This document shows positions 1-64,000 of a DNA stretch of 64,000 bases, piece after piece. The DNA is from Angustibacter luteus (lineage in GTDB: Bacteria; Actinomycetota; Actinomycetes; Actinomycetales; Angustibacteraceae), in contig NZ_BAABFP010000005.1 in assembly GCF_039541115.1 (NCBI RefSeq), positions 62,001-126,000 of the forward strand. The letters run 5' to 3'. Position 1 is the stretch's first letter. The number at the start of each line of letters is the position of its first letter. The notes beneath the pieces are model-generated. The model saw only the letters and a program-made list of their open reading frames with translations, had not been told where the DNA came from and did no database searches. A program made the position numbers and the translations under genes.

Positions 1-826
1 GCAGGGCGTACCCGCCGGTGAAGTACTTGGGGCGCCACAGCTCGCCGAGCCGGCTGACCCGCAGGCCGTCGATCTGGCGCTGCACGCTGAACCGGCCCTC
101 GGGCGTCACGGCGACGTAGGTGTGGCCGTCCGAGGTGTAGTTCTGCCCGCTCCCGGTGGAGGTGTTCAGCACGTACTTGAGCTGGCCACCGCTGACCACC
201 AGGACGAGCTGACGGGCCTTGTCGACCTCGATGGCGGACCCGGACGTCGTCCGGGCGTGCGGGCGCACGCCACTGTCGAGCGCCTTCTTGGTCTTGGGCC
301 CTAGGACCCCGTCCCGGCCGAGTCCGGCGGCCTTCTGCAGGGCCATCACGGCCTGACTGGTGTTCGAGCCGTACTCGCCGTCGGCCGTGCCGAGCCAGTA
401 GCCGAGCGCGGCCAGCTTCTTCTGCGCCGCGAGCACGAACGGTCCGCTCATCCCCGGGCGCAGGGTCGTCTGCTCGGTGACGGCCGGCTTGGTCGCGGTG
501 GCGGTGGTGGACGGAGCGGCCGTCGAGGTCGGGTTCGCCGTCGACGTCCCCGTGGGTGCCGACGTGGCGCTCGTGGTGGGGCTCGACGTGGCGGTGGTGG
601 ACGGCGCCGAGGTCGCGCTCGGGGTCGCGCTGGGGGTCGACGAGGTACTCGAGGTGGTGCTCGAGGAGCTGGACGACGGCTGCGCGGCCGGGCTGGCGCT
701 GTCACCCTCGGCTGGTCCGCAGCCCGTCGCGAGGACGGCCACCGTGGCGGCGATCGCGGCCAGCGTGAGCGGACGTCGCGCCCGCGAGGTGATCGCGGTG
801 CGTGTGGTGTGCGGCCCCTGCGGCAT
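1..826 (-). CDS. L,D-transpeptidase family lipoprotein with peptidoglycan-binding domain (3' end outside window)
   Basis: Not in the ORF track because it runs off the window; translated by hand from ATG at 826 (RBS GGGGAG). Lipobox LATGC, Thr/Ser/Pro linker, PG-binding motif LAALGY..ADGEYGSNT..AVMALQKAAGL.RDGVLGPKT, then YkuD-like IEVDKARQ..STG..TPEGRF..PKYFTGGYAL. Confidence 0.85.
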   Translation of the reverse strand, partial: MPQGPHTTRTAITSRARRPLTLAAIAATVAVLATGCGPAEGDSASPAAQPSSSSSSTTSSTSSTPSATPSATSAPSTTATSSPTTSATSAPTGTSTANPTSTAAPSTTATATKPAVTEQTTLRPGMSGPFVLAAQKKLAALGYWLGTADGEYGSNTSQAVMALQKAAGLGRDGVLGPKTKKALDSGVRPHARTTSGSAIEVDKARQLVLVVSGGQLKYVLNTSTGSGQNYTSDGHTYVAVTPEGRFSVQRQIDGLRVSRLGELWRPKYFTGGYAL

Positions 827-969
827 GAGCTCCCCGTTCGATCCTGGTCGTTGCGGTCAGGTGTACAGACGCCTGACCTCCGCGGCCGGTTGCATCGAGC
901 GTACGCAAGCCCCGCACCGGAACGGTGAGGGCGCGCGCGATCTGGCCAGACCGTTATCGAGGTGCGGGC

Positions 970-991
970 TGTCGGTGGGCCTGGTTAGGGT
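970..991 (+). promoter_or_regulatory. RecA-NDp/PafBC-type DNA-damage promoter motif upstream of the ABC exporter
   Basis: TGTCGGTG-ggcctggt(8 nt)-TAGGGT matches tTGTCRGtg-N8-TAnnnT. Confidence 0.6.
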
Positions 992-1057
992 CGCTCGGGT
1001 GAGCGAACTGGGGGACAGGTCGAGCATCTCGAGCAGGTCGAACGGGGAGGACGTCGC

Positions 1058-2035
1058 GTGACGCTTGAGCAGTCGGGTTCGTCGGGTCCGGTGGGGCGGG
1101 ACGAGCCGACCGCCGACCCGCTCATCGAGGCCACCGGGCTGCGCAAGCAGTTCGGCGAGTTCACCGCGGTGGACGGCATCGACGTGCAGGTGCAGCGCGG
1201 TGAGGCGTTCGGGTTCCTCGGACCGAACGGGGCCGGCAAGTCCTCCACGATGCGGATGATCGGTTGCGTGTCGCCGCCCAGTGGCGGTGAGCTGCGGATC
1301 CTCGGGATGGACCCGCGCTCGGACGGCGCCCGGATCCGTGCGCGGCTGGGGGTCGTCCCGCAGCAGGACTCGCTGGACGGTGAGCTGACCGTCCGCGACA
1401 ACCTGCTCATCTACGGCCGGTACTTCGGCCTCTCGCGCGCCGAGTGCCGGGTGCGAGCGGACGAGCTGCTCGAGTTCGCGAACCTCACCGAGCGAGCCGA
1501 CGCGATGGTCGAGCCCCTGTCCGGTGGGATGAAGCGCCGGCTGACCATTGCCCGGGCACTCATCAACCGTCCCGAGATCCTGCTGCTGGACGAGCCGACG
1601 ACGGGACTGGACCCACAGGCGCGACACGTCCTGTGGGACAGGCTGTTTCGGCTGAAGCGACAGGGCGTCACGCTCGTGCTGACCACGCACTACATGGACG
1701 AGGCCGAGCAGCTCTGCGACCGGCTGGTCGTGATGGACGGCGGCCGGATCGTCGCCGAGGGCACACCGAGGTCGTTGATCGAGACGTGGTCGACCCGCGA
1801 GGTGCTCGAACTGAGGTTCGACGACGAGGACCTCACACCGCACGCCGAGAAGCTAGACGGCGTCGCCGACCGCATCGAGGTCCTGCCGGACCGCCTGCTG
1901 CTGTACGTCGACGACGGTGAGGAGGCGACGGTCGCGGCCCACCAGCGTGGCGTGCAGCCCCTGTCCTCGTTGGCCCGACGCAGCACCTTGGAGGACGTGT
2001 TCCTCCGCCTCACCGGGCGGACGCTGGTGGACTGA
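1058..2035 (+). CDS. ABC exporter ATP-binding protein (NodI/DrrA-like)
   Basis: Walker A GPNGAGKS, signature LSGGMKRR, Walker B LLLDEPTTGLDP, H-loop TTHYMDEAE. Confidence 0.92.
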   Translation: MTLEQSGSSGPVGRDEPTADPLIEATGLRKQFGEFTAVDGIDVQVQRGEAFGFLGPNGAGKSSTMRMIGCVSPPSGGELRILGMDPRSDGARIRARLGVVPQQDSLDGELTVRDNLLIYGRYFGLSRAECRVRADELLEFANLTERADAMVEPLSGGMKRRLTIARALINRPEILLLDEPTTGLDPQARHVLWDRLFRLKRQGVTLVLTTHYMDEAEQLCDRLVVMDGGRIVAEGTPRSLIETWSTREVLELRFDDEDLTPHAEKLDGVADRIEVLPDRLLLYVDDGEEATVAAHQRGVQPLSSLARRSTLEDVFLRLTGRTLVD

Positions 2036-2865
2036 TGGACGCGACCGGCACGATCTCCCGACCAGGCCCGGCGCCACAGCCCGTGGACGGTGGGCCGCAC
2101 CCGTCGCTGCGCGTGCTGGAATACTTCGTGGTGCTCTCGCGCCGCACGTTCCGCGGCACGATCTTCGGCAGCTTCCTCTCGCCGCTGCTCTACCTGGTGG
2201 CCATGGGCTACGGCCTGGGCTCACTGGTGGACGGGGCCAGCAGCTCGGGGGTCGACGGCGTGCCCTACGTGCAGTTCATCGCGCCGGGCGTCCTGACCGC
2301 CACGGCCATGCAGACCGGGGTGTTCGACTCCTCGTACTTCGTGCTCGGTGCGATCAAGTGGAGCCGTCAGTTCCACGCGATGCTGGCCACCCCGGTCGGG
2401 GTCTGGGACGTCGTGACGGGCCACCTGTCCGGGACCACGCTGCGCGCCCTGTTCAGCGGGGCCGTGTTCCTGGCGGTCGCCGCGGTGCTGGGCGCCATCC
2501 CGTCCTGGACGGGCGTGTTCGCGCTCGTCGCGGTCGTGCTGGTCACCCTGGCCTACGCCGGGCCGATGTTCGCGATCGCCGCGCGCGCTGAGACCGACAC
2601 GTCGTTCACCCTGGTGTTCCGGCTGGGCCTCGTGCCGATGTTCCTGTTCTCCGGGACGTTCTTCCCGGTCGACCAGCTGCCCGGCTGGATGCAGCCCATC
2701 GCCTACGTGATCCCGTTGTGGCACGGGTCCTCCCTGGCCAGGGACGCCACGCTCGGCACGATGTCGCTCTGGCCCGACCTCGCCCACGTGGCGTACCTGC
2801 TGCTGTGGGTGGTCGTCGGCGCCTACCTCGCCCACCGCACGCTGCGCCGTCGGATGGTGGTCTGA
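2035..2865 (+). CDS. ABC-2 type permease (NodJ-like)
   Basis: Multiple hydrophobic helices, FSGTFFP motif, coupled TGATG to the ATPase. Confidence 0.9.
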   Translation: MDATGTISRPGPAPQPVDGGPHPSLRVLEYFVVLSRRTFRGTIFGSFLSPLLYLVAMGYGLGSLVDGASSSGVDGVPYVQFIAPGVLTATAMQTGVFDSSYFVLGAIKWSRQFHAMLATPVGVWDVVTGHLSGTTLRALFSGAVFLAVAAVLGAIPSWTGVFALVAVVLVTLAYAGPMFAIAARAETDTSFTLVFRLGLVPMFLFSGTFFPVDQLPGWMQPIAYVIPLWHGSSLARDATLGTMSLWPDLAHVAYLLLWVVVGAYLAHRTLRRRMVV

Positions 2866-3635
2866 TGGCCGCCCTCGCCCTGGCCGGGGTCGTGGTGGAG
2901 CGGAACGTGCTCACCTACCGCCGCCAGTGGGTGGCGTTCCTCACCGGGTTCCTGGAGCCGGTCTTCTACCTGTTCTCGCTGGGTATCGGCCTGGGTGCAC
3001 TGATCGGCGACGTGACGTTGGCCAACGGCCAGACGGTCACCTACGCCCAGTTCATGGCGCCGGCGATGCTCGCCATGTCGGCGATGAACGGTGCCGTCTT
3101 CGACGCGACGTACAACATGTTCTTCAAGCTCAAGTACATGCACACGTTCGACGCGATGCTGGCCACGCCGGTCGGGCCGCGGGACATCGCGATCGGCGAG
3201 ATGCTCTGGTCGCTGATGCGCGCGGGCTGCTACGTCGTCGGCTTCCTGGTGATCTCGGTGGCGATGGGGCTGACCACCAGCTGGTGGGCGGTGCTGGCGC
3301 TACCGGCCGCGACGCTGATCGGGTTCGTGTTCTCGGCCGTCGGCATGGCGGCGACCACGTGGATCCGCAACTTCCAGGACTTCGACTACATCCAGATGGC
3401 GCTGGTGCCCCTGACTCTGCTGTCCGGCACGTTCTTCCCGGTCGACACGTACCCGGGCGCGCTGCGCTGGTTGGTCGAGCTGTCCCCGCTGTACCACGGC
3501 GTGGTGATCGAGCGGGCGCTCTGCCTGGGCGACGTGTCCTGGTCGCTGCTGGGCAACGTGGCGGTTCTGCTGGCGATGGGCGCCGTCGGCCTGGCCGTGA
3601 CGCGTCGCCGACTGGCCGCGCTGCTGCTGAAGTAG
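2865..3635 (+). CDS. ABC-2 type permease (second subunit)
   Basis: Start reassigned to ATG 2865 (TGATG overlap); paralogue of the previous gene (MLATPVG, LSGTFFP). Confidence 0.9.
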   Translation: MAALALAGVVVERNVLTYRRQWVAFLTGFLEPVFYLFSLGIGLGALIGDVTLANGQTVTYAQFMAPAMLAMSAMNGAVFDATYNMFFKLKYMHTFDAMLATPVGPRDIAIGEMLWSLMRAGCYVVGFLVISVAMGLTTSWWAVLALPAATLIGFVFSAVGMAATTWIRNFQDFDYIQMALVPLTLLSGTFFPVDTYPGALRWLVELSPLYHGVVIERALCLGDVSWSLLGNVAVLLAMGAVGLAVTRRRLAALLLK

Positions 3636-3636
3636 C

Positions 3637-3855
3637 TCAGCTCGCGGCCGAGCCCCGCACCTGCAGGCTGTCCAGCAGCCGCTCGGTGGCCTGTGCGACC
3701 TCCTGGACGGCGGCCTGGAACGCCTCCGCGTTGTGCGAGGCGGGCTGGCGGAAGCCGCTGATCTTGCGCACGTACTGCAGCGCGGCGGCCTGGACGTCGG
3801 ACGGGCCGACGTCGTGCGTGTAGGGCTCACGGAGGGTCTTGATGCTGCGGCACAT
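3637..3855 (-). CDS. DUF2277 family small protein
   Basis: MCRSIKTL...[13 protein letters not shown] pattern; -10 TAGGCT 6 nt before the ATG (leaderless). Confidence 0.8.
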
Positions 3856-3902
3856 GGGACGAGCCTACGTCCCTTCGACACGCCGGGACAGGTTCCCCGG
3901 GA

Positions 3903-3918
3903 TCGAACACCTGTTCGG
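3903..3918 (+). promoter_or_regulatory. LexA (SOS) box upstream of recA
   Basis: TCGAAC-ACCT-GTTCGG versus the actinobacterial consensus TCGAAC-N4-GTTCGA. Confidence 0.85.
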
Positions 3919-3982
3919 TAGTGTCGTCCACAGGTGTCCGGGTCAGTCCCACGATCCACAGATCGCGACCGGCTCGGGCGCG

Positions 3983-4005
3983 TTGTCGGTGGGGTCGCCT
4001 AGCGT
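3983..4005 (+). promoter_or_regulatory. RecA-NDp/PafBC promoter of recA
   Basis: TTGTCGGTG-gggtcgcc(8 nt)-TAGCGT, a full consensus match. Confidence 0.8.
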
Positions 4006-4067
4006 CCTCCTCGATGACAACACGACGTAGCGGTCGGCAGTCCCGACCCGAACCCCGAGGTGGAAAC

Positions 4068-5117
4068 ATGCCCGCTCCCGCAGACCGCGAGAAGGCGCTC
4101 GACACGGCGCTCGCGCAGATCGACCGACAGTTCGGCAAGGGCTCGGTCATGCGCCTCGGCGACGAGGTCCGCGCCCCGATCGAGGTGATCCCCACCGGGT
4201 CGGTGGCCCTCGACATCGCGCTCGGCATCGGTGGCCTGCCGCGCGGTCGCGTGGTCGAGATCTACGGCCCGGAGTCCTCCGGTAAGACGACCGTCGCGCT
4301 GCACGCCGTCGCGAACGCGCAGAAGGCCGGCGGGATCGCGGCCTTCATCGACGCCGAGCACGCGCTCGACCCGGAGTACGCGCAGAAGCTCGGGGTGGAC
4401 ACCGACGCGCTGCTGGTCTCCCAGCCCGACACCGGTGAGCAGGCGCTCGAGATCGCGGACATGCTGATCCGCTCCGGCGCACTCGACATCATCGTCATCG
4501 ACTCGGTGGCGGCGCTCGTGCCCCGCGCCGAGATCGAGGGCGAGATGGGTGACAGCCACGTGGGTCTGCAGGCGCGGCTCATGTCCCAGGCGCTGCGCAA
4601 GATCACCGGCGCCCTGAGCAACTCCAAGACGACGGCGATCTTCATCAACCAGCTGCGCGAGAAGATCGGCGTGATGTTCGGCTCGCCCGAGACGACGACG
4701 GGTGGCAAGGCGCTGAAGTTCTACGCGTCCGTCCGGCTCGACGTGCGTCGCATCGAGACGCTGAAGGACGGCACGGACCCGGTCGGCAACCGCACCCGGT
4801 GCAAGGTCGTCAAGAACAAGATGGCCCCGCCGTTCAAGCAGGCCGAGTTCGACATCCTCTACGGCCAGGGGATCTCCCGCGAGGGCGGCCTCATCGACAT
4901 GGGGGTCGAGCAGGGCTTCGTCCGCAAGTCCGGCGCCTGGTACACGTACGAGGGCGACCAGCTGGGTCAGGGCAAGGAGAACGCGCGCTCGTTCCTGCGC
5001 GACAACCCCGACCTGACCAACGAGCTGGAGAAGCGCATCAAGGAGAAGCTCGGCATCGGCCCGCGGGTCGACGCGCCTGCCGAGGTCGCCGTGCCCGAGG
5101 CCAAGGTCGACTTCTAG
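4068..5117 (+). CDS. recA: Recombinase RecA
   Basis: [28 protein letters not shown]; start at ATG 4068 after RBS GAGG; no intein. Confidence 0.99.
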
Positions 5118-5127
5118 CCCCGGCCCG

Positions 5128-5715
5128 ATGGCACCTTCACGCCAAGCCCGTGCCCGAGGTGGGCGGCCCGGTTCGCCGAGCCAGCCCACCCCGGGCGGTA
5201 CGGCGGACGAGACGCCGGACGCCGACCCCGAGTCGGTGGCCCGGTCGATCGTGCTCCGCCAGCTGACGATGGCGCCCCGTAGCCGGCAGCAGCTCGCCGA
5301 CAAGCTCGCCCAGCGCGGCGCGCCGGACGACGTGGCCGAGCGGGTGCTGGACCGCTTCGAGTCCGTCGGGCTGGTCGACGACGCCGCCTTCGCGGACATG
5401 CTGATCCGTTCCCAGGTCGCCTCTCGCGGCCTGGGTCGTCGCGGGCTCGCTCACGAGCTGCGCCGCAAGGGCGTGGACGACGAGACCGCTCGCGCCGCGC
5501 TCGAGCAGGTCGACGACGACGATGAGGCCGAGACCGCGCGGGCGCTCGTGGCCCGCAAGGTACGCGCCACCCGCGGGCTGGACCGCGACAAGCGCATGGC
5601 TCGGCTGGCGGGCATGCTGGCGCGCAAGGGCTATCCGTCCGGCCTGACCATGACCGTGGTGCGGGAGGCGCTGGACGCCGACGCCGCGGCGACCGGCCAC
5701 CCCGAGCGGGACTGA
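5128..5715 (+). CDS. recX: Regulatory protein RecX
   Basis: Follows recA; RSRQQLADKL, GLVDDAAFA, ELRRKGV, LARKGY motifs. Confidence 0.93.
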   Translation: MAPSRQARARGGRPGSPSQPTPGGTADETPDADPESVARSIVLRQLTMAPRSRQQLADKLAQRGAPDDVAERVLDRFESVGLVDDAAFADMLIRSQVASRGLGRRGLAHELRRKGVDDETARAALEQVDDDDEAETARALVARKVRATRGLDRDKRMARLAGMLARKGYPSGLTMTVVREALDADAAATGHPERD

Positions 5716-5743
5716 GCGGGACGGAGCGGGACTGAGCGGGAGC
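5704..5743. repeat. 10-bp tandem repeat GAGCGGGAC(T/G), about 4 copies
   Basis: gagcgggact gagcgggacg gagcgggact gagcgggagc at the recX stop, between convergent genes. Confidence 0.8.
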
Positions 5744-5750
5744 CGCCGGG

Positions 5751-6611
5751 TCAGGTCGTCGGTGCCGCGGCGTCCTCGAGCAGTGCCGTGGTCGTGGACC
5801 TGCGCGACCGGCGTGAGCGCTTCTCCAGCCAGCTCGCCAGCAGGCTCAGCACCACGCAGGTGGCGATGTAGACGGCCGCGACGATCAGGTAGGTGAGCAC
5901 GTAGGGGAAGTCGAAGGCCCCGCGCCCGCCGATCTGCTTGGCCACGTACAGCAGCTCGTTGTAGGTGAGGATGAAGCCCAGCGCCGTGTCCTTGAGGAGC
6001 ACCACGAGCTGGCTGATGATCGCCGGCAGCATGCTGCGCACGGCCTGGGGGAGCAGCACCTGCCGCATGACCTGGCCCTTGCGCAGACCGATGGCGTACG
6101 CCGCCTCGGACTGCCCGCGGGGCACCGCCACGATGCCGGCCCGGAAGATCTCCGCCAGCACCGAGCCGTTGTACAGCATCAGGCCCAGGATCACGGCCCA
6201 CATCGGGCTCAGCCCCAGCCCGTACTCCAGCGACCCGTAGTAGAAGAAGAACATCAGGATCAGCAGCGGTATCGCCCGGAACAGCTCCACCAGGGTCGAG
6301 GCCGGCAGCCGCAGGAACCGGTGGTCCGACAGCCGCCCCGCGGCGAGCACGGCGCCGAGCAGCAGTGCCAGCACCGAGGCGATCGCCGCCGCCTTGAGGG
6401 TGGCGACGTAGCCGCGCAGCAGCTCGCGCTGCACCTCGGCGTACTGGAACTGCGCCACCCGTGCCTGCGAGAACTGGTCCGTCGCCAGCAGCCGCCACAC
6501 GACGACCGCCACGAGCACGATGACCACCAGTGACGTGACCACCCCGAGCCCGAGGTGGCGGCGCTTCGCCCGCGGCCCCGGTGCGTCGTACAGCACCGTC
6601 GAGGTACTCAT
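5751..6611 (-). CDS. gluD: Glutamate ABC transporter permease (GluD-like)
   Basis: [13 protein letters not shown] start; EAA loop [21 protein letters not shown]. Confidence 0.85.
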
Positions 6612-7270
6612 CGGCCCACCGCTGCCTTGCGCTCGGCGACGCGTTGCCCGACCGCCAACGGCACCACGAGCGCCACGAAGATGATCGCGATCCAAGTGTT
6701 CACGTACAGCTGGTTGGCGCCACGCTCGGACAGGTAGTCCGGCAGGGACCCCGCCTGCAGGACGTTCACCGCCGTGGCGATCGTGGTGTTCTTGAGCAGC
6801 GCGATCAGGACGCTGACCAGGGGCGGGATGCTGGCCCGCAGCGCCTGCGGAAGGACGACGAGCGAGAGCACCTGGCTGAACCGCAGCCCGATCGCCCGGG
6901 CCGCCTCGGCCTGACCCGTCGGCACCGTGTTGATGCCGGACCGGACCGCCTCGCAGACGAAGGCGGCCGTGTACAGGGTCAGCCCGAGGCAGGCTGCCGG
7001 GAAGTAGTCGATCGGGATGTCGAGCTTCGGCGCCGCGAACCCCAGGAAGACCAGCACCAGGGTGAGCGGGGTGTTGCGCACCACGTTCACGTACCCGGCG
7101 CCGAACAGGCGCATCGAGCGCACCGGCGACACGCGCAGCGACGCGACGACCGTCCCGAGCACCAGCGCGCCCACGCCGGCGATCAGGAACAGCTTGATCG
7201 TCGTCCAGAAGAACCGGGCGAACAGCGACGCGTTGTCACCCAGCACGGCGAGGAAGTCCGACACCGGCAA
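6608..7270 (-). CDS. gluC: Glutamate ABC transporter permease (GluC-like)
   Basis: [22 protein letters not shown]; true start may be GTG 7264. Confidence 0.85.
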
Positions 7271-7276
7271 CCCCTG

Positions 7277-8194
7277 CTACTGCTCGAGAGTCGGGGGCTT
7301 GGCGGCAGAGCCGGACTTGCCGAGCGTCCCGTCGTAGATCTTCTGCCAGGTGCCGTCCTGGAACGACTTGAGCAGCAGTGCGTTCACCGCGGTACGCATC
7401 GCCTTGTCGTCCAGGGGCAGCCCAATGCCGTACTTCTCCACCGAGAACGGCTTGCCGACCACCTTGAGCTTGCTCGGGTTCTGCGCCGCGAAGCCCTTGA
7501 GGATCGCGTCGTCGGTCGTCACCGCGTCGACCTTGCTGTCGAGCAGCTGGGACACGCACTCGGAGTAGGTCTTGAACTCCACGATGTTGGAGTCCTCGGT
7601 CAGCTTCTCGTCGCGCACCCGCTGGATCGGCGTCGACCCGGTGGCCGAGCAGACCTTCTTGCCCTGCAGGGTGTCCTTGCCGGTGATCGCGGTCTCGTCC
7701 TTGCGGACCAGCAGGTCCTGACCGGCCACGAAGTACGGCCCGGCGAACGAGACGATCTTCTTGCGGTCGTCGGTGATCGAGTACGTCCCGACGTAGTAGT
7801 CGATCTGGCCGCCCTTGATGGCCGACTCACGGTTGGCGGACGGGATCTCGGAGTACTGGATCTTCGAGGGGTCGACGCCGAGGCCAGCCGCGATCATCTG
7901 GGCGATCTCGATGTCGAAGCCGCAGCGCTTGCCGCTGGCGTCCTTGTAGCCGAGGTTGGGCTGGTCCGCCTTGACGCCGACCCGCACGGTCCCGGCGGAC
8001 TTGATCTTGTCGAAGGTGGGGCTGCCGCTGATGGTCGGCGTCGCCGGCGTGAACGTGGTGCCCGACGTCGTACAGGCGTCGCTGGCGCCACCGCCGCTGC
8101 CGGACGACGTCGGGGTGCCCTCCTTGCCGCACCCGGTGACGGCGAGGGCCAGGACGGCCCCAGCCACCACGATCGAGCTTCGTGTCGCATTCAT
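7277..8194 (-). CDS. gluB: Glutamate ABC transporter substrate-binding lipoprotein (GluB-like)
   Basis: Start reassigned to ATG 8194; lipobox [32 protein letters not shown]. Confidence 0.87.
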
Positions 8195-8262
8195 CGTTTC
8201 TCCCTCGTTCGCTCGTTCTCGGTCGTTCAGGGACTCGCTCGCAGACTCGTTCAGACCCCCAC

Positions 8263-9042
<780 letters not shown>

Positions 9043-9148
9043 GCAGCAAGACCCTAGCCATGAGCGGACATACCTGGCTATGTGCGTATCTGTCCTGGTT
9101 GTGGACCGTCACCGTCTCGTGACCCGCGCAAGTACGCTGGACGGTGCC

Positions 9149-10687
9149 ATGACCGACACGACGACAGACCCCACGACCCAGCCGGTCGACATCGCGCGCA
9201 CGTACGAGGTGCGCACCTACGGCTGCCAGATGAACGTGCACGACTCCGAGCGCCTGACCGGGCTGCTGGAGGACGCCGGGTACGCCCCCGCCGCCGAGGG
9301 CAGCACGCCTGACGTCGTCGTGTTCAACACCTGCGCGGTGCGGGAGAACGCGGACAACAAGCTGTACGGCAACCTGGGCCACCTCGCGCCGACCAAGAAG
9401 CAGCACCCGGGCATGCAGATCGCGGTCGGTGGCTGCCTCGCGCAGAAGGACCGCGGCGAGATCGTCAAGCGCGCACCCTGGGTGGACGTGGTGTTCGGCA
9501 CGCACAACATCGGGTCGCTGCCGGCGCTGCTCGACCGCGCCCGGCACAACGAGCAGGCCCAGGTCGAGATCCTGGAGTCGCTCGAGGTCTTCCCGTCGAC
9601 GCTGCCGACCAAGCGCGAGTCCGCCTACGCGGGCTGGGTGTCGATCAGCGTCGGCTGCAACAACACCTGCACGTTCTGCATCGTGCCGAGCCTGCGCGGC
9701 AAGGAGAAGGACCGCCGGCCGGGCGAGATCCTCGCCGAGATCGAGGCGCTGGTCGCCGAGGGTGCGCTCGAGGTGACCCTGCTGGGGCAGAACGTCAACA
9801 CGTACGGGGTGGAGTTCGGCGACCGCCTCGCCTTCGGCAAGCTGCTGCGGTCCTGCGGCGCCATCGACGGGCTGGAGCGGGTGCGCTTCACCAGCCCGCA
9901 CCCCGCCGCGTTCACCGACGACGTGCTGGACGCGATGGCCGAGACGCCCAACGTGATGCCGAGCCTGCACATGCCGTTGCAGAGCGGCTCGGACCGGGTG
10001 CTCAAGGGGATGCGGCGCTCGTACCGCTCGCGCCGGTTCCTGGACATCATCGACTCGGTGCGCGCCCGCATCCCGGACGCCGCGATCACCACCGACATCA
10101 TCGTGGGCTTCCCGGGGGAGACCGAGGAGGACTTCCAGGCCACCCTGGACGTCGTCCGCGAGGCGCGGTTCGCCAGCGCGTTCACGTTCCAGTACTCCCA
10201 GCGTCCGGGCACGCCGGCCGCCGACCTGCCCGACCAGCTGCCCAAGGCGGTCGTGCAGGAGCGGTACGTGCGGCTGGTCGCGCTGCAGGACGAGATCTCC
10301 TGGGCCGAGAACCGTGCCCAGGAGGGCCGGCGGCTCGACGTGCTGGTGGCTGAGGGCGAGGGGCGCAAGGACGACGCGACGCACCGGTTGTCCGGCCGGG
10401 CCGCCGACAACCGGTTGGTGCACTTCGCCGTCCCGGCGCACGCGCTGGCAACCGGTGACGTGCCGCGGCCCGGGGACGTCGCCACCGTCGAGGTCACCTA
10501 CGGCGCACCGCACCACCTGGTCGCCGACGCCGCGCTGACCGGCGGTTCGTACGCCGTGCGCCGGACCAGGGCCGGGGACGCCTGGCAGGCCCGGCAGGAG
10601 GCCCCGTCGACCCCGGCGGGCGTCGGCCTGGGCATGCCCCGGGTCGGGCCACCCGTCGTCACGCCGGTGGTCCAGGGCTGCCGGTGA
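9149..10687 (+). CDS. miaB: tRNA-2-methylthio-N6-dimethylallyladenosine synthase MiaB
   Basis: TYGCQMN, NTCAVRE, radical-[16 protein letters not shown]-like C-terminus; real start ATG 9149 inside the long ORF 6581..10687. Confidence 0.97.
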
Positions 10688-11616
10688 GCGCAGGTCGCGT
10701 GGTCGTGGCGGTGGTCGGCGCCACCGCGACCGGCAAGTCGGACCTCGCGATCGCCCTCGCGCACGAGCTCGACGGCGAGGTGGTCAACGCCGACGCGATG
10801 CAGCTCTACCGGGGCATGGACATCGGCACCGCCAAGCTCACGGCGGCCGAGCGCCAGGGCGTCCCGCACCACCTGCTCGACGTGCTCGACGTGCGGCAGG
10901 AGGCCACCGTCGCGGCGTACCAGCGCGAGGTCGACGCGGTGCTGGCGGACGTGCTGGGCCGTGGGCGGGTGCCGGTCGTGGTCGGCGGCTCCGGTCTCTA
11001 CGTGCGGGCGGCGCTCGACGTCCTGGAGATCCCGCCCACCGACGCGGGCGTGCGCGCCCGCCTCGAGGACGAGTCCCGGACCGTCGGCGCCCTGGCCCTG
11101 CACGCCCGACTCGCCGAGCTGGACCCGCCGTCCGCCGCCCGCATCCTGCCGAGCAACGCCCGCCGCGTCGTGCGGGCCCTCGAGGTCATCGAGCTCACCG
11201 GTCGACCGTTCTCGGCGACCCTGCCCGAGCCGGTCTACCGACGACCGAGCGTGCAGCTGGGGCTGCGGGCGCCCCGCCCGGAGCTGGACCAGCGGATCGA
11301 GCGCCGGGTGCACCGCATGTGGGACGACGGGCTGCTCGCCGAGGTGCGGCGCCTGCTGCCGCAGGGCCTGCGCGAGGGGCGCACCGCCGGGCGGGCGGTC
11401 GGCTACGCCCAGGCAGTCGGCCAGCTCGACGGCAGCCTGGACGAGGCGGCAGCGCAGGCGCAGACCGCCCAGCTGACCCGCCGGCTCGTCCGCCGGCAGG
11501 AGTCCTGGTTCGGCCGCGACGAGCGGATCGCCTGGCTGCCGTACGACGGCCCGGACCTGGTCGAGCAGGCGCTCGCGGCGGTGCGGGCTGGGCGTTCGGC
11601 ACCGCGTGCCGGATGA
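10684..11616 (+). CDS. miaA: tRNA dimethylallyltransferase MiaA
   Basis: [32 protein letters not shown]. Confidence 0.97.
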
Positions 11617-11623
11617 TGGACCC

Positions 11624-12502
11624 GTGCAGCTGACCTTCACGAAGGGCCACGGGACGGAGAACGACTTCGTCCTGCTCCCCGACCTCGACGCGACGCTCGA
11701 CCTGACGGCCGAGCAGGTGCGCCGGATCACGGACCGGCACGCCGGGATCGGCGCGGACGGCGTGATCCGGGTCGTGCGCACCCGCGACGTCCCGGAGGTC
11801 GCGGACCAGGCCGGTGCCGCGGAGTGGTTCATGGACTACCGCAACGCGGACGGCTCGGCCGCCGAGATGTGCGGCAACGGCGTCCGGGTCTTCGTCGCCT
11901 ACCTCCTGCGCGAGAAGCTGCTCGACGGCGTGGACTGGACCGGCGGCGTGCTCGCCGTGGCCACCCGGGCCGGCACCAAGCACGTGCGGATCGAGGAGGC
12001 CGACCACCTGGCCGTGGACCTCGGTGCGTGGCAGGTCGTCGGCGGCCAGCAGGCGCTCGACGACGGCGGCGACTGCCAGGTCGCCCTGCCCGGGACCGAC
12101 GGGCTCGTCGCCGCGCTGTCCCTCGACCTGGGCAACCCGCACACCGTGGTCATGCTGCCGAACGAGCCGGACCTGGAGGCCCTCGACCTGAGCACGGCGC
12201 CCACGGTGATCCCGGAGCCGCCGAACGGCACGAACGTCGAGTTCGTCGTGCTCGTCTCGTCCGGGCACGTGCGCATGCGCGTGCACGAGCGCGGGGTGGG
12301 CGAGACGCGCTCGTGCGGCACGGGCGCGGCCGCCGCGGCGTTGGCCGCGCGCGCCTGGGTGAGCGTGGCCGGCGGCGGCGAGGTCGACCTGTGGCGGGTG
12401 GACGTGCCCGGCGGCACGCTGCTGGTCCGGCTCAGCGCCGAGGGCACCGTGGAGCTGGCCGGCCCGGCCGAGCTGGTCGCGGACGGCACCCTCACGCTCT
12501 GA
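11624..12502 (+). CDS. dapF: Diaminopimelate epimerase DapF
   Basis: KGHGTENDF, EMCGNG, GNPH, ERGVGETRSCGTG; GTG 11624 chosen as start. Confidence 0.96.
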   Translation: MQLTFTKGHGTENDFVLLPDLDATLDLTAEQVRRITDRHAGIGADGVIRVVRTRDVPEVADQAGAAEWFMDYRNADGSAAEMCGNGVRVFVAYLLREKLLDGVDWTGGVLAVATRAGTKHVRIEEADHLAVDLGAWQVVGGQQALDDGGDCQVALPGTDGLVAALSLDLGNPHTVVMLPNEPDLEALDLSTAPTVIPEPPNGTNVEFVVLVSSGHVRMRVHERGVGETRSCGTGAAAAALAARAWVSVAGGGEVDLWRVDVPGGTLLVRLSAEGTVELAGPAELVADGTLTL

Positions 12503-12563
12503 CTGGCCGCTGTCGCAGGGTCCCCCTACGTTGGCAGAACATGCCCTTTCGGGAGGTTCTGCG

Positions 12564-14411
12564 ATGAAGCGTCAGGTTTTGGTAGCAGGTGCGGCCCTGC
12601 TCGCGGCGACCGGTGGCCTGCTGGCCCCGTCGGCCGCGAACGCCGGGCAGCGCCCGACGTCCGGGTCCGGGCCGGCGACAACGGTCCCCACGACAGTGCA
12701 CCCGGCGACGAAGGTGCCCGTGATGACCGGCGGCGGGGGAGCGGTGTCGTCGGTGGACGAGACCGCCACCCAGGTCGGGATCGACGTGCTGCGGCGGGGC
12801 GGCAACGCCGCCGACGCGGCGGTCGCCGCGGCCGCGACGCTCGGCGTGACCGAACCGTTCTCGTCCGGCATCGGTGGCGGCGGGTTCCTGGTCTACTACG
12901 ACGCCAAGCACCGCCGCGTGCAGGCCGTCGACGGACGCGAGACCGCGCCGAGGTCGTTCACCAGCACGACGTTCACCGACGGCCAGGGCAAGGCGCTCGA
13001 CTTCAACACGGTGGTCAACTCCGGGCTGTCCGTCGGGGTGCCCGGCACGCCCGCGCTGTGGGACACGGTGGCCCGCCGGTGGGGCACCCGGTCGTTCGCC
13101 GACCTGATGAAGCCGGCCCAGCAGGTCGCCGAGCAGGGGTTCGTCGTGGATGCGACGTTCCACCAGCAGGTGGCCGACAACGCGACCCGGTTCGCGAAGT
13201 TCCCGGCCACCGCGGCGCTCTACCTCAAGGGCGGCCAGCCCCCGGCCACGGGCGCGACGTTCCGCAACCCCGACATGGCCAAGGCGTACGGCGAGCTGCG
13301 GGCGCACGGCGTGCGCTCGCTCTACCAGGGCACGCTCGGCGCCGCCCTGCTGGCCGCGTCCCAGCACCCTCGGACCAGTGACGGCAGCACCGTGTACCCG
13401 GGCCAGCTGACGGCCCGTGACCTCGCGTCGTACCGGGCGCTGCTGCGTACCCCGACCAGCACCAGCTACCGCGGGCTCGACGTGCGCGGCATGCCGGTCG
13501 CCTCGTCGGGCGGCATCGCCGTGGGCGAGTCGCTGAACCTGCTCGAGGCCTACGACCGGCAGACCCACCAGAGCATCTCGGACGTCGACGAGGCCCAGTA
13601 CCTGCACCGGTTCAGCGAGGCGACCGCGACCGCGTTCGCCGACCGCAACCGGTGGATCGGCAGCGTGCCCGGCGTCCCGACCCGCGAGCTCACCTCGCAG
13701 GGCTTCGCGAACGAGCGCGCCTGCGCGTTGTTCAGCCCGACCGCCGCGGCCACCCGCCCCCTGCCGTTCGGCAACCCCGACGGCTCGTACTCGTGCTCGC
13801 ATCCGGCCGCCAGCCAGCCGGCCGCCCGCGACGACCACGGCACCACCCACCTGACGGTCGCCGACAAGTGGGGCAACGTGGCCTCGTACACGCTCACGAT
13901 CGAGCAGACCGGCGGCTCGGCCATCACGGTCCCCGGCTGGGGCTTCCTGCTCAACAACGAGCTCACCGACTTCAACTTCGTGCCCCTCACGGCCGGCGTG
14001 CCCGACCCGAACCTGCCCGGCTCGAGCAAGCGGCCGCGCTCGTCGATGAGCCCGACCATCGTCACCCTGCACGGCCGGCCGGTGCTCGCACTGGGCTCGC
14101 CCGGCGGCGCCACGATCATCACGACCGTGGCCCAGGTACTCACCGAGTACGTCGACCGGGGGATGCCCCTGGTGGACGCGATCGCGGCCGCCCGCTTGTC
14201 GTCGCGCAACGGCGTCGAGCAGGCCGAGCCGGCCATCTACGACGGTCCGGACGGCGCTGCGCTGAGATCGCTCGGCCACGTGCTGTCCAGCACGCCCGAG
14301 ATCGGGGCCGCGACCGGCATCGTGATCCGGCCCGACGGCACCTTCCAGGCCGCCGCCGAGCCCGTGCGACGCGGTGGCGGGTCGGCGCAGGTCGTGCGCC
14401 CCGGCGGCTAG
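12564..14411 (+). CDS. ggt: Secreted gamma-glutamyltransferase
   Basis: Signal peptide, GGNAADAAVA, SGIGGGGF, catalytic TTHLTVAD, KRPRSSMSPT, GSPGG. Confidence 0.95.
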   Translation: MKRQVLVAGAALLAATGGLLAPSAANAGQRPTSGSGPATTVPTTVHPATKVPVMTGGGGAVSSVDETATQVGIDVLRRGGNAADAAVAAAATLGVTEPFSSGIGGGGFLVYYDAKHRRVQAVDGRETAPRSFTSTTFTDGQGKALDFNTVVNSGLSVGVPGTPALWDTVARRWGTRSFADLMKPAQQVAEQGFVVDATFHQQVADNATRFAKFPATAALYLKGGQPPATGATFRNPDMAKAYGELRAHGVRSLYQGTLGAALLAASQHPRTSDGSTVYPGQLTARDLASYRALLRTPTSTSYRGLDVRGMPVASSGGIAVGESLNLLEAYDRQTHQSISDVDEAQYLHRFSEATATAFADRNRWIGSVPGVPTRELTSQGFANERACALFSPTAAATRPLPFGNPDGSYSCSHPAASQPAARDDHGTTHLTVADKWGNVASYTLTIEQTGGSAITVPGWGFLLNNELTDFNFVPLTAGVPDPNLPGSSKRPRSSMSPTIVTLHGRPVLALGSPGGATIITTVAQVLTEYVDRGMPLVDAIAAARLSSRNGVEQAEPAIYDGPDGAALRSLGHVLSSTPEIGAATGIVIRPDGTFQAAAEPVRRGGGSAQVVRPGG

Positions 14412-14416
14412 CCCCC

Positions 14417-15064
14417 TCAGCTCAGCGGGGCGGTGACCTGCAGGACGCGGAAGCCCTTGGCGCTCGCGTGCCGGCTCGTCGTGTAGCCCCGCGGGCCGAG
14501 CTGCTCGTCGAGCCAGCGGTGCAGCGAGTCGGACCCGAGGTTGCGCTGCACCACGAGGTAGGCGCTGGCCCCGGCATCCAGCCGGGGCAGCCAGCGCAGC
14601 AGCAGCTCGTGCAGGGCCGTCTTGCCGACCCGGATCGGCGGGTTGCTCCAGATCGCGGCGAAGCGGACGTCGTCCGGGACGTCGTCCGGCCGACCGGCCC
14701 GCACGTTCGACGCGCCCGCACGGGCCGCGTTGCGCTCCAGCAGCCCGACCGAGCGTTCGTTGACGTCGACACCCCACACCGTCGCCTGCGGTGACAGCAT
14801 CGCCAGGGTCAGGCTGATCGGACCCCAGCCGCAGCCGACGTCCAGCAGGTGACCGTGCTCGGGGGGTGGCGGGGACTCGCGCAGCAGCACCTGGGTGCCG
14901 GTGTCCAACCGAGCCGGGCTGAACACGCCGGGGGCGGTGACCAGGTCCAGGTCGCGGTCCAGCAGGCGGACCCGCAGTGGCCGCAGGTCGGCCGGGCTGG
15001 CGGGCTGGGCCGTGAAGTAGTGGTCGCCGTCGCCCTCGGGGCCGGTCCGCTCGCCGCTCTGCAC
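14417..15064 (-). CDS. Class I SAM-dependent methyltransferase (RsmC/MTS-like)
   Basis: HYF, GVFS..LDTGT, LDVGCGWG, IWSNPPIRVGK; start approximate (GTG 15064). Confidence 0.88.
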   Translation of the reverse strand: MQSGERTGPEGDGDHYFTAQPASPADLRPLRVRLLDRDLDLVTAPGVFSPARLDTGTQVLLRESPPPPEHGHLLDVGCGWGPISLTLAMLSPQATVWGVDVNERSVGLLERNAARAGASNVRAGRPDDVPDDVRFAAIWSNPPIRVGKTALHELLLRWLPRLDAGASAYLVVQRNLGSDSLHRWLDEQLGPRGYTTSRHASAKGFRVLQVTAPLS

Positions 15065-15172
15065 CGGGACAGTGTGCCAGCGCCCACGGCCACCCAGGGG
15101 GAATCCGGTGGCCCTCCCGGTCGTTGATATGTCACGTTGGGATACGACGAACCCCCCAGCACCAGGAGATCC

Positions 15173-16651
15173 GTGAACCGCCGCGCCAGTGCCCCCGAGT
15201 CCACCAGTCCCGCCGACCTCGACGACCTCGACGTGGCGCGGGTCGACGAGGCGTCGGACGACGGGTTCGAGGCGAGCGACGACGGCGGGTACGACGGCGA
15301 CCAGCTGGACCTCGAGGAGCGGCACGCGCTGCGCCGCGTGGTCGGCCTGTCCACCGAGCTCGCGGACGTCACCGAGGTGGAGTACCGCCAGCTGCGGCTC
15401 GAGCGGGTCGTGCTGGCCGGGGTCTTCAACGGTGACCTGCGGGACGGTGAGAACTCGCTGGCCGAGCTGGCCGCGCTCGCCGAGACCGCGGGCTCGCAGG
15501 TCCTGGACGCCATCATGCAGCGCCGCGACCAGCCGGACCCCGGCACCTTCCTGGGCTCTGGCAAGGCCAAGGAGCTGCGCGACATCGTGGTCGAGACCGG
15601 CGCCGACACCGTGATCTGCGACGGCGAGCTGTCGCCGTCCCAGCGCCGTGCCCTGGAGGACGTCGTCAAGGTCAAGGTCATCGACCGCACGGCACTGATC
15701 CTGGACATCTTCGCCCAGCACGCCCGCAGCCGGGAGGGCAAGGCGCAGGTCGAGCTCGCGCAGCTCGAGTACCTGCTGCCCCGCCTGCGTGGCTGGGGTG
15801 AGTCGATGTCCCGGCAGGCCGGTGGTCGGGTTGCCGGCGGTGAGGGCATCGGTTCGCGTGGCCCCGGTGAGACCAAGATCGAGCTCGACCGGCGCCGGAT
15901 CCGTACCCGCATCGCCAAGCTGCGCCGGCAGATCCGCGAGATGAAGACCGCCCGCGACGTCAGCCGGCACGACCGCAAGCGGCACGAGGTGCCCAGCGTC
16001 GCCATCGCGGGCTACACCAACGCCGGCAAGTCCAGCCTGCTCAACCGACTCACGAACGCCGGCGTCCTGGTGGAGAACGCCCTGTTCGCCACCCTCGACC
16101 CGACGGTCCGGCGGGCCGAGACCAGCGACGGTCGGACGTACACGTTGGCCGACACGGTCGGGTTCGTCCGCCACCTGCCGCACCAGCTCGTGGAGGCCTT
16201 CCGGTCCACGCTGGAGGAGGTCGCGGACAGCGACCTCGTCCTGCACGTGGTGGACGCCGCCCATCCCGACCCCGAGGGCCAGATCCAGGCGGTGCGGACC
16301 GTCCTGGCCGACGTCGAGGCGCACCAGGTCCCCGAGCTCATCGTGCTGAACAAGGCCGACGCGGCCGACCCCGAGGTCATCGCCCGGATCCGCTCGCGCG
16401 AGCGGGCCGTCGTGGTCGTCTCGGCGCGGACCGGCGAGGGCCTGGCCGAGCTGCAGTCCCGGATCGAGGAGCTGCTGCCCCGACCGGACATCGACGTCGA
16501 GGTCCTGCTGCCCTACGGCCGCGGCGACCTGGTGAGCAAGGTGCACGACGACGGCACCGTGCTGGTCGAGGAGCACCTGGCCGAAGGCACCCGGATCAGC
16601 GCGCGGGTGCACCCCGCCCTGGCGGGCGAGCTCACCGGCTACGCCGTCTGA
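15173..16651 (+). CDS. hflX: GTPase HflX
   Basis: LILDIFAQHA, GYTNAGKSS, LFATLDPT, DTVGF, NKAD; GTG 15173 after RBS AGGAG. Confidence 0.96.
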   Translation: MNRRASAPESTSPADLDDLDVARVDEASDDGFEASDDGGYDGDQLDLEERHALRRVVGLSTELADVTEVEYRQLRLERVVLAGVFNGDLRDGENSLAELAALAETAGSQVLDAIMQRRDQPDPGTFLGSGKAKELRDIVVETGADTVICDGELSPSQRRALEDVVKVKVIDRTALILDIFAQHARSREGKAQVELAQLEYLLPRLRGWGESMSRQAGGRVAGGEGIGSRGPGETKIELDRRRIRTRIAKLRRQIREMKTARDVSRHDRKRHEVPSVAIAGYTNAGKSSLLNRLTNAGVLVENALFATLDPTVRRAETSDGRTYTLADTVGFVRHLPHQLVEAFRSTLEEVADSDLVLHVVDAAHPDPEGQIQAVRTVLADVEAHQVPELIVLNKADAADPEVIARIRSRERAVVVVSARTGEGLAELQSRIEELLPRPDIDVEVLLPYGRGDLVSKVHDDGTVLVEEHLAEGTRISARVHPALAGELTGYAV

Positions 16652-18039
16652 CCCGGCTCACCCGCTGAGACCGTCGGGAGCAGCAGGCGGAAGCAGGCGC
16701 CGCCCTCGGGGGCGTGCGCGGCCTGCGCCTGCCCGCCGAGGCGGCGCGCGATGGTGGCGACGATCGCCAGCCCGAGGCCGGTGCTGACCGGCCGCTGGCC
16801 GGCGTACCGGCGGTGCAGCTCGGAGCGCTCGAACGCGACCGTCAGGTCCTCGTCGGTGAGCCCCGGCCCGCCGTCGCGGACCTCCAGGACGGCGTGGTCG
16901 GTCTCGTGCCGGACGGCCAGGACGACGGGCCGTCCGGACGGCGTGACCCGCACCGCGTTCTCGGCCAGGCCGTCCAGTACCTGGCGGACCCGCACCGGGT
17001 CGGTGCGCACCAGCACGGGTGCCGAGGGCCGCTCCACCAGGAGCTGTTGACCGCCCTGCCCGCACCGGCTGCGCCACACCGGCTCCGCGTCCGCCAGCAG
17101 GGCCGCGAGGTCGACGTCCACGGCGTCGATCCGCAGGTCGACCGCGTCCAACCGGGCCAGGTCCAGCAGGTCGCCGACCAGGCGCTGCAGCCGGTCCGCC
17201 TCGGCGACCAGCGTGCGGCCGACCGCGGGCACCGACTCCGGTTCGGTGACGCCGTCCGCCAGCGCCTCGGCGTAGCCGCGCACGGCCGTGAGCGGCGTGC
17301 GCAGCTCGTGCGAGACGGTGAGCAGGAACTCGCGCTGGCGCTGCTCGCTGAAGCCCAGCTCGGCGCTGAGCGTGTTCACCGCGTCGGCGACTTCCGCGAC
17401 CTCCTGCGGGCCCGTCGGGTCGAGCACCACGTCGCGCTCCCCGGCGGCGAGGCGGTGCGCCGCAGAAGCCATGCGCTGCAACGGTTTCGCTAGCCAGCGA
17501 GCGAGCAGCACGCCGGCCACCACCGCGACAACAAGGCCGACCAGCAGGGCGAGGAGCTGGCGCCACAGCAGCCGTACCGCCGGGCCGATCGCGTCGGACT
17601 GCGCGCGCGCCAGCACGAGCCCACCGCCCTCGGACAGCGGGCGCCCCTCGGCGATCACCGTGCGGCCGCCCGCCTGGAAGCGCAGCGACACCGGCTGCCC
17701 GGCGAGGAGCTGGTCCTTGCCGCGCTCGGCCGCTGCCACCGCGAGGGCGTCCCCGCGCACCGTCCCGTTCGGCTGCACCCGGGCCACCGGCGTGCTGGTC
17801 GCGCGCAGCGCTCGCAGCGCCTGCCCGGTGCGGGCCGGGATGGCGGCGTCCACCAGACCGGTGACCACGTTCGCCTGCTGCGCCAGCGACCGGCGCGCCT
17901 CGGTGCGTGCCGCCTGCCGGACCAGCCCGATCGACAGCAGCGCCGCCACCAGCACTGCGAGCGCTACCGTCGCGGTAATCACCAGGGTGGTGCGCTGGGC
18001 CAGCGTCGGGCGGCGCCGGGGGCGGACGTCGCTGCTCAT
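16639..18039 (-). CDS. Sensor histidine kinase (HAMP, HisKA, HATPase)
   Basis: Two TM helices, SHELRTPLT H-box, DGGPG, GLGLAIV. Confidence 0.93.
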   Translation of the reverse strand: MSSDVRPRRRPTLAQRTTLVITATVALAVLVAALLSIGLVRQAARTEARRSLAQQANVVTGLVDAAIPARTGQALRALRATSTPVARVQPNGTVRGDALAVAAAERGKDQLLAGQPVSLRFQAGGRTVIAEGRPLSEGGGLVLARAQSDAIGPAVRLLWRQLLALLVGLVVAVVAGVLLARWLAKPLQRMASAAHRLAAGERDVVLDPTGPQEVAEVADAVNTLSAELGFSEQRQREFLLTVSHELRTPLTAVRGYAEALADGVTEPESVPAVGRTLVAEADRLQRLVGDLLDLARLDAVDLRIDAVDVDLAALLADAEPVWRSRCGQGGQQLLVERPSAPVLVRTDPVRVRQVLDGLAENAVRVTPSGRPVVLAVRHETDHAVLEVRDGGPGLTDEDLTVAFERSELHRRYAGQRPVSTGLGLAIVATIARRLGGQAQAAHAPEGGACFRLLLPTVSAGEPGQTA

Positions 18040-18740
18040 GCGCGCCGGTCGTCGGCGGCGTACCCGACCCCGCGCACCGTGCGGATCGGGCTGGCGTCGC
18101 CGAGCTTGGCGCGCACCTGGGCGACGTGCACGTCGACCGTGCGGGTCGCGTCGTCCGGCGGGTAGTCCCAGACCTGCGAGAGCAGCTCGCCGCGCCCGAA
18201 CACCCGCCCCGGTCGACGCATCAGGTGCGCGAGCAGGTCGAACTCGGTCGCGGTCAGGTCGACCGGCTGGTCGTCGGCGAACACCTCGCGGCGTCCGGCG
18301 TCCAAGCGCACCCGCCCGACCTGCAGGGGCGGCTCCTCGCTGACCACGACCGTTGCGGTCCCACCGGGTCCGCGACGGAGCACGGCCTTGACCCGGGCGA
18401 CCAGCTCGCGGGGGGAGTAGGGCTTGGTCACGTAGTCGTCGGCGCCGAGCTCGAGGCCGAGCACCCGGTCGACCTCGTCGTCGCGCGCGGTCACCAGGAT
18501 GACCGGCGTCCAGTCACCCGCCGCCCGCATCTCGCGGCACAGGTCTACGCCGTCCCGGCCGCCGGGGAGGCCGATGTCCAGCAGGACGACGTTCGGGGGG
18601 TTGCGCCGGGCGGCGAGCTGGGCGCCGGCCACGTCCCCGGCGACGTCCACGACGAAGCCGTCCCGCTCGAGGTACATCCGGGCCAGGTCGGCCAGGGCGG
18701 GCTCGTCCTCGACGACGAGCACGCGGCGCACTGGGTCCAT
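18036..18740 (-). CDS. OmpR-family response regulator
   Basis: VLVVEDE, LLDIGLP, GADDYVTKP, wHTH RTVDVHVAQVRAKL..TVRGVGY; start ATG 18740. Confidence 0.93.
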   Translation of the reverse strand: MDPVRRVLVVEDEPALADLARMYLERDGFVVDVAGDVAGAQLAARRNPPNVVLLDIGLPGGRDGVDLCREMRAAGDWTPVILVTARDDEVDRVLGLELGADDYVTKPYSPRELVARVKAVLRRGPGGTATVVVSEEPPLQVGRVRLDAGRREVFADDQPVDLTATEFDLLAHLMRRPGRVFGRGELLSQVWDYPPDDATRTVDVHVAQVRAKLGDASPIRTVRGVGYAADDRRA

Positions 18741-18840
18741 GTCCTCACCGTCGCGGTCGGTCTCGGGGTCTGGCAAGCCTCGTACAGGATGCTGACACAC
18801 GCCGATCGGGGCGCAGATCTTGACGCGCCAACGTGCCCCT

Positions 18841-19980
18841 ATGAGCAGCGACGAGACGACGATGGCAGCGGTCCGGATCGGCGCCCTGGCCACGGCCGCG
18901 GCCGGCGCGATCCACTTCGCGGTGGCCGGTGAGCACTTCCACGAGTGGTGGGTGTTCGGGGTGTTCTTCCTGGTCCTCGCGGTGGCCCAGGCGGTGCTCG
19001 CGGTGCGGTTCTGGGCCCTGCCGGAGGCCCGGGTGGCGGCGATGACCGCGGCCGTGAACCTGACCACGGTGCTGCTCTGGGTGGCCAGTCGCACGACCGG
19101 GCTGCCGATCGGGCCGGAGGCAGGCTCCCCGGAGGCGTGGGGGGTCACGGACGGCGTGTGCGCGGCCCTCGAGGTGGCGGCGGCCGTCGCCGCGGGTTGG
19201 GTCGTTCACCGGCTGCGCGAGGCGGGACCGGTGACGTGGCGGCCCACCCGCTCGCTGGCGGTGGTCACCGGCATCGCCGCCGTGGCCGTGGTGGCGGCCA
19301 GTGGTGTTGCGGTCGCCGCCCCCGGTGAGCCCGCCGGCCACGGGCACGACGACGACATGACGATGACCGCAGGTGCAGGACCGGGGCACGAGCACGGCGG
19401 GTCGGCCGGTACCGACCAGGGCAACGGCGAGCGCCACGTGATGGCGAACCTGCCGGACGTCTCCGGCGCGACGGCCGAGCAGACCGCGGCCGCCCGCGCG
19501 CTGGTCACCACCCTGGAGTCGGACACCCGCCGCTACCGCGACGTCGCGGTCGCCACCCGAGCCGGGTACGACGTGGACGCCGCGCTCAAGCACTGGCGGC
19601 AGAAGCACGACGGCAGGCAGCCCGGGCAGATCCCGGCCCTGCACGTGCCGCAGCAGCAGGCGCGCACCGACGGCCGGCTCGTCGACCCGGCGGCGCCCGA
19701 GACGTTGATCTACCACCGTGCCGCGGACGGCACGATGACGCTGATCGGGGTGATGTTCACCGCCGAGCACCAGCAGCCGCCCAGCTCGTACCAGCCGTTC
19801 CTGCGCTGGCACTTCCACCAGAAGCCCGCTGCCGCCGGCTCCGGCGCGACCAAGCCGACCGGCTACATGACGCACGTCTGGTTCGTCGATCCGGGCAGCA
19901 CGGCCGACAGCCTGCGGTACGCGTTCGCGATGAGCCCGCCGAAGGCGCAGCTGCTGGCCTCGCCCGGGGCGAACGCCTGA
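18841..19980 (+). CDS. Membrane protein with His/Met-rich linker and extracytoplasmic C-terminal domain
   Basis: About five hydrophobic segments (AGAIH..EHFHEWW), GHGHDDDMTMT..HEHGG linker, C-terminal PETLIY..GVMF..WHFH..MTHVW. Confidence 0.75.
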   Translation: MSSDETTMAAVRIGALATAAAGAIHFAVAGEHFHEWWVFGVFFLVLAVAQAVLAVRFWALPEARVAAMTAAVNLTTVLLWVASRTTGLPIGPEAGSPEAWGVTDGVCAALEVAAAVAAGWVVHRLREAGPVTWRPTRSLAVVTGIAAVAVVAASGVAVAAPGEPAGHGHDDDMTMTAGAGPGHEHGGSAGTDQGNGERHVMANLPDVSGATAEQTAAARALVTTLESDTRRYRDVAVATRAGYDVDAALKHWRQKHDGRQPGQIPALHVPQQQARTDGRLVDPAAPETLIYHRAADGTMTLIGVMFTAEHQQPPSSYQPFLRWHFHQKPAAAGSGATKPTGYMTHVWFVDPGSTADSLRYAFAMSPPKAQLLASPGANA

Positions 19981-20033
19981 CCCGCGGCGGCCGCCTGCCC
20001 AGGACGCACCGCCCGGCCAAGTAGGGTCGGCGG

Positions 20034-22313
20034 GTGCCCGCAGCCCACCCGCCCGCGTCCAAGGGTCCGACCCGCCCTGCCGATCTGACGGCACTGCTCG
20101 AGGCCGCCGTCGAGGGCGTCGGCGGGACGCAGCGCCCGGGGCAGGTGCAGATGGCCCAGGCCGTCGCGGACGCGGTTGAGGGCGACGGCCACCTGCTGGT
20201 CCAAGCCGGCACGGGCACCGGGAAGTCGTTGGCGTACCTGGTTCCTGCGCTGGCGCACGCGGTGGCAACCCGGCGTCCGGTCGTCGTCGCCACGGCGACG
20301 CTGGCGCTGCAGGCGCAGGTCGTGGACCGCGACCTGCCCCGCATCACGGCAGCCCTCGAGCCGCTGCTCGGTCGGCGGGCGACGTACGGGTTGGTGAAGG
20401 GTCGGCGCAACTACCTGTGCCAGCACAAGCTCGTCGGTGGCTTCCCGGAGGAGGACGACGACGCGTTGTTCGGACCGCCCGCCGCCGCGAGCCGGATGGG
20501 CGAAGAGGTGCTGCGGCTGCGCGAGTGGGCGAACGACACGGCGTCCGGGGACCGCGACGAGCTCGTGCCCGGCGTCACCGAGCGGGCGTGGCGGCAGGTG
20601 TCGGTGTCCGCGCACGAGTGCCTGGGCGGCAAGTGCCCGATGCTCGAGGAGTGCTTCGTCGAGCAGGCGCGCTCGTCCGCCAAGGTGTCCGACGTGGTGG
20701 TCACCAACCACTCGATGCTGGCCATCGACGCCTTCGAGGGTCGCCAGATCCTGCCCGAGCACGACCTGGTCGTCGTCGACGAGGGGCACGAGCTGGTCGA
20801 CCGGGTGACGTCGACCATCACCGACGAGCTGACCGCGCCCATGGTCGAGCGCGCCGCCCGGCGCGCCGCCCGGCTGGCTGACGTCGAGGCGCTCAGCACG
20901 TCGGCCGACGTGCTGCGCGAGGTGCTGACCGGGGCACCGGAGGGGCGGCTCACCTCGATTCCGGAGAGCCTCGGCGTCGCCCTGGCGGGCGTGCGGGACG
21001 CTGCCCGGTCCGTGCAGAGCGAGCTCAAGCCGGAGAAAGGCGCGGAGGTGGACGCCGGCCGCCAGGTCGCGCGCGCCGAGGTGGACGAGGTCTTCGAGGT
21101 CAGCGAGCGGCTGCTGTCCGACAACGACCACGACGTCGTCTGGCTGAGCGACGACCCGCGGCGTGGGCCGGTGCTGCACGTGGCACCCATCGGGGTGGCG
21201 GGCCTGCTGCGCGAACGGCTGTTCCCGGACCGCACGGTGGTGCTCACGTCGGCGACCCTCGAGCTGGGCGGCAGCTTCGAGTCCGTGGCGGCCTCGATGG
21301 GGCTGTCCGGGCCGGACGCGCCGGCCTGGCAGGGCCTGGACGTCGGCAGCCCCTTCGACTACCAGAAACAGGCGATCCTCTACTGCGCCAAGCACCTGCC
21401 GGCCCCCGGCCGGGACGGGACCTCGTCCGCGGCCATGGACGAGCTGGCGGAGCTGGTCACCGCCGCGGGGGGTCGCACGCTGGGCCTGTTCTCCTCCCGC
21501 CGTGCCGCGGAGGCCGCCGCCGAGGCGATGCGCGAGCGGCTCGACGTGCCGATCCTGTGCCAGGGCGAGGACCAGATGCCCACCCTGGTGCGGGCCTTCG
21601 CCCGGGACGCGCGGACCTGCCTGTTCGGCACGCTGTCCCTCTGGCAGGGAGTTGACGTGCCCGGGCCGGCCTGCCACCTGGTCGTGATCGACCGGATCCC
21701 CTTCCCGCGCCCGGACGACCCGCTGATGTCGGCGCGGTCCCAGGCTGTCGCCGACGCTGGCGGCAACGGCTTCATGGCGGTGGCCGCGACGCACGCGGCG
21801 CTGCGGCTCGCGCAGGGGGCCGGACGCCTGGTCCGCTCCTCGCAGGACCGCGGCGTGGTGGCCGTGCTGGACTCGCGGTTTGCCACCGCCCGGTACGGCT
21901 CCTTCCTGCGCGCGTCCATGCCGCCGTTCTGGCCGACCGCGGACCGCGAGAAGGTGCTGGCCGCGCTGCGCCGGCTGGACGAGGGCGCCGGTGAGCTGCT
22001 CCCGGTGCTGGAGCCGGGCCTGCGGGTGGACGCCGTCCGGGACACCAGCACCGTGCCGGCGCCGCCCGCGCACGCTGAGCCGAGCGTGCCGCTGGACGTG
22101 CCGGCCGCCGAGCCGGCGCCGGTCCCGGAGTCCAGCCGCACCGGGGTGGTGCAAGGACGCGCCTGGACGGCGCAGGACGACGTCACGATGCGCGAGGGCG
22201 TCGAGCTGGGCTGCAGCGTGGAGGACCTCGCCGACCAGTTCGACTGCGAGCCCGACGTCATCGAGGCTCGGTTGGACGCCCTCGGGCTGCACGCGCCGCA
22301 CGAGCTCTTCTGA
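20034..22313 (+). CDS. dinG: ATP-dependent DNA helicase, DinG/YoaA family
   Basis: QAGTGTGKSLAYL, KGRRNYLC, Fe-S Cys (CLGGKCP..C), VVDEGH, WQGVDVPG, QGAGRLVR; leaderless TAGGGT-N6-GTG. Confidence 0.92.
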   Translation: MPAAHPPASKGPTRPADLTALLEAAVEGVGGTQRPGQVQMAQAVADAVEGDGHLLVQAGTGTGKSLAYLVPALAHAVATRRPVVVATATLALQAQVVDRDLPRITAALEPLLGRRATYGLVKGRRNYLCQHKLVGGFPEEDDDALFGPPAAASRMGEEVLRLREWANDTASGDRDELVPGVTERAWRQVSVSAHECLGGKCPMLEECFVEQARSSAKVSDVVVTNHSMLAIDAFEGRQILPEHDLVVVDEGHELVDRVTSTITDELTAPMVERAARRAARLADVEALSTSADVLREVLTGAPEGRLTSIPESLGVALAGVRDAARSVQSELKPEKGAEVDAGRQVARAEVDEVFEVSERLLSDNDHDVVWLSDDPRRGPVLHVAPIGVAGLLRERLFPDRTVVLTSATLELGGSFESVAASMGLSGPDAPAWQGLDVGSPFDYQKQAILYCAKHLPAPGRDGTSSAAMDELAELVTAAGGRTLGLFSSRRAAEAAAEAMRERLDVPILCQGEDQMPTLVRAFARDARTCLFGTLSLWQGVDVPGPACHLVVIDRIPFPRPDDPLMSARSQAVADAGGNGFMAVAATHAALRLAQGAGRLVRSSQDRGVVAVLDSRFATARYGSFLRASMPPFWPTADREKVLAALRRLDEGAGELLPVLEPGLRVDAVRDTSTVPAPPAHAEPSVPLDVPAAEPAPVPESSRTGVVQGRAWTAQDDVTMREGVELGCSVEDLADQFDCEPDVIEARLDALGLHAPHELF

Positions 22314-22392
22314 GCATCACTGCCAGGGGACGATCTCATCGAGTTCGGCCGTCTCCCAGGCGCCGCCCAGGTTCGTCGTCCAGCATGGGGTG

Positions 22393-22671
22393 ATGCAGGA
22401 GGACGAAGCCAACCGGATCGCCGCCACTCTGATGGAGCGCGGGGTCATCGCCCGGGTCGCCAGGCCCAGCTCGTACCGCTTCGGCGTGCGCATCCCGCTC
22501 GGGGACGGCCGCGAGGCCCTCTGGGACGTCGACGGCGCCGCCGGACTGGAGGCGCAGGTCATGCGGGACGGCGTGCTGGTCGGGTTCGTGCCACAGATCC
22601 CCGGATCCGAGCACTTCGACGAGGCCCAGACCGTCGAGGCCATCCTCGCCACGGACTACGGCTCCGCCTGA
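22393..22671 (+). CDS. Small hypothetical protein
   Basis: 3' part of ORF 21880..22671 has high-GC3 codon usage (MQEDEANRIA...ATDYGSA). Confidence 0.7.
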   Translation: MQEDEANRIAATLMERGVIARVARPSSYRFGVRIPLGDGREALWDVDGAAGLEAQVMRDGVLVGFVPQIPGSEHFDEAQTVEAILATDYGSA

Positions 22672-22730
22672 GCGCTGGCCCGCTTCGAGGTCGGTGGACG
22701 GCAGTCCGCACCACCTGCTCTGATGAGTGG

Positions 22731-24710
22731 GTGAGCGCTGCCAGCAGGGCAGACCAGGATCCGGTCGTGGGGTGCGTCGTCCGCGGGGACGACGCGGCGA
22801 CCGTGCTGCTGGACGCCGTCGGACGCAGGACCTCGCCGCTCGTCGGCTCGCTCTCCGGGCCGGCCGGTCGCCGTGCCGTCGTCGTCCCCGCGTTGTCCCA
22901 GCCGGCACCGGTGTGCGCCGACCTGGTCGCCACGCTGGTGGACCTGCTGCTGGACAACGGGTTCGCCGACGTCGTGGTCGGCACGGCGGCGCGGACCGGC
23001 GACCGCGACCGGGGACTCGGGTCGGTCGGCGACCTGGCCGCTGCGGCAGGTTGCACGGGGCGCACCGCGGCCGGGCGCGACTACCAGGTGGTGGACCTGC
23101 ACGAGCACATGGTCCCGGCTGCTGTCCCCTTGTCCAGCGTGCTCGCCGGGCACGCGGTCGCGGCCGCGTGGGCGGAGGCGGACGTGCGGATCCTGCTGTG
23201 CCGCAGCGTGACCGATGTGCTGGACGGGTTCGCCGGGTCGCTGGACGCCCTGTTGCTGGTCGCGCCGGGCGTGCCCGGCGCCGAGCCGGCGGACGTCGCT
23301 GCGGACCTGCTGCAGCACCACCCGCCGACGCTGGTCATCGCGGACGCCCTGGTGTCCAGCGACGGCCCGGACGGCCGACACGTGCTGCGCGAGCTGGGCA
23401 CCCAGGCGCTCGTCGTCTCGACCGACGCCCTCCGGCTGGACGTCACGCTGGCCGGCCTGCAGGGGGAGGACCCAGCGGCGTCCCGCCTGGTCCAGCGGGC
23501 CCTGACCCGGCAGCGCCCGGCGGTGGGCCGGGTGGTGGGCGACCTGACCCCGTTCCCGGGGTGGGTGCGGGCCCACCCCCTGGTGCGCGACGCGGCCCGC
23601 CGGGCCACGACGACCCCCGACCTCGCGCGGCTGCTGGCCGCTGCCACCGGTGGCCCAGATCGTGGCGCTGGCGGCGGCGACGGCAGCGACGCGGTGCTGG
23701 GTGCGTTCCGCGGGCTGCTCACCCCGTTGGTCGCGGCCGCCGACGACCCGATGGCGCGCGGGGTGCTCGTCGGCCTGCTCGGCGCCGTCTCCGCTGTGGC
23801 GCAACAGGTTGACGGCTGGACGACGACCAGCGCCAAGGGTCGGGTGCGCCGGGTCGAGGTCCCGCTGGGGTTCGACCCCTCGCACTGGGAGCCGGCCAGC
23901 TACGACGAGCTGCCCGAGCTGCTCGGCGAGCTCGACGCGCTGCTGGCCGGCGTCCCCGATGTGCCTGGCGCGATGCGGTGGTGCCTGCTCGACCGCTCCA
24001 TCGTGTTCGAGACCACCCGGGTCGTCGAGGCGCCGTTCGCCGACTTCGTCGCCCGGGTCGACGTCGCCCAGGGGATCAGCCTGATGGCCGACTACCTCGG
24101 GGGGCGGCGGGTGCCGGTCAGCGCCGACGACTCCGGCCGTCCGGTGCGGCAGGCCGAGCGCAACGTGTACCTGCCGCAGCCCAATTACCTGGCGCACTGG
24201 GGCGGGCTGCCGATCGACGTCTGCAAGATCGAGCTGGTGCAGCGTGAGCAGGGTCGGCACGCCCTGCACTGGCGCACCGTGGACAGCCTCAACGGGTCGG
24301 CAACCTACGACGACGGAACCCTGAGCTTCACGGACCTCGGGGCCGGCCGCACCCGCTTGGGCGTTCGGGGCCGCCAGCTCTTCACGCTGCCCGCCTTCTG
24401 GCAGGCCGCGGACCTCGACCGGCTGCCGGAGGTCAAGGACGACCTCGTCGAGGACGCCTACCGGCGGTTCTTCAGCACCACGTTCGACAACCTCGAGGCC
24501 TGCTACGAGGGACGGGAGTTCCGCATCGGTCGGGACGCCGATGACGAGGGTCCACTGGTGACCCAGACGCTGCAGCTGCTGCTGGAGCTGGCGTCCCAGT
24601 GGCTGAGCCAGCACCAGCCGGGCTGGACGACAGTCACCGCCACGCCTGCGCCCGTGGTCGACGTCCACGGGTTCCGGCACTTCCGCGGCGGGGCGGAGGC
24701 CGTCGGATGA
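22731..24710 (+). CDS. DUF362-like N-terminal region fused to a START/SRPBCC-like C-terminal domain
   Basis: N-terminal LVDLL.DNGF.DVVVG, YQVVDL, WAEADVRI, PTLVIADAL resembles DUF362; C-terminal ERNVYLPQPNY..IDVCKIE..WRTV.S.NGSA.YDDG is a helix-grip-like beta region. Family call by eye. Confidence 0.55.
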   Translation: MSAASRADQDPVVGCVVRGDDAATVLLDAVGRRTSPLVGSLSGPAGRRAVVVPALSQPAPVCADLVATLVDLLLDNGFADVVVGTAARTGDRDRGLGSVGDLAAAAGCTGRTAAGRDYQVVDLHEHMVPAAVPLSSVLAGHAVAAAWAEADVRILLCRSVTDVLDGFAGSLDALLLVAPGVPGAEPADVAADLLQHHPPTLVIADALVSSDGPDGRHVLRELGTQALVVSTDALRLDVTLAGLQGEDPAASRLVQRALTRQRPAVGRVVGDLTPFPGWVRAHPLVRDAARRATTTPDLARLLAAATGGPDRGAGGGDGSDAVLGAFRGLLTPLVAAADDPMARGVLVGLLGAVSAVAQQVDGWTTTSAKGRVRRVEVPLGFDPSHWEPASYDELPELLGELDALLAGVPDVPGAMRWCLLDRSIVFETTRVVEAPFADFVARVDVAQGISLMADYLGGRRVPVSADDSGRPVRQAERNVYLPQPNYLAHWGGLPIDVCKIELVQREQGRHALHWRTVDSLNGSATYDDGTLSFTDLGAGRTRLGVRGRQLFTLPAFWQAADLDRLPEVKDDLVEDAYRRFFSTTFDNLEACYEGREFRIGRDADDEGPLVTQTLQLLLELASQWLSQHQPGWTTVTATPAPVVDVHGFRHFRGGAEAVG

Positions 24711-25753
24711 GGGTCGCGGTCACAGGGGCGTCGGGGCTGGTGGGCGGGCAGGTGGCCGCCGCCGCAGCTGCGGCGGGTCACGAGGTTCGTGGGGTCGTAC
24801 GGCGGCGGGGATCGGTTGCGGCGCAGGGGATCGAGACCGTGCGGGCACCCCTGGAGGACCCGTCGGCCCTGCGGTCGGCCTTCGCCGGGTGCGATGCGGT
24901 CGTGCACTGCGCGGCGGTGTACGCGTTCGACGCCGACCGGGCCGCCGAGGTCGAGCGGGTCAACACCACCGGCACCGTCTCGGTCGTGCAGGCAGCTGCG
25001 GACGCCGGGGTCCAGCGGGTCGTCGTGACGTCGTCCTCCGTCACGCGCGGGTCGTCCCGGACGGCGGCACCGCGCACCGAGCTCGACGTCCTCGGCGACG
25101 AGCCGGCTCCCACCTACTACGCCAGCAAGGTCGAGCAGGAGCGGGTCGCGTTGCAGACCGGCCAGCGGTGCGGCGTGCCCGTGGTACTGGCACTGCCGAC
25201 GGTCGTGCTGGGCGGCCCGGCGCAGCGGCTGCTGCCCAGCAACGCGATCGTGCTGCGGTACCTGCTGGACGCCACCCGCAGCACCTACCCCGGCGGGTGC
25301 AACGTCGTGGACGCGCGAGACGTGGCGCTGGGGCACCTGCTGCTGCTCGAGCGCGGGGTGCCGGGGGAGCGGTACCTGCTCGGTGGGCAGAACGTCAGCT
25401 GGCGCACCCTGCACGCCACCGTCGCCGAGCTGGCCGGGTTGCCCGGCCCGTTCCTGGAGGTGCCACGCCCGGTCGCCCAGGCCGTGGCGAGGGTCGCCGG
25501 CGGCTGGAGCCGGCTGACGTCGTCCGCTCCGCTGGTCACGCTCGACGAGGCGGACACCGTGGGCCGCTGGTACTGGTACGACCACGGCCGGGCGGCTTTG
25601 CTGGGCTATGCCCCGCGGTCCGCCCGGGACGCGGTCGCAGCGTCCCTGGCGTGGCTGCTGGTCGGTGAGCACGTCCCCAGGTGGGTGCGCGAGGGGCTGT
25701 CGCTGTCGCCCGACGTCCGGGCCGCTCGCCCACTCGTGCCGCGCCCGCTGTAG
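24707..25753 (+). CDS. NAD-dependent epimerase/dehydratase (dihydroflavonol reductase/HpnA-like extended SDR)
   Basis: TGASGLVG, HCAA, TSSS, YYASK; ATGA overlap with the upstream gene. Confidence 0.9.
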   Translation: MRVAVTGASGLVGGQVAAAAAAAGHEVRGVVRRRGSVAAQGIETVRAPLEDPSALRSAFAGCDAVVHCAAVYAFDADRAAEVERVNTTGTVSVVQAAADAGVQRVVVTSSSVTRGSSRTAAPRTELDVLGDEPAPTYYASKVEQERVALQTGQRCGVPVVLALPTVVLGGPAQRLLPSNAIVLRYLLDATRSTYPGGCNVVDARDVALGHLLLLERGVPGERYLLGGQNVSWRTLHATVAELAGLPGPFLEVPRPVAQAVARVAGGWSRLTSSAPLVTLDEADTVGRWYWYDHGRAALLGYAPRSARDAVAASLAWLLVGEHVPRWVREGLSLSPDVRAARPLVPRPL

Positions 25754-25812
25754 CCGCAAACCGACACGAAAGTGCTTTGTGCGGTGGGCGCCGTTGCGCC
25801 TAGCGTGGCGCG

Positions 25813-26547
25813 ATGACGGTCTCCCTGCATGCCTTGTGCTTCGACGCGATCGACCCAGTCCGGGTCGCGGCCTTCTGGGCGGGCGTCCTGGGCTGGGAGC
25901 TGGCCGACGATCCGCACGATGGCACCGTGCTCCTGCCGGACGACGAGACGGGGTTCCGGCTCCGCTTCCTGGCGACCGAGGAGCAGAAGAGCAGCCAGAA
26001 CCTGATGCACTTCGACCTGACGAGCACGTCCCTCGAGGACCAGCAGCAGAAGGTCGCCCTGGCACTCGCGCTCGGCGGGCGGCACGTCGACGTCGGTCAG
26101 CGCCCCGACGAGGGTCAGGTGGTGCTCGGCGATCCTGAGGGCAACGAGTTCTGCGTGATCGAGCCGGGCAACAACTTCCTGGCGGACTGCGGGTTCGTGG
26201 GAGCGGTCTCCGGCGACGGTTCGCAGGCGGTCGGGTACTTCTGGAGCAAGGCGCTCGGCTGGCCGCTGGTCTGGGACCAGGACGAGGAGACGGCGATCCG
26301 CTCACCGCACGGCGGGCCCAAGGTCACCTGGGGCGGTCCGCCGCTGATGCCCAAGCTCGGCCGGAGCCGGGTCCGCTTCGACCTCGTGTCGCCGGTCCAC
26401 GGTGATCTGCAGGCGGAGGTGACCCGTCTGGTCTCCCTCGGTGCGACGCGGGTCGACGGAGGTGGGGGTGAGGGTGAGGCGAGCGAGGTGAGGATGGCCG
26501 ACCCGGACGGCAACGAGTTCTCGCTCCGGGTCGCCGGTGCTGCCTGA
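25813..26547 (+). CDS. VOC/glyoxalase-like protein with two tandem domains
   Basis: Repeated FW...LGW and DP(E/D)GNEF motifs, HFDL; leaderless TAGCGT-N6-ATG. Confidence 0.88.
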   Translation: MTVSLHALCFDAIDPVRVAAFWAGVLGWELADDPHDGTVLLPDDETGFRLRFLATEEQKSSQNLMHFDLTSTSLEDQQQKVALALALGGRHVDVGQRPDEGQVVLGDPEGNEFCVIEPGNNFLADCGFVGAVSGDGSQAVGYFWSKALGWPLVWDQDEETAIRSPHGGPKVTWGGPPLMPKLGRSRVRFDLVSPVHGDLQAEVTRLVSLGATRVDGGGGEGEASEVRMADPDGNEFSLRVAGAA

Positions 26548-27466
26548 CCCGATCGAGGAGGCCATCGAGGAGGCCCGCCGTCGGCAGGCCATCGCCGACC
26601 GGGACACCTCCGACTCGGTGAACCACTTCGCCAGCTCCGTACGGGCCGTGTGCCGGCGGTGGAACCTGACGGCCCAGCGGTGGCTGCCCGGCGGTGCCGG
26701 TGCGCCGACCCTCGCGGTGACGGGGGTGGACGGCACGGCGGGCGTCCTGAAGATCGCCGAACCGGGGAGCCTGGACGACGCGGTGCGGGTCATGCTCGCG
26801 GCCGACGGCCAGGGATACGCGCGGGTGCTGTGCTGGGATGCCGACCGGGGTGCGCTGCTCACCGAGCGGCTGGGCGGCGACCTCTGGACGCACGCGGCGA
26901 CGCTGGTCGAGCAGGCGCAGCTGGTCGTGCCGCTGCTGCAGCTCGCCTGGCGCGTGCCGCTCGACCGCGGCCGGCCGTTTCCGGGCAAGGCGTCCGGGCT
27001 GCTCGACATCCTCGCCGACCTGGGGCCGCGGTACGGCGCGCACCACGCTGACGTCCTCGCTCGGGCCTCGCGGTACGCGACCGAGCTGGCGGCGTCCGAG
27101 CGGCCGCAGGTGGTCTGCCACGGCGACCCGCACGCGGGGAACGTCCTGCGCCGAGGTTCGGGCTGGGCGCTCATCGACCCGGACGGGTTCGTGGGGGAGC
27201 GCGCCTACGACCTCGGGGTCGTGCTGCGCGACGGATGCCGGGAGATCGTGGCGGCGGAGGCGAGCCGGGCAGGCGCGGGCGCCTCGGTGCTGCGCCGGGC
27301 GTGCCAGGTCGCGGCCGGGCTCGCGGACGTCGACGCCGAGCAGGTGTGGCGGTGGTCGTTCGTGGAGCGGGTGACCACCGGGCTGTACCTGCGGTGGTTC
27401 GGCCACCACGACGAGTCGGCGAGCTTCCTGGGTGCGGCTGACCTGCTGAGCTCGCGCGAGAGGTAG
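26537..27466 (+). CDS. Aminoglycoside/hydroxyurea phosphotransferase family protein (APH(6)-like)
   Basis: GVLKI, ALLTERL, CHGDPHAGNVL, IDPDG..GERAYDL. Confidence 0.82.
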   Translation: MLPDPIEEAIEEARRRQAIADRDTSDSVNHFASSVRAVCRRWNLTAQRWLPGGAGAPTLAVTGVDGTAGVLKIAEPGSLDDAVRVMLAADGQGYARVLCWDADRGALLTERLGGDLWTHAATLVEQAQLVVPLLQLAWRVPLDRGRPFPGKASGLLDILADLGPRYGAHHADVLARASRYATELAASERPQVVCHGDPHAGNVLRRGSGWALIDPDGFVGERAYDLGVVLRDGCREIVAAEASRAGAGASVLRRACQVAAGLADVDAEQVWRWSFVERVTTGLYLRWFGHHDESASFLGAADLLSSRER

Positions 27467-27504
27467 GAGCCCGCCCGGTTGGTCGCGGAGGTCTCCGAGC
27501 CGCC

Positions 27505-27534
27505 GCCCGCCGGTCGGGCCAGCGGCGGGCTTGC
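27505..27534 (+). terminator. Putative intrinsic terminator hairpin after the kinase gene
   Basis: GCCCGCCG / CGGCGGGC 8-bp stem followed by TTGC. Confidence 0.45.
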
Positions 27535-27547
27535 TCACAACGAGTGA
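27535..27547. promoter_or_regulatory. Candidate BldD-type operator
   Basis: TCAC-AACGA-GTGA matches TNAC-N5-GTNA. Confidence 0.45.
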
Positions 27548-27684
27548 CTCAAGGACGCCAGGCAATAGGCCGAAGGAGTGCTGTCGCCGTCATCTCGGCG
27601 CTGTTCGCGTGAACCCTCTGTCACAAATGCCCGATCCCGAGCCGACGACAGCACTGTGGCCCGGCCCCTGCTGAGGAGATCGCA

Positions 27685-28149
27685 ATGCGAGTTACAGGAA
27701 AGCGCCGGGTCGCCCTCGTGGCGGCCGCGACCGCCATCGTGCTGGTCGGCGCCGGCACCGCCTACGCGTACTGGACGACGACGGGCAGCGGGAGTGGAAG
27801 TGCCAGCACCGGCACCAGCGTTCCCGTGACGGTGGCGCAGGACAGCACCGTCGCCGGGCTCTACCCGGACGGTCCGGACGTGCCGCTCGACTTCACCATC
27901 ACCAACCCGAACCCCGGCTCGCAGTTCATCTCGTCCGTGACGATCGCCGTCACGGGGACGAGCTCCGCGAGCTGCACGGCTGCCAACTTCGCCGTGTCCC
28001 AGCCGACGATCACCGCGGGCAACATCGCGGCCGGCGCCACCTCCTACGCCAGCGCGACCACCGGCGCGGCGATCCACATGATCGACACCGGCGCCAACCA
28101 GGACGCCTGCAAGTCCGTCACGGTCAACCTGTCGTACTCGGTCAGCTGA
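27685..28149 (+). CDS. Secreted TasA/CalY-like fibre subunit (putative shaft pilin)
   Basis: Signal peptide ending AYA/YWT, GSGSG strand, LYP, TITNPN, two Cys (SCTAA, NQDACK); RBS GAGGAG. Confidence 0.65.
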   Translation: MRVTGKRRVALVAAATAIVLVGAGTAYAYWTTTGSGSGSASTGTSVPVTVAQDSTVAGLYPDGPDVPLDFTITNPNPGSQFISSVTIAVTGTSSASCTAANFAVSQPTITAGNIAAGATSYASATTGAAIHMIDTGANQDACKSVTVNLSYSVS

Positions 28150-28186
28150 CCCAGGTCCTGGCGGTTGACGAGCAGCGTGACGCGCG

Positions 28187-29002
28187 ATGACTGAGGGCGC
28201 TCAGCCGACCCCCACCCCGGAGCAGCCGGTGGCACCCCGCCGCCGAGCCGCTCTCGGGTGGTGGGTGCTGGGCGCCTTCGGCCTGCTCGCCGGCCTCGCG
28301 CTGGTCCTGGGCCAGCTGTTCCACGGGCCGGCGGCGGGCCAGGCGTCCGCCGGGTCACCGACGACGCCACCCACCACCTCGCACGCGGGCGGGCAGACTC
28401 CGTCGTTCAGCGGCACTGCCACCCCGACCGGTACCCCCACCGGTACCCCCACCGCATCCCCGACCACCACCGGCGCGGGCTCGAGCACGCGCTCGGCCGG
28501 GACGGGTCCGGTCGGATCAGGCTCCAGCGGGACCGGACCCCGCGCCACCGCGTCGGGCAGCACGACGTCCCGCCCGAGTGCCCCCTCGACCACGAGGACG
28601 TCGACCCCGCCCCCCGGTGGCGGCCCGACCATCACCCCGAGCGGCCCGGCGACGGGCTCACCGTTCACCATCACCGTGTCGGGAGTCGACGGTCCGCTGG
28701 TCCCGGGTGCGCCACGGACCTTGACCGTTCAGGTGCACAACCCGAACAGCTCCACGATCCGCCTGCTGTCCCTCACGGCGTCGGTCGGCGACCCCCAGCA
28801 CGCGGGCTGCTCCGCGGCCTGGGTGTCGGTCGGCAGCTACGCCGCCGCGCACGCCCCGTTGCTGCTCGTCGGGGCCGGCCAGTCGAGGCCGCTCTCGCTG
28901 CCGATCGTGCTCACCAACCTCGCGACGGTGAACCAGGACGGTTGCAAGGGCGTCAGCTTTCCCCTGACCTTCAACGGATCTGCCACGCAGGTGACCCCGT
29001 GA
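28187..29002 (+). CDS. Membrane-anchored protein: TM, Pro/Thr/Ser linker, pilin-like C-terminal domain
   Basis: One N-terminal TM, a long PTS-rich stalk, and a C-terminal domain sharing LVP, NPN, CSAA, NQDGCK with the upstream gene. Confidence 0.7.
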   Translation: MTEGAQPTPTPEQPVAPRRRAALGWWVLGAFGLLAGLALVLGQLFHGPAAGQASAGSPTTPPTTSHAGGQTPSFSGTATPTGTPTGTPTASPTTTGAGSSTRSAGTGPVGSGSSGTGPRATASGSTTSRPSAPSTTRTSTPPPGGGPTITPSGPATGSPFTITVSGVDGPLVPGAPRTLTVQVHNPNSSTIRLLSLTASVGDPQHAGCSAAWVSVGSYAAAHAPLLLVGAGQSRPLSLPIVLTNLATVNQDGCKGVSFPLTFNGSATQVTP

Positions 29003-31650
29003 GCGCCCGCGGCCAGCACCGCCGTCGGGACGGCCGCCCGGTGGTCCGGCTGCTCGTCGGGTCCGTGATCGGCGTGGCCGCGCTGGTCGGGATCGGCTCG
29101 GGGTCGACCGCGATCGCCAGCTGGTCCGCGACCGGTAGCGGTGCCGGCGCCGCCGCCACGGCGACCCTGGCCCCCGCCAGCGCGCTGACCGCCGCGCAGG
29201 TCGGCAACGACGTCAAGCTCACCTGGTCTCCCGCGGTGCCGCCGAGCGGAGCGACCCTGACCGGCTACTACGTGACCCGGTACGCCGGGGCCACACCGTC
29301 CAAGGCCTGTGGCACCAACCCCGCGGCCCCCGGCACGCTCCTGCCCGCCTCCGCGCTCACCTGCACGGACACCTCCCTGGTGAACGGCACCTACTCCTAC
29401 ACCGTCACCGCGGTGCTGCGGACCTGGACGGCACCGAGCGCCGCCAGCAACGCGCTGGTCGTGATCGTCGACGGATCGGCGCCCGGACTCGCCCTGGGGA
29501 TGGCCTCCGGCGCCACCGGTGCCTCACTCTCCGGGAGCACGCTCTGGTACCGCAGCGGCGGCGCGGGCAGCGTCAGCCTGACGGCGGCCGTGACCGACGG
29601 GCAGTCGGGTCCGGCGTCCGCGTCGTTCCCGCTGGTCGCGGCCAGCGGCTGGACGCACGCCGCCGAGACCGTCACCACCGGCACCGGCTCGCCGCCCACG
29701 GTCACGTACCAGTCCAGCCCGTTCGCCTGGACGGCGTCACCGGGCACCCCTGCCTCGATGGCCGTCGTCGGCCGCGACGCCGTCGGCAACGCCTCCTCGA
29801 TCTCGGTCGCGTTCGCGGCCGACGCGAGCGCCCCGACAGGCGGCTCGCTCAGCGTGAACGGCGTGGCGGCCACGGCTGCTGGGAGCCAGAGCGTCAACAA
29901 GACCGGTGCGTTCACCCTCGGCCCGCGCATCGACTACACCGCGGACGTCGGGTCCGGGCTGGCGAGCAGCCTGCTGACGCTGCAGTCCGCGTCACTGGTC
30001 AACGGCGCCTGCGGGGCCTTCGGGGCCGCCACCACGGTGACCGGCGCGCCGGCACAGAGCGGCCTGGCCACGGGGTGCTACCGCTACAGCCTGACCGGCA
30101 CCGACCGGGTGGGCAACGCGTCGGCGCTCGTGTCGACGGTGAAGGTCGACGTCACGGCGCCCACCCAGAACCTGTCGCTGGTCTCCGGCACCGGCGCGTT
30201 CCTGACCCCGGGCCGCCTGTACTTCCGTGGCACCGCGGCGGGTTCCTTCCAGCTCGCCACCACCGTCACCGACGCCGCCACCGGCCCCGCGCAGACCGTC
30301 TTCCCGGCCATCGCGACGACGGGCTGGACCCACAACGCAGAGACCGTGACCACCGGGTCCGGCACTCCGCCCAGTACGACGTACTCCTCGACGAGCTACT
30401 CCTGGACTGCCGCACCCTCGGTCCCCGGCTCCAAGAACATCATCAGCGGCGACGGCGCGGGCAACACCGTGACCACCGCGCTGGCGTTCACCCGGGACAA
30501 CGCGGCGCCCACCGGCGCAGTGCTCAAGGTGAACGGCGGGACCGCCAGCGCGGCAGGCACGTTCACCAACAGCGCCAGCGGTACCTTCGCGATCGGGACC
30601 CGCACCGACTACGTCGAGACGACCTCCACCACCGCAGCGGGTCTGGCGTCCAGCGTGCTGACCCGCGAGGCAGGAACCCTCACGGGCACGTCCTGCAGCG
30701 CCTTCGGTGCGGCGACCACGGTGACCGGCGCGCCGGCCGAGACCGGTCTGACCACCGGTTGCTACCGCTACACCCTGACCGGCACCGACAACGTGGGGAA
30801 CGTCGTCGCGATCAGCACGACCGTGCGGGTGGACCAGTCGGCTCCGACCGGCGCCGCCCTGACCGTCAACGGCCAGGTCGCCTCGGCGGCCGGCACCACG
30901 ACGACCAACGGCACCGGCAGCTGGCCGATCGACGTCCGCACCGACTGGACCGACCCGCAGTGGGCCACCACCACCAGCACCCTGACCCGGCAGACCGCCC
31001 CGATGGCCAACGGGGTCTGCGGGACCTACGGGGGATCGTCGACGATCGCTGGGACGACGGCGCAGACCGGGACGGCACGCAACTGCTACCGGTACACGCT
31101 CACCGGTACGAACACTGCGGGGCTCGTCTCGACCGTCTCGGTCGTCGTCAGGGTCAACCCGTACGTGAGCGGCGTCCAGCTGGTCAACGGATCGGGCGCC
31201 GCCGGCCGGGTCAGTGCCGGCGACCGGATGGTCGTCACGTTCTCGGACACCATGGACCCCAGCACCTTCTGCACCGCCTGGGGCACCAGCGGCGACCAGT
31301 CCATCACCGGTGACAACCAGGCCAAGGTCTCGTTGAACGACGTCGCCGCCGGGGACACGGTGACCGTGACGTCCACGCTCTGCACGTTCCGGTTCGGCAC
31401 GATGGCCCTGGGCTCCACCGGCTACACGGGCGCGACCACCACGTTCGCAGGCGCCGGCGCCAACAAGTCCACGATCGTCTGGGACGCTGCCGCCCGCACG
31501 TTGACCGTGACGTTGGGAGCGGCGTCCAGCACCTCGCCGACCGTCGTGCCGTCGAGCGCCGTCACGTTCACCCCCAGCACGGTGATCCGCAACAGCGGAG
31601 GCCTGGCGATCGGTGGCACCTTCGTGACCGGCACGATGCAGCAGTTCTGA
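28999..31650 (+). CDS. Large secreted repetitive Ig/FN3-like adhesin (883 aa)
   Basis: Start GTG 28999 (GTGA overlap); signal peptide AIA/SWS; FN3-like domain (VKLTW..GYYVTR..YSYTVTA); five D-x-(S/T/A)-A-P-linked repeats; no LPXTG or C-terminal TM. Confidence 0.8.
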   Translation: MSARGQHRRRDGRPVVRLLVGSVIGVAALVGIGSGSTAIASWSATGSGAGAAATATLAPASALTAAQVGNDVKLTWSPAVPPSGATLTGYYVTRYAGATPSKACGTNPAAPGTLLPASALTCTDTSLVNGTYSYTVTAVLRTWTAPSAASNALVVIVDGSAPGLALGMASGATGASLSGSTLWYRSGGAGSVSLTAAVTDGQSGPASASFPLVAASGWTHAAETVTTGTGSPPTVTYQSSPFAWTASPGTPASMAVVGRDAVGNASSISVAFAADASAPTGGSLSVNGVAATAAGSQSVNKTGAFTLGPRIDYTADVGSGLASSLLTLQSASLVNGACGAFGAATTVTGAPAQSGLATGCYRYSLTGTDRVGNASALVSTVKVDVTAPTQNLSLVSGTGAFLTPGRLYFRGTAAGSFQLATTVTDAATGPAQTVFPAIATTGWTHNAETVTTGSGTPPSTTYSSTSYSWTAAPSVPGSKNIISGDGAGNTVTTALAFTRDNAAPTGAVLKVNGGTASAAGTFTNSASGTFAIGTRTDYVETTSTTAAGLASSVLTREAGTLTGTSCSAFGAATTVTGAPAETGLTTGCYRYTLTGTDNVGNVVAISTTVRVDQSAPTGAALTVNGQVASAAGTTTTNGTGSWPIDVRTDWTDPQWATTTSTLTRQTAPMANGVCGTYGGSSTIAGTTAQTGTARNCYRYTLTGTNTAGLVSTVSVVVRVNPYVSGVQLVNGSGAAGRVSAGDRMVVTFSDTMDPSTFCTAWGTSGDQSITGDNQAKVSLNDVAAGDTVTVTSTLCTFRFGTMALGSTGYTGATTTFAGAGANKSTIVWDAAARTLTVTLGAASSTSPTVVPSSAVTFTPSTVIRNSGGLAIGGTFVTGTMQQF

Positions 31651-31715
31651 GCCGCCCTGGGCCGGTGCCGTCCTCCTGCGCGGGAGTAGCATCCTGCGTG
31701 GAGGGGAGCGAGGTG

Positions 31716-31907
31716 ATGAAGCGGCTCCTGTGCACGGTCATCAGCCACCGGTACGCCCGGGTGCGCTACCCGTCGTCCCCCGACGGGTACTACCTGAGGT
31801 GCCTGCGCTGCGGGCACCGCGGCGAGGAGCCGTACCTCTCCTTCCAGGTGGCGTCCGCGGTCCGGGCCGACTCCGCAGCGCACGTGGACCTGCGCTCCCG
31901 CCGGTAG
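31716..31907 (+). CDS. Small Cys/His zinc-ribbon-like protein
   Basis: MKRLLCTVISHRY...RCLRCG; RBS GGAGGGGAG/GAGG upstream. Confidence 0.6.
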   Translation: MKRLLCTVISHRYARVRYPSSPDGYYLRCLRCGHRGEEPYLSFQVASAVRADSAAHVDLRSRR

Positions 31908-31928
31908 GTCGGCTGCTGCCGGCCACTG

Positions 31929-32456
31929 CTAGCGGACGGTTGCCGCGAACGCGGCGAGCGACTCCGACGACTGCCCGGACCGCACCCTGTCGGCGACGGC
32001 GTCCCTCGTCCGCAGCGCGCGTCGCCATCCCACGACGGGCAGGCCGACGACGTCCGCGTCGACGTCTTCGTCGACGTCCGCTGGGGTGCGGCGACGAACC
32101 TCAACGGTCCACGGACGCCGTAGCGCGACGCGGGTGAGCGCCCCGAGCACCACCAGCAGCAGCACGACGAGCCCGTCGAGGAGGAGCAGGACGAGGGGCA
32201 GCAGCAGCCACCAGAAGACCAGCCCGAAGATGATCAGGCCCACCACCACGGCGATCCCGACGAGCAGGTCGTCGATGCTGTCGACCCAGGGGACGTCCAG
32301 GGTGTCCAGCCACGACCCGCGGTCCTTGCTGCGCCTGCGGTTCTCGCGCCTGCGCCAGCCACCAAGACGCCGTGCCAGCGGTCGCCACCTCGGCACCGCC
32401 CGCACGGTCACCGCGAACGTGTCGCCCGCGGGCGTGCGAGCAGTCGTGGTCAGCAT
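31929..32456 (-). CDS. Hypothetical membrane protein
   Basis: Long hydrophobic stretch (LLVGIAVV...VVLGAL), RRPWTVE, VVGWRRA. Confidence 0.7.
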   Translation of the reverse strand: MLTTTARTPAGDTFAVTVRAVPRWRPLARRLGGWRRRENRRRSKDRGSWLDTLDVPWVDSIDDLLVGIAVVVGLIIFGLVFWWLLLPLVLLLLDGLVVLLLVVLGALTRVALRRPWTVEVRRRTPADVDEDVDADVVGLPVVGWRRALRTRDAVADRVRSGQSSESLAAFAATVR

Positions 32457-32480
32457 CGACTGGATTCTGCCGCAACGGGT

Positions 32481-33164
32481 TCAGTCGACGGCCACGACAC
32501 ACACGACAGTGGCCTCCTCACCGCCGCTGACGGTGATCGTCGAACGGTAGGTCCGGCCCGCGGTGACGGTGCCGGGAGTGAGGTCGCAGGAGATCGAGAC
32601 GACCTCCTCCTTGCCGGCCGGCACGGTGGTCCTCGTCGGGTCGAGGGTGAGGGTCGCCGCCACGACGACTCCGAGCTCGTCGACGAGCGGCGAGGCCGCC
32701 AGCTCGATGCGTCGTGCTCGCGGGTGCCGGTTCGCGACGGTCAGCGAGCCGACCGCACGGTCCCCGACCACGCCGTGCAGGGTCAGCCCGGCCAGGCCCG
32801 CCGGTGCGGGCGGGGGCGGTGCCGCATGGTGCGCCGCGGGTTCGGCCGACGGGGCGTGCGCAGAGCGGCCGGTTCGCGTCCGGGCCACGTCGTCCACGAC
32901 GTTCGTGGCGACCTGGCTGCCGAGCTGGGCGACGTCGCGCGCGTACTCCGCGCCGAGCCGGCTCGCGCTGCGCCAGTAGCGCGTCCCCTCCCGCCGCGCG
33001 GCCTCGGCGTAGGCCCGGCTCGCGCTGGCCGTGTCCAGCTCGCCGCCGATCGCCGAGCGCAGCAGGTCCACGGATGCCCTGGCCCACGCCGCCTGCGCCT
33101 GCCACGCCTCGCGGGTCACGTCGAGCCATCGAGTCAGCTCCGGATCGCGTTCGTTGTCGGGCAT
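32481..33164 (-). CDS. Hypothetical protein: amphipathic helical N-terminus plus Ig-like C-terminal domain
   Basis: Ala/Arg-rich helical first 95 aa, Pro linker, beta-rich domain (GSLTVAN..VPAG..YRSTITV); [11 protein letters not shown]. Confidence 0.75.
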   Translation of the reverse strand: MPDNERDPELTRWLDVTREAWQAQAAWARASVDLLRSAIGGELDTASASRAYAEAARREGTRYWRSASRLGAEYARDVAQLGSQVATNVVDDVARTRTGRSAHAPSAEPAAHHAAPPPPAPAGLAGLTLHGVVGDRAVGSLTVANRHPRARRIELAASPLVDELGVVVAATLTLDPTRTTVPAGKEEVVSISCDLTPGTVTAGRTYRSTITVSGGEEATVVCVVAVD

Positions 33165-33174
33165 CGCGCCTCCC

Positions 33175-33777
33175 TCAGCAGCAACCGCAGTCGCACGTCA
33201 CGTCCACCGCGTCGCACGAGGCCGGGTGGACGACGACCGCCACACGTTGCGGGCGTGCGCACCCCTCGAACCTGATGTCAGCGTAGGCGCTCGCGCAGCT
33301 CTGCACATCGCCCAGCGGTTCACGCTGCTCGCCGTCCTTGCCTGCGCTCACAGCGACCAGGAGCCGCACGACCTTGCGCTCGCAGCCCTGCAACGTCAGT
33401 GGCGAGTCGACGTCGAACCGGGCCTGCACCTGCACGGGCTCGTCGCTGCACAGGTGCCACGGGCCCACCTCGAGGCTGACCTCGCGCTCGCGGTGCCGGG
33501 GGTTGCGCAGCGAGAAGGCCAGCACCCGGCGTTCACCGGCGCGTGCGTGCAGCACGATGTCCGCCTGCGGGATGCAGCACGAGCACGGGTCGCCGCAGCC
33601 GCAGTCGTCGTGCGACTCCGTGCAGCCGCAGTCCTTCTGGCGGCCCTGCGGCTCGACCGTCCAGCTGCGCTGCAGCGAGCGCACGGCGCTGGAGGAGTCG
33701 TCCCACCAGCGCTGCATCGCATCGGCCCAGCCGGTGGCGAGGTCGGACAGGACGTCGGTCGGTGCGCTGCTGCTCAT
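33175..33777 (-). CDS. Cys-rich hypothetical protein (16 Cys, ends TCDCGCC)
   Basis: Real start ATG 33777 (RBS AAGGAAG, overlap with the upstream stop) inside ORF 33175..34620. Confidence 0.78.
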   Translation of the reverse strand: MSSSAPTDVLSDLATGWADAMQRWWDDSSSAVRSLQRSWTVEPQGRQKDCGCTESHDDCGCGDPCSCCIPQADIVLHARAGERRVLAFSLRNPRHREREVSLEVGPWHLCSDEPVQVQARFDVDSPLTLQGCERKVVRLLVAVSAGKDGEQREPLGDVQSCASAYADIRFEGCARPQRVAVVVHPASCDAVDVTCDCGCC

Positions 33778-34439
33778 CGGCTCTTCCTTGCTGTGGTGGG
33801 CTTCTCGTCGGACGGCAGCACCACGACGACCAGCGTCGCGGTGCCGACCGGGATGCGGGCCTGGTGACGTCGGGTCGGGTCGAGGTCGTCGGGGACGCTC
33901 ACGTGCCCGGTGGCGTCGACCGTGACCCCCGGCTCGACGGTGACGGGGGAGTCCAGGCCGACCTCGACGTCGAGGTCGCCCACCACGCCGTTCGTCCAGA
34001 GCCGGGCCCGCAGCACCGACGCGATGGGCACGGACACGTTGCCCGCGTTGGTGATCCGCACGCTCAGCGGTTGCTGGCCGCGCTGCGCGAGCAGGCGGGA
34101 CGGGCTGATCCGCAGGTCGAGATCGGCCTCGACCTGCAGCACGGCGTCGCGCGCGACACCGGCCACCTCGAGCTCGACCGGGTAGCTGCCCGGCGCAGTC
34201 GATGCCGGCAGGCTCACGCTGACCGGCACGGTGCCCGTGGACCCAGCGGCCAGACGGGCACCGACCCGCGCGGTCGTCGTCCGGACGTCGGGCCCGCGGA
34301 CGGTCGCCGACCTGACCGTCACTGCGCGGTCGCCCTCGTTCGTCACGCTCACGGTGGCGTCGAGGTGGCGCGGCGTCCCGCGCAGCAGGATGGGCGGCGG
34401 GGCGTCCGCGGCCTTGGTCGTGCGACGTTTCGTTGCCAC
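33774..34439 (-). CDS. Hypothetical protein with two Ig-like beta-sandwich repeats
   Basis: Two V/I-T-N-x-G motifs (VTNEGD, ITNAGN), PGSYPVEL, VEPG; no signal peptide. Confidence 0.75.
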   Translation of the reverse strand: MATKRRTTKAADAPPPILLRGTPRHLDATVSVTNEGDRAVTVRSATVRGPDVRTTTARVGARLAAGSTGTVPVSVSLPASTAPGSYPVELEVAGVARDAVLQVEADLDLRISPSRLLAQRGQQPLSVRITNAGNVSVPIASVLRARLWTNGVVGDLDVEVGLDSPVTVEPGVTVDATGHVSVPDDLDPTRRHQARIPVGTATLVVVVLPSDEKPTTARKSR

Positions 34440-34448
34440 GTCGCCCGC

Positions 34449-34877
34449 CTACCGGTCCACGACGATCGGCCGCGCCCGGTCGGGTCGCACGTGGGTGGAC
34501 GTCTGGCCGCAGACACTGAGCGAGAACAGCTCCAGCCCGAGCACCGACCACCCCCAGCGCTGTTCGTAGGGCGTGCACACCTCCGTCGGTGGCGGTGGGG
34601 CGAGCTCCAGCCGGACGCACGAGTCGACGGCCACCGGCTTCAGGTCGATGCTGGACGTCGTCTCCAGTGGCGCGAGAGTGATCCGTGCGTCGGAGCTGAC
34701 CGTGCTGTCCGTGTGCACCTTCGAGTCCGACGTCACCGCGGACGTGGTGTTCAGGCTCGTCCCGCCAGCCAGCGTGGTCGTCGTCCCGCCGTCCACCGTG
34801 AGGTTCATGTCCTCCAACCCGGCCAGGTCGGTGGTCAGGCCACCAGAGACGTTGGTGTCGATCGAGTAGTCCGCCAT
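34449..34877 (-). CDS. Thr/Ser-rich beta-strand hypothetical protein
   Basis: Start ATG 34877 overlapping the upstream TGA (TGATG); MADYSIDTNV...WGWSVLGLELFSLSVCGQT. Confidence 0.75.
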   Translation of the reverse strand: MADYSIDTNVSGGLTTDLAGLEDMNLTVDGGTTTTLAGGTSLNTTSAVTSDSKVHTDSTVSSDARITLAPLETTSSIDLKPVAVDSCVRLELAPPPPTEVCTPYEQRWGWSVLGLELFSLSVCGQTSTHVRPDRARPIVVDR

Positions 34878-36151
34878 CAGGGCGTCCCTTCCGTTGGGCT
34901 GACTGGGCTGACTGGGCTGACTGGGTTCACCAGGTAGGAGTGGTGGAAGCCGAGCCGGGGGTCGCCCCAGCTCGGTACCCGGGGGTCGAACTCCTGCAGC
35001 TCGGGCATGGGTATCCGCGTGCGCAGCTCCAGCGACGGGTAGTCGTACACGGTGATGTGGTTCTGGCCGCGGTTCGCCGTGAACAACAGGGTCTGGTCGG
35101 CGGACAGCTGGCACGCGTAGATGCCGTCCAGCAGGGCACCCCGGCTCACCTTCATCGCGCCGACGTACAGGTGCGCGTTGGCGAACACACTGCCGCGGGA
35201 CAGCGCCTCGGTGACGGTGGACGCCGCCTGGCGGGCGTGCGTCCACTGGTCCAGCGCGCCGGGGTGCTCGTCGATGATCCGGTGCTGGGACAACGTCGCC
35301 AGGTCGACCAGCACGACCGTGTGGCTGCCACCGGTGCAGAAGATGAGCTCGCGGTCGGAGATGGTCACGTCCGAGTTGATGTGCGCCGGCAGGTCCCGGT
35401 CGGCTGACCAGTGCCGCAGCACCTGCCCGGACTCCGCGTCGACCTCGTACGCGTACTCGCGAAGGTACGACATTCCCCAGTGCTGCCAGTCGGTTCCGTC
35501 GGCCGGCGCCACCCGGAACGACAGGGCGTAGAACACGTCGAGCACCGGGTGGCACACCAGGTGCCAGCACGTGGTGGGGAGCTCGACCCGTTGCACCGTG
35601 CCGGTCCGCGTGTCCAGGATGCCGACCTCACGTGCCTCGCCCCGGCTGGGGTGGTCCATTCCGCCGTACACGACGTAACGGCCGGAGGCGCTGCGCTTCA
35701 TGGCGTGCGGCACCTTCAGGCCGTGCGGGGCGATCTGCTCGGCCTTGGTCAGCCGGTTGACGTCGAAGCGCCACAGGTGCTCACCGATCGCCGTGATGAA
35801 CTCGGTCTCGTCCAGCCAGACCAGGTGCGTGCTGCCCTTGATCGTGGTGTCCGGCACCGCAAAGCGCAGGGTCGAGACGCGGTCCGCCTCGTCCAGGGTC
35901 TGCGGGTCGTAGAAGAGCAGGTGCTGGCCGGTGTTGCCGAGGAACCCCAGCCGACGCGACGGATCCACCGAGGGGGCGTGGCCGCCCGCGACCCCGCCGA
36001 AGTAGGTGATCTTGTAGGCGTGGTCGCCGGTGACGGGGTCGTACCGGAAGAGGCACACGCCGGCGCGGCCCTCAAGACCGTTGAGCCCGTTGCCGTCCAG
36101 GGCGATGTGGAAGGCGTAGGGGTACTCCCGCATCGACCCGACGCCGCTCAC
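34877..36151 (-). CDS. His-rich beta-propeller protein, putative metalloenzyme
   Basis: Periodic blade-like motifs (GGHAPSV, GSTHLVW, VPHAMKRS, CWHLVCHP, PAHINSD, GIYACQLS, GFHHS), ANRGQNHITVYD; start either GTG 36151 or ATG 36133. Confidence 0.72.
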   Translation of the reverse strand: MSGVGSMREYPYAFHIALDGNGLNGLEGRAGVCLFRYDPVTGDHAYKITYFGGVAGGHAPSVDPSRRLGFLGNTGQHLLFYDPQTLDEADRVSTLRFAVPDTTIKGSTHLVWLDETEFITAIGEHLWRFDVNRLTKAEQIAPHGLKVPHAMKRSASGRYVVYGGMDHPSRGEAREVGILDTRTGTVQRVELPTTCWHLVCHPVLDVFYALSFRVAPADGTDWQHWGMSYLREYAYEVDAESGQVLRHWSADRDLPAHINSDVTISDRELIFCTGGSHTVVLVDLATLSQHRIIDEHPGALDQWTHARQAASTVTEALSRGSVFANAHLYVGAMKVSRGALLDGIYACQLSADQTLLFTANRGQNHITVYDYPSLELRTRIPMPELQEFDPRVPSWGDPRLGFHHSYLVNPVSPVSPVSPTEGTP

Positions 36152-36222
36152 CAGTGATCACCACCCCGCCTGGTGCTGGTTCCGTGCGGCTCCAAGCCGC
36201 CCGAAATCGACCATACGCGGTG

Positions 36223-36240
36223 CCGTGAAAAGCGTCACGG
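36223..36240. promoter_or_regulatory. CRP/FNR (GlxR/Crp)-type palindromic operator in the divergent promoter region
   Basis: CCGTGA-AAAGCG-TCACGG: perfect 6-bp arms with a 6-nt spacer; minus-strand -10 TATGGT at 36215-36210. Confidence 0.6.
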
Positions 36241-36409
36241 TGACGAACCGGACAACCTGCTCGGCGGGCGCGTCGGTGAAAACGGTAGAAAACCGACGTG
36301 TCGAACTTCTTGCTATGTGATCTTGCTCGCCCCTAGCATTCGGCGCGGCGGGGTGGCAGCGCGCACCTCGCCTTCGACTGCGCCCCGGTGGACGACGGTG
36401 AGGTGGACC

Positions 36410-37009
36410 ATGCACGACTTCGGCAACGCGAAGGTGTCGCGTGGTCGCCGGATTCTGGTGCTGAGCAGTGACGAGTTCGGCGCGGACGTCGCCGGTCGAC
36501 TCACCGGGTTGGGGTCCGTCGTGGTGCACGACGTCAGCGCCGACACGCACCCGAGCTCGTGGCCGTCGGCCGACCTGATCGTGTTGGCCGGGCGGGACCG
36601 GCCGTGCGTGGCCGATGCGGTCGACGAGACCTCGTTCCAGCGTGGCCTTCCCTGGTTCCCGGTCAGCGTGCACGGCAGCGAGATCCAGGTGGGTCCCGTG
36701 GTCCGCCCGGGGCACAGTGCCTGCCACGGGTGCCTGACCCGTGGTCCCGAACCGCGCAGGGCGGCACTGCCGGCGGACGAGTACGCCCAGGACCACGTCG
36801 GGATCGCGGTGGGCATGGCCTACACGGCCGCCCGCGAGGCCTTCGGCGAGCTGGGTGCGACCGACGTCGGCGGCACGGTGCGAGTGTTCAGCCGGGCCGG
36901 TGGCGCGCACCGTCGGGCCGGCGCGGTCACGGCCGCGTCCGCGGACGACGACTGCCGCCGGTGTGGTGGGACGGCCGCCCCGCAGCCGGTGGGGACCGCC
37001 GTCAGCTGA
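36410..37009 (+). CDS. ThiF/E1-like TOMM docking-scaffold-type protein (orphan)
   Basis: LPWFPV..VGPVVRPGHSACHGC and a C-terminal CRRC; start ATG 36410 after RBS GAGGTGG. Confidence 0.7.
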   Translation: MHDFGNAKVSRGRRILVLSSDEFGADVAGRLTGLGSVVVHDVSADTHPSSWPSADLIVLAGRDRPCVADAVDETSFQRGLPWFPVSVHGSEIQVGPVVRPGHSACHGCLTRGPEPRRAALPADEYAQDHVGIAVGMAYTAAREAFGELGATDVGGTVRVFSRAGGAHRRAGAVTAASADDDCRRCGGTAAPQPVGTAVS

Positions 37010-37529
37010 CCTCGATGGGCTGCCCGCCGGTGATCCGGACCAGCTCCTCGTAGGACGTCGGGAACACGGTGTGCGGGTGACCCGCGGCGGCCCACACGAC
37101 GTCGTAGCGGGACAGCGCGATGTCCACGAAGGTGCGGACCGACGTGGGGTGCCCGACGGGTGCGACGCCGCCGATGGCGAAACCCGTTGCCGCACGGACG
37201 ATCTCGGGGGTCGCCCGCTGCAGGTCCGCCAGCCCGAGCAGGTCGGCGACCTTGTGCGTGTCGACCCGGTGCGCACCCGAGGTCATGATGAGCAGCGGCT
37301 CGCCGGGGTCGCCGAGCTGGTGACGTCCCTGGTCGGGGTCGGCCACCGCGGGGACGCTCACGAAGACGAGAGAGTTCGCGATCTGCCCGACCTCGATCCC
37401 GAGCGCGTCAGCCGCGGCCTGCGCCGTGCGAGCGGCGTCGTCCAGCACCCGGATCTCGCCCTGGACGCCGAGCCCGACCAGCGTCTGCGCGACGCGTTGC
37501 ACGGCCGCGTGCTGGCTGACGTCCGTCAT
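37002..37529 (-). CDS. YbaK/EbsC family aminoacyl-tRNA deacylase-like protein
   Basis: RTAQAAADALG..QIANSLVF, TGFAIGGVAPVGH, VWAAAG. Confidence 0.9.
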   Translation of the reverse strand: MTDVSQHAAVQRVAQTLVGLGVQGEIRVLDDAARTAQAAADALGIEVGQIANSLVFVSVPAVADPDQGRHQLGDPGEPLLIMTSGAHRVDTHKVADLLGLADLQRATPEIVRAATGFAIGGVAPVGHPTSVRTFVDIALSRYDVVWAAAGHPHTVFPTSYEELVRITGGQPIEVS

Positions 37530-37589
37530 GCAGGCAGGGTAGTGCTGTCGTGATCACCGGTGCCGCAGGTCGGGCTCAGGTGGCGCGTT

Positions 37590-38450
37590 TCACCAGAAGC
37601 GGGGCTGCCCGGGGATCGTCTCGAGGTCGGCCAGCACGAGCGCTCGGTCCTCGGGGTCCGTGACGTCCTCGGCGCAGGCCAGCGCCTGCTCGGTGGCCGC
37701 CCGGGCAGCCTCCTCGTCACCGCAGACGGCGTGCGCCCGGGCCAGCGCCTCGTAGGCGAAGGCCAGGTCCCAGTCGCCGATCTCGTTCTCCTGGCACAGG
37801 TCCAGGACGCGCTGGGCGTGGTGCAGGCTCGGCTCGCCACGTCGCTGCAGGGCGTAGACCCGCGAGCACAGCCACTCGCCGCGGGCCAGGTTGACCGCGT
37901 TGCCGGCGAGCTCCCAGTGGTAGCGGGAGGCGTGTGCCATGTGCAGCATGCGGTCGTCGTCCGCGCGGGTGCGGGCGTCATCCTCCATGAGCCGCCAGGT
38001 GCCGTTGAACAGGTCGACGGCGAGCCGGCGGTGCAGCTCGCCGTCCGGGGCGGGTCCGCTGGTCGGGGAGGCCGGTCCGGCCGGGACCGCGGGTGTGCTC
38101 ACGGGTGTCTCCTTCAGGTGGTGGTCGATGGTGTGCAGGTCGCCGCGCAGGCGGATCGAGCGCGCCTCGACCCGTCGGCGGTGCCGGGCCAAGGCCGTGG
38201 CCACGGCGTCGGGGTCGGTGCTCGCCAGGCACTCGCGCACCTCGCCCAGCGGGACGTCGACCGAGCGCAGCAGGTGCACCAGCTGGGCGTCGGCGAGCTG
38301 CGCCCGGGTGTAGTAGCGGTAGCCGGTCTGCGGGTCGACGAACGCCGGTGCCAGCAGGTCGACGCGGTGGTAGTGCCGCAGCGCCTTGGTGGTCAGCCCG
38401 GTCCGCCGGGCCAGCTCACCGATCGGCAGTAGGCCGTCGTGCTGGGTCAT
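37590..38450 (-). CDS. MerR-family regulator with helical-repeat C-terminal domain
   Basis: IGELARRTGLTTKALRHYHRVDLL.P..DPQTGYRYY; C-terminal FNGTW..HASRYHW..EALARA. Confidence 0.88.
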   Translation of the reverse strand: MTQHDGLLPIGELARRTGLTTKALRHYHRVDLLAPAFVDPQTGYRYYTRAQLADAQLVHLLRSVDVPLGEVRECLASTDPDAVATALARHRRRVEARSIRLRGDLHTIDHHLKETPVSTPAVPAGPASPTSGPAPDGELHRRLAVDLFNGTWRLMEDDARTRADDDRMLHMAHASRYHWELAGNAVNLARGEWLCSRVYALQRRGEPSLHHAQRVLDLCQENEIGDWDLAFAYEALARAHAVCGDEEAARAATEQALACAEDVTDPEDRALVLADLETIPGQPRFW

Positions 38451-38456
38451 GTCGGC

Positions 38457-38487
38457 AGGCTAGAGGTCTGCCCCGGGGCAGTCTCAA
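38457..38487 (-). promoter_or_regulatory. MerR-type promoter with 19-bp spacer and operator palindrome
   Basis: On the minus strand TTGAGA-19 nt-TAGCCT-6 nt-ATG; the spacer holds the perfect palindrome CTGCCCCGGGGCAG (38468-38481). Confidence 0.8.
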
Positions 38488-38567
38488 GATCGCACCTGGC
38501 AGTCCTGCGCCCGTTCGGGCGAAGGTGTTGACGGGCTGTCCGAGGCCGGGTGTAGTGTCGTTCTTGT

Positions 38568-38583
38568 TCGAACACCTGTTCGA
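38568..38583 (+). promoter_or_regulatory. LexA (SOS) box upstream of the dnaE2-dinB cassette
   Basis: Perfect TCGAAC-ACCT-GTTCGA, just downstream of TTGACG (38528) and TAGTGT (38553). Confidence 0.92.
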
Positions 38584-38799
38584 ATCCTCCCCAGGGCCAG
38601 CTCCCCGTCGGCTCGGGAGGAGGGTCCGTCTTCCGGCCGCTTCGACCCCGGCCTTCCGACGGACCCGGACCTGCCTGACCCGGGTGGCGGTGGGGAAGCC
38701 GCCGCCCGGGTCCGGGCCAGTCCTGCCCTGCCCCGTCTTCCCCCTACGGCAGCGCGACCCGGATCAGGGACGTCCAGACGTGGTGTGGAGGTGGGTGCG

Positions 38800-39237
38800 G
38801 TGCGGCGGTACGACGAGCAGATCGAGGTGCGGACGGCGAGCCCGGCCGAGGGTGGGCCTGGCATCGGCCCCGGCCGGCCGGCACCGCCGGTGGCATTCGT
38901 GTGGCGGGACCGGCTGTACGTCGTGCGAGGGGTCCTCGCGCACTGGTACGAGCGTCGGGTGTGGTGGCGCGAGGCTGCGGCCTCGGCGTTGCTGGGCCTG
39001 CGCTCGGAGGCAGCCGGGGGAGCGCGAGGTGAGGGGGTCTTCGGCGGCGGCATCGCGCAGGGGGCGGTGGCGACCGTGCCCACAGACCCCGACGAGCGCC
39101 TCGAACCCACCGAGCGGCAGGTCTGGCGGGTCGAGGCGGCGGCCGGCCGGTCGAGCCCGGTCGGCGTCTACGACCTCGTGCACGACCCGTCGTCCGAGCC
39201 GAGCACCGGCTGGCGACTGGCCGGCATCGACGACTGA
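38800..39237 (+). CDS. DUF6504 family protein (ImuB C-terminal-like)
   Basis: P.AFVWRDRLYVV..VLAHW..WW..VWRVEA..GVYDL..WRL; GTG 38800 after GGAGG. Confidence 0.75.
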   Translation: MRRYDEQIEVRTASPAEGGPGIGPGRPAPPVAFVWRDRLYVVRGVLAHWYERRVWWREAAASALLGLRSEAAGGARGEGVFGGGIAQGAVATVPTDPDERLEPTERQVWRVEAAAGRSSPVGVYDLVHDPSSEPSTGWRLAGIDD

Positions 39238-39250
39238 GCGATCCAGCTGA

Positions 39251-39286
39251 CCAGCCGACCATCCAGCCGACCATCCAGCCGACCAT
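39251..39286. repeat. 12-bp tandem repeat CCAGCCGACCAT, 3 copies
   Basis: Exact copies at 39251, 39263 and 39275. Confidence 0.85.
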
Positions 39287-39312
39287 CCACCGACCCCGAC
39301 GAGGAGGTTCTC

Positions 39313-39774
39313 GTGACGACATCAGGCCCCCCACGGGTGCCAGCCAGCAGCCTCGACCTGGTCGAACGGGCCCGCGACAGCCTGGTCGCCGCGCTCACCG
39401 CGACCTCGGCCGGCGAGCGGTACGTCGCGGCGCACCTGGGTGCGCTGCGGGCGGCGGCGGCCGTGCTGTCGGTGCGGGGTCGCCCGCACCGCTACGGCCG
39501 CCCGCGCAGCGTGTGGGAGGTGCTGCCCACGGTGGCGCCCGAGCTGGGGGAGTGGGCCGCCTTCTTCGAGGCCGGGGCGACCCGCCGCGCGGCGGTCGAG
39601 GCGGGCCGCGAGGACGCCGTGAGCGGTCGGGAGGCCGACGACCTGGTGCGCGACGGTGAGGCGTTCCTTGCCGTGGTGGAGGACGCGCTCGGCCTGCCCC
39701 GGCACGCGGTCCTGCCATCCGGTGCCGTGTCGATCCGCAGCGGCTCCGCCCTGCCGCTGTCGCTGCCGGGATGA
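39313..39774 (+). CDS. SAV_6107-family HEPN domain protein
   Basis: RYVAAHLGALRAAAAVL, SVWEVL..VAPELGEWAAFF, READDLVRD. Confidence 0.82.
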   Translation: MTTSGPPRVPASSLDLVERARDSLVAALTATSAGERYVAAHLGALRAAAAVLSVRGRPHRYGRPRSVWEVLPTVAPELGEWAAFFEAGATRRAAVEAGREDAVSGREADDLVRDGEAFLAVVEDALGLPRHAVLPSGAVSIRSGSALPLSLPG

Positions 39775-42700
39775 GCAGCGACTTCGTCCACCTGCACGTG
39801 GCGTCGGGGTACTCGCTGCGGCACGGGGCCTGCTCGCCGCAGGCGCTGGTGGACCATGCGGTCGAGCTGGGGATGGGTGGGCTCGCCCTGACCGACCGCG
39901 ACGGCCTGTACGGCGCGGTCAAGTTCGTCCAGGCCTGCGAGCGCGCCGGGATCGCACCCTCGCTGGGGGTGGACCTCGCGACGGCACCCACCGGCTTGGT
40001 CGACGAGCTGCCCGGGTGGGCCGACCCGTCGACGACCGTGCGGGCCGCCGGTGCCGGGCGCACCCCCGTCCGCGGCGGTGCGCTGGTGGACGTCTACCGG
40101 CCCCGGGTCACCGTCCTCGCCCTGGGCGCCGACGACCGGCAGGCCCGACCGGCCGGGCAGGGCTGGGCGGCGCTGTGCCGGCTCACGTCGTCCGCCCACC
40201 TGGCCAGCGCCTCGCTGGGCGGTGAACGCGGGACGCCGGTCAGCGACCTGGCGATGATCGCCCGGCACATCACCGGTTCCACCAGCGCCGACGACGGTCC
40301 CGCGGCGCTCGCGGTGCTGCTCGGTCCGGCCAGCGAGGTCGGCCGCGCGGTGCTGGCCCGGCGACCGGACCTGGCCCGTGCCGTCCTGTCCCGGTGGCGC
40401 GCGGCGCTGCCCGAGGGCGCGCTCGCGATCGAGGTGGTCTGCCACCACGGGCCGCCGGGTGGTCCGCTCAGCGTCCAGCACGCCGCCCGGATGCTGGCCC
40501 TGGCCCGCGAGGTCGGCCTGCCCGCCGTCCTGACCAACGCCGTGCGCTACGCCACGCCGGACGGTGCCGCCACCGCCGACGTCCTGGACGCCACCCGGCG
40601 GTTGGTCACGCTCGACGTCCGGCACCTGGACCGCGTGACGGCCCAGGGGTACCTGGCGGACGGTGCCACCATGGCGCGCACCGCCGAGCAGGTCGCCGCG
40701 GCGCTCGGCGGCGGCAGCCACCAGGCCGGTGAGCAGGCGCACCGGCTGCTGGCGGACACGGCCGCCCTGGCCCGCCGCACCCGGCTGGACCCGCGGGCCG
40801 ACCTCGGCATCGGCTCGGTGCACCTGCCCGAGCCGGCGGTGCTCGGGCTGACCGCCGACCAGCGGCCAGCGACGGTGCTGCGTGAGCGGGTGCGGGCCGC
40901 GATCGGCGGCCGGTACGCGGGGGTCTCGGGTCACCAGCTGGCGCAGGTCGAGCAGCGGCTCGACGACGAGCTCTCGGTCATCGACCAGCTCGGCTACCAG
41001 AGCTACTTCCTCACCGTGGCCGCGGTGTGCGACCTGATCCGCGACATGAACGTGCGGGTGGCCGCTCGCGGCTCGGGGGCGGGCAGCCTGGTGAACTACC
41101 TGCTCGGCATCAGCGGCGTCGACCCGATCGAGCACGGCCTGCTGATGGAGCGCTTCTGCTCGCCGCTGCGCGCCCAGCTGCCGGACATCGACATCGACGT
41201 CGAGTCGGACCGGCGCACCCAGGTGTACGAGCAGATCCTGGCGCGGTTCGGCGGTGAGCGGGTCACCTGCGTGTCGATGATGGACACCTACCGGGTGCGG
41301 CACGCCGTCCGCGACGTCGGTGCCGCGCTCGGCCTGCCGCCAGCCGAGGTCGACGCCATCGCCAAGTCCTTCCCGCACATCCGGGCGCGCAACGCCCGCA
41401 CCGCGATCGCCGAGCTGCCCGAGCTGCGGGCCAGCGGTCTGGGGCACCAGCGGCTCGACCTGCTCTTCGAGCACGTGGAGCGGCTCGACGCGCTGCCCCG
41501 GCACATCGCGCTGCACCCGTGCGGGGTCGTGCTGTCCGACGGCACCCTGCTGGACCGCACGCCGGTCGAGGCGAGCTGGCTGGGCTTCCCGATGAGCCAG
41601 TTCGACAAGGACGACGTCGAGGCGATGGGCCTGCTGAAGCTCGACGTGCTGGGCATCCGGATGCAGTCGGCGATGGCGCACGCGGTCGACGAGGTCGCCC
41701 GGGTGGACGGCGAGCAGGTCGACCTCGACGACCGTACGCACGTGCCGCTGGACGACGAGGCGACCTTCCGACTGATCCGCTCGACGCACACCCTCGGCTG
41801 CTTCCAGATCGAGTCGCCCGGCCAGCGCGAGCTCGTCGGCAAGTTCGGCCCAGAGACGTTCGGCGACCTCGTCATCGACATCTCGTTGTTCCGGCCCGGC
41901 CCGGTGAAGTCCGACATGGTGACGCCGTTCCTGCAGGCCCGGCAGGGCTGGCGGGACGCCCAGTACCTGCACCCGTCCCTGCGTCCGGCGCTGGAGGACA
42001 CCTGCGGCGTCGTCGTCTTCCACGAGCAGGTGCTGCAGATCGTGGCGGTCACCACCGGGGTCAGCCTCGCCGAGGCGGACGAGGTGCGCCGCGCGATGGG
42101 CTCCCCGGCCGGCCAGCTGGAGGTCGAGGCGTGGTGGCGTCCGGCGGCCCGTGCCCGCGGGTACGCCACTACCGACGTCGAGCGGATCTGGTTGGTGCTC
42201 AAGGCGTTCGCGTCCTTCGGCTTCTGCAAGGCGCACGCCGCCGCCTTCGCGCTGCCCACCTACCAGTCCGCCTGGCTCAAGGCGCACCACCCGGCCGCGT
42301 TCCTGGCCGGGGTGCTCACCCACGACCCCGGCATGTACCCCAAGCGGCTGATCCTGGACGACGCGCGCAGCCTCGGCATCGCCGTCCTCAGCCTGGACGT
42401 CAACGCCAGCGACGGCACCTACCGGGTGGAGCGGCTCGCGCCCTGGGACGAACCGCCGCCGGCCATCCTGGACCAGCTGGACGCCGGCCCGGACCGCCCG
42501 GACGACGGGCCGCGCCCTCGCCCGCACCCCGACCTGCCGGACGGGCGGGACTACGGCATCCGGCTCTCGTTGGCAGACGTCAAGGGGATCAACGCCGCGG
42601 AGGTCGAACGGATCGTCGCCGGGCGCCCGTACGCCTCGCTCGCCGACTTCTGGCACCGGGCCCGGGTCAGCCGTCCGGTGGTGGAGCGGCTCGTCGTCGC

Positions 42701-43808
42701 AGGTGCCTTCGACAGCCTGTACGGGTTGGGTGGGCTGGCCGCACGGCTGCCGGTGCGCCGCCGCGGGCAGGTGACCCGCCGCGACCTGATGCTCCAGGTG
42801 GTCGAGCTCGACCGCTGGACGCGCGCCACCACCCGCGGCACCGGCCAGGGGCGACAACGAGCCGCCGCCAGGGTCGCCCAGGGCGCCCGCGGCCCGCAGA
42901 GCCCGGACGACGTGCGTGCCCTCGCCAAGGCCCAGTCGCAGGCCGCGGCCGTGGCCGTCCCCGCCGCCGAGCAGCCCGTGCAGCTCGCGCTCGACCTGGG
43001 CGACGCCCCGGACACCACCCGGCTCACCGGCCTGCCCGAGATGACCATGACCGAGCGCGTGCACGCCGAGCTCGAGGTGCTCGGCCTGGACGCCAGCGCG
43101 CACGTCGTCGAGGCCTACGCGCCGATGCTCGACGCGCTCGGCGTCACCCGCAGCAAGGACCTGCTGGGCCAGCGCAGCCGGGCCGAGCTGCTGGTCGCCG
43201 GCGTGAAGGTGGCCACCCAGACACCACCGATCCGCTCCGGGCGGCGCGTCGTCTTCCTCACCCTGGACGACTCGACCGGCCCGGTCGACGCCACGTTCTT
43301 CGAGGACGTCCAGGGTCCTTACGCCGCAACGGTCTTCCACTCCTGGCTGCTGGTCGTGCGCGGCGTGCTGCGCCGCACGGGGCCGCGGGGGGTCTCGCTG
43401 CGGGCGACCGGTGCCTGGCAGCTCCCACCGCTCTGGGAGGCGTGGACCGCCGGCGGCCTGCCCGCGGTGCACGCCGCGCTGGACGCCGCCGACGTCCTCG
43501 CGCACGCCCAGGTGGCGCCGGACGACGAGGCGCTGGCGGCCGGGGAGCTCGTCCTGGAGTACACGGCCGAGGCGACCGCCGGCGCGGCGGCCAGCCGTTC
43601 CACCCGCCCGGTCGTCGCGCCGCCCCAGCCGGAGGAGACGGCGGCCCGGGCCGGCGGCATGGGCGGCGGTTCGCGGACCCGCCGGGTGCTGGTGCACGCC
43701 AGCGGCTTCAAGCAGTCGCCGTACGCGGACGTCAAGCCGCCGGGCGAGGACGTCAAGTCCGCCCCGCGCAAGCTGTGGCACTCCAGTCCGGGCAGCTCCG
43801 GCCGGTGA
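39771..43808 (+). CDS. dnaE2: Error-prone DNA polymerase III alpha subunit DnaE2
   Basis: PHP HLHVASGYS/ALTDRDG, RGSGAGS, PDIDID, KLDVLG, FGFCKAHA, OB fold; LexA-controlled. Confidence 0.93.
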   Translation: MSSDFVHLHVASGYSLRHGACSPQALVDHAVELGMGGLALTDRDGLYGAVKFVQACERAGIAPSLGVDLATAPTGLVDELPGWADPSTTVRAAGAGRTPVRGGALVDVYRPRVTVLALGADDRQARPAGQGWAALCRLTSSAHLASASLGGERGTPVSDLAMIARHITGSTSADDGPAALAVLLGPASEVGRAVLARRPDLARAVLSRWRAALPEGALAIEVVCHHGPPGGPLSVQHAARMLALAREVGLPAVLTNAVRYATPDGAATADVLDATRRLVTLDVRHLDRVTAQGYLADGATMARTAEQVAAALGGGSHQAGEQAHRLLADTAALARRTRLDPRADLGIGSVHLPEPAVLGLTADQRPATVLRERVRAAIGGRYAGVSGHQLAQVEQRLDDELSVIDQLGYQSYFLTVAAVCDLIRDMNVRVAARGSGAGSLVNYLLGISGVDPIEHGLLMERFCSPLRAQLPDIDIDVESDRRTQVYEQILARFGGERVTCVSMMDTYRVRHAVRDVGAALGLPPAEVDAIAKSFPHIRARNARTAIAELPELRASGLGHQRLDLLFEHVERLDALPRHIALHPCGVVLSDGTLLDRTPVEASWLGFPMSQFDKDDVEAMGLLKLDVLGIRMQSAMAHAVDEVARVDGEQVDLDDRTHVPLDDEATFRLIRSTHTLGCFQIESPGQRELVGKFGPETFGDLVIDISLFRPGPVKSDMVTPFLQARQGWRDAQYLHPSLRPALEDTCGVVVFHEQVLQIVAVTTGVSLAEADEVRRAMGSPAGQLEVEAWWRPAARARGYATTDVERIWLVLKAFASFGFCKAHAAAFALPTYQSAWLKAHHPAAFLAGVLTHDPGMYPKRLILDDARSLGIAVLSLDVNASDGTYRVERLAPWDEPPPAILDQLDAGPDRPDDGPRPRPHPDLPDGRDYGIRLSLADVKGINAAEVERIVAGRPYASLADFWHRARVSRPVVERLVVAGAFDSLYGLGGLAARLPVRRRGQVTRRDLMLQVVELDRWTRATTRGTGQGRQRAAARVAQGARGPQSPDDVRALAKAQSQAAAVAVPAAEQPVQLALDLGDAPDTTRLTGLPEMTMTERVHAELEVLGLDASAHVVEAYAPMLDALGVTRSKDLLGQRSRAELLVAGVKVATQTPPIRSGRRVVFLTLDDSTGPVDATFFEDVQGPYAATVFHSWLLVVRGVLRRTGPRGVSLRATGAWQLPPLWEAWTAGGLPAVHAALDAADVLAHAQVAPDDEALAAGELVLEYTAEATAGAAASRSTRPVVAPPQPEETAARAGGMGGGSRTRRVLVHASGFKQSPYADVKPPGEDVKSAPRKLWHSSPGSSGR

Positions 43809-43911
43809 CCGTCGCGCCGTCAGCGGCCCTCACTAGGCTGGGCGGTGGCCGCGAGCACCGTGGCCCCCGCGAGCCCAGCGCCCGGGTACGACGACCTCGA
43901 GGAGCCCACCG

Positions 43912-44724
43912 GTGGCCGCACCGTCCGACGCGCCCCGCCGTGCCCGCCGGGGCGACGTGGCCAGCGCCCCTCGCACCGCCGCGGTCTGGGAGGTGGTGTC
44001 TCGCACCGCAGCTGCCCTGCAGCGCGCGCAGCCGGATGCCGACGCCCCGCTCACCGTGCTCGACGTCGGTGGCGGCACCGGCGGCCTCGCCGTCCCGCTC
44101 GCCTCGCTCGGCCACCACGTCACCGTCGTCGACCCGAGCCCGGACGCGCTCGCTGCGCTGGCCCGCCGCGCCGAGGAGGCCGGTGTCGTCGGCCGGATCA
44201 CCGCCGTCCAGGCGGACGCCGCGCAGCTCGCCCAGGTGGTCGGGCCAGGCAGCGTCGACCTGGTCTGCTGCCACGGCGTGCTGGAGTACGTCGACGAGCC
44301 CGCCGAGGCCGTCGGGGCCGTCGCCGACGTGCTGCGTGACGGTGGCGCAGCCAGCCTCCTGGTCGCCCAGCGCCTTGCCGTCGTCCTCGCCCGTGCCCTG
44401 GCCGGCCGGTTCGCCGAGGCCGTGCACGCGCTGGACGACCCGGCCGGGCGGTGGGGGATGGCCGACCCCTTGCCGCGTCGCTTCGACGCGACCGACGTCA
44501 TCGCCCTCGCCGAGGCGGCCGGCCTGTCCACCAGCAGCGACCTGGCGGTCGTGCACGGGGTGCGCCTGTTCAGCGACCTCGTGCCCGAGGCACTCGTCGA
44601 CAGCGAGGACGCCCGCACGGCCCTGCTCGACCTGGAGCGCCAGGCCGGCGACCACCCGGACCACCCAGAGCTCGCCTCGCTGGCTGCCCAGCTGCACGTC
44701 GTGGCGGTTCGCGAGCCACGGTGA
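43912..44724 (+). CDS. SAM-dependent methyltransferase
   Basis: VLDVGGGTG, VDLVCCHGVLEYV; RBS GAGGAG. Confidence 0.88.
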   Translation: MAAPSDAPRRARRGDVASAPRTAAVWEVVSRTAAALQRAQPDADAPLTVLDVGGGTGGLAVPLASLGHHVTVVDPSPDALAALARRAEEAGVVGRITAVQADAAQLAQVVGPGSVDLVCCHGVLEYVDEPAEAVGAVADVLRDGGAASLLVAQRLAVVLARALAGRFAEAVHALDDPAGRWGMADPLPRRFDATDVIALAEAAGLSTSSDLAVVHGVRLFSDLVPEALVDSEDARTALLDLERQAGDHPDHPELASLAAQLHVVAVREPR

Positions 44725-44785
44725 TCGAGACCGTGATCGAGACGGTGACGACACCGGTGACGACACCGGTGATGACAGGGTGACG
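44721..44785. repeat. Degenerate 12-bp tandem repeat (GTGA-based), about 5 copies
   Basis: gtgatcgagacc gtgatcgagacg gtgacgacaccg gtgacgacaccg gtgatgacaggg. Confidence 0.75.
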
Positions 44786-44787
44786 GC

Positions 44788-46062
44788 ATGAGCCGGCGCC
44801 AGATCACCGCGGCCCACCGCCCGCAGGACGCGGACGACACGGGCTGCACGATCTTGCACGCCGACATGGACGCCTTCTACGCGTCGGTGTCCCTGCTGGA
44901 GCGGCCCGAGCTCGTCGGCACCCCGGTGATCATCGGCGGTTCCGGCAGCCGGGGTGTCGTGCTGTCCGCGACGTACGAGGCCCGCACGTTCGGCGTGCAC
45001 GCCGCGATGCCGATGTCCCGGGCCCGCCGGCTGTGCCCGCGCGCGGTCGTGATCGAGCCCGACCACAGCCGGTACGCCACGGTGTCGCGCGGGGTGATGG
45101 CGGTGTTCGCCGACGTCACCCCGTACGTCGAGCCGCTGTCCCTGGACGAGGCGTTCCTGGACGTCGCCGGCTCGGTCAGGAGGCTCGGCCGCCCGCGCGA
45201 GATCGCCCAGCACATCCGCGACCGGGTGCACGACGAGCAGGGCGTCGCGGTGTCGGTCGGGGTGGCGTCCACGAAGTTCGTCGCCAAGCTGGCCTCCGGG
45301 CTGGCCAAGCCGGACGGGCTGTTCGTCGTCCCGGCCGAGCAAACCCTGCAGGTGCTGCACCCGCTGCCGGTGGGCGCGCTGTGGGGCGTGGGGGAGAAGA
45401 CCGAGGAGACGCTGCACCGGTACGGACTGCGCACCGTCGGCGACCTCGCGCACACGCCGGTGGACACCCTGCGCCGAGCGCTGGGCCAAGCCGTCGGCAC
45501 CCAGCTGTTCGAGCTGTCCTGGGGGCGGGACCCGCGCAGCGTCGTCCCGGTGCAGAGCGAACGCAGCATCGGCAACGAGGAGACCTTCGCGCACGACGTC
45601 GACGACCCCCAGGTGATCCGCCGCGAGCTGCTCCGGCTGTCCGAGCGCACCGCGGCCCGCCTCCGGTCAGCCGGTCAGGTCGGCAAGACCGTGTCCATCA
45701 AGGTCCGGTTCGCGGACTTCACGACCATCACCCGGGCCCGCACCCTGCCGCAGGCGACCGACGTCGCCCGCGAGGTGTACGCCACGGCGAGCACCTTGTA
45801 CGACGCCCTGGGGCTGCAGCGCAGCCGCATCCGACTCGTCGGCGTCCGGGTCGAGGGACTGCAGCCCGCCGAGCAGCAGCAGCGCCAGCTCGCCCTGGAC
45901 GACAAGCCCTTCGGGTGGCGTGACGCCGAGCGCGCGGTCGACCGGGCCAGCGCCCGGTTCGGCGCGGGCAGCGTCCGGCCGGCCAGCCTGGTGGACCCGG
46001 AACGAGCCGCTTCAGGGCCCGGTGAGGGGGACCAGCCAGGCGCTGGTCGGGGGTCCCGGTGA
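44788..46062 (+). CDS. dinB: DNA polymerase IV (Y-family)
   Basis: HADMDAFYAS, YEAR.FGV, SLDEAFLD, KPDG; C-terminal QLALD clamp-like motif. Confidence 0.95.
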   Translation: MSRRQITAAHRPQDADDTGCTILHADMDAFYASVSLLERPELVGTPVIIGGSGSRGVVLSATYEARTFGVHAAMPMSRARRLCPRAVVIEPDHSRYATVSRGVMAVFADVTPYVEPLSLDEAFLDVAGSVRRLGRPREIAQHIRDRVHDEQGVAVSVGVASTKFVAKLASGLAKPDGLFVVPAEQTLQVLHPLPVGALWGVGEKTEETLHRYGLRTVGDLAHTPVDTLRRALGQAVGTQLFELSWGRDPRSVVPVQSERSIGNEETFAHDVDDPQVIRRELLRLSERTAARLRSAGQVGKTVSIKVRFADFTTITRARTLPQATDVAREVYATASTLYDALGLQRSRIRLVGVRVEGLQPAEQQQRQLALDDKPFGWRDAERAVDRASARFGAGSVRPASLVDPERAASGPGEGDQPGAGRGSR

Positions 46063-46210
46063 GGTCCGGTTGGTCCAGCTCAGCGAACCGATTCCCCGGT
46101 CCGCTTTCGCGCGGCCCCTGGGCGACCTATCCTGGGGATGCCAAGGATTGACGACGACCGCTCCACCAGCCGTCGTCCTCCATCGACTCAGTGCCACTGG
46201 GGAGGTCACC

Positions 46211-46642
46211 GTGCCGCTTTCCGAGCACGAGCAGCGGGTGCTCGAGCAGATGGAGCACGCGATGGAGGCCGAGGACCCGAAGTTCGCCACGGCCATGCGC
46301 GGGCGTACCCCGAAGGCGCGTCAGCGTCGCCGCATCATGGTGGGCAGCATCGGTGTCGTCGTCGGCCTCGTACTCGTCGTTCTCGGTGTCGCACAGGGGG
46401 TTGTCGCACTCGCCGTCGCTGGATTCGTCCTGATGCTCGGCGCCGGTGCGCTCGCCCTGACGCCCCCGCGCAAGCAGACGGCCAAGGGTGCAGCCACCCA
46501 CGCGCCGGGCCCGCTCGGGGCGGTGGCGCCGGACGGCAGCACCAAGCCGCGCAAGCAGCGGGCCGCGAAGGCGAACGGCTCGTTCATGCACCGCCTCGAG
46601 CAGCGCTGGGACCACCGCAAGGACCAGGGCCAGGGCTGGTAG
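46211..46642 (+). CDS. DUF3040 family membrane protein
   Basis: PLSEHEQRVLEQME...EDPKFA, two TM helices, FMHRLEQRW; GTG 46211 after GGAGG. Confidence 0.87.
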   Translation: MPLSEHEQRVLEQMEHAMEAEDPKFATAMRGRTPKARQRRRIMVGSIGVVVGLVLVVLGVAQGVVALAVAGFVLMLGAGALALTPPRKQTAKGAATHAPGPLGAVAPDGSTKPRKQRAAKANGSFMHRLEQRWDHRKDQGQGW

Positions 46643-46662
46643 AGCCAGCCCCACCGCGTCGT

Positions 46663-46692
46663 CGGCGCCCGGAGGCTTCCTTCCGGGCGCCG
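46663..46692. terminator. Bidirectional terminator hairpin between convergent genes
   Basis: CGGCGCCCGGA / TCCGGGCGCCG 11-bp stem. Confidence 0.7.
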
Positions 46693-46746
46693 CTTCATGT
46701 CCGATCTCGGCACGTCGGGTGCCGATCCCGCGCCGCCTCGAGGTGG

Positions 46747-49149
46747 CTAGCGCTCCTTCTTGTGCAGCCGCGGCTTGCGCAGCCGGTGCGTCGCGCGGGC
46801 GATGCGCTCGTCCCAGCCGCCGACGACACGGCCCAGCCGACGGCCGGCCATGCTGATCCGCGACGTCCCCGAGTGCGGGTAGAGCACGGCCCGCAGACGC
46901 TGCGAGCGCGGTCGCGTCCCGGAGACGGCTCGCACGACGGTGCGGACGTCCCCGCGCAGATCCCCGGCCTGGCTGCCGGGGCGGGCGTACCGCGCGCGTT
47001 CGACCGTCGTGGTGATCCGGGACAGAGCCGCCTGGGAGTCATCGGACAGGTCGGCGGCCGAGCGCAGCCGGTGGTCGACCTGTCGAGGGGTGAGCGCCAT
47101 CGACAGCGGGATGCCCAGGTCGGCGACCTGCTCGTGCAGGTCGGCCCACGAGGCCTCGGCATCCACGCCGTCCTGCGCGGCGCGGCGACGGCGGCGACGA
47201 CGTCCGAGCCACGCCGTCACCGGTGTGACCAGCAGGGCCGCGAGCAGCAGCAGGGCGATGCCGAGGACCTTGACTCCCAGCCCGAGGGACTGATCCTGCG
47301 CCTGCGTGCTGGCCGTGACGGCATCTACTTCGCCGGTGCGCTCGCGCGCCTCGGCGTCCTGCAGAGCGCCCACCCGGGGGTCGAGCGAGGCGGTGGACGT
47401 CGCGCCCGCCCCGGCGGTCGCGCCGCTCGTCGGGCCGCTGGTCGCGGAACCGGTGGCGCCGACCTGCGCCCAGATCGGGGCGGAGCCGGTGCGCGCGGCC
47501 GGGGTCGGCTCGAACCGAACCCACCCCACGTTCTGGAAGTACAGCTCGGGCCACGCGTGCGCGTCGGTGAGCTTGACCGTCCACCAGTTGTCCTCGGCGA
47601 CGGTGCCGGGCAGGAACCCGACCCCGATGCGGGCGGGGATGCCCAGCGAGCGAGCCATCACGGCCATCGCGGACGAGAACTGGATGCAGAAGCCCTTGCG
47701 CTCGCGCAGGAAGTCGGCCACGGCGTCGCCCCCGGAGTCCGAGGGTGCGTCCGTCGAGTAGGTGAACTTGCCACCGGTGCGGAACCACTCCTGCAGCGCC
47801 ATCGCCTGGTCGTACTGGTTGGTCAGGCCCTTGGTCACCGTGCGAGCGGTGTTCGCCACGACGTCCGGCAGGCTGCGGGGCAGGCGCGTGTAGGCCTGCA
47901 TCGACTGGTCCGGCAGGACCGGTGCGTTGCGCAGCTGGTCCACGGTCGGCCGCACGGCGAGGTACGTGACGCTGTAGTCCTTGCCCCGCACGGTCTCGCC
48001 GTCACCGATCACGTTCAGGGTGGACGCGTCGTACAGCCAGGCGCCCTTGATGTCGACTCGCTTGGTCGGGTACGGCAGCGGCAGGAAGTCCTGGTCGAGA
48101 CTCGAGCTCACCTCGACCTTCATCGTGTACTGGCTCTGCGATACCTCGGGGGACAGGCCGGGCGCGTTCGGCAGGCCCTGGCTGGCCCGGTTGCGCCGCG
48201 AGACGTCGCGGGTGCCGGGCTTCCAGGTGTTGCCGTCGAACGTGTCGGCGGTGACGATGCGCAGCGGCTGCACGTCGGCCTGCGTCGTGTTGTAGCGCAG
48301 GATCTCGATGTTGCGCCGCGGCGTCAGGTTGTCTCGCAGCGTCAGCACGGGGTTGATCACGGTCACCCCGTTCAGTCCCGTCGTCGTACCGCCGGAGCCA
48401 CCACGGGTGAGCAGGCCGTCGGAGACACCGGGCAGCGCTGCGGGAACGACCACCGCGAGGGCGATGGCAGCGAGCCCGACCCGTCGGCCGGTCGCGGCCA
48501 TCGCCGCGGTGTCGTTGCCGAACGTCTGGCGGCTGGCGCCGATACCCGAACCCCAGCGGGGAAGCAGTCGGCCCCAGCGCAGCACCCGGCTGCTCGCGTC
48601 GTGCGCGAGCAGCAGCAGCCAGCCCGTGGCGGCAGCGACGAAGTAGCGCCACTGCAACCCGTCGGGCACGACGGCTGCTGGAACCGCGTACAGCGCGAGC
48701 AACGGGATCCCCGCGGCGGCGGGCGCGCGCAGGCCGACGACGAGCAGGTCGACGAGCACGGCGATGGAGAGCACGCCGATGGCCAGGATCAGCGAGATGC
48801 CGTGCGACGTCGGGACCGGTGCGGCGTAGCGGTTGATGGTGTCCCCGCCGTCGGCCACCACGTCTCCCAGCCGGGCGATGGCGGCCGGGCCGGGCAGCAG
48901 CCCGGCGATCGCCGTCTCGCCGGCGAACACCGTGGTGAGCACGATGCCGCCGGCCGCCAGCTGGAGCGGGGCGACGAGCACCTTCGGGAAGCGCGCGGCC
49001 CGGGCGCCCATGCCGACGACCATCACCACGAGGATGAGGACGATGCACGGCCCCTGCCAGTCCTTGCCGTCGACGACCGGTGCGAGCGACCACGTGGTCA
49101 GCAGGGTGGCTAGCGCAGCCAGCACGGGAGCGAGTCGGTCCCTGGTCAT
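46747..49149 (-). CDS. Membrane transglutaminase-like protein (TgpA/DUF3488 type)
   Basis: N-terminal TM bundle; catalytic KGFCIQFSSAMAVMARSLGIPAR, DAHAWPELYF..GWVRFEPTP; start ATG 49149. Confidence 0.9.
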   Translation of the reverse strand: MTRDRLAPVLAALATLLTTWSLAPVVDGKDWQGPCIVLILVVMVVGMGARAARFPKVLVAPLQLAAGGIVLTTVFAGETAIAGLLPGPAAIARLGDVVADGGDTINRYAAPVPTSHGISLILAIGVLSIAVLVDLLVVGLRAPAAAGIPLLALYAVPAAVVPDGLQWRYFVAAATGWLLLLAHDASSRVLRWGRLLPRWGSGIGASRQTFGNDTAAMAATGRRVGLAAIALAVVVPAALPGVSDGLLTRGGSGGTTTGLNGVTVINPVLTLRDNLTPRRNIEILRYNTTQADVQPLRIVTADTFDGNTWKPGTRDVSRRNRASQGLPNAPGLSPEVSQSQYTMKVEVSSSLDQDFLPLPYPTKRVDIKGAWLYDASTLNVIGDGETVRGKDYSVTYLAVRPTVDQLRNAPVLPDQSMQAYTRLPRSLPDVVANTARTVTKGLTNQYDQAMALQEWFRTGGKFTYSTDAPSDSGGDAVADFLRERKGFCIQFSSAMAVMARSLGIPARIGVGFLPGTVAEDNWWTVKLTDAHAWPELYFQNVGWVRFEPTPAARTGSAPIWAQVGATGSATSGPTSGATAGAGATSTASLDPRVGALQDAEARERTGEVDAVTASTQAQDQSLGLGVKVLGIALLLLAALLVTPVTAWLGRRRRRRRAAQDGVDAEASWADLHEQVADLGIPLSMALTPRQVDHRLRSAADLSDDSQAALSRITTTVERARYARPGSQAGDLRGDVRTVVRAVSGTRPRSQRLRAVLYPHSGTSRISMAGRRLGRVVGGWDERIARATHRLRKPRLHKKER

Positions 49150-50471
49150 CGCCGGGCCCCCCCGACCGTGCGACCGGCGCCGATCCGTCGCCAGGTGTGA
49201 TCCAGCGGCTCCTGGCTGCGCACCGGCACGACGTCCCAGCCGGCGGCCCTCAGCTGCTCGACCTGCGCCATCGTGCGGGCCGACACCTCCGCGCGCAGCG
49301 TGGCGTCGTTGATGGCCGACGTGGTGTCGGCGACCAGGGCGATGCAGTTGGTGCCCGCCTGGTGCAGGCTCGCGAGCAGCGAGGTGTCCTGCGCGTCGAT
49401 CTCGCCGAGCGCGGCGACGACGAGGCCGCCCGTGGCGGCCCGAGCCGCGGCGTGCACGGCTCGTCGCAGCTCGATCTCGCCGCCGGCGCTCACGGCGGAC
49501 AACGTGTCCAGGACGGCCGACGAGGTGGACTCGCCGCCGCTCGAGATGTGCGCCCAGGGGTTCGCCGACTCCTGACCCTCGGTGCCGTCCACCATGCGCA
49601 CCGCGTAGCCGCGGGCGGCCAGGTGCACCGCGACGGAGCCGATGGCCGAGACCGCCCACTCGAAGCTGGAGGCGCTGCCGTCGCCGCGGTGGGCCGCCCG
49701 GCGGCGGTCCAGCAGCAGGGTGGCCCGGCTCTGCCAGGGCTGCTCCTCGCGGCGGACCATGAGCTCGCCGCGACGGGCGGTGGATCGCCAGTGCACCCGC
49801 CGCAGGTCGTCGCCCTGGTGGTACTCGCGGGTCGTGACGTCGTCCTCCCCGGAGGCCGAGACGGCCCGCGGCCGGCTGTCGCCCGACCCGCTCCAGTCGC
49901 CCGGGAGCTGCACCGGGGGGAGTGCCACCACCCGCGGGATGACGATCAGCTGGTCTCGTGCGGTGAACGAGCGGCGGTGCTCACCCATGCCGAACGGGTC
50001 CGTGAGGGTCAGGCTGAGCGGGCCGATCAGGAAGCGGCCACGGACGTCCGAGCGCACCGGGTAGCTGACGGCTCGGCGCTCGCCGGGCTCCAGCCCGGGC
50101 AGGACGAATCGCGGGCGGGTGCCGAGCGTGTAGGGCACCTGCTCCTCGGCCAGGACCATGCCGCAACGCGTGCTGGACACGTTGGCCACCTCGAGCACCA
50201 CCTGGGACGCCTTGCCCACCTCGACCCGGACCGGGGAGACCGACCGGGAGCAGGCGAGCCGGTAGCGCGACCGGCCCAGCACCACGACGGTCAGCACGGG
50301 AACGAGGGCGAGCAGCACCCCGACCCGCAGCAGGTCCTGCTGGCCGAGCACGACTGCGCACAACGCGCACGTGAGGCCGGCCGCGAGCACTGCGCGACCC
50401 CGCGTGGTGAGCCGCGACAGCGGCCCGAGCAGGGTGCGGCCGAGCTTGCGGCGAGAGGCGCGCAGGGTCAC
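49146..50471 (-). CDS. DUF58 domain-containing protein
   Basis: [29 protein letters not shown]. Confidence 0.92.
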
Positions 50472-50481
50472 CGTGGGGCCG

Positions 50482-51471
<990 letters not shown>

Positions 51472-51492
51472 GGGGCCTCCTGCATCGGGCTT

Positions 51493-51562
51493 CTGACCAT
51501 CTGCTGCTGACCATCGGCTACTGACCATCGGCTACTGACTCGCGCACTGCTGACTCGCTCAC
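51493..51562. repeat. 14-15-bp tandem repeat CTGACCATCGGCTA-like, about 5 copies, in the moxR leader
   Basis: ctgaccatctgctg ctgaccatcggcta ctgaccatcggcta ctgactcgcgcactg ctgactcgctcac. Confidence 0.75.
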
Positions 51563-52027
51563 GGCGAAGACGCACGTCGATCCATTGTCGGCGCGAACAC
51601 CCCACCTGGCGAGAGTGAAGTCTGGCACCGACCAGGGACATCGGGCAGTCACGACGTACCGTCCCGTGTCCTGTCCGTTCCCTTTTCGTGTCCTGACGTC
51701 CGGTTCGTCTGGCCAGGTCACCCGGATGGAGCAGCAACCCGCCGTCACAACGTGTACGGGTGCCAAGCGGTTCCGGTTCGAACGCGGCGTGATTCTCTCG
51801 CGCCGGGGCGGGCCTCCACTTCGCTCCACGGTCGGCCCCGGCCGCGCGGCTCGGCGCCCACCTGAAGCCGACGACGTGCTCAGCAGTTCGGCTCCCACCG
51901 TGAGCGGGGTGGCTGATCCGCGCCGTCGGCGCCGATCGCCCTCCACCCGCGAGATGTCCGTTTCATCCCTGCTGACCTGCGGTTTTGTCGTGCCGTGACC
52001 TTCCCCAAATGGCCGAACCTGCTTGAC

Positions 52028-52076
52028 CGGGGAGTGAAGTGGAGTAATGTGGAGGACGTCGGAGGGATGGGGGGAT
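52028..52076 (+). promoter_or_regulatory. MraZ-binding direct repeats in the dcw promoter
   Basis: GGAG recurs at exact 10-bp periodicity (52031, 52041, 52051, 52061), two copies as GTGGAG. Confidence 0.7.
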
Positions 52077-52143
52077 CTCGCCGGCAGGTCGGTGCAGGGT
52101 CGGCAGGCGGTTCAGGTCCGCGGTTCGGGGAGGGAGGTGCGTG

Positions 52144-52575
52144 ATGTTCCTTGGCACGCACTCGCCCAAGCTGGACGACAAGGGCCGGCTGATCCTGCCC
52201 GCGAAGTTCCGCGACAAGCTCGCCGGTGGCCTGGTGGTCACCCGCGGTCAGGAGCGGTGCCTGTACGTCTTCGCGATGGACGAGTTCGGCCGGGTCGCGG
52301 AGCAGCTGAGGTCCGCACCCGTCACCAGTCGTGCGGTGCGCGACTACCTGCGCGTGTTCCTGTCCGGCGCGAGCGACGAGGTGCCGGACAAGCAGGGCCG
52401 GGTCACCATCCCGACCGTGCTGCGCGAGTACGCCGGTCTGGGGCGCGACCTCGCGGTCATCGGGACCGGCGCCCGCATCGAGATCTGGGACGCGACCGCC
52501 TGGAACGACTACCTCGCCGCCAGCGAGCAGGCCTTCTCCGAGCAGGCGGAAGAGGTGGTCCCGGGACTGCTCTGA
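52144..52575 (+). CDS. mraZ: Transcriptional regulator MraZ
   Basis: [22 protein letters not shown], second DKQGR motif, IEIWD. Confidence 0.97.
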
Positions 52576-52610
52576 CCCGCACCGACCCGCTGCCCACCCG
52601 TCTGCCCCAT

Positions 52611-52706
52611 CCGTCAGTCCTGGTCTCCACCCGCTCCCGCTGTCCTGGCGCACCTTCCCCGGTGCCAGGCCGAACCCTCGGAGCGGTTGGGGACCAGGCC
52701 GGACGG
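52611..52706 (+). ncRNA. mraW RNA motif (actinobacterial cis-element)
   Basis: Between mraZ and rsmH/mraW: nested hairpin CCTGGTC/GACCAGG, CCGCTC/GAGCGG, CCTGGCGC/GTGCCAGG with terminal loop CTTCCCC (52654-52660), the hallmark of this motif. Confidence 0.8.
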
Positions 52707-52758
52707 CCGCAGGACCCAGCCGACAGCTCGACCCGACCCCCTGACGAGAGGAACGACC

Positions 52759-53736
52759 ATGACGCGGACCGGCGACGCCGCCTCGCGGCACGCGCCGGTC
52801 ATGCTGTCGCGCATCGTGTCGCTGCTCGCGCCCGCACTCGGCGAGCCGGGCGCGGTCGTCGTCGACGGAACGCTGGGGATGGGTGGGCACGCCGAGGCGT
52901 TGCTGACGGCCTGCCCGGACGCCGTCCTGGTCGGGATCGACCGCGACCGGGAGGCGCTGGCACTGGCGGGGGAGCGGCTCACCCCGTTCGGGGACCGGGT
53001 CCGCCTGGTGCACGCGGTGTACGACGAGATCGGTGAGGTCCTCGACCGGCTCGGTCTCGGACCGGTGGCCGGGGTCCTGCTCGACCTCGGTGTCTCGTCG
53101 CTGCAGCTCGACGAGGACGACCGCGGCTTCGCCTACCGGGTGGATGCACCGCTGGACATGCGGATGGACGCGGGCGAGGACCTGACCGCCGCCGAGGTGC
53201 TCAACACCTACGACGCCGGGGACCTCACCCGCATCCTGCGCGAGTACGGCGAGGAGCGGTTCGCCCGGCGGATCGCCGCGGCAGTGGTCCGCGAACGCGC
53301 CGTCGAGCCCTTCACGACGTCCGCCCGGCTGGTCGAGCTCGTCCGGGCCAACGTGCCGGCGGCGACGCGGCACAAGGGCGGCAACCCGGCCAAGCGCACC
53401 TTCCAGGCTCTGCGCATCGAGGTCAACGGTGAGCTGGACGCCCTGGCAGCGGCCCTCCCGGCCGCTGTGGACGCGCTGGCCGTCGGTGGCCGGATCGCCG
53501 TCCTGGCGTACCACTCGCTCGAGGACCGCATGGTCAAGCGCGAGCTGGCCGCGGGGGCGCACAGCAGTGCACCGCCGGACCTGCCGGTGGAGCTGCCCCA
53601 GCACGCGCCGTACCTGCGCCTGCTGACCCGCGGCGCCGAGGTGCCGGACGCAGACGAGCTGGAGACGAACTCCCGGGCCGCCTCCGCGCGGTTGCGGGCC
53701 GCGGAACGGACCCGCCCCGGAAGGAGCGCAGCATGA
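52759..53736 (+). CDS. rsmH: 16S rRNA m4C1402 methyltransferase RsmH (MraW)
   Basis: [48 protein letters not shown]. Confidence 0.97.
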
Positions 53737-54308
53737 GCCAGACCCTCGCCGCCACGGCGCACCGGCGCTCCGCGTCCGCCACCGGTACCCCGACCCCGAC
53801 CGCCCGCCCCACCCCCCGCGCCCCGCGAGCGAGCCTGCGGGTCGTGCACGCGCCGGCGGTCGACCGCGGCCGGACGGCCTTCGTGATCGGCTGCATGCTG
53901 CTCCTGGTCGGCGGCCTGCTGGGGCTGCTGATGATCAACACTGCGCTCGCCCAGGGCTCGTTCACCCTGCACGACCTGCAGGAGCGCTCCGACGAGCTCG
54001 GCGACCAGCAGCAGTCGCTGCGCCAGTCCATCGACAGCCAGGCCGCCCCGGAGCGACTGGCCAGCCGGGCCAGGGCCCTGGGCATGGTGCCGTCGCAGGG
54101 GGCGGCCTTCGTGCTCCTGCCCGACGGGCGGCTGGTCGGCGTGGCGACCCGGGCGACAGCCCCTCCGGCGCCTACCGTGAAGGCGACGGGCGCGGCTGCC
54201 CCGACGGCCACCGCGGGCGTGACGACCAAGCCCAAGAACGCGGCGAAGCCGACGAAGACGACCGGACAGCACGCCACGGCCACCGCCGGGGCCACGAGAA
54301 CGAGGTGA
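53733..54308 (+). CDS. ftsL: Cell division protein FtsL-like
   Basis: Single TM, coiled coil, ARALGMVP; position between rsmH and ftsI. Confidence 0.75.
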
Positions 54309-56305
54309 GGGTGGACGCCAAGGGGGCACGCGGCTCCGCCCGTTCCGGCACCCCCAACCGGGTGCCCGCCCAGCGCAAGCCCGCCGCCCGTTCGGCGAGC
54401 CGGACCACCACCCGTCCGACCCCTCGCTCGACCACCCGCCCGGCCGCGCAGCGCTCGGCCCGGGCGGCCGGGCGGCCGGCGTCCCAGCAGCGCGGCGGAC
54501 GTCGTCCGCCGCCTCCGCCTGCTCGCCGCCCCAAATTGGGGCATCCGCAGCGCCGGGCGCGCGCCATGTTCATCGGGGTCTGCTTCGTCCTGAGCCTGTT
54601 CGCGGTGCAGCTGCTGCGGTTGCAGGCGCTGGACGCGTCCGCGATGGCCGAGCAGGCTCTCGGCAGCCGGCTGACCACCGTGCCGGTGTCGGCCGCCCGC
54701 GGCGAGATCGTGGACCGCAGCGGCGTCGTGCTGGCCACCAGCCTGGAGCGCTACAACGTCACCGTCGACCAGACGACCGTGCAGCTCTACAAGAAGTACG
54801 AGCGGGATCCGGTCACCGGCAAGAAGCATGAGGTCACGTTGGGGATCGCCGGTGCCGCTGCCGCGCTGGCACCGGTGCTCGGGATGGACGTCGCGACCGT
54901 CGAGGCCAAGCTCACCGGCACCCGGCGCTTCGCCTACATCACCAAGGGGGTCACCCCCGAGGTGTGGCGCAAGGTGGACGCCCTCGGCGTGACCGGGATC
55001 TACCCCGAGCGCACCACCCAGCGGTCCTACCCGGCGGACGGCGTCGGCGCCTCCGTCGTCGGGTTCGTCGGGAAGGACAACACGCCGCTCGCCGGCCTCG
55101 AGCTCAAGCTGAACAAGCTGCTCACCGGGACGCCCGGCAGCCAGACGTACGAGCGCGACCCGCAGGGTCGGCACATCCCGACCGGCGACATCGCGCAGAA
55201 GGCCGCGGTGCCGGGCAGCACCGTGCAGCTGACCCTCGACCGCGACCTGCAGTGGAAGGCCGAGCAGGCGCTCGCCGCCAAGGTCAAGGAGACCGGCGCC
55301 CTGTCCGGGACGGTCGTCGTGATGTCGGTGGACGGCAGGATCCTGGCGCTGGCGAACGCCCCGACGTTCGACCCGAACGTGCCGGCGCAGAGCAAGCCGG
55401 CGAACCTGTCCAACCGCGCACTGTCCGAGGTCTACGAGCCCGGCTCGACCAGCAAGGTGATGACCGCCGCCGCCGCACTCGAGGAAGGCGTCGTCACCCC
55501 GTCGACGCCCTTCGAGGTGCCCGGCGAGATCCACCGGGCCGGCAAGGTCTTCCACGACTCCCACGCGCACGCCGTCGAGGCCCTGACGTTCGCCGGGGTG
55601 CTGGCGAAGTCCAGCAACGTCGGCACGATCATGGCCGGCGAGAAGCTCGCGCCGACGACCATGTACTCCTACCTGAACAAGTTCGGCATCGGGCAGCCCT
55701 CCGGTCTGGCCTTCCCCGGCGAGAGCCGGGGCATCCTGGCCCAGCCGCAGGACTGGAGCGGGTCGCAGCGGTACACGGTGCTCTTCGGCCAGGGCCTGTC
55801 GGTGAACGCGGTGCAGGCGGCCGGGGTCTACCAGACCATCGCCAACGACGGCGTGCGGGTGCAGCCCGAGCTGGTGGCCGGCACCGTCGACGCCAACGGC
55901 ACCCTGAAGCCGGCCGCGGCCCCGAAGCAGACGCGGGTGGTCAGCGCCAAGACGGCGGCCACCCTGCGCCGGATGCTCGAGGGCGTGGTCAGCAAGGACG
56001 GCACCGCGCCCGAGGCCAAAATCGCCGGGTACCGGGTGGCCGGCAAGACGGGTACGGCGCAGCGCTTCGACCCGACGTGCGGCTGCTACCGCGGCTACAC
56101 CGGCTCCTTCATCGGCATGGCCCCCGCGGACGACCCCCAGCTGGTCGTCGCGGTCACCCTGCAGCGTCCGGTCCGTGGGTACTTCGGCGGCACGGTCGCC
56201 GCGCCGGTGTTCAAGGACGTGATGACCTACGCGCTGCAGAAGATGCAGATCCCGCCGACCGGGTCGAAGTCGCCCACGATCCGGCTCACCCCGAAGGACC
56301 GGTAG
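54305..56305 (+). CDS. ftsI: Peptidoglycan D,D-transpeptidase FtsI (PBP3)
   Basis: RGEIVDR, EPGSTSK (SxxK), SSN, KTGTAQ. Confidence 0.95.
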   Translation: MRVDAKGARGSARSGTPNRVPAQRKPAARSASRTTTRPTPRSTTRPAAQRSARAAGRPASQQRGGRRPPPPPARRPKLGHPQRRARAMFIGVCFVLSLFAVQLLRLQALDASAMAEQALGSRLTTVPVSAARGEIVDRSGVVLATSLERYNVTVDQTTVQLYKKYERDPVTGKKHEVTLGIAGAAAALAPVLGMDVATVEAKLTGTRRFAYITKGVTPEVWRKVDALGVTGIYPERTTQRSYPADGVGASVVGFVGKDNTPLAGLELKLNKLLTGTPGSQTYERDPQGRHIPTGDIAQKAAVPGSTVQLTLDRDLQWKAEQALAAKVKETGALSGTVVVMSVDGRILALANAPTFDPNVPAQSKPANLSNRALSEVYEPGSTSKVMTAAAALEEGVVTPSTPFEVPGEIHRAGKVFHDSHAHAVEALTFAGVLAKSSNVGTIMAGEKLAPTTMYSYLNKFGIGQPSGLAFPGESRGILAQPQDWSGSQRYTVLFGQGLSVNAVQAAGVYQTIANDGVRVQPELVAGTVDANGTLKPAAAPKQTRVVSAKTAATLRRMLEGVVSKDGTAPEAKIAGYRVAGKTGTAQRFDPTCGCYRGYTGSFIGMAPADDPQLVVAVTLQRPVRGYFGGTVAAPVFKDVMTYALQKMQIPPTGSKSPTIRLTPKDR

Positions 56306-56315
56306 CCTCGCCACC

Positions 56316-57872
56316 GTGTCTGCAGCCGCTGTGACGTCGCCCGGGCTGCGCCCATCGATCTCGACGGGGTGCACGCTGCGCGAGGTCGTCGACACCTCCC
56401 CGGAGCCGATCCGGTGCCCCGCTGAGGCACTCGCGTCCCGGGTGCTCGGGGTGACCCTGGACTCCCGGTCCGTGCGTCCCGGTGACCTCTACGCAGCCCT
56501 GCCGGGATCGCGGGTGCACGGCGCCGAGTTCGCCGCCGCGACCGCCGCGTCCGGAGCTCGGGCCGTGCTCACCGACGAGCACGGAGCGACCCTGGTGGCC
56601 GCGGCAGGGGTCGACCTTCCCGTGCTGGTCACCGCCGACCCCCGGGCGGTGCTGGGCTGGGTCGCCTCGACGGTCTACGGCAACCCGGCGGGGGACGTGA
56701 CCCTGCTGGGCGTGACGGGGACGAACGGCAAGACCACCACGACGTACCTGATGGACGCCGTGCTGCGGGCTGCGGGCCGCAGCACCGGACTGGTCGGCAC
56801 GGTCGAGACCCGGGTCGCCGACGTCCGCGTCCCCAGTGTGCGCACCACGCCCGAGGCCCCCGACCTGCACGCGCTGCTCGCCACGATGCGCGAGCGCGGG
56901 GTCCAGGTCTGCTCGATGGAGGTGTCCAGCCAGGCACTGGCCCAGCACCGGGTGGACGGCGCCGTCATGGACGTCGCCGGCTTCACCAACTTCAGCCAGG
57001 ACCACCTCGAGCTGCACGGGGACATGGACACGTACCTGGCGGCCAAGGAGCTGCTGCTCACCCCCGCGCACAGCCGCCGGGCCGTCGTCGTCGTGGACGA
57101 CGAGGGCTCGCGGCACGCCGCAGCCGGCGCCACCGTCCCGGTGACCACGCTGTCCGGCCGACCGGACGCCGACACGCACTGGCGGGTCGTGCGCCGTTCG
57201 CCGCGGGCCGGGGGGATCGACTTCGTGCTCGCCGACCAGGCGGGGCAGGAGCTGGCCCTGCGCTGCCCGCTCCCAGGCGACTTCAACGTGCTCAACGCCG
57301 CCCTGGCCGCCGTGATGCTGCTGACCGCCGGGCTGAGCGCCGAGCAGGTGCGCAGCGGGTTGGCCGCCGCCGACGGCGTCCCCGGGCGCATGGAGCGGGT
57401 CAGCGAGCCCGGCCGCGACCCGCTCGCGGTGGTCGACTACGCGCACACCCCCGACGCGGTCGGCGCGGCCCTGCAGGCGCTGCGGCCGGCGGCGTCCGGT
57501 CGCCTGGTCGTCGTCCTCGGTGCGGGTGGGGACCGCGACCCCGGCAAGCGTCCTGGCATGGGTGGTGCCGCGGCCCGCTACGCCGACGTCGTGGTGGTCA
57601 CCGACGACAACCCGCGCACCGAGGACCCGGCCGCGATCCGCACCGCCGTCCTGGCTGGTGCCAGGTCCGCCGCGGTGGACGGAGTCGAGGTGATCGAGGT
57701 CGGCGACCGCCGGGCCGCCATCGAGGAGGGCGTCCGGCAGGCCGCCGGCCCCGGTGACGTCCTGCTCGTCGCCGGCAAGGGCCACGAACCCGGCCAGGAG
57801 GTCGCTGGCGTCGTCCATCCGTTCGACGACCGGGCCGAGCTCGCTCGGGCCCTGCGTGAGGCCCGCTCGTGA
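56316..57872 (+). CDS. murE: UDP-MurNAc-tripeptide synthetase MurE (DAP-type)
   Basis: [25 protein letters not shown] specificity motif, AGKGHE. Confidence 0.96.
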   Translation: MSAAAVTSPGLRPSISTGCTLREVVDTSPEPIRCPAEALASRVLGVTLDSRSVRPGDLYAALPGSRVHGAEFAAATAASGARAVLTDEHGATLVAAAGVDLPVLVTADPRAVLGWVASTVYGNPAGDVTLLGVTGTNGKTTTTYLMDAVLRAAGRSTGLVGTVETRVADVRVPSVRTTPEAPDLHALLATMRERGVQVCSMEVSSQALAQHRVDGAVMDVAGFTNFSQDHLELHGDMDTYLAAKELLLTPAHSRRAVVVVDDEGSRHAAAGATVPVTTLSGRPDADTHWRVVRRSPRAGGIDFVLADQAGQELALRCPLPGDFNVLNAALAAVMLLTAGLSAEQVRSGLAAADGVPGRMERVSEPGRDPLAVVDYAHTPDAVGAALQALRPAASGRLVVVLGAGGDRDPGKRPGMGGAAARYADVVVVTDDNPRTEDPAAIRTAVLAGARSAAVDGVEVIEVGDRRAAIEEGVRQAAGPGDVLLVAGKGHEPGQEVAGVVHPFDDRAELARALREARS

Positions 57873-59251
57873 TCCCGCTGACCCTGGCCGAGCTGGCCGC
57901 CGCGACCGGCGCCCGGCTGCACGGCGACCCCACGACGCTGGTGGACGGCGAGGTCGTCACGGATGCCCGTCTCTGCGGCCCCGGCAGCCTCTACGTCGCG
58001 CGCCGGGGTGAGCACGCGGACGGGATGGACTACGTGCCGCAGGCCGTCGGGCGTGGCGCCGTGGCGGTGCTGGCCGAGCGGCCGGCGGACGAGCTGGGCA
58101 CCCTGGTCGTCGACGACGTCCAGCTCGCGTTCGGGGCGATCGCGCACGAGGTGGCGCAGCGGGTGCCGGGGCTGCGGGTGGTCGCGATCACCGGGTCCTC
58201 GGGCAAGACGAGCACCAAGGACCTGCTGGCCCAGGTGCTGGCCGAGCACGGGCCGACCGTCGCCACCGTGGAGTCCTACAACGGCGAGGTCGGCGTCCCG
58301 CTGACCGTCTGCCGGGTCGAGCCCGGCACCGCCCACGTCGTCGTCGAGATGGGCGCGCGCGGCCTGGGCCACATCCGCTACCTGACCGAGATCGTGCGCC
58401 CGGACGTCGCGGTCGTCCTGAACGTCGGCGCCGCGCACGTGGGGGAGTTCGGCTCCGTCGAGGTCATCGCCCGCGCCAAGGCCGAGCTCGTGCAGGCGCT
58501 CACCCCCGACGGGGTCGCCGTGCTGAACGCCGACGACCCGCGGGTCCGAGCCATGGCCGGCGCCACGGCCGGCCGGGTCGTCCTGGTCGGGCGCTCCGAG
58601 GACGCCGAGGTGCGCGCCGCCGACGTCCTGCTCGACGACCAGGCCCGGGCGTCGTTCTCGTTGCAGCGCGGCGCCGAGGCGGCCCCGGTCCGGCTCGCGC
58701 TGCACGGCGAGCACCAGGTCGGCAACGCGCTCGCGGTCGCCGCCGTGGCCCTCGAGCTCGGGATGTCGCTGCCGGACGTCGCGCAGGCGCTGGGCCGGGC
58801 CCGCCCGGCGAGCCGCTGGCGGATGGAGGTCACGGAGCGCCCGGACGGAGTGCGCATCGTGAACGACGCCTACAACGCCAACCCGGACTCGATGCGAGCC
58901 GCACTGAAGGCGCTGGCCAGCATGGGCGAGGGGCGCCGCACCTGGGCCGTCCTCGGCGAGATGCTCGAGCTGGGGGACAGCACGATCGACGAGCACGACC
59001 GCATCGGCCGGCTCGCGGTGCGGCTCAACGTGTCGCGGCTCGTCGCCGTCGGCCCGGGGGCCCGCGCGATCCACACCGGTGCCACCCAGGAGGGATCCTG
59101 GGGGGAGGAGTCCATGCACGTGCCGGACGTCGAGGCGGCCTACGCGCTGCTCGCCGAGCAGCTGAAACCAGGGGACGTCGTGCTGTTGAAGTCGAGCCGG
59201 GACGCCGGCCTGCGCCATCTCGGGGACCGACTCGCGGGGGTGGGCGCATGA
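57869..59251 (+). CDS. murF: UDP-MurNAc-pentapeptide synthetase MurF
   Basis: [34 protein letters not shown]. Confidence 0.96.
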
Positions 59252-60348
59252 GGGCCGTCCTGATCGCGGCTGCCGTCTCGCTGATGGTCTCGCTGCTGGG
59301 CACGCCGGTGTACATCCGCTGGCTCACCAAGCAGGGGTACGGCCAGTTCATCCGGGACGACGGCCCGACGTCGCACCACACCAAGCGCGGCACGCCGACC
59401 ATGGGCGGCACGGTCATCATCCTGGCGGCGCTGCTGGCCTACGGCGCGGCCCACCTCATCACCACGAACCCGCCGACGATGAGCGCGATCCTGGTGCTGT
59501 TCCTGATGACCGGCCTCGGCGTCGTCGGCTTCCTGGACGACTTCATCAAGATCAGCAAGCAGCGCAGCCTCGGGCTGCGCACCGTGCCCAAGCTCATCGG
59601 GCAGTCGGTGGTGGCCCTGCTGTTCGCCGTGCTGGTGCTGCAGTTCCCCAACCACAAGTTCCGCACCCCGGCCTCGACCCAGATCTCGTTCATCCGGGAC
59701 ACCCGGTTCGACTTCGCGTTCGCGGGGGCCACGCTCGGCGTCATCCTGTTCTGCATCTGGGCGTACGTGATGATCGCGGCGACCAGCAACGGCGTGAACC
59801 TCACCGACGGCCTGGACGGCCTGGCCACCGGGGCCAGCACGCTGGTGTTCGCGGCGTACGTGCTGATCGGCACCTGGCAGTCCAACCAGAGCTGCCAGCT
59901 GCTCGGCGACGGCGAGACCGGGGCGACCGCCCTGAAGTGCTACGAGGTCCGCGATCCTCGTGACCTGGCGGTGGTCGCCGCCTGCCTGATGGGCGCGTGC
60001 ATCGGGTTCCTGTGGTGGAACGCCTCGCCCGCGAAGATCTTCATGGGCGACACGGGGTCGCTCGCCCTCGGCGGCGCGCTGGCCGGCCTGGCGATCACGA
60101 CCCGCACCGAGCTGCTGCTGCTCGTCGTCGGCGGCCTCTTCGTGCTCATCACGCTCTCCGTCATCATCCAGGTCGGCTCGTTCAAGCTGACCGGCAGACG
60201 GGTCTTCCGGATGGCACCGCTGCAGCACCACTTCGAGCTGCTCGGCTGGCACGAGGTCACCATCGTCATCCGGTTCTGGATCATCGCCGGACTGTTCGTG
60301 GCCCTCGGCCTGGGCATCTTCTACGCGGAGTGGGTGGTCGGTTCGTGA
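59248..60348 (+). CDS. mraY: Phospho-MurNAc-pentapeptide transferase MraY
   Basis: [35 protein letters not shown]. Confidence 0.97.
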
Positions 60349-61841
60349 GCGAGGCGGCTGGCCGGCTCGACGCCCTGACCGACTGCGACGCGGACTGGGC
60401 CGGCCTCGACGTCGTCGTGGCCGGGTTGGCGGTCAGCGGGTTCGCCGCCGCCGACGCGCTGCTGCAACGCGGGGCCCGTCTGGTCGTGCTGGACGGTCGA
60501 GAGGGCGCCGCCGAGCAGGAGCGGGCCGAGATCCTGCGCATCATGGGAGCCGACGTCCGGCTGGGTGACGATGCGACGACGTCGCTGCCCGGGCGCCCCG
60601 ACCTGGTGGTGACCTCGCCGGGCTGGCGGCCTGAGCAGCCCGTGCTCGCCGCAGCAGCCGCGGCTGGGATCCCGGTCTGGGGCGAGGTCGAGCTGGCCTG
60701 GCGGATGCGTCCGGCGCACGGCGGTCCGCCCTGGCTGACCCTGACCGGGACGAACGGCAAGACCACGACCGTCCGGATGCTCGCGTCGATGCTCGAGGCG
60801 GCGGGGCTCAAGGCCGCGGCCGTGGGCAACGTGGGGACGCCGATCCTGCACGCCGTGCTCTCCGAGCAGCCGCTGGACGTGCTGGCCGTCGAGCTGTCCA
60901 GCTTCCAGCTGCACTGGTTGGGACCGGACCGGGCCCGCTCCGTGGCGCCGCTGGCCAGCGCCGTCCTCAACGTCGCGCCCGACCACCTCGACTGGCACGG
61001 CAGCCTCGAGGCCTACACCCGGGACAAGGGCGAGGTGTACGAGCGCACCGAGGTGGCCTGCGTCTACAACGTGCAGGACCCGCGGACCGAGCAGCTGGTG
61101 CGCGACGCCGACGTCACCGACGGCTGCCGCGCGATCGGCTTCACCCTCGGCACCCCGTCGGTCGGGATGGTCGGGGTGGTGGACGACGTGCTGGCCGACC
61201 GGGCGTTCGTCGAGGAGCGCCGCACGTCGGCCGCCGAGCTCGGCACGCTGGACGACGTCCAGGGCGACTCCCCGGTGCTGGCCCCCCACCAGGTGTCGAA
61301 CGCGCTGGCCGCGGCCGCGCTGGCCCGGGCGGCCGGGGTGCCACCCGCCGCGGTGCGCAACGGCCTGCGCGGGTTCCGGCCCGACCCGCACCGCATCGCG
61401 CACGTCGCCACGGTGGACGGCGTGACCTGGGTCGACGACTCCAAGGCGACCAACCCGCCGGCTGCTGCCGCGTCGCTGGCCGCGTTCGAGCACGTGGTCT
61501 GGGTGGCCGGCGGGCTGCTCAAGGGCGCGGACGTCGACGACCTGGTCCGGGTGCACGCGCCGCGCCTGCGCGCCGCCGTGCTGATCGGTCGGGACCGGGA
61601 CCAGATCGCCCGGGCGATCGCGCGACACGCGCCGGATGTCCCGGTCGTGGAGGTCGACCCGTCGGAGACTGGCCTCATGGACGACGTCGTGCGCCGCGCC
61701 GCAGGTCTGGCGCACCCCGGCGACACCGTGCTGCTCGCCCCGGCGGCGGCGTCGATGGACCAGTTCCGCGACTACGCCCAGCGCGGGGAGGAGTTCGCCG
61801 CCGCCGTCCACCGGTTCACTCGGTCACGGCAGGGGGAGTAG
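60345..61841 (+). CDS. murD: UDP-MurNAc-L-Ala:D-Glu ligase MurD
   Basis: [41 protein letters not shown] 60345 overlapping the mraY stop. Confidence 0.96.
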
Positions 61842-61844
61842 CAC

Positions 61845-63104
61845 GTGAGCAGCCAGGTCGACCGGCGCGAGGCGTTCGCCGTGCCGCAGTCGCGACTGCG
61901 TCGGCACGTACCGGCCGCGGAGCGGCTGGACTCGCCCGTGACCACCTACTACGTGCTGCTCGGCTCGACGCTGCTGCTGCTGGTCATCGGGCTGGTCATG
62001 GTGCTGTCGGCCTCCTCGGTCACGTCGCTGTCCAAGAGCGGGTCCTCGTTCACCGTGTTCCTGAGCCAGCTCCGATTCGCCGTGATCGGGCTCCCGCTCA
62101 TGCTGGTCGCCTCCCGCGTGCCGGTCCGCTGGTGGAAGCGCTTCGGCTGGGTCGTGCTGATCGGTGCGCTCGCCGCCCAGCTCCTGGTCTTCACCGGGCT
62201 CGGGGTCAGCGTCAACGGCAACCGCAACTGGATCGAGCTCGGCGGCCAACGGCTGCAGCCCTCCGAGGGGCTCAAGCTCGCGCTCGTGCTGTGGGGCGCC
62301 GCCGTGCTGGCCCGCAAGCGGCTGCTGCTGGACCGCTGGGTGCACGTGCTGGTCCCGGTGCTCGCGCCGGTCGGCGTGCTGGCCATTGCGCTCGTGCTGG
62401 CCGGTCACGACCTCGGGACGGCGTTGGTCCTGCTGATGATCCTGGGGGCACTGCTGTTCGCCGCAGGGGTACCCGCCCGGATGTTCCTGTTCGCCGGCGC
62501 GGCCATGAGCGGCCTGGTGGCCGTGATGGTCAGCACCAGCCCCAACCGCATGCAGCGCATCGAGTCGTGGCTGGGTGGGGGCTCGTGCACTGAGGTCCTC
62601 ACCACCTGCTACCAGTCGATCCACGGCAAGTACGCGTTGGCCGACGGGGGCTGGTGGGGGGTCGGGCTGGGCGCGAGCCGCGAGAAGTGGTCCTGGCTTC
62701 CCGAGGCGCACAACGACTTCATCTTCGCCATCATCGGTGAGGAGCTGGGGCTGCCCGGCGTCCTCGTCGTCCTCGCGCTCTTCCTGCTGATCGGCTGGGC
62801 CTGCCTGCGGCTGGTCACCCGCAGCGACGACCTGTTCGTCCGCATCGCGTCGGCCGCGACGATGGCCTGGCTGCTCGGCCAGACCCTGATCAACGTCGGC
62901 GCCGTCATCGGGATGCTCCCGGTCATCGGGCTGCCGCTGCCGCTGGTCTCCAGCGGCGGCTCCGCGCTGATCACCTCGATGCTGGTGCTGGGCATGCTGA
63001 TGGCCTTCGCCCGCGCCGAGCCTGGTGCGGCGCAGGCCTTGGGGGCGCGCGCGGGACTGCTGCGGCGCTCGCTCGCGGTCCTGCCGGGGCGGCGCGGGTC
63101 GTGA
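61845..63104 (+). CDS. ftsW: Peptidoglycan polymerase FtsW
   Basis: About 10 TM helices, [37 protein letters not shown]. Confidence 0.95.
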
Positions 63105-64000
63105 CGACGTCCGTGCTGCTCGCCGGCGGGGGGACCGCCGGTCACGTCTCACCGCTGCTGGCGCTGGCGGACTGCCTGCGCCGGCGCGACCCGGCGACCC
63201 GGATCACCGTGCTGGGCACCACCGAGGGGCTCGAGGCGCGGCTGGTGCCGGCGCACGGGTACGAGCTGCTGACCATTCCCAAGGTGCCGATGCCGCGCCG
63301 TCCAGGTCCGGCCCTGGTTCGGCTGCCCGGACGCCTGTCGTCGGCCGTGCGGGCCGCGTCCGACGCGGTGCGCACCAGCGAGGCGGACGTCGTCGTGGGC
63401 TTCGGCGGGTACGTGGCCGCGCCCGCCTACCTGGCCGCGCGCCGGCGTGGCGTGCCGATCGCCGTGCACGAGCAGAACCCGCTTCCCGGGGTCGCCAACC
63501 GGCTCGGGGCCCGGCTGACCCGCTTCGTGGCCACCACGTTCGCGGACACCCAGCTGCCGCACGCCGTGCACACCGGGATGCCGCTGCGCCAGCAGATCAG
63601 CAGCCTGGCCGGCCTCAGCGGGGCCGAGCGCGCCGAGCGCCGGGCCGCGGCCCGGGCCGAGCTCGGGCTGGACCCGGATCGCCAGACCTTGCTGGTCACC
63701 GGCGGGTCGTCGGGCGCGCAGCGGCTGAACGAGACGTTCGGCGCCGCCGCGCCGGAGCTGCGGGCGGCGGGCGTCCAGGTCCTGCACGTGAGCGGGCTGG
63801 GCAAGCACGTGCACGTCGAGAGCGCGCCGGACGACGGTCGCGACGTCGGCGCCCCCTACGTCGTGCTGCCGTACCTGGACCGGATGGACGAGGCCTACCT
63901 GGCCGCGGACCTGGTGGTCTGCCGGTCGGGGGCCAACACGGTCTGCGAGCTGGCGACGGCCGGCCTCCCGGCGGCGTACGTGCCGCTGCCGATCGGCAAC
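63101..64000 (+). CDS. murG: MurG glycosyltransferase (partial, runs off the window)
   Basis: Hand translation from GTG 63101: [33 protein letters not shown]. Confidence 0.95.

Follow-up and report, generated by a model that had tools for sequence, protein, structure and literature searches.

We analysed a 64,000-nucleotide stretch of the Angustibacter luteus genome (the window), in which five minus-strand genes, here termed A to E, follow one another between positions 32,481 and 36,151. All five are present as open reading frames, and their sizes and junctions are exactly those given in an earlier note made from the sequence alone. A (34877..36151; 424 residues from a GTG start at 36151, or 418 from the ATG at 36133 used by most of its homologues) overlaps B (34449..34877; 142 residues) by 1 nt, a gap of 9 nt separates B from C (33774..34439; 221 residues), C overlaps D (33175..33777; 200 residues) by 4 nt, and E (32481..33164; 227 residues) begins after a further gap of 10 nt. 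GC3 is 0.90–0.94 in every gene. B and D are indeed hidden within long, mis-started reading frames, as the note had claimed, and the upstream extensions of these frames have a GC3 of 0.46 and 0.56 and are thus off-frame. By composition, A contains 22 histidines and D 16 cysteines, while 26% of B is threonine plus serine. A crude hydropathy scan (not SignalP) found no transmembrane-like window in A–E, the highest mean over 19 residues being 1.53, and their first 40 residues contain nothing signal-like, in agreement with the note. Its further claim that no product belongs to a recognised family stands for A, B, D and E and fails for C, which matches Pfam NPCBM_assoc at 34.5 bits, above cut-off; no other Pfam or NCBIfam family exceeds its cut-off in A–E. 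A scan for promoters and terminators found none.

These five genes had been taken for the whole unit, but the unit is larger: two plus-strand genes, G (22731..24710) and H (24707..25753; 4-nt overlap with G), also belong to it. This DUF362/SDR pair at 22.7–25.8 kb co-occurs with the operon genes, as had been suggested. Other genomes carry this gene set too, so it is not a chance grouping but a conserved, unannotated multi-gene system of the kind that had been proposed. No described system matching the cluster was found in the open-access full-text literature, including that on DUF362, and the larger gene set is apparently undescribed in bacteria.

A is a seven-bladed beta-propeller (AF2 model, pLDDT 92.4) spanning residues 3–406 of 418, counted from the ATG at 36133. 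In six blades the inner strand opens with a histidine (H52, H103, H143, H191, H251 and H397/398), and in the seventh Tyr339 takes its place. The histidines are conserved in 89/89 close homologues and in 13–16 of 16 distant ones. With six histidines and a Tyr/His occupying corresponding places on the blades, a multi-ligand metal site is suggested, and the propeller model with its conserved ring upholds the earlier view of A as a probable metalloenzyme, here one of no named family. The nearest solved folds are of the YVTN/lactonase/NosZ/SBP56 types (Z 25–30; for instance Z 30.5 for PDB ID 1l0q and 28.4 for 6nau), and the ten best Atlas matches having a family assignment all come from the YVTN/lactonase/cd1 propeller clan, whose seven-bladed fold A shares. 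Pfam Lactonase reaches 11.2 bits, under its cut-off of 21.7, and a PDB sequence search with a profile of A gave no significant match. Among enzyme folds the highest scores go to 6-phosphogluconolactonase (Z 28.4) and to muconate lactonizing enzyme (Z 28.0); the presence of lactonases and a cycloisomerase among the closest solved folds sits less easily with lipid chemistry. A helical insert is only weakly amphipathic in the window protein, with 212 of 1000 shuffles equally high. The family comprises 200 representatives after clustering at 50%, and a search for plasmid-borne members found none.

G (AF2 pLDDT 92.8) consists of a LarA-fold (DUF362) domain, a helical linker, a StAR-type START domain and a C-terminal motif. 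Residues ~18–334 adopt the LarA N-terminal fold (Z range 15–16; Z 16.3 to PDB ID 9eia, rmsd 3.1, 214 aligned). DUF362 (clan CL0471) and DUF2088 form a single clan (PMC11770544). G thus shares a fold with the LarA lactate racemase superfamily, but its domain is fused to START, poorly conserved in actinobacteria and absent from the second of the two locus types described below. Six of its positions are invariant, compared with 37 in the START domain. The latter (residues 384–596) has the helix-grip fold of START/StAR-related lipid transfer domains (STARD4, Z 14.7, rmsd 3.0, 180 aligned), with the ACOT11 START domain as best Foldseek match (E 5e-7). It is of the long StAR type (Z 13–14.7), the short cyclase type reaching only about Z 10, and sterol-, fatty-acid- and carotenoid-binding proteins lie closest in fold; a PDB sequence search with its profile gave no significant match. 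The structural matches also take in aromatase/cyclases, and START/SRPBCC folds can be catalytic cyclases, which, with the 37 invariant positions here, tells against a lipid-carrying role. Behind a variable linker, G ends in a conserved DxxGFxH motif, found in 29/31 type I and 0/21 type II proteins. H is an extended SDR of the HpnA/SdmB/OleD/cinnamoyl-CoA reductase type, scoring best against HpnA and then SdmB and OleD, all below cut-off (HpnA 206.7 vs 367.65 bits). These nearest named families act on lipids, which fits a lipid-related role for H.

E begins with an amphipathic helix pair of ~85 residues, followed by an Ig domain. Its helices are strongly amphipathic (0/1000 shuffles equally high), with a moment of 0.40–0.44 compared with 0.28 for 25 true phasins and 0.21–0.36 for the helices of G, two short ones of which reach 0.33–0.36. 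E thus has the long amphipathic helix typical of phasins and lipid-droplet coat proteins, and on its sequence is a candidate lipid-surface anchor. In some genomes E is reduced to the helix pair and a Lys/Arg-rich tail (10 of the 11 short forms have 7–12 Lys/Arg among their final 30 residues), so the helix pair is the part that survives when E shrinks, as would suit lipid binding; amphipathic helices of this kind would equally fit an ordinary oligomerising bundle. Though Phasin_2 is the commonest weak Pfam match among E N-terminal segments, E is not demonstrably a phasin (PF09361): the weak matches cover 8 of 42 segments, with a best score of 19.1 bits against a cut-off of 24.9, and HHalign against 25 betaproteobacterial phasins gave 0.9% (E-value 0.057). 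A PDB sequence search with an E profile gave no significant match.

D is paralogous to E (HHalign 97.9%) and combines an amphipathic N-terminal helix (hydrophobic moment 0.40), a variable Cys/His-rich linker and an Ig domain with flanking conserved cysteines; across 50 homologues it contains 7–26 Cys and 2–29 His, with long His-Asp runs in some. C has tandem Ig-like domains of the NEW3/FixG_C type, akin to the one in E (HHalign probability 87.5%), and a PDB sequence search with its profile gave weak Ig-type matches alone (E 0.0015 or higher). B carries Thr/Ser repeats of about six residues, which vary in number (period-6 identity 0.18 vs 0.105 in shuffled sequences; homologue lengths 121–180 aa), and a conserved C-terminal hairpin. 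Its hydrophobicity alternates as in beta strands (0/1000 shuffles equally high), its monomer is poorly folded in the Atlas model (pLDDT 0.48), and it is possibly a beta-solenoid or fibre. None of the best 120 listed of its 339 homologues has a Pfam domain or functional name, a PDB sequence search with its profile gave no significant match, and no relatives were found in viral contigs. A complex prediction for C+E+D+B gave a score of 0.00 for B as a partner in two runs without controls, a value that speaks neither for nor against a complex, the fold of B itself being uncertain. With their Ig domains, amphipathic helices and beta-repeat, B–E look non-enzymatic, as the note had held.

The distribution of these genes was scored by profile searches. 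A and START pick out an identical set of genomes, 5 among 41 relatives and 2 among 401 from the phylum, and stand together in 41 of 48 GTDB loci, the remaining 7 stopping at a contig edge; the START domain is thus almost always A's partner. Two locus types can be distinguished. Type I contains A, G, H and E, with B–C–D present or absent, while type II contains A, two START proteins, an ALDH, an ACAD, a class III aminotransferase (with putrescine aminotransferase and PigE as its closest matches), a cyclase and an MMPL transporter. Type II accounts for 11/48 GTDB loci, forms a single clade and has none of B–E; H is found in 31/48 GTDB loci and in 0/11 of type II, and MMPL and B–E/H are mutually exclusive across the 48 loci. 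Within type I, B, C and D are all-or-none in 59/59 loci; E is kept in 51, the other 8 contigs having no detectable E, and is retained without B–C–D in 11. The block thus comes and goes as a unit. On a quick tree this pattern needs five changes, with repeated loss, and neither B nor D was found elsewhere in five of the genomes whose loci lack B–C–D. Type I loci come mostly from one actinobacterial group and are therefore not independent, and the full gene set also occurs in cyanobacteria, in one acidobacterium and in a MAG of the Fibrobacterota. Carriers include Pedococcus and Terrabacter besides Angustibacter, and Saccharothrix has type II. No synthase of PHA or TAG is a recurrent member of the neighbour families that were annotated; WS/DGAT is present in 5/5 type I genomes examined, a count that covers type I genomes only, with no related negative control.

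The steady company of a START domain, a fold that binds lipids, points for A to lipid chemistry rather than sulfur. The metal part of the note's proposal of metal or sulfur handling keeps some footing in the variable Cys/His-rich stretches of D, while the sulfur part is not borne out. We lean, with somewhat less than even confidence, towards a lipid-modifying enzyme module whose product is exported by MMPL in type II, which E anchors on a lipid inclusion in type I, and to which B–C–D add, where present, a scaffold or a store of metal. A would bind Fe or Cu, possibly in a multinuclear site, at the axis of its propeller, and would oxidise or cleave a hydrophobic substrate offered by the START domain to give a carbonyl or aldehyde intermediate. 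In type I this intermediate would be reduced by H and the product kept inside the cell; in type II it would be converted by the ALDH or aminotransferase and the product would pass the membrane via MMPL. Much as phasins or MLDS do, E (and D) may attach by their amphipathic helices to a lipid inclusion or a membrane monolayer while their Ig domains recruit the enzymes, and B–C–D may enlarge this E/D coat into a scaffold, with the Cys/His stretches of D binding or storing metal. A more elaborate form of the idea, which we regard as rather doubtful, is a bacterial lipid-inclusion apparatus of a new kind in which D and E would cover a hydrophobic droplet by their amphipathic helices with the Ig domains displayed, B (as a beta-repeat fibre) and C would cross-link them into a lattice, and the lattice would dock a new multinuclear His-Tyr propeller oxidase and a START carrier; one enzyme core would then have alternated over evolutionary time between export by MMPL (type II) and storage in an intracellular compartment (type I).

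The earlier note had instead proposed a self-assembling intracellular shell, coat or inclusion that houses the enzyme. For the larger unit this would mean that B, C, D and E assemble on their own into a shell, a sheet or a filament, with A, G and H enclosed in it or carried on it. The tight translational coupling of A–E, the all-or-none behaviour of B–C–D, the interrelated Ig domains of C, D and E, a variable-repeat beta protein (B) that folds poorly as a monomer and the reach of the full set into other phyla all favour such an assembly, and the end of G recalls cargo-loading peptides, which are short motifs behind a variable linker. However, A occurs without B–E in 11/48 loci, B–C–D are absent with E kept in 11/59 type I loci, with five changes on the tree and B and D not found elsewhere in the five genomes searched, and the G motif stays where B–C–D are lost (L014, L016 and L035). 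No homology of B–E to known shell proteins was found, and searches for BMC, encapsulin, gas vesicle and phage structural families gave no match. These counts do not support a five-gene shell as the core, and a closed protein shell is unlikely, and less likely than the lipid-modifying module. The repeated loss of B–C–D would also suit an accessory role without any scaffold, with B–C–D delivering metal to A (or to the LarA-fold domain) or maturing it, and E acting as a soluble oligomeric chaperone or activator in a cytosolic pathway. The Cys and His content of D would fit, as its His-Asp runs recall metallochaperone tails, and the His-rich site of A would need loading, but type II has the same His-ring enzyme and none of B–E, conservation of the LarA-fold domain is weak (six invariant positions), and the beta-repeats of B and amphipathic helices of D and E are left unexplained, so that we give this account little credence as well.

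The folds of A and G allow a further explanation, in which A works as a hydrolase, a lyase or a cycloisomerase and, with a START-fold catalytic cyclase, makes or degrades a small specialised metabolite rather than a stored lipid, and B–E have an unrelated accessory role. The lactonase and muconate lactonizing enzyme folds, the aromatase/cyclases among the START matches and a rare, patchy distribution, as in specialised metabolism, agree with it. Set against this are the putative multi-ligand metal site of A, a START domain of the long StAR rather than short cyclase type, and the finding that no PKS/NRPS genes recur among the annotated neighbour families; we consider it quite improbable.

Several known systems resemble parts of the cluster. 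NosZ (Z 26.2, rmsd 3.0, 304 aligned) and SBP56/methanethiol oxidase (Z 25.7, rmsd 3.2, 329 aligned) belong to the same propeller clan as A and carry a His-ligated copper on the propeller axis. Both differ, however, in showing 8–9% identity to A and in the lipid-type neighbours of A, and A, unlike NosZ, is single-domain, with no CuA domain and no signal-like N-terminus; A has no Pfam match to SBP56 (PF05694), and HHalign gave 3.5% against five SBP56 proteins. Carotenoid/stilbene cleavage oxygenases (the RPE65 family) are described in PMC6097328 as seven-bladed propellers with a His-ligated metal on the axis and an adjoining helical substrate site, to which the conserved central histidines and helical insert of A are similar. 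Hydrophobic substrates and aldehyde products would also suit A's neighbour genes, but A has six His plus Tyr rather than four His at the equivalent blade positions, no Pfam match to RPE65 (PF03055) and an HHalign probability of 0.3% against two sequences only. The 50 structural matches listed for A include no carotenoid oxygenase, a list too short to count against the likeness.

E resembles phasins (PhaP, PhaF) and the actinobacterial lipid-droplet protein MLDS in being a small protein with strongly amphipathic helices, and PhaF and MLDS end in a Lys/Arg-rich tail, as do the short E forms. The differences are the lack of significant sequence or profile homology, the Ig domain added in E and D, and the link of both to a propeller/START/SDR set. 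MLDS is a droplet-resident, DNA-binding protein according to bioRxiv 10.1101/2020.05.18.103093. A likeness to the hopanoid genes HpnA/HpnN/HpnO and to SdmB is seen in the best score of H on HpnA and in the MMPL/RND transporter and class III aminotransferase of type II. The hopanoid pathway itself was rejected, given the HpnA score quoted above and a squalene-hopene cyclase above cut-off in 0/5 A-positive genomes (3/41 genomes overall). BMC, encapsulin and gas vesicle systems likewise couple small non-enzymatic genes to enzyme genes, but here B–C–D are dispensable, and no shell domain of these three kinds was matched by B–E in Pfam or NCBIfam at E up to 1. The hairpin turn of B is locally like that of GvpA; a GvpA-like B was rejected at 0.5% against four GvpA-family proteins, with no PF00741 match in genome G000. 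A phage structural module (no PHROG match at E up to 0.05 for six window proteins) and an anti-phage system (two short partial PADLOC matches only, E 0.003–0.008) found no support either.

Even on the plainest reading this is a new pathway in which every part is annotated as hypothetical, with an unnamed propeller family of putative metalloenzymes whose ring of six His plus Tyr is unusual and whose StAR-type START partner is almost obligatory. The pairing of one core with either an MMPL exporter or coat-like proteins amounts to a natural experiment. If E is a droplet anchor, it would found a new family among the lipid-droplet proteins of bacteria, and the whole set would be a droplet metabolon complete in itself; if B–E assemble, they would form a new protein compartment. 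The carriers include named cultured soil actinobacteria together with cyanobacterial and acidobacterial genomes.

The five minus-strand genes proposed in the earlier note (32481..36151) are present in the window: A, a propeller; B, a beta-repeat protein; C, a tandem Ig protein; D, a Cys/His-rich protein; and E, a helix pair with an Ig domain. Their junctions match those it described (-1, +9, -4 and +10 nt), B and D are indeed masked by long ORFs whose upstream parts are off-frame, and GC at the third position is 0.90-0.94 across all five. The view that none belongs to a named family stands for A, B, D and E but fails for C, which matches NPCBM_assoc over the cut-off. The nearest named relative of A is from Angustibacter (93%). 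In searches of the genome holding the window, A, B and a START domain are each single-copy, and D and E match each other only.

The five genes, presented in the note as a five-gene operon, form one system with G (22731-24710), which joins DUF362 (LarA-fold) to the START domain, and with the SDR gene H (24707-25753), as is seen from co-occurrence and gene order in relatives. We ran profile searches on 128 loci with A relatives, comprising 48 confirmed GTDB loci and the best 80 of 340 metagenome stretches. A START-like domain is found in 41 of the 48 GTDB loci, the other 7 all breaking off at a contig end. The DUF362/SDR pair (22.7-25.8 kb), already suspected of co-occurring, belongs to the unit (DUF362 in 29/48, SDR in 31/48), alongside E (33/48), B (30/48), C (28/48) and D (28/48). 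For instance, Nodosilinea (L019) carries G-H-S-B-C-D-E-A on one strand, S being a second small START-like gene, and a Fibrobacterota MAG (L048) has the order A-G-H-S-B-C-D-E. The START and SDR genes adjoin E head-on in most relatives; in the window about 6.7 kb of other genes lie between. Whole-genome searches with A and with the START domain pick out identical sets, 5 of 41 relatives and 2 of 401 phylum genomes, and B is found in 4 of the 5 A-positive relatives, the fifth carrying a type II-like locus; these samples contain the genome of the window and overlap the GTDB and metagenome loci, and most type I loci (A, G, H and E, with or without B-C-D) come from one actinobacterial group, so that these numbers of loci and genomes do not represent independent events.

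The type II gene set occurs in 11/48 GTDB loci, from Saccharothrix, Crossiella, Actinosynnema, MAGs and one Burkholderiales. Its gene order, somewhat rearranged in places, is ALDH, ACAD, class III aminotransferase, cyclase, START, A, MMPL, START. Profile searches of these 11 loci found no B-E, H or DUF362, and in a quick A tree type II groups as a single clade (SH-aLRT 100; 12 rows). A second START copy lies about 830 kb from a type II-like cluster (L183, G040:C1:292268-293029), with no other cluster gene detected nearby. Among the 59 loci having both A and H, 40 carry B, C, D and E, 11 carry E alone, and B, C and D are always present or absent together. In the remaining 8 no B-E was detected; 7 are short metagenome contigs (<9 kb), and in the eighth, L110, which is long, a short helical, basic-tailed ORF can be made out by eye. 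On the quick A tree the E-only state requires 5 changes, and starred branches force 4 of these; a profile search found no B or D elsewhere in five E-only genomes, the B profile detecting B in the window's genome and three relatives.

A is confidently predicted to be a 7-bladed propeller (pLDDT 92.4), with YVTN proteins, lactonases, cycloisomerase, hydrazine synthase, NosZ and SBP56 as structural neighbours (Z 25-30, 8-16% identity) and NirN and amine dehydrogenase as additional Foldseek matches. Counting from the ATG at 36133, the inner strands of six blades start with H52, H103, H143, H191, H251 and H397/398; Y339 takes the equivalent position in the seventh and is His in a few homologues. 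The ring His are invariant in 89 close homologues, with 13-16/16 retention down to 22% identity, and the Cys residues are not conserved. The position and conservation of these His argue strongly for a metal site on the propeller axis. By sequence, in comparisons with small sets, A does not belong to the RPE65, SBP56 or NosZ families. In Patescibacteria MAGs a distant homologue (~31% identity) is annotated that retains most of the ring His (P0158, P0285; cluster 8).

In the fold of G, a helical linker joins a LarA-type domain (Z 16.3) to a long START domain of the StAR type (Z 14.7 to STARD4), whose best Foldseek match is the fatty-acid-binding START of ACOT11. Invariant positions number 37 in the START part versus 6 in the DUF362 part. 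After a variable linker, G ends in an invariant DxxGFxH motif (window 24660-24680, G residues 644-650), which 29/31 type I proteins carry at the C-terminus, as against 0/21 type II START proteins. H is closest to PDB 3wj7 and cinnamoyl-CoA reductases; its closest named families, HpnA, SdmB and OleD, score under their cut-offs. An endogenous hopanoid substrate is unlikely, since no squalene-hopene cyclase over cut-off was found in the five A-positive genomes.

The Ig domains of C, D and E are related (HHalign D-E 97.9%, C-E 87.5%, C-D just 4.1%). Amphipathic helices open D and E, equalled by 0/1000 shuffles, with a hydrophobic moment of 0.40-0.44 versus 0.21-0.36 for G helices and 0.28 for phasins. 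In 11 loci examined E is shortened to the helix pair, ending in a basic tail in 10; this resembles PhaF and MLDS, which also combine amphipathic helices with a basic tail. MLDS is described as a DNA-binding droplet protein (10.1101/2020.05.18.103093). Pfam profile and HHalign comparisons did not establish homology between E and phasins. Conserved Cys lie on both sides of the Ig domain of D, and its Cys/His linker is hypervariable. One D homologue (L051:12427-13755, 443 aa) has a very long His-Asp repeat linker, which is either an artefact of assembly or an extreme case of a metal-binding tail. In B, hydrophobic and polar residues alternate and a period-6 repeat varies in copy number; B has no named relative among the matches listed in homologue and PDB sequence searches.

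Co-occurrence, folds, conservation and amphipathicity are observed; which metal, substrate and chemistry are involved, where the proteins sit and whether they touch one another is inference in what we tentatively read as a lipid-processing module. START would bring a hydrophobic substrate to A, and A, loaded with metal, would turn it into a carbonyl intermediate. H would process this in type I, and ALDH/aminotransferase/ACAD in type II. MMPL would then export the type II product; in type I, E may tether the enzymes to a lipid inclusion or membrane, with B-C-D serving optionally as scaffold and metal store. As an alternative, a protein shell or filament is unlikely. We hold metal-maturation factors, acting with no scaffold, to be similarly improbable. 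Non-oxidative small-molecule chemistry is more doubtful still.

The family libraries, structure searches and open-access literature searches tried gave the system no name. Its parts have known folds, but the enzyme family, B, D, E, the START subfamily and the way they combine appear not to have been described.

The divergent plus-strand ORF upstream of A (36410-37009; GC3 0.89, coding-like) has a weak TOMM leader-binding/ThiF-like match (TIGR03882, 26.3 bits vs 36.9). It occurs in 0/128 related loci and the genome lacks a YcaO match; an orphan remnant of a RiPP cluster is therefore the probable reading. A minus-strand membrane-protein gene 24 nt after E (31929-32456) is likewise in 0/128 related loci and thus not a conserved part. 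In three records (L027, L049, L050) one or more of the genes A, B, C, D, G and H are frameshifted, through either sequencing error or decay. Inserted between H and E are minus-strand genes (25813-27466) that from their motifs we take to be double VOC/glyoxalase-like and phosphotransferase-like, and three plus-strand genes (27685-31650) for beta proteins that are rich in Thr/Ser and look secreted (154, 271 and ~1000 aa), possibly a fibre or surface module. The first of the three has no NCBIfam match and turns up in the corresponding position in another locus (L184).
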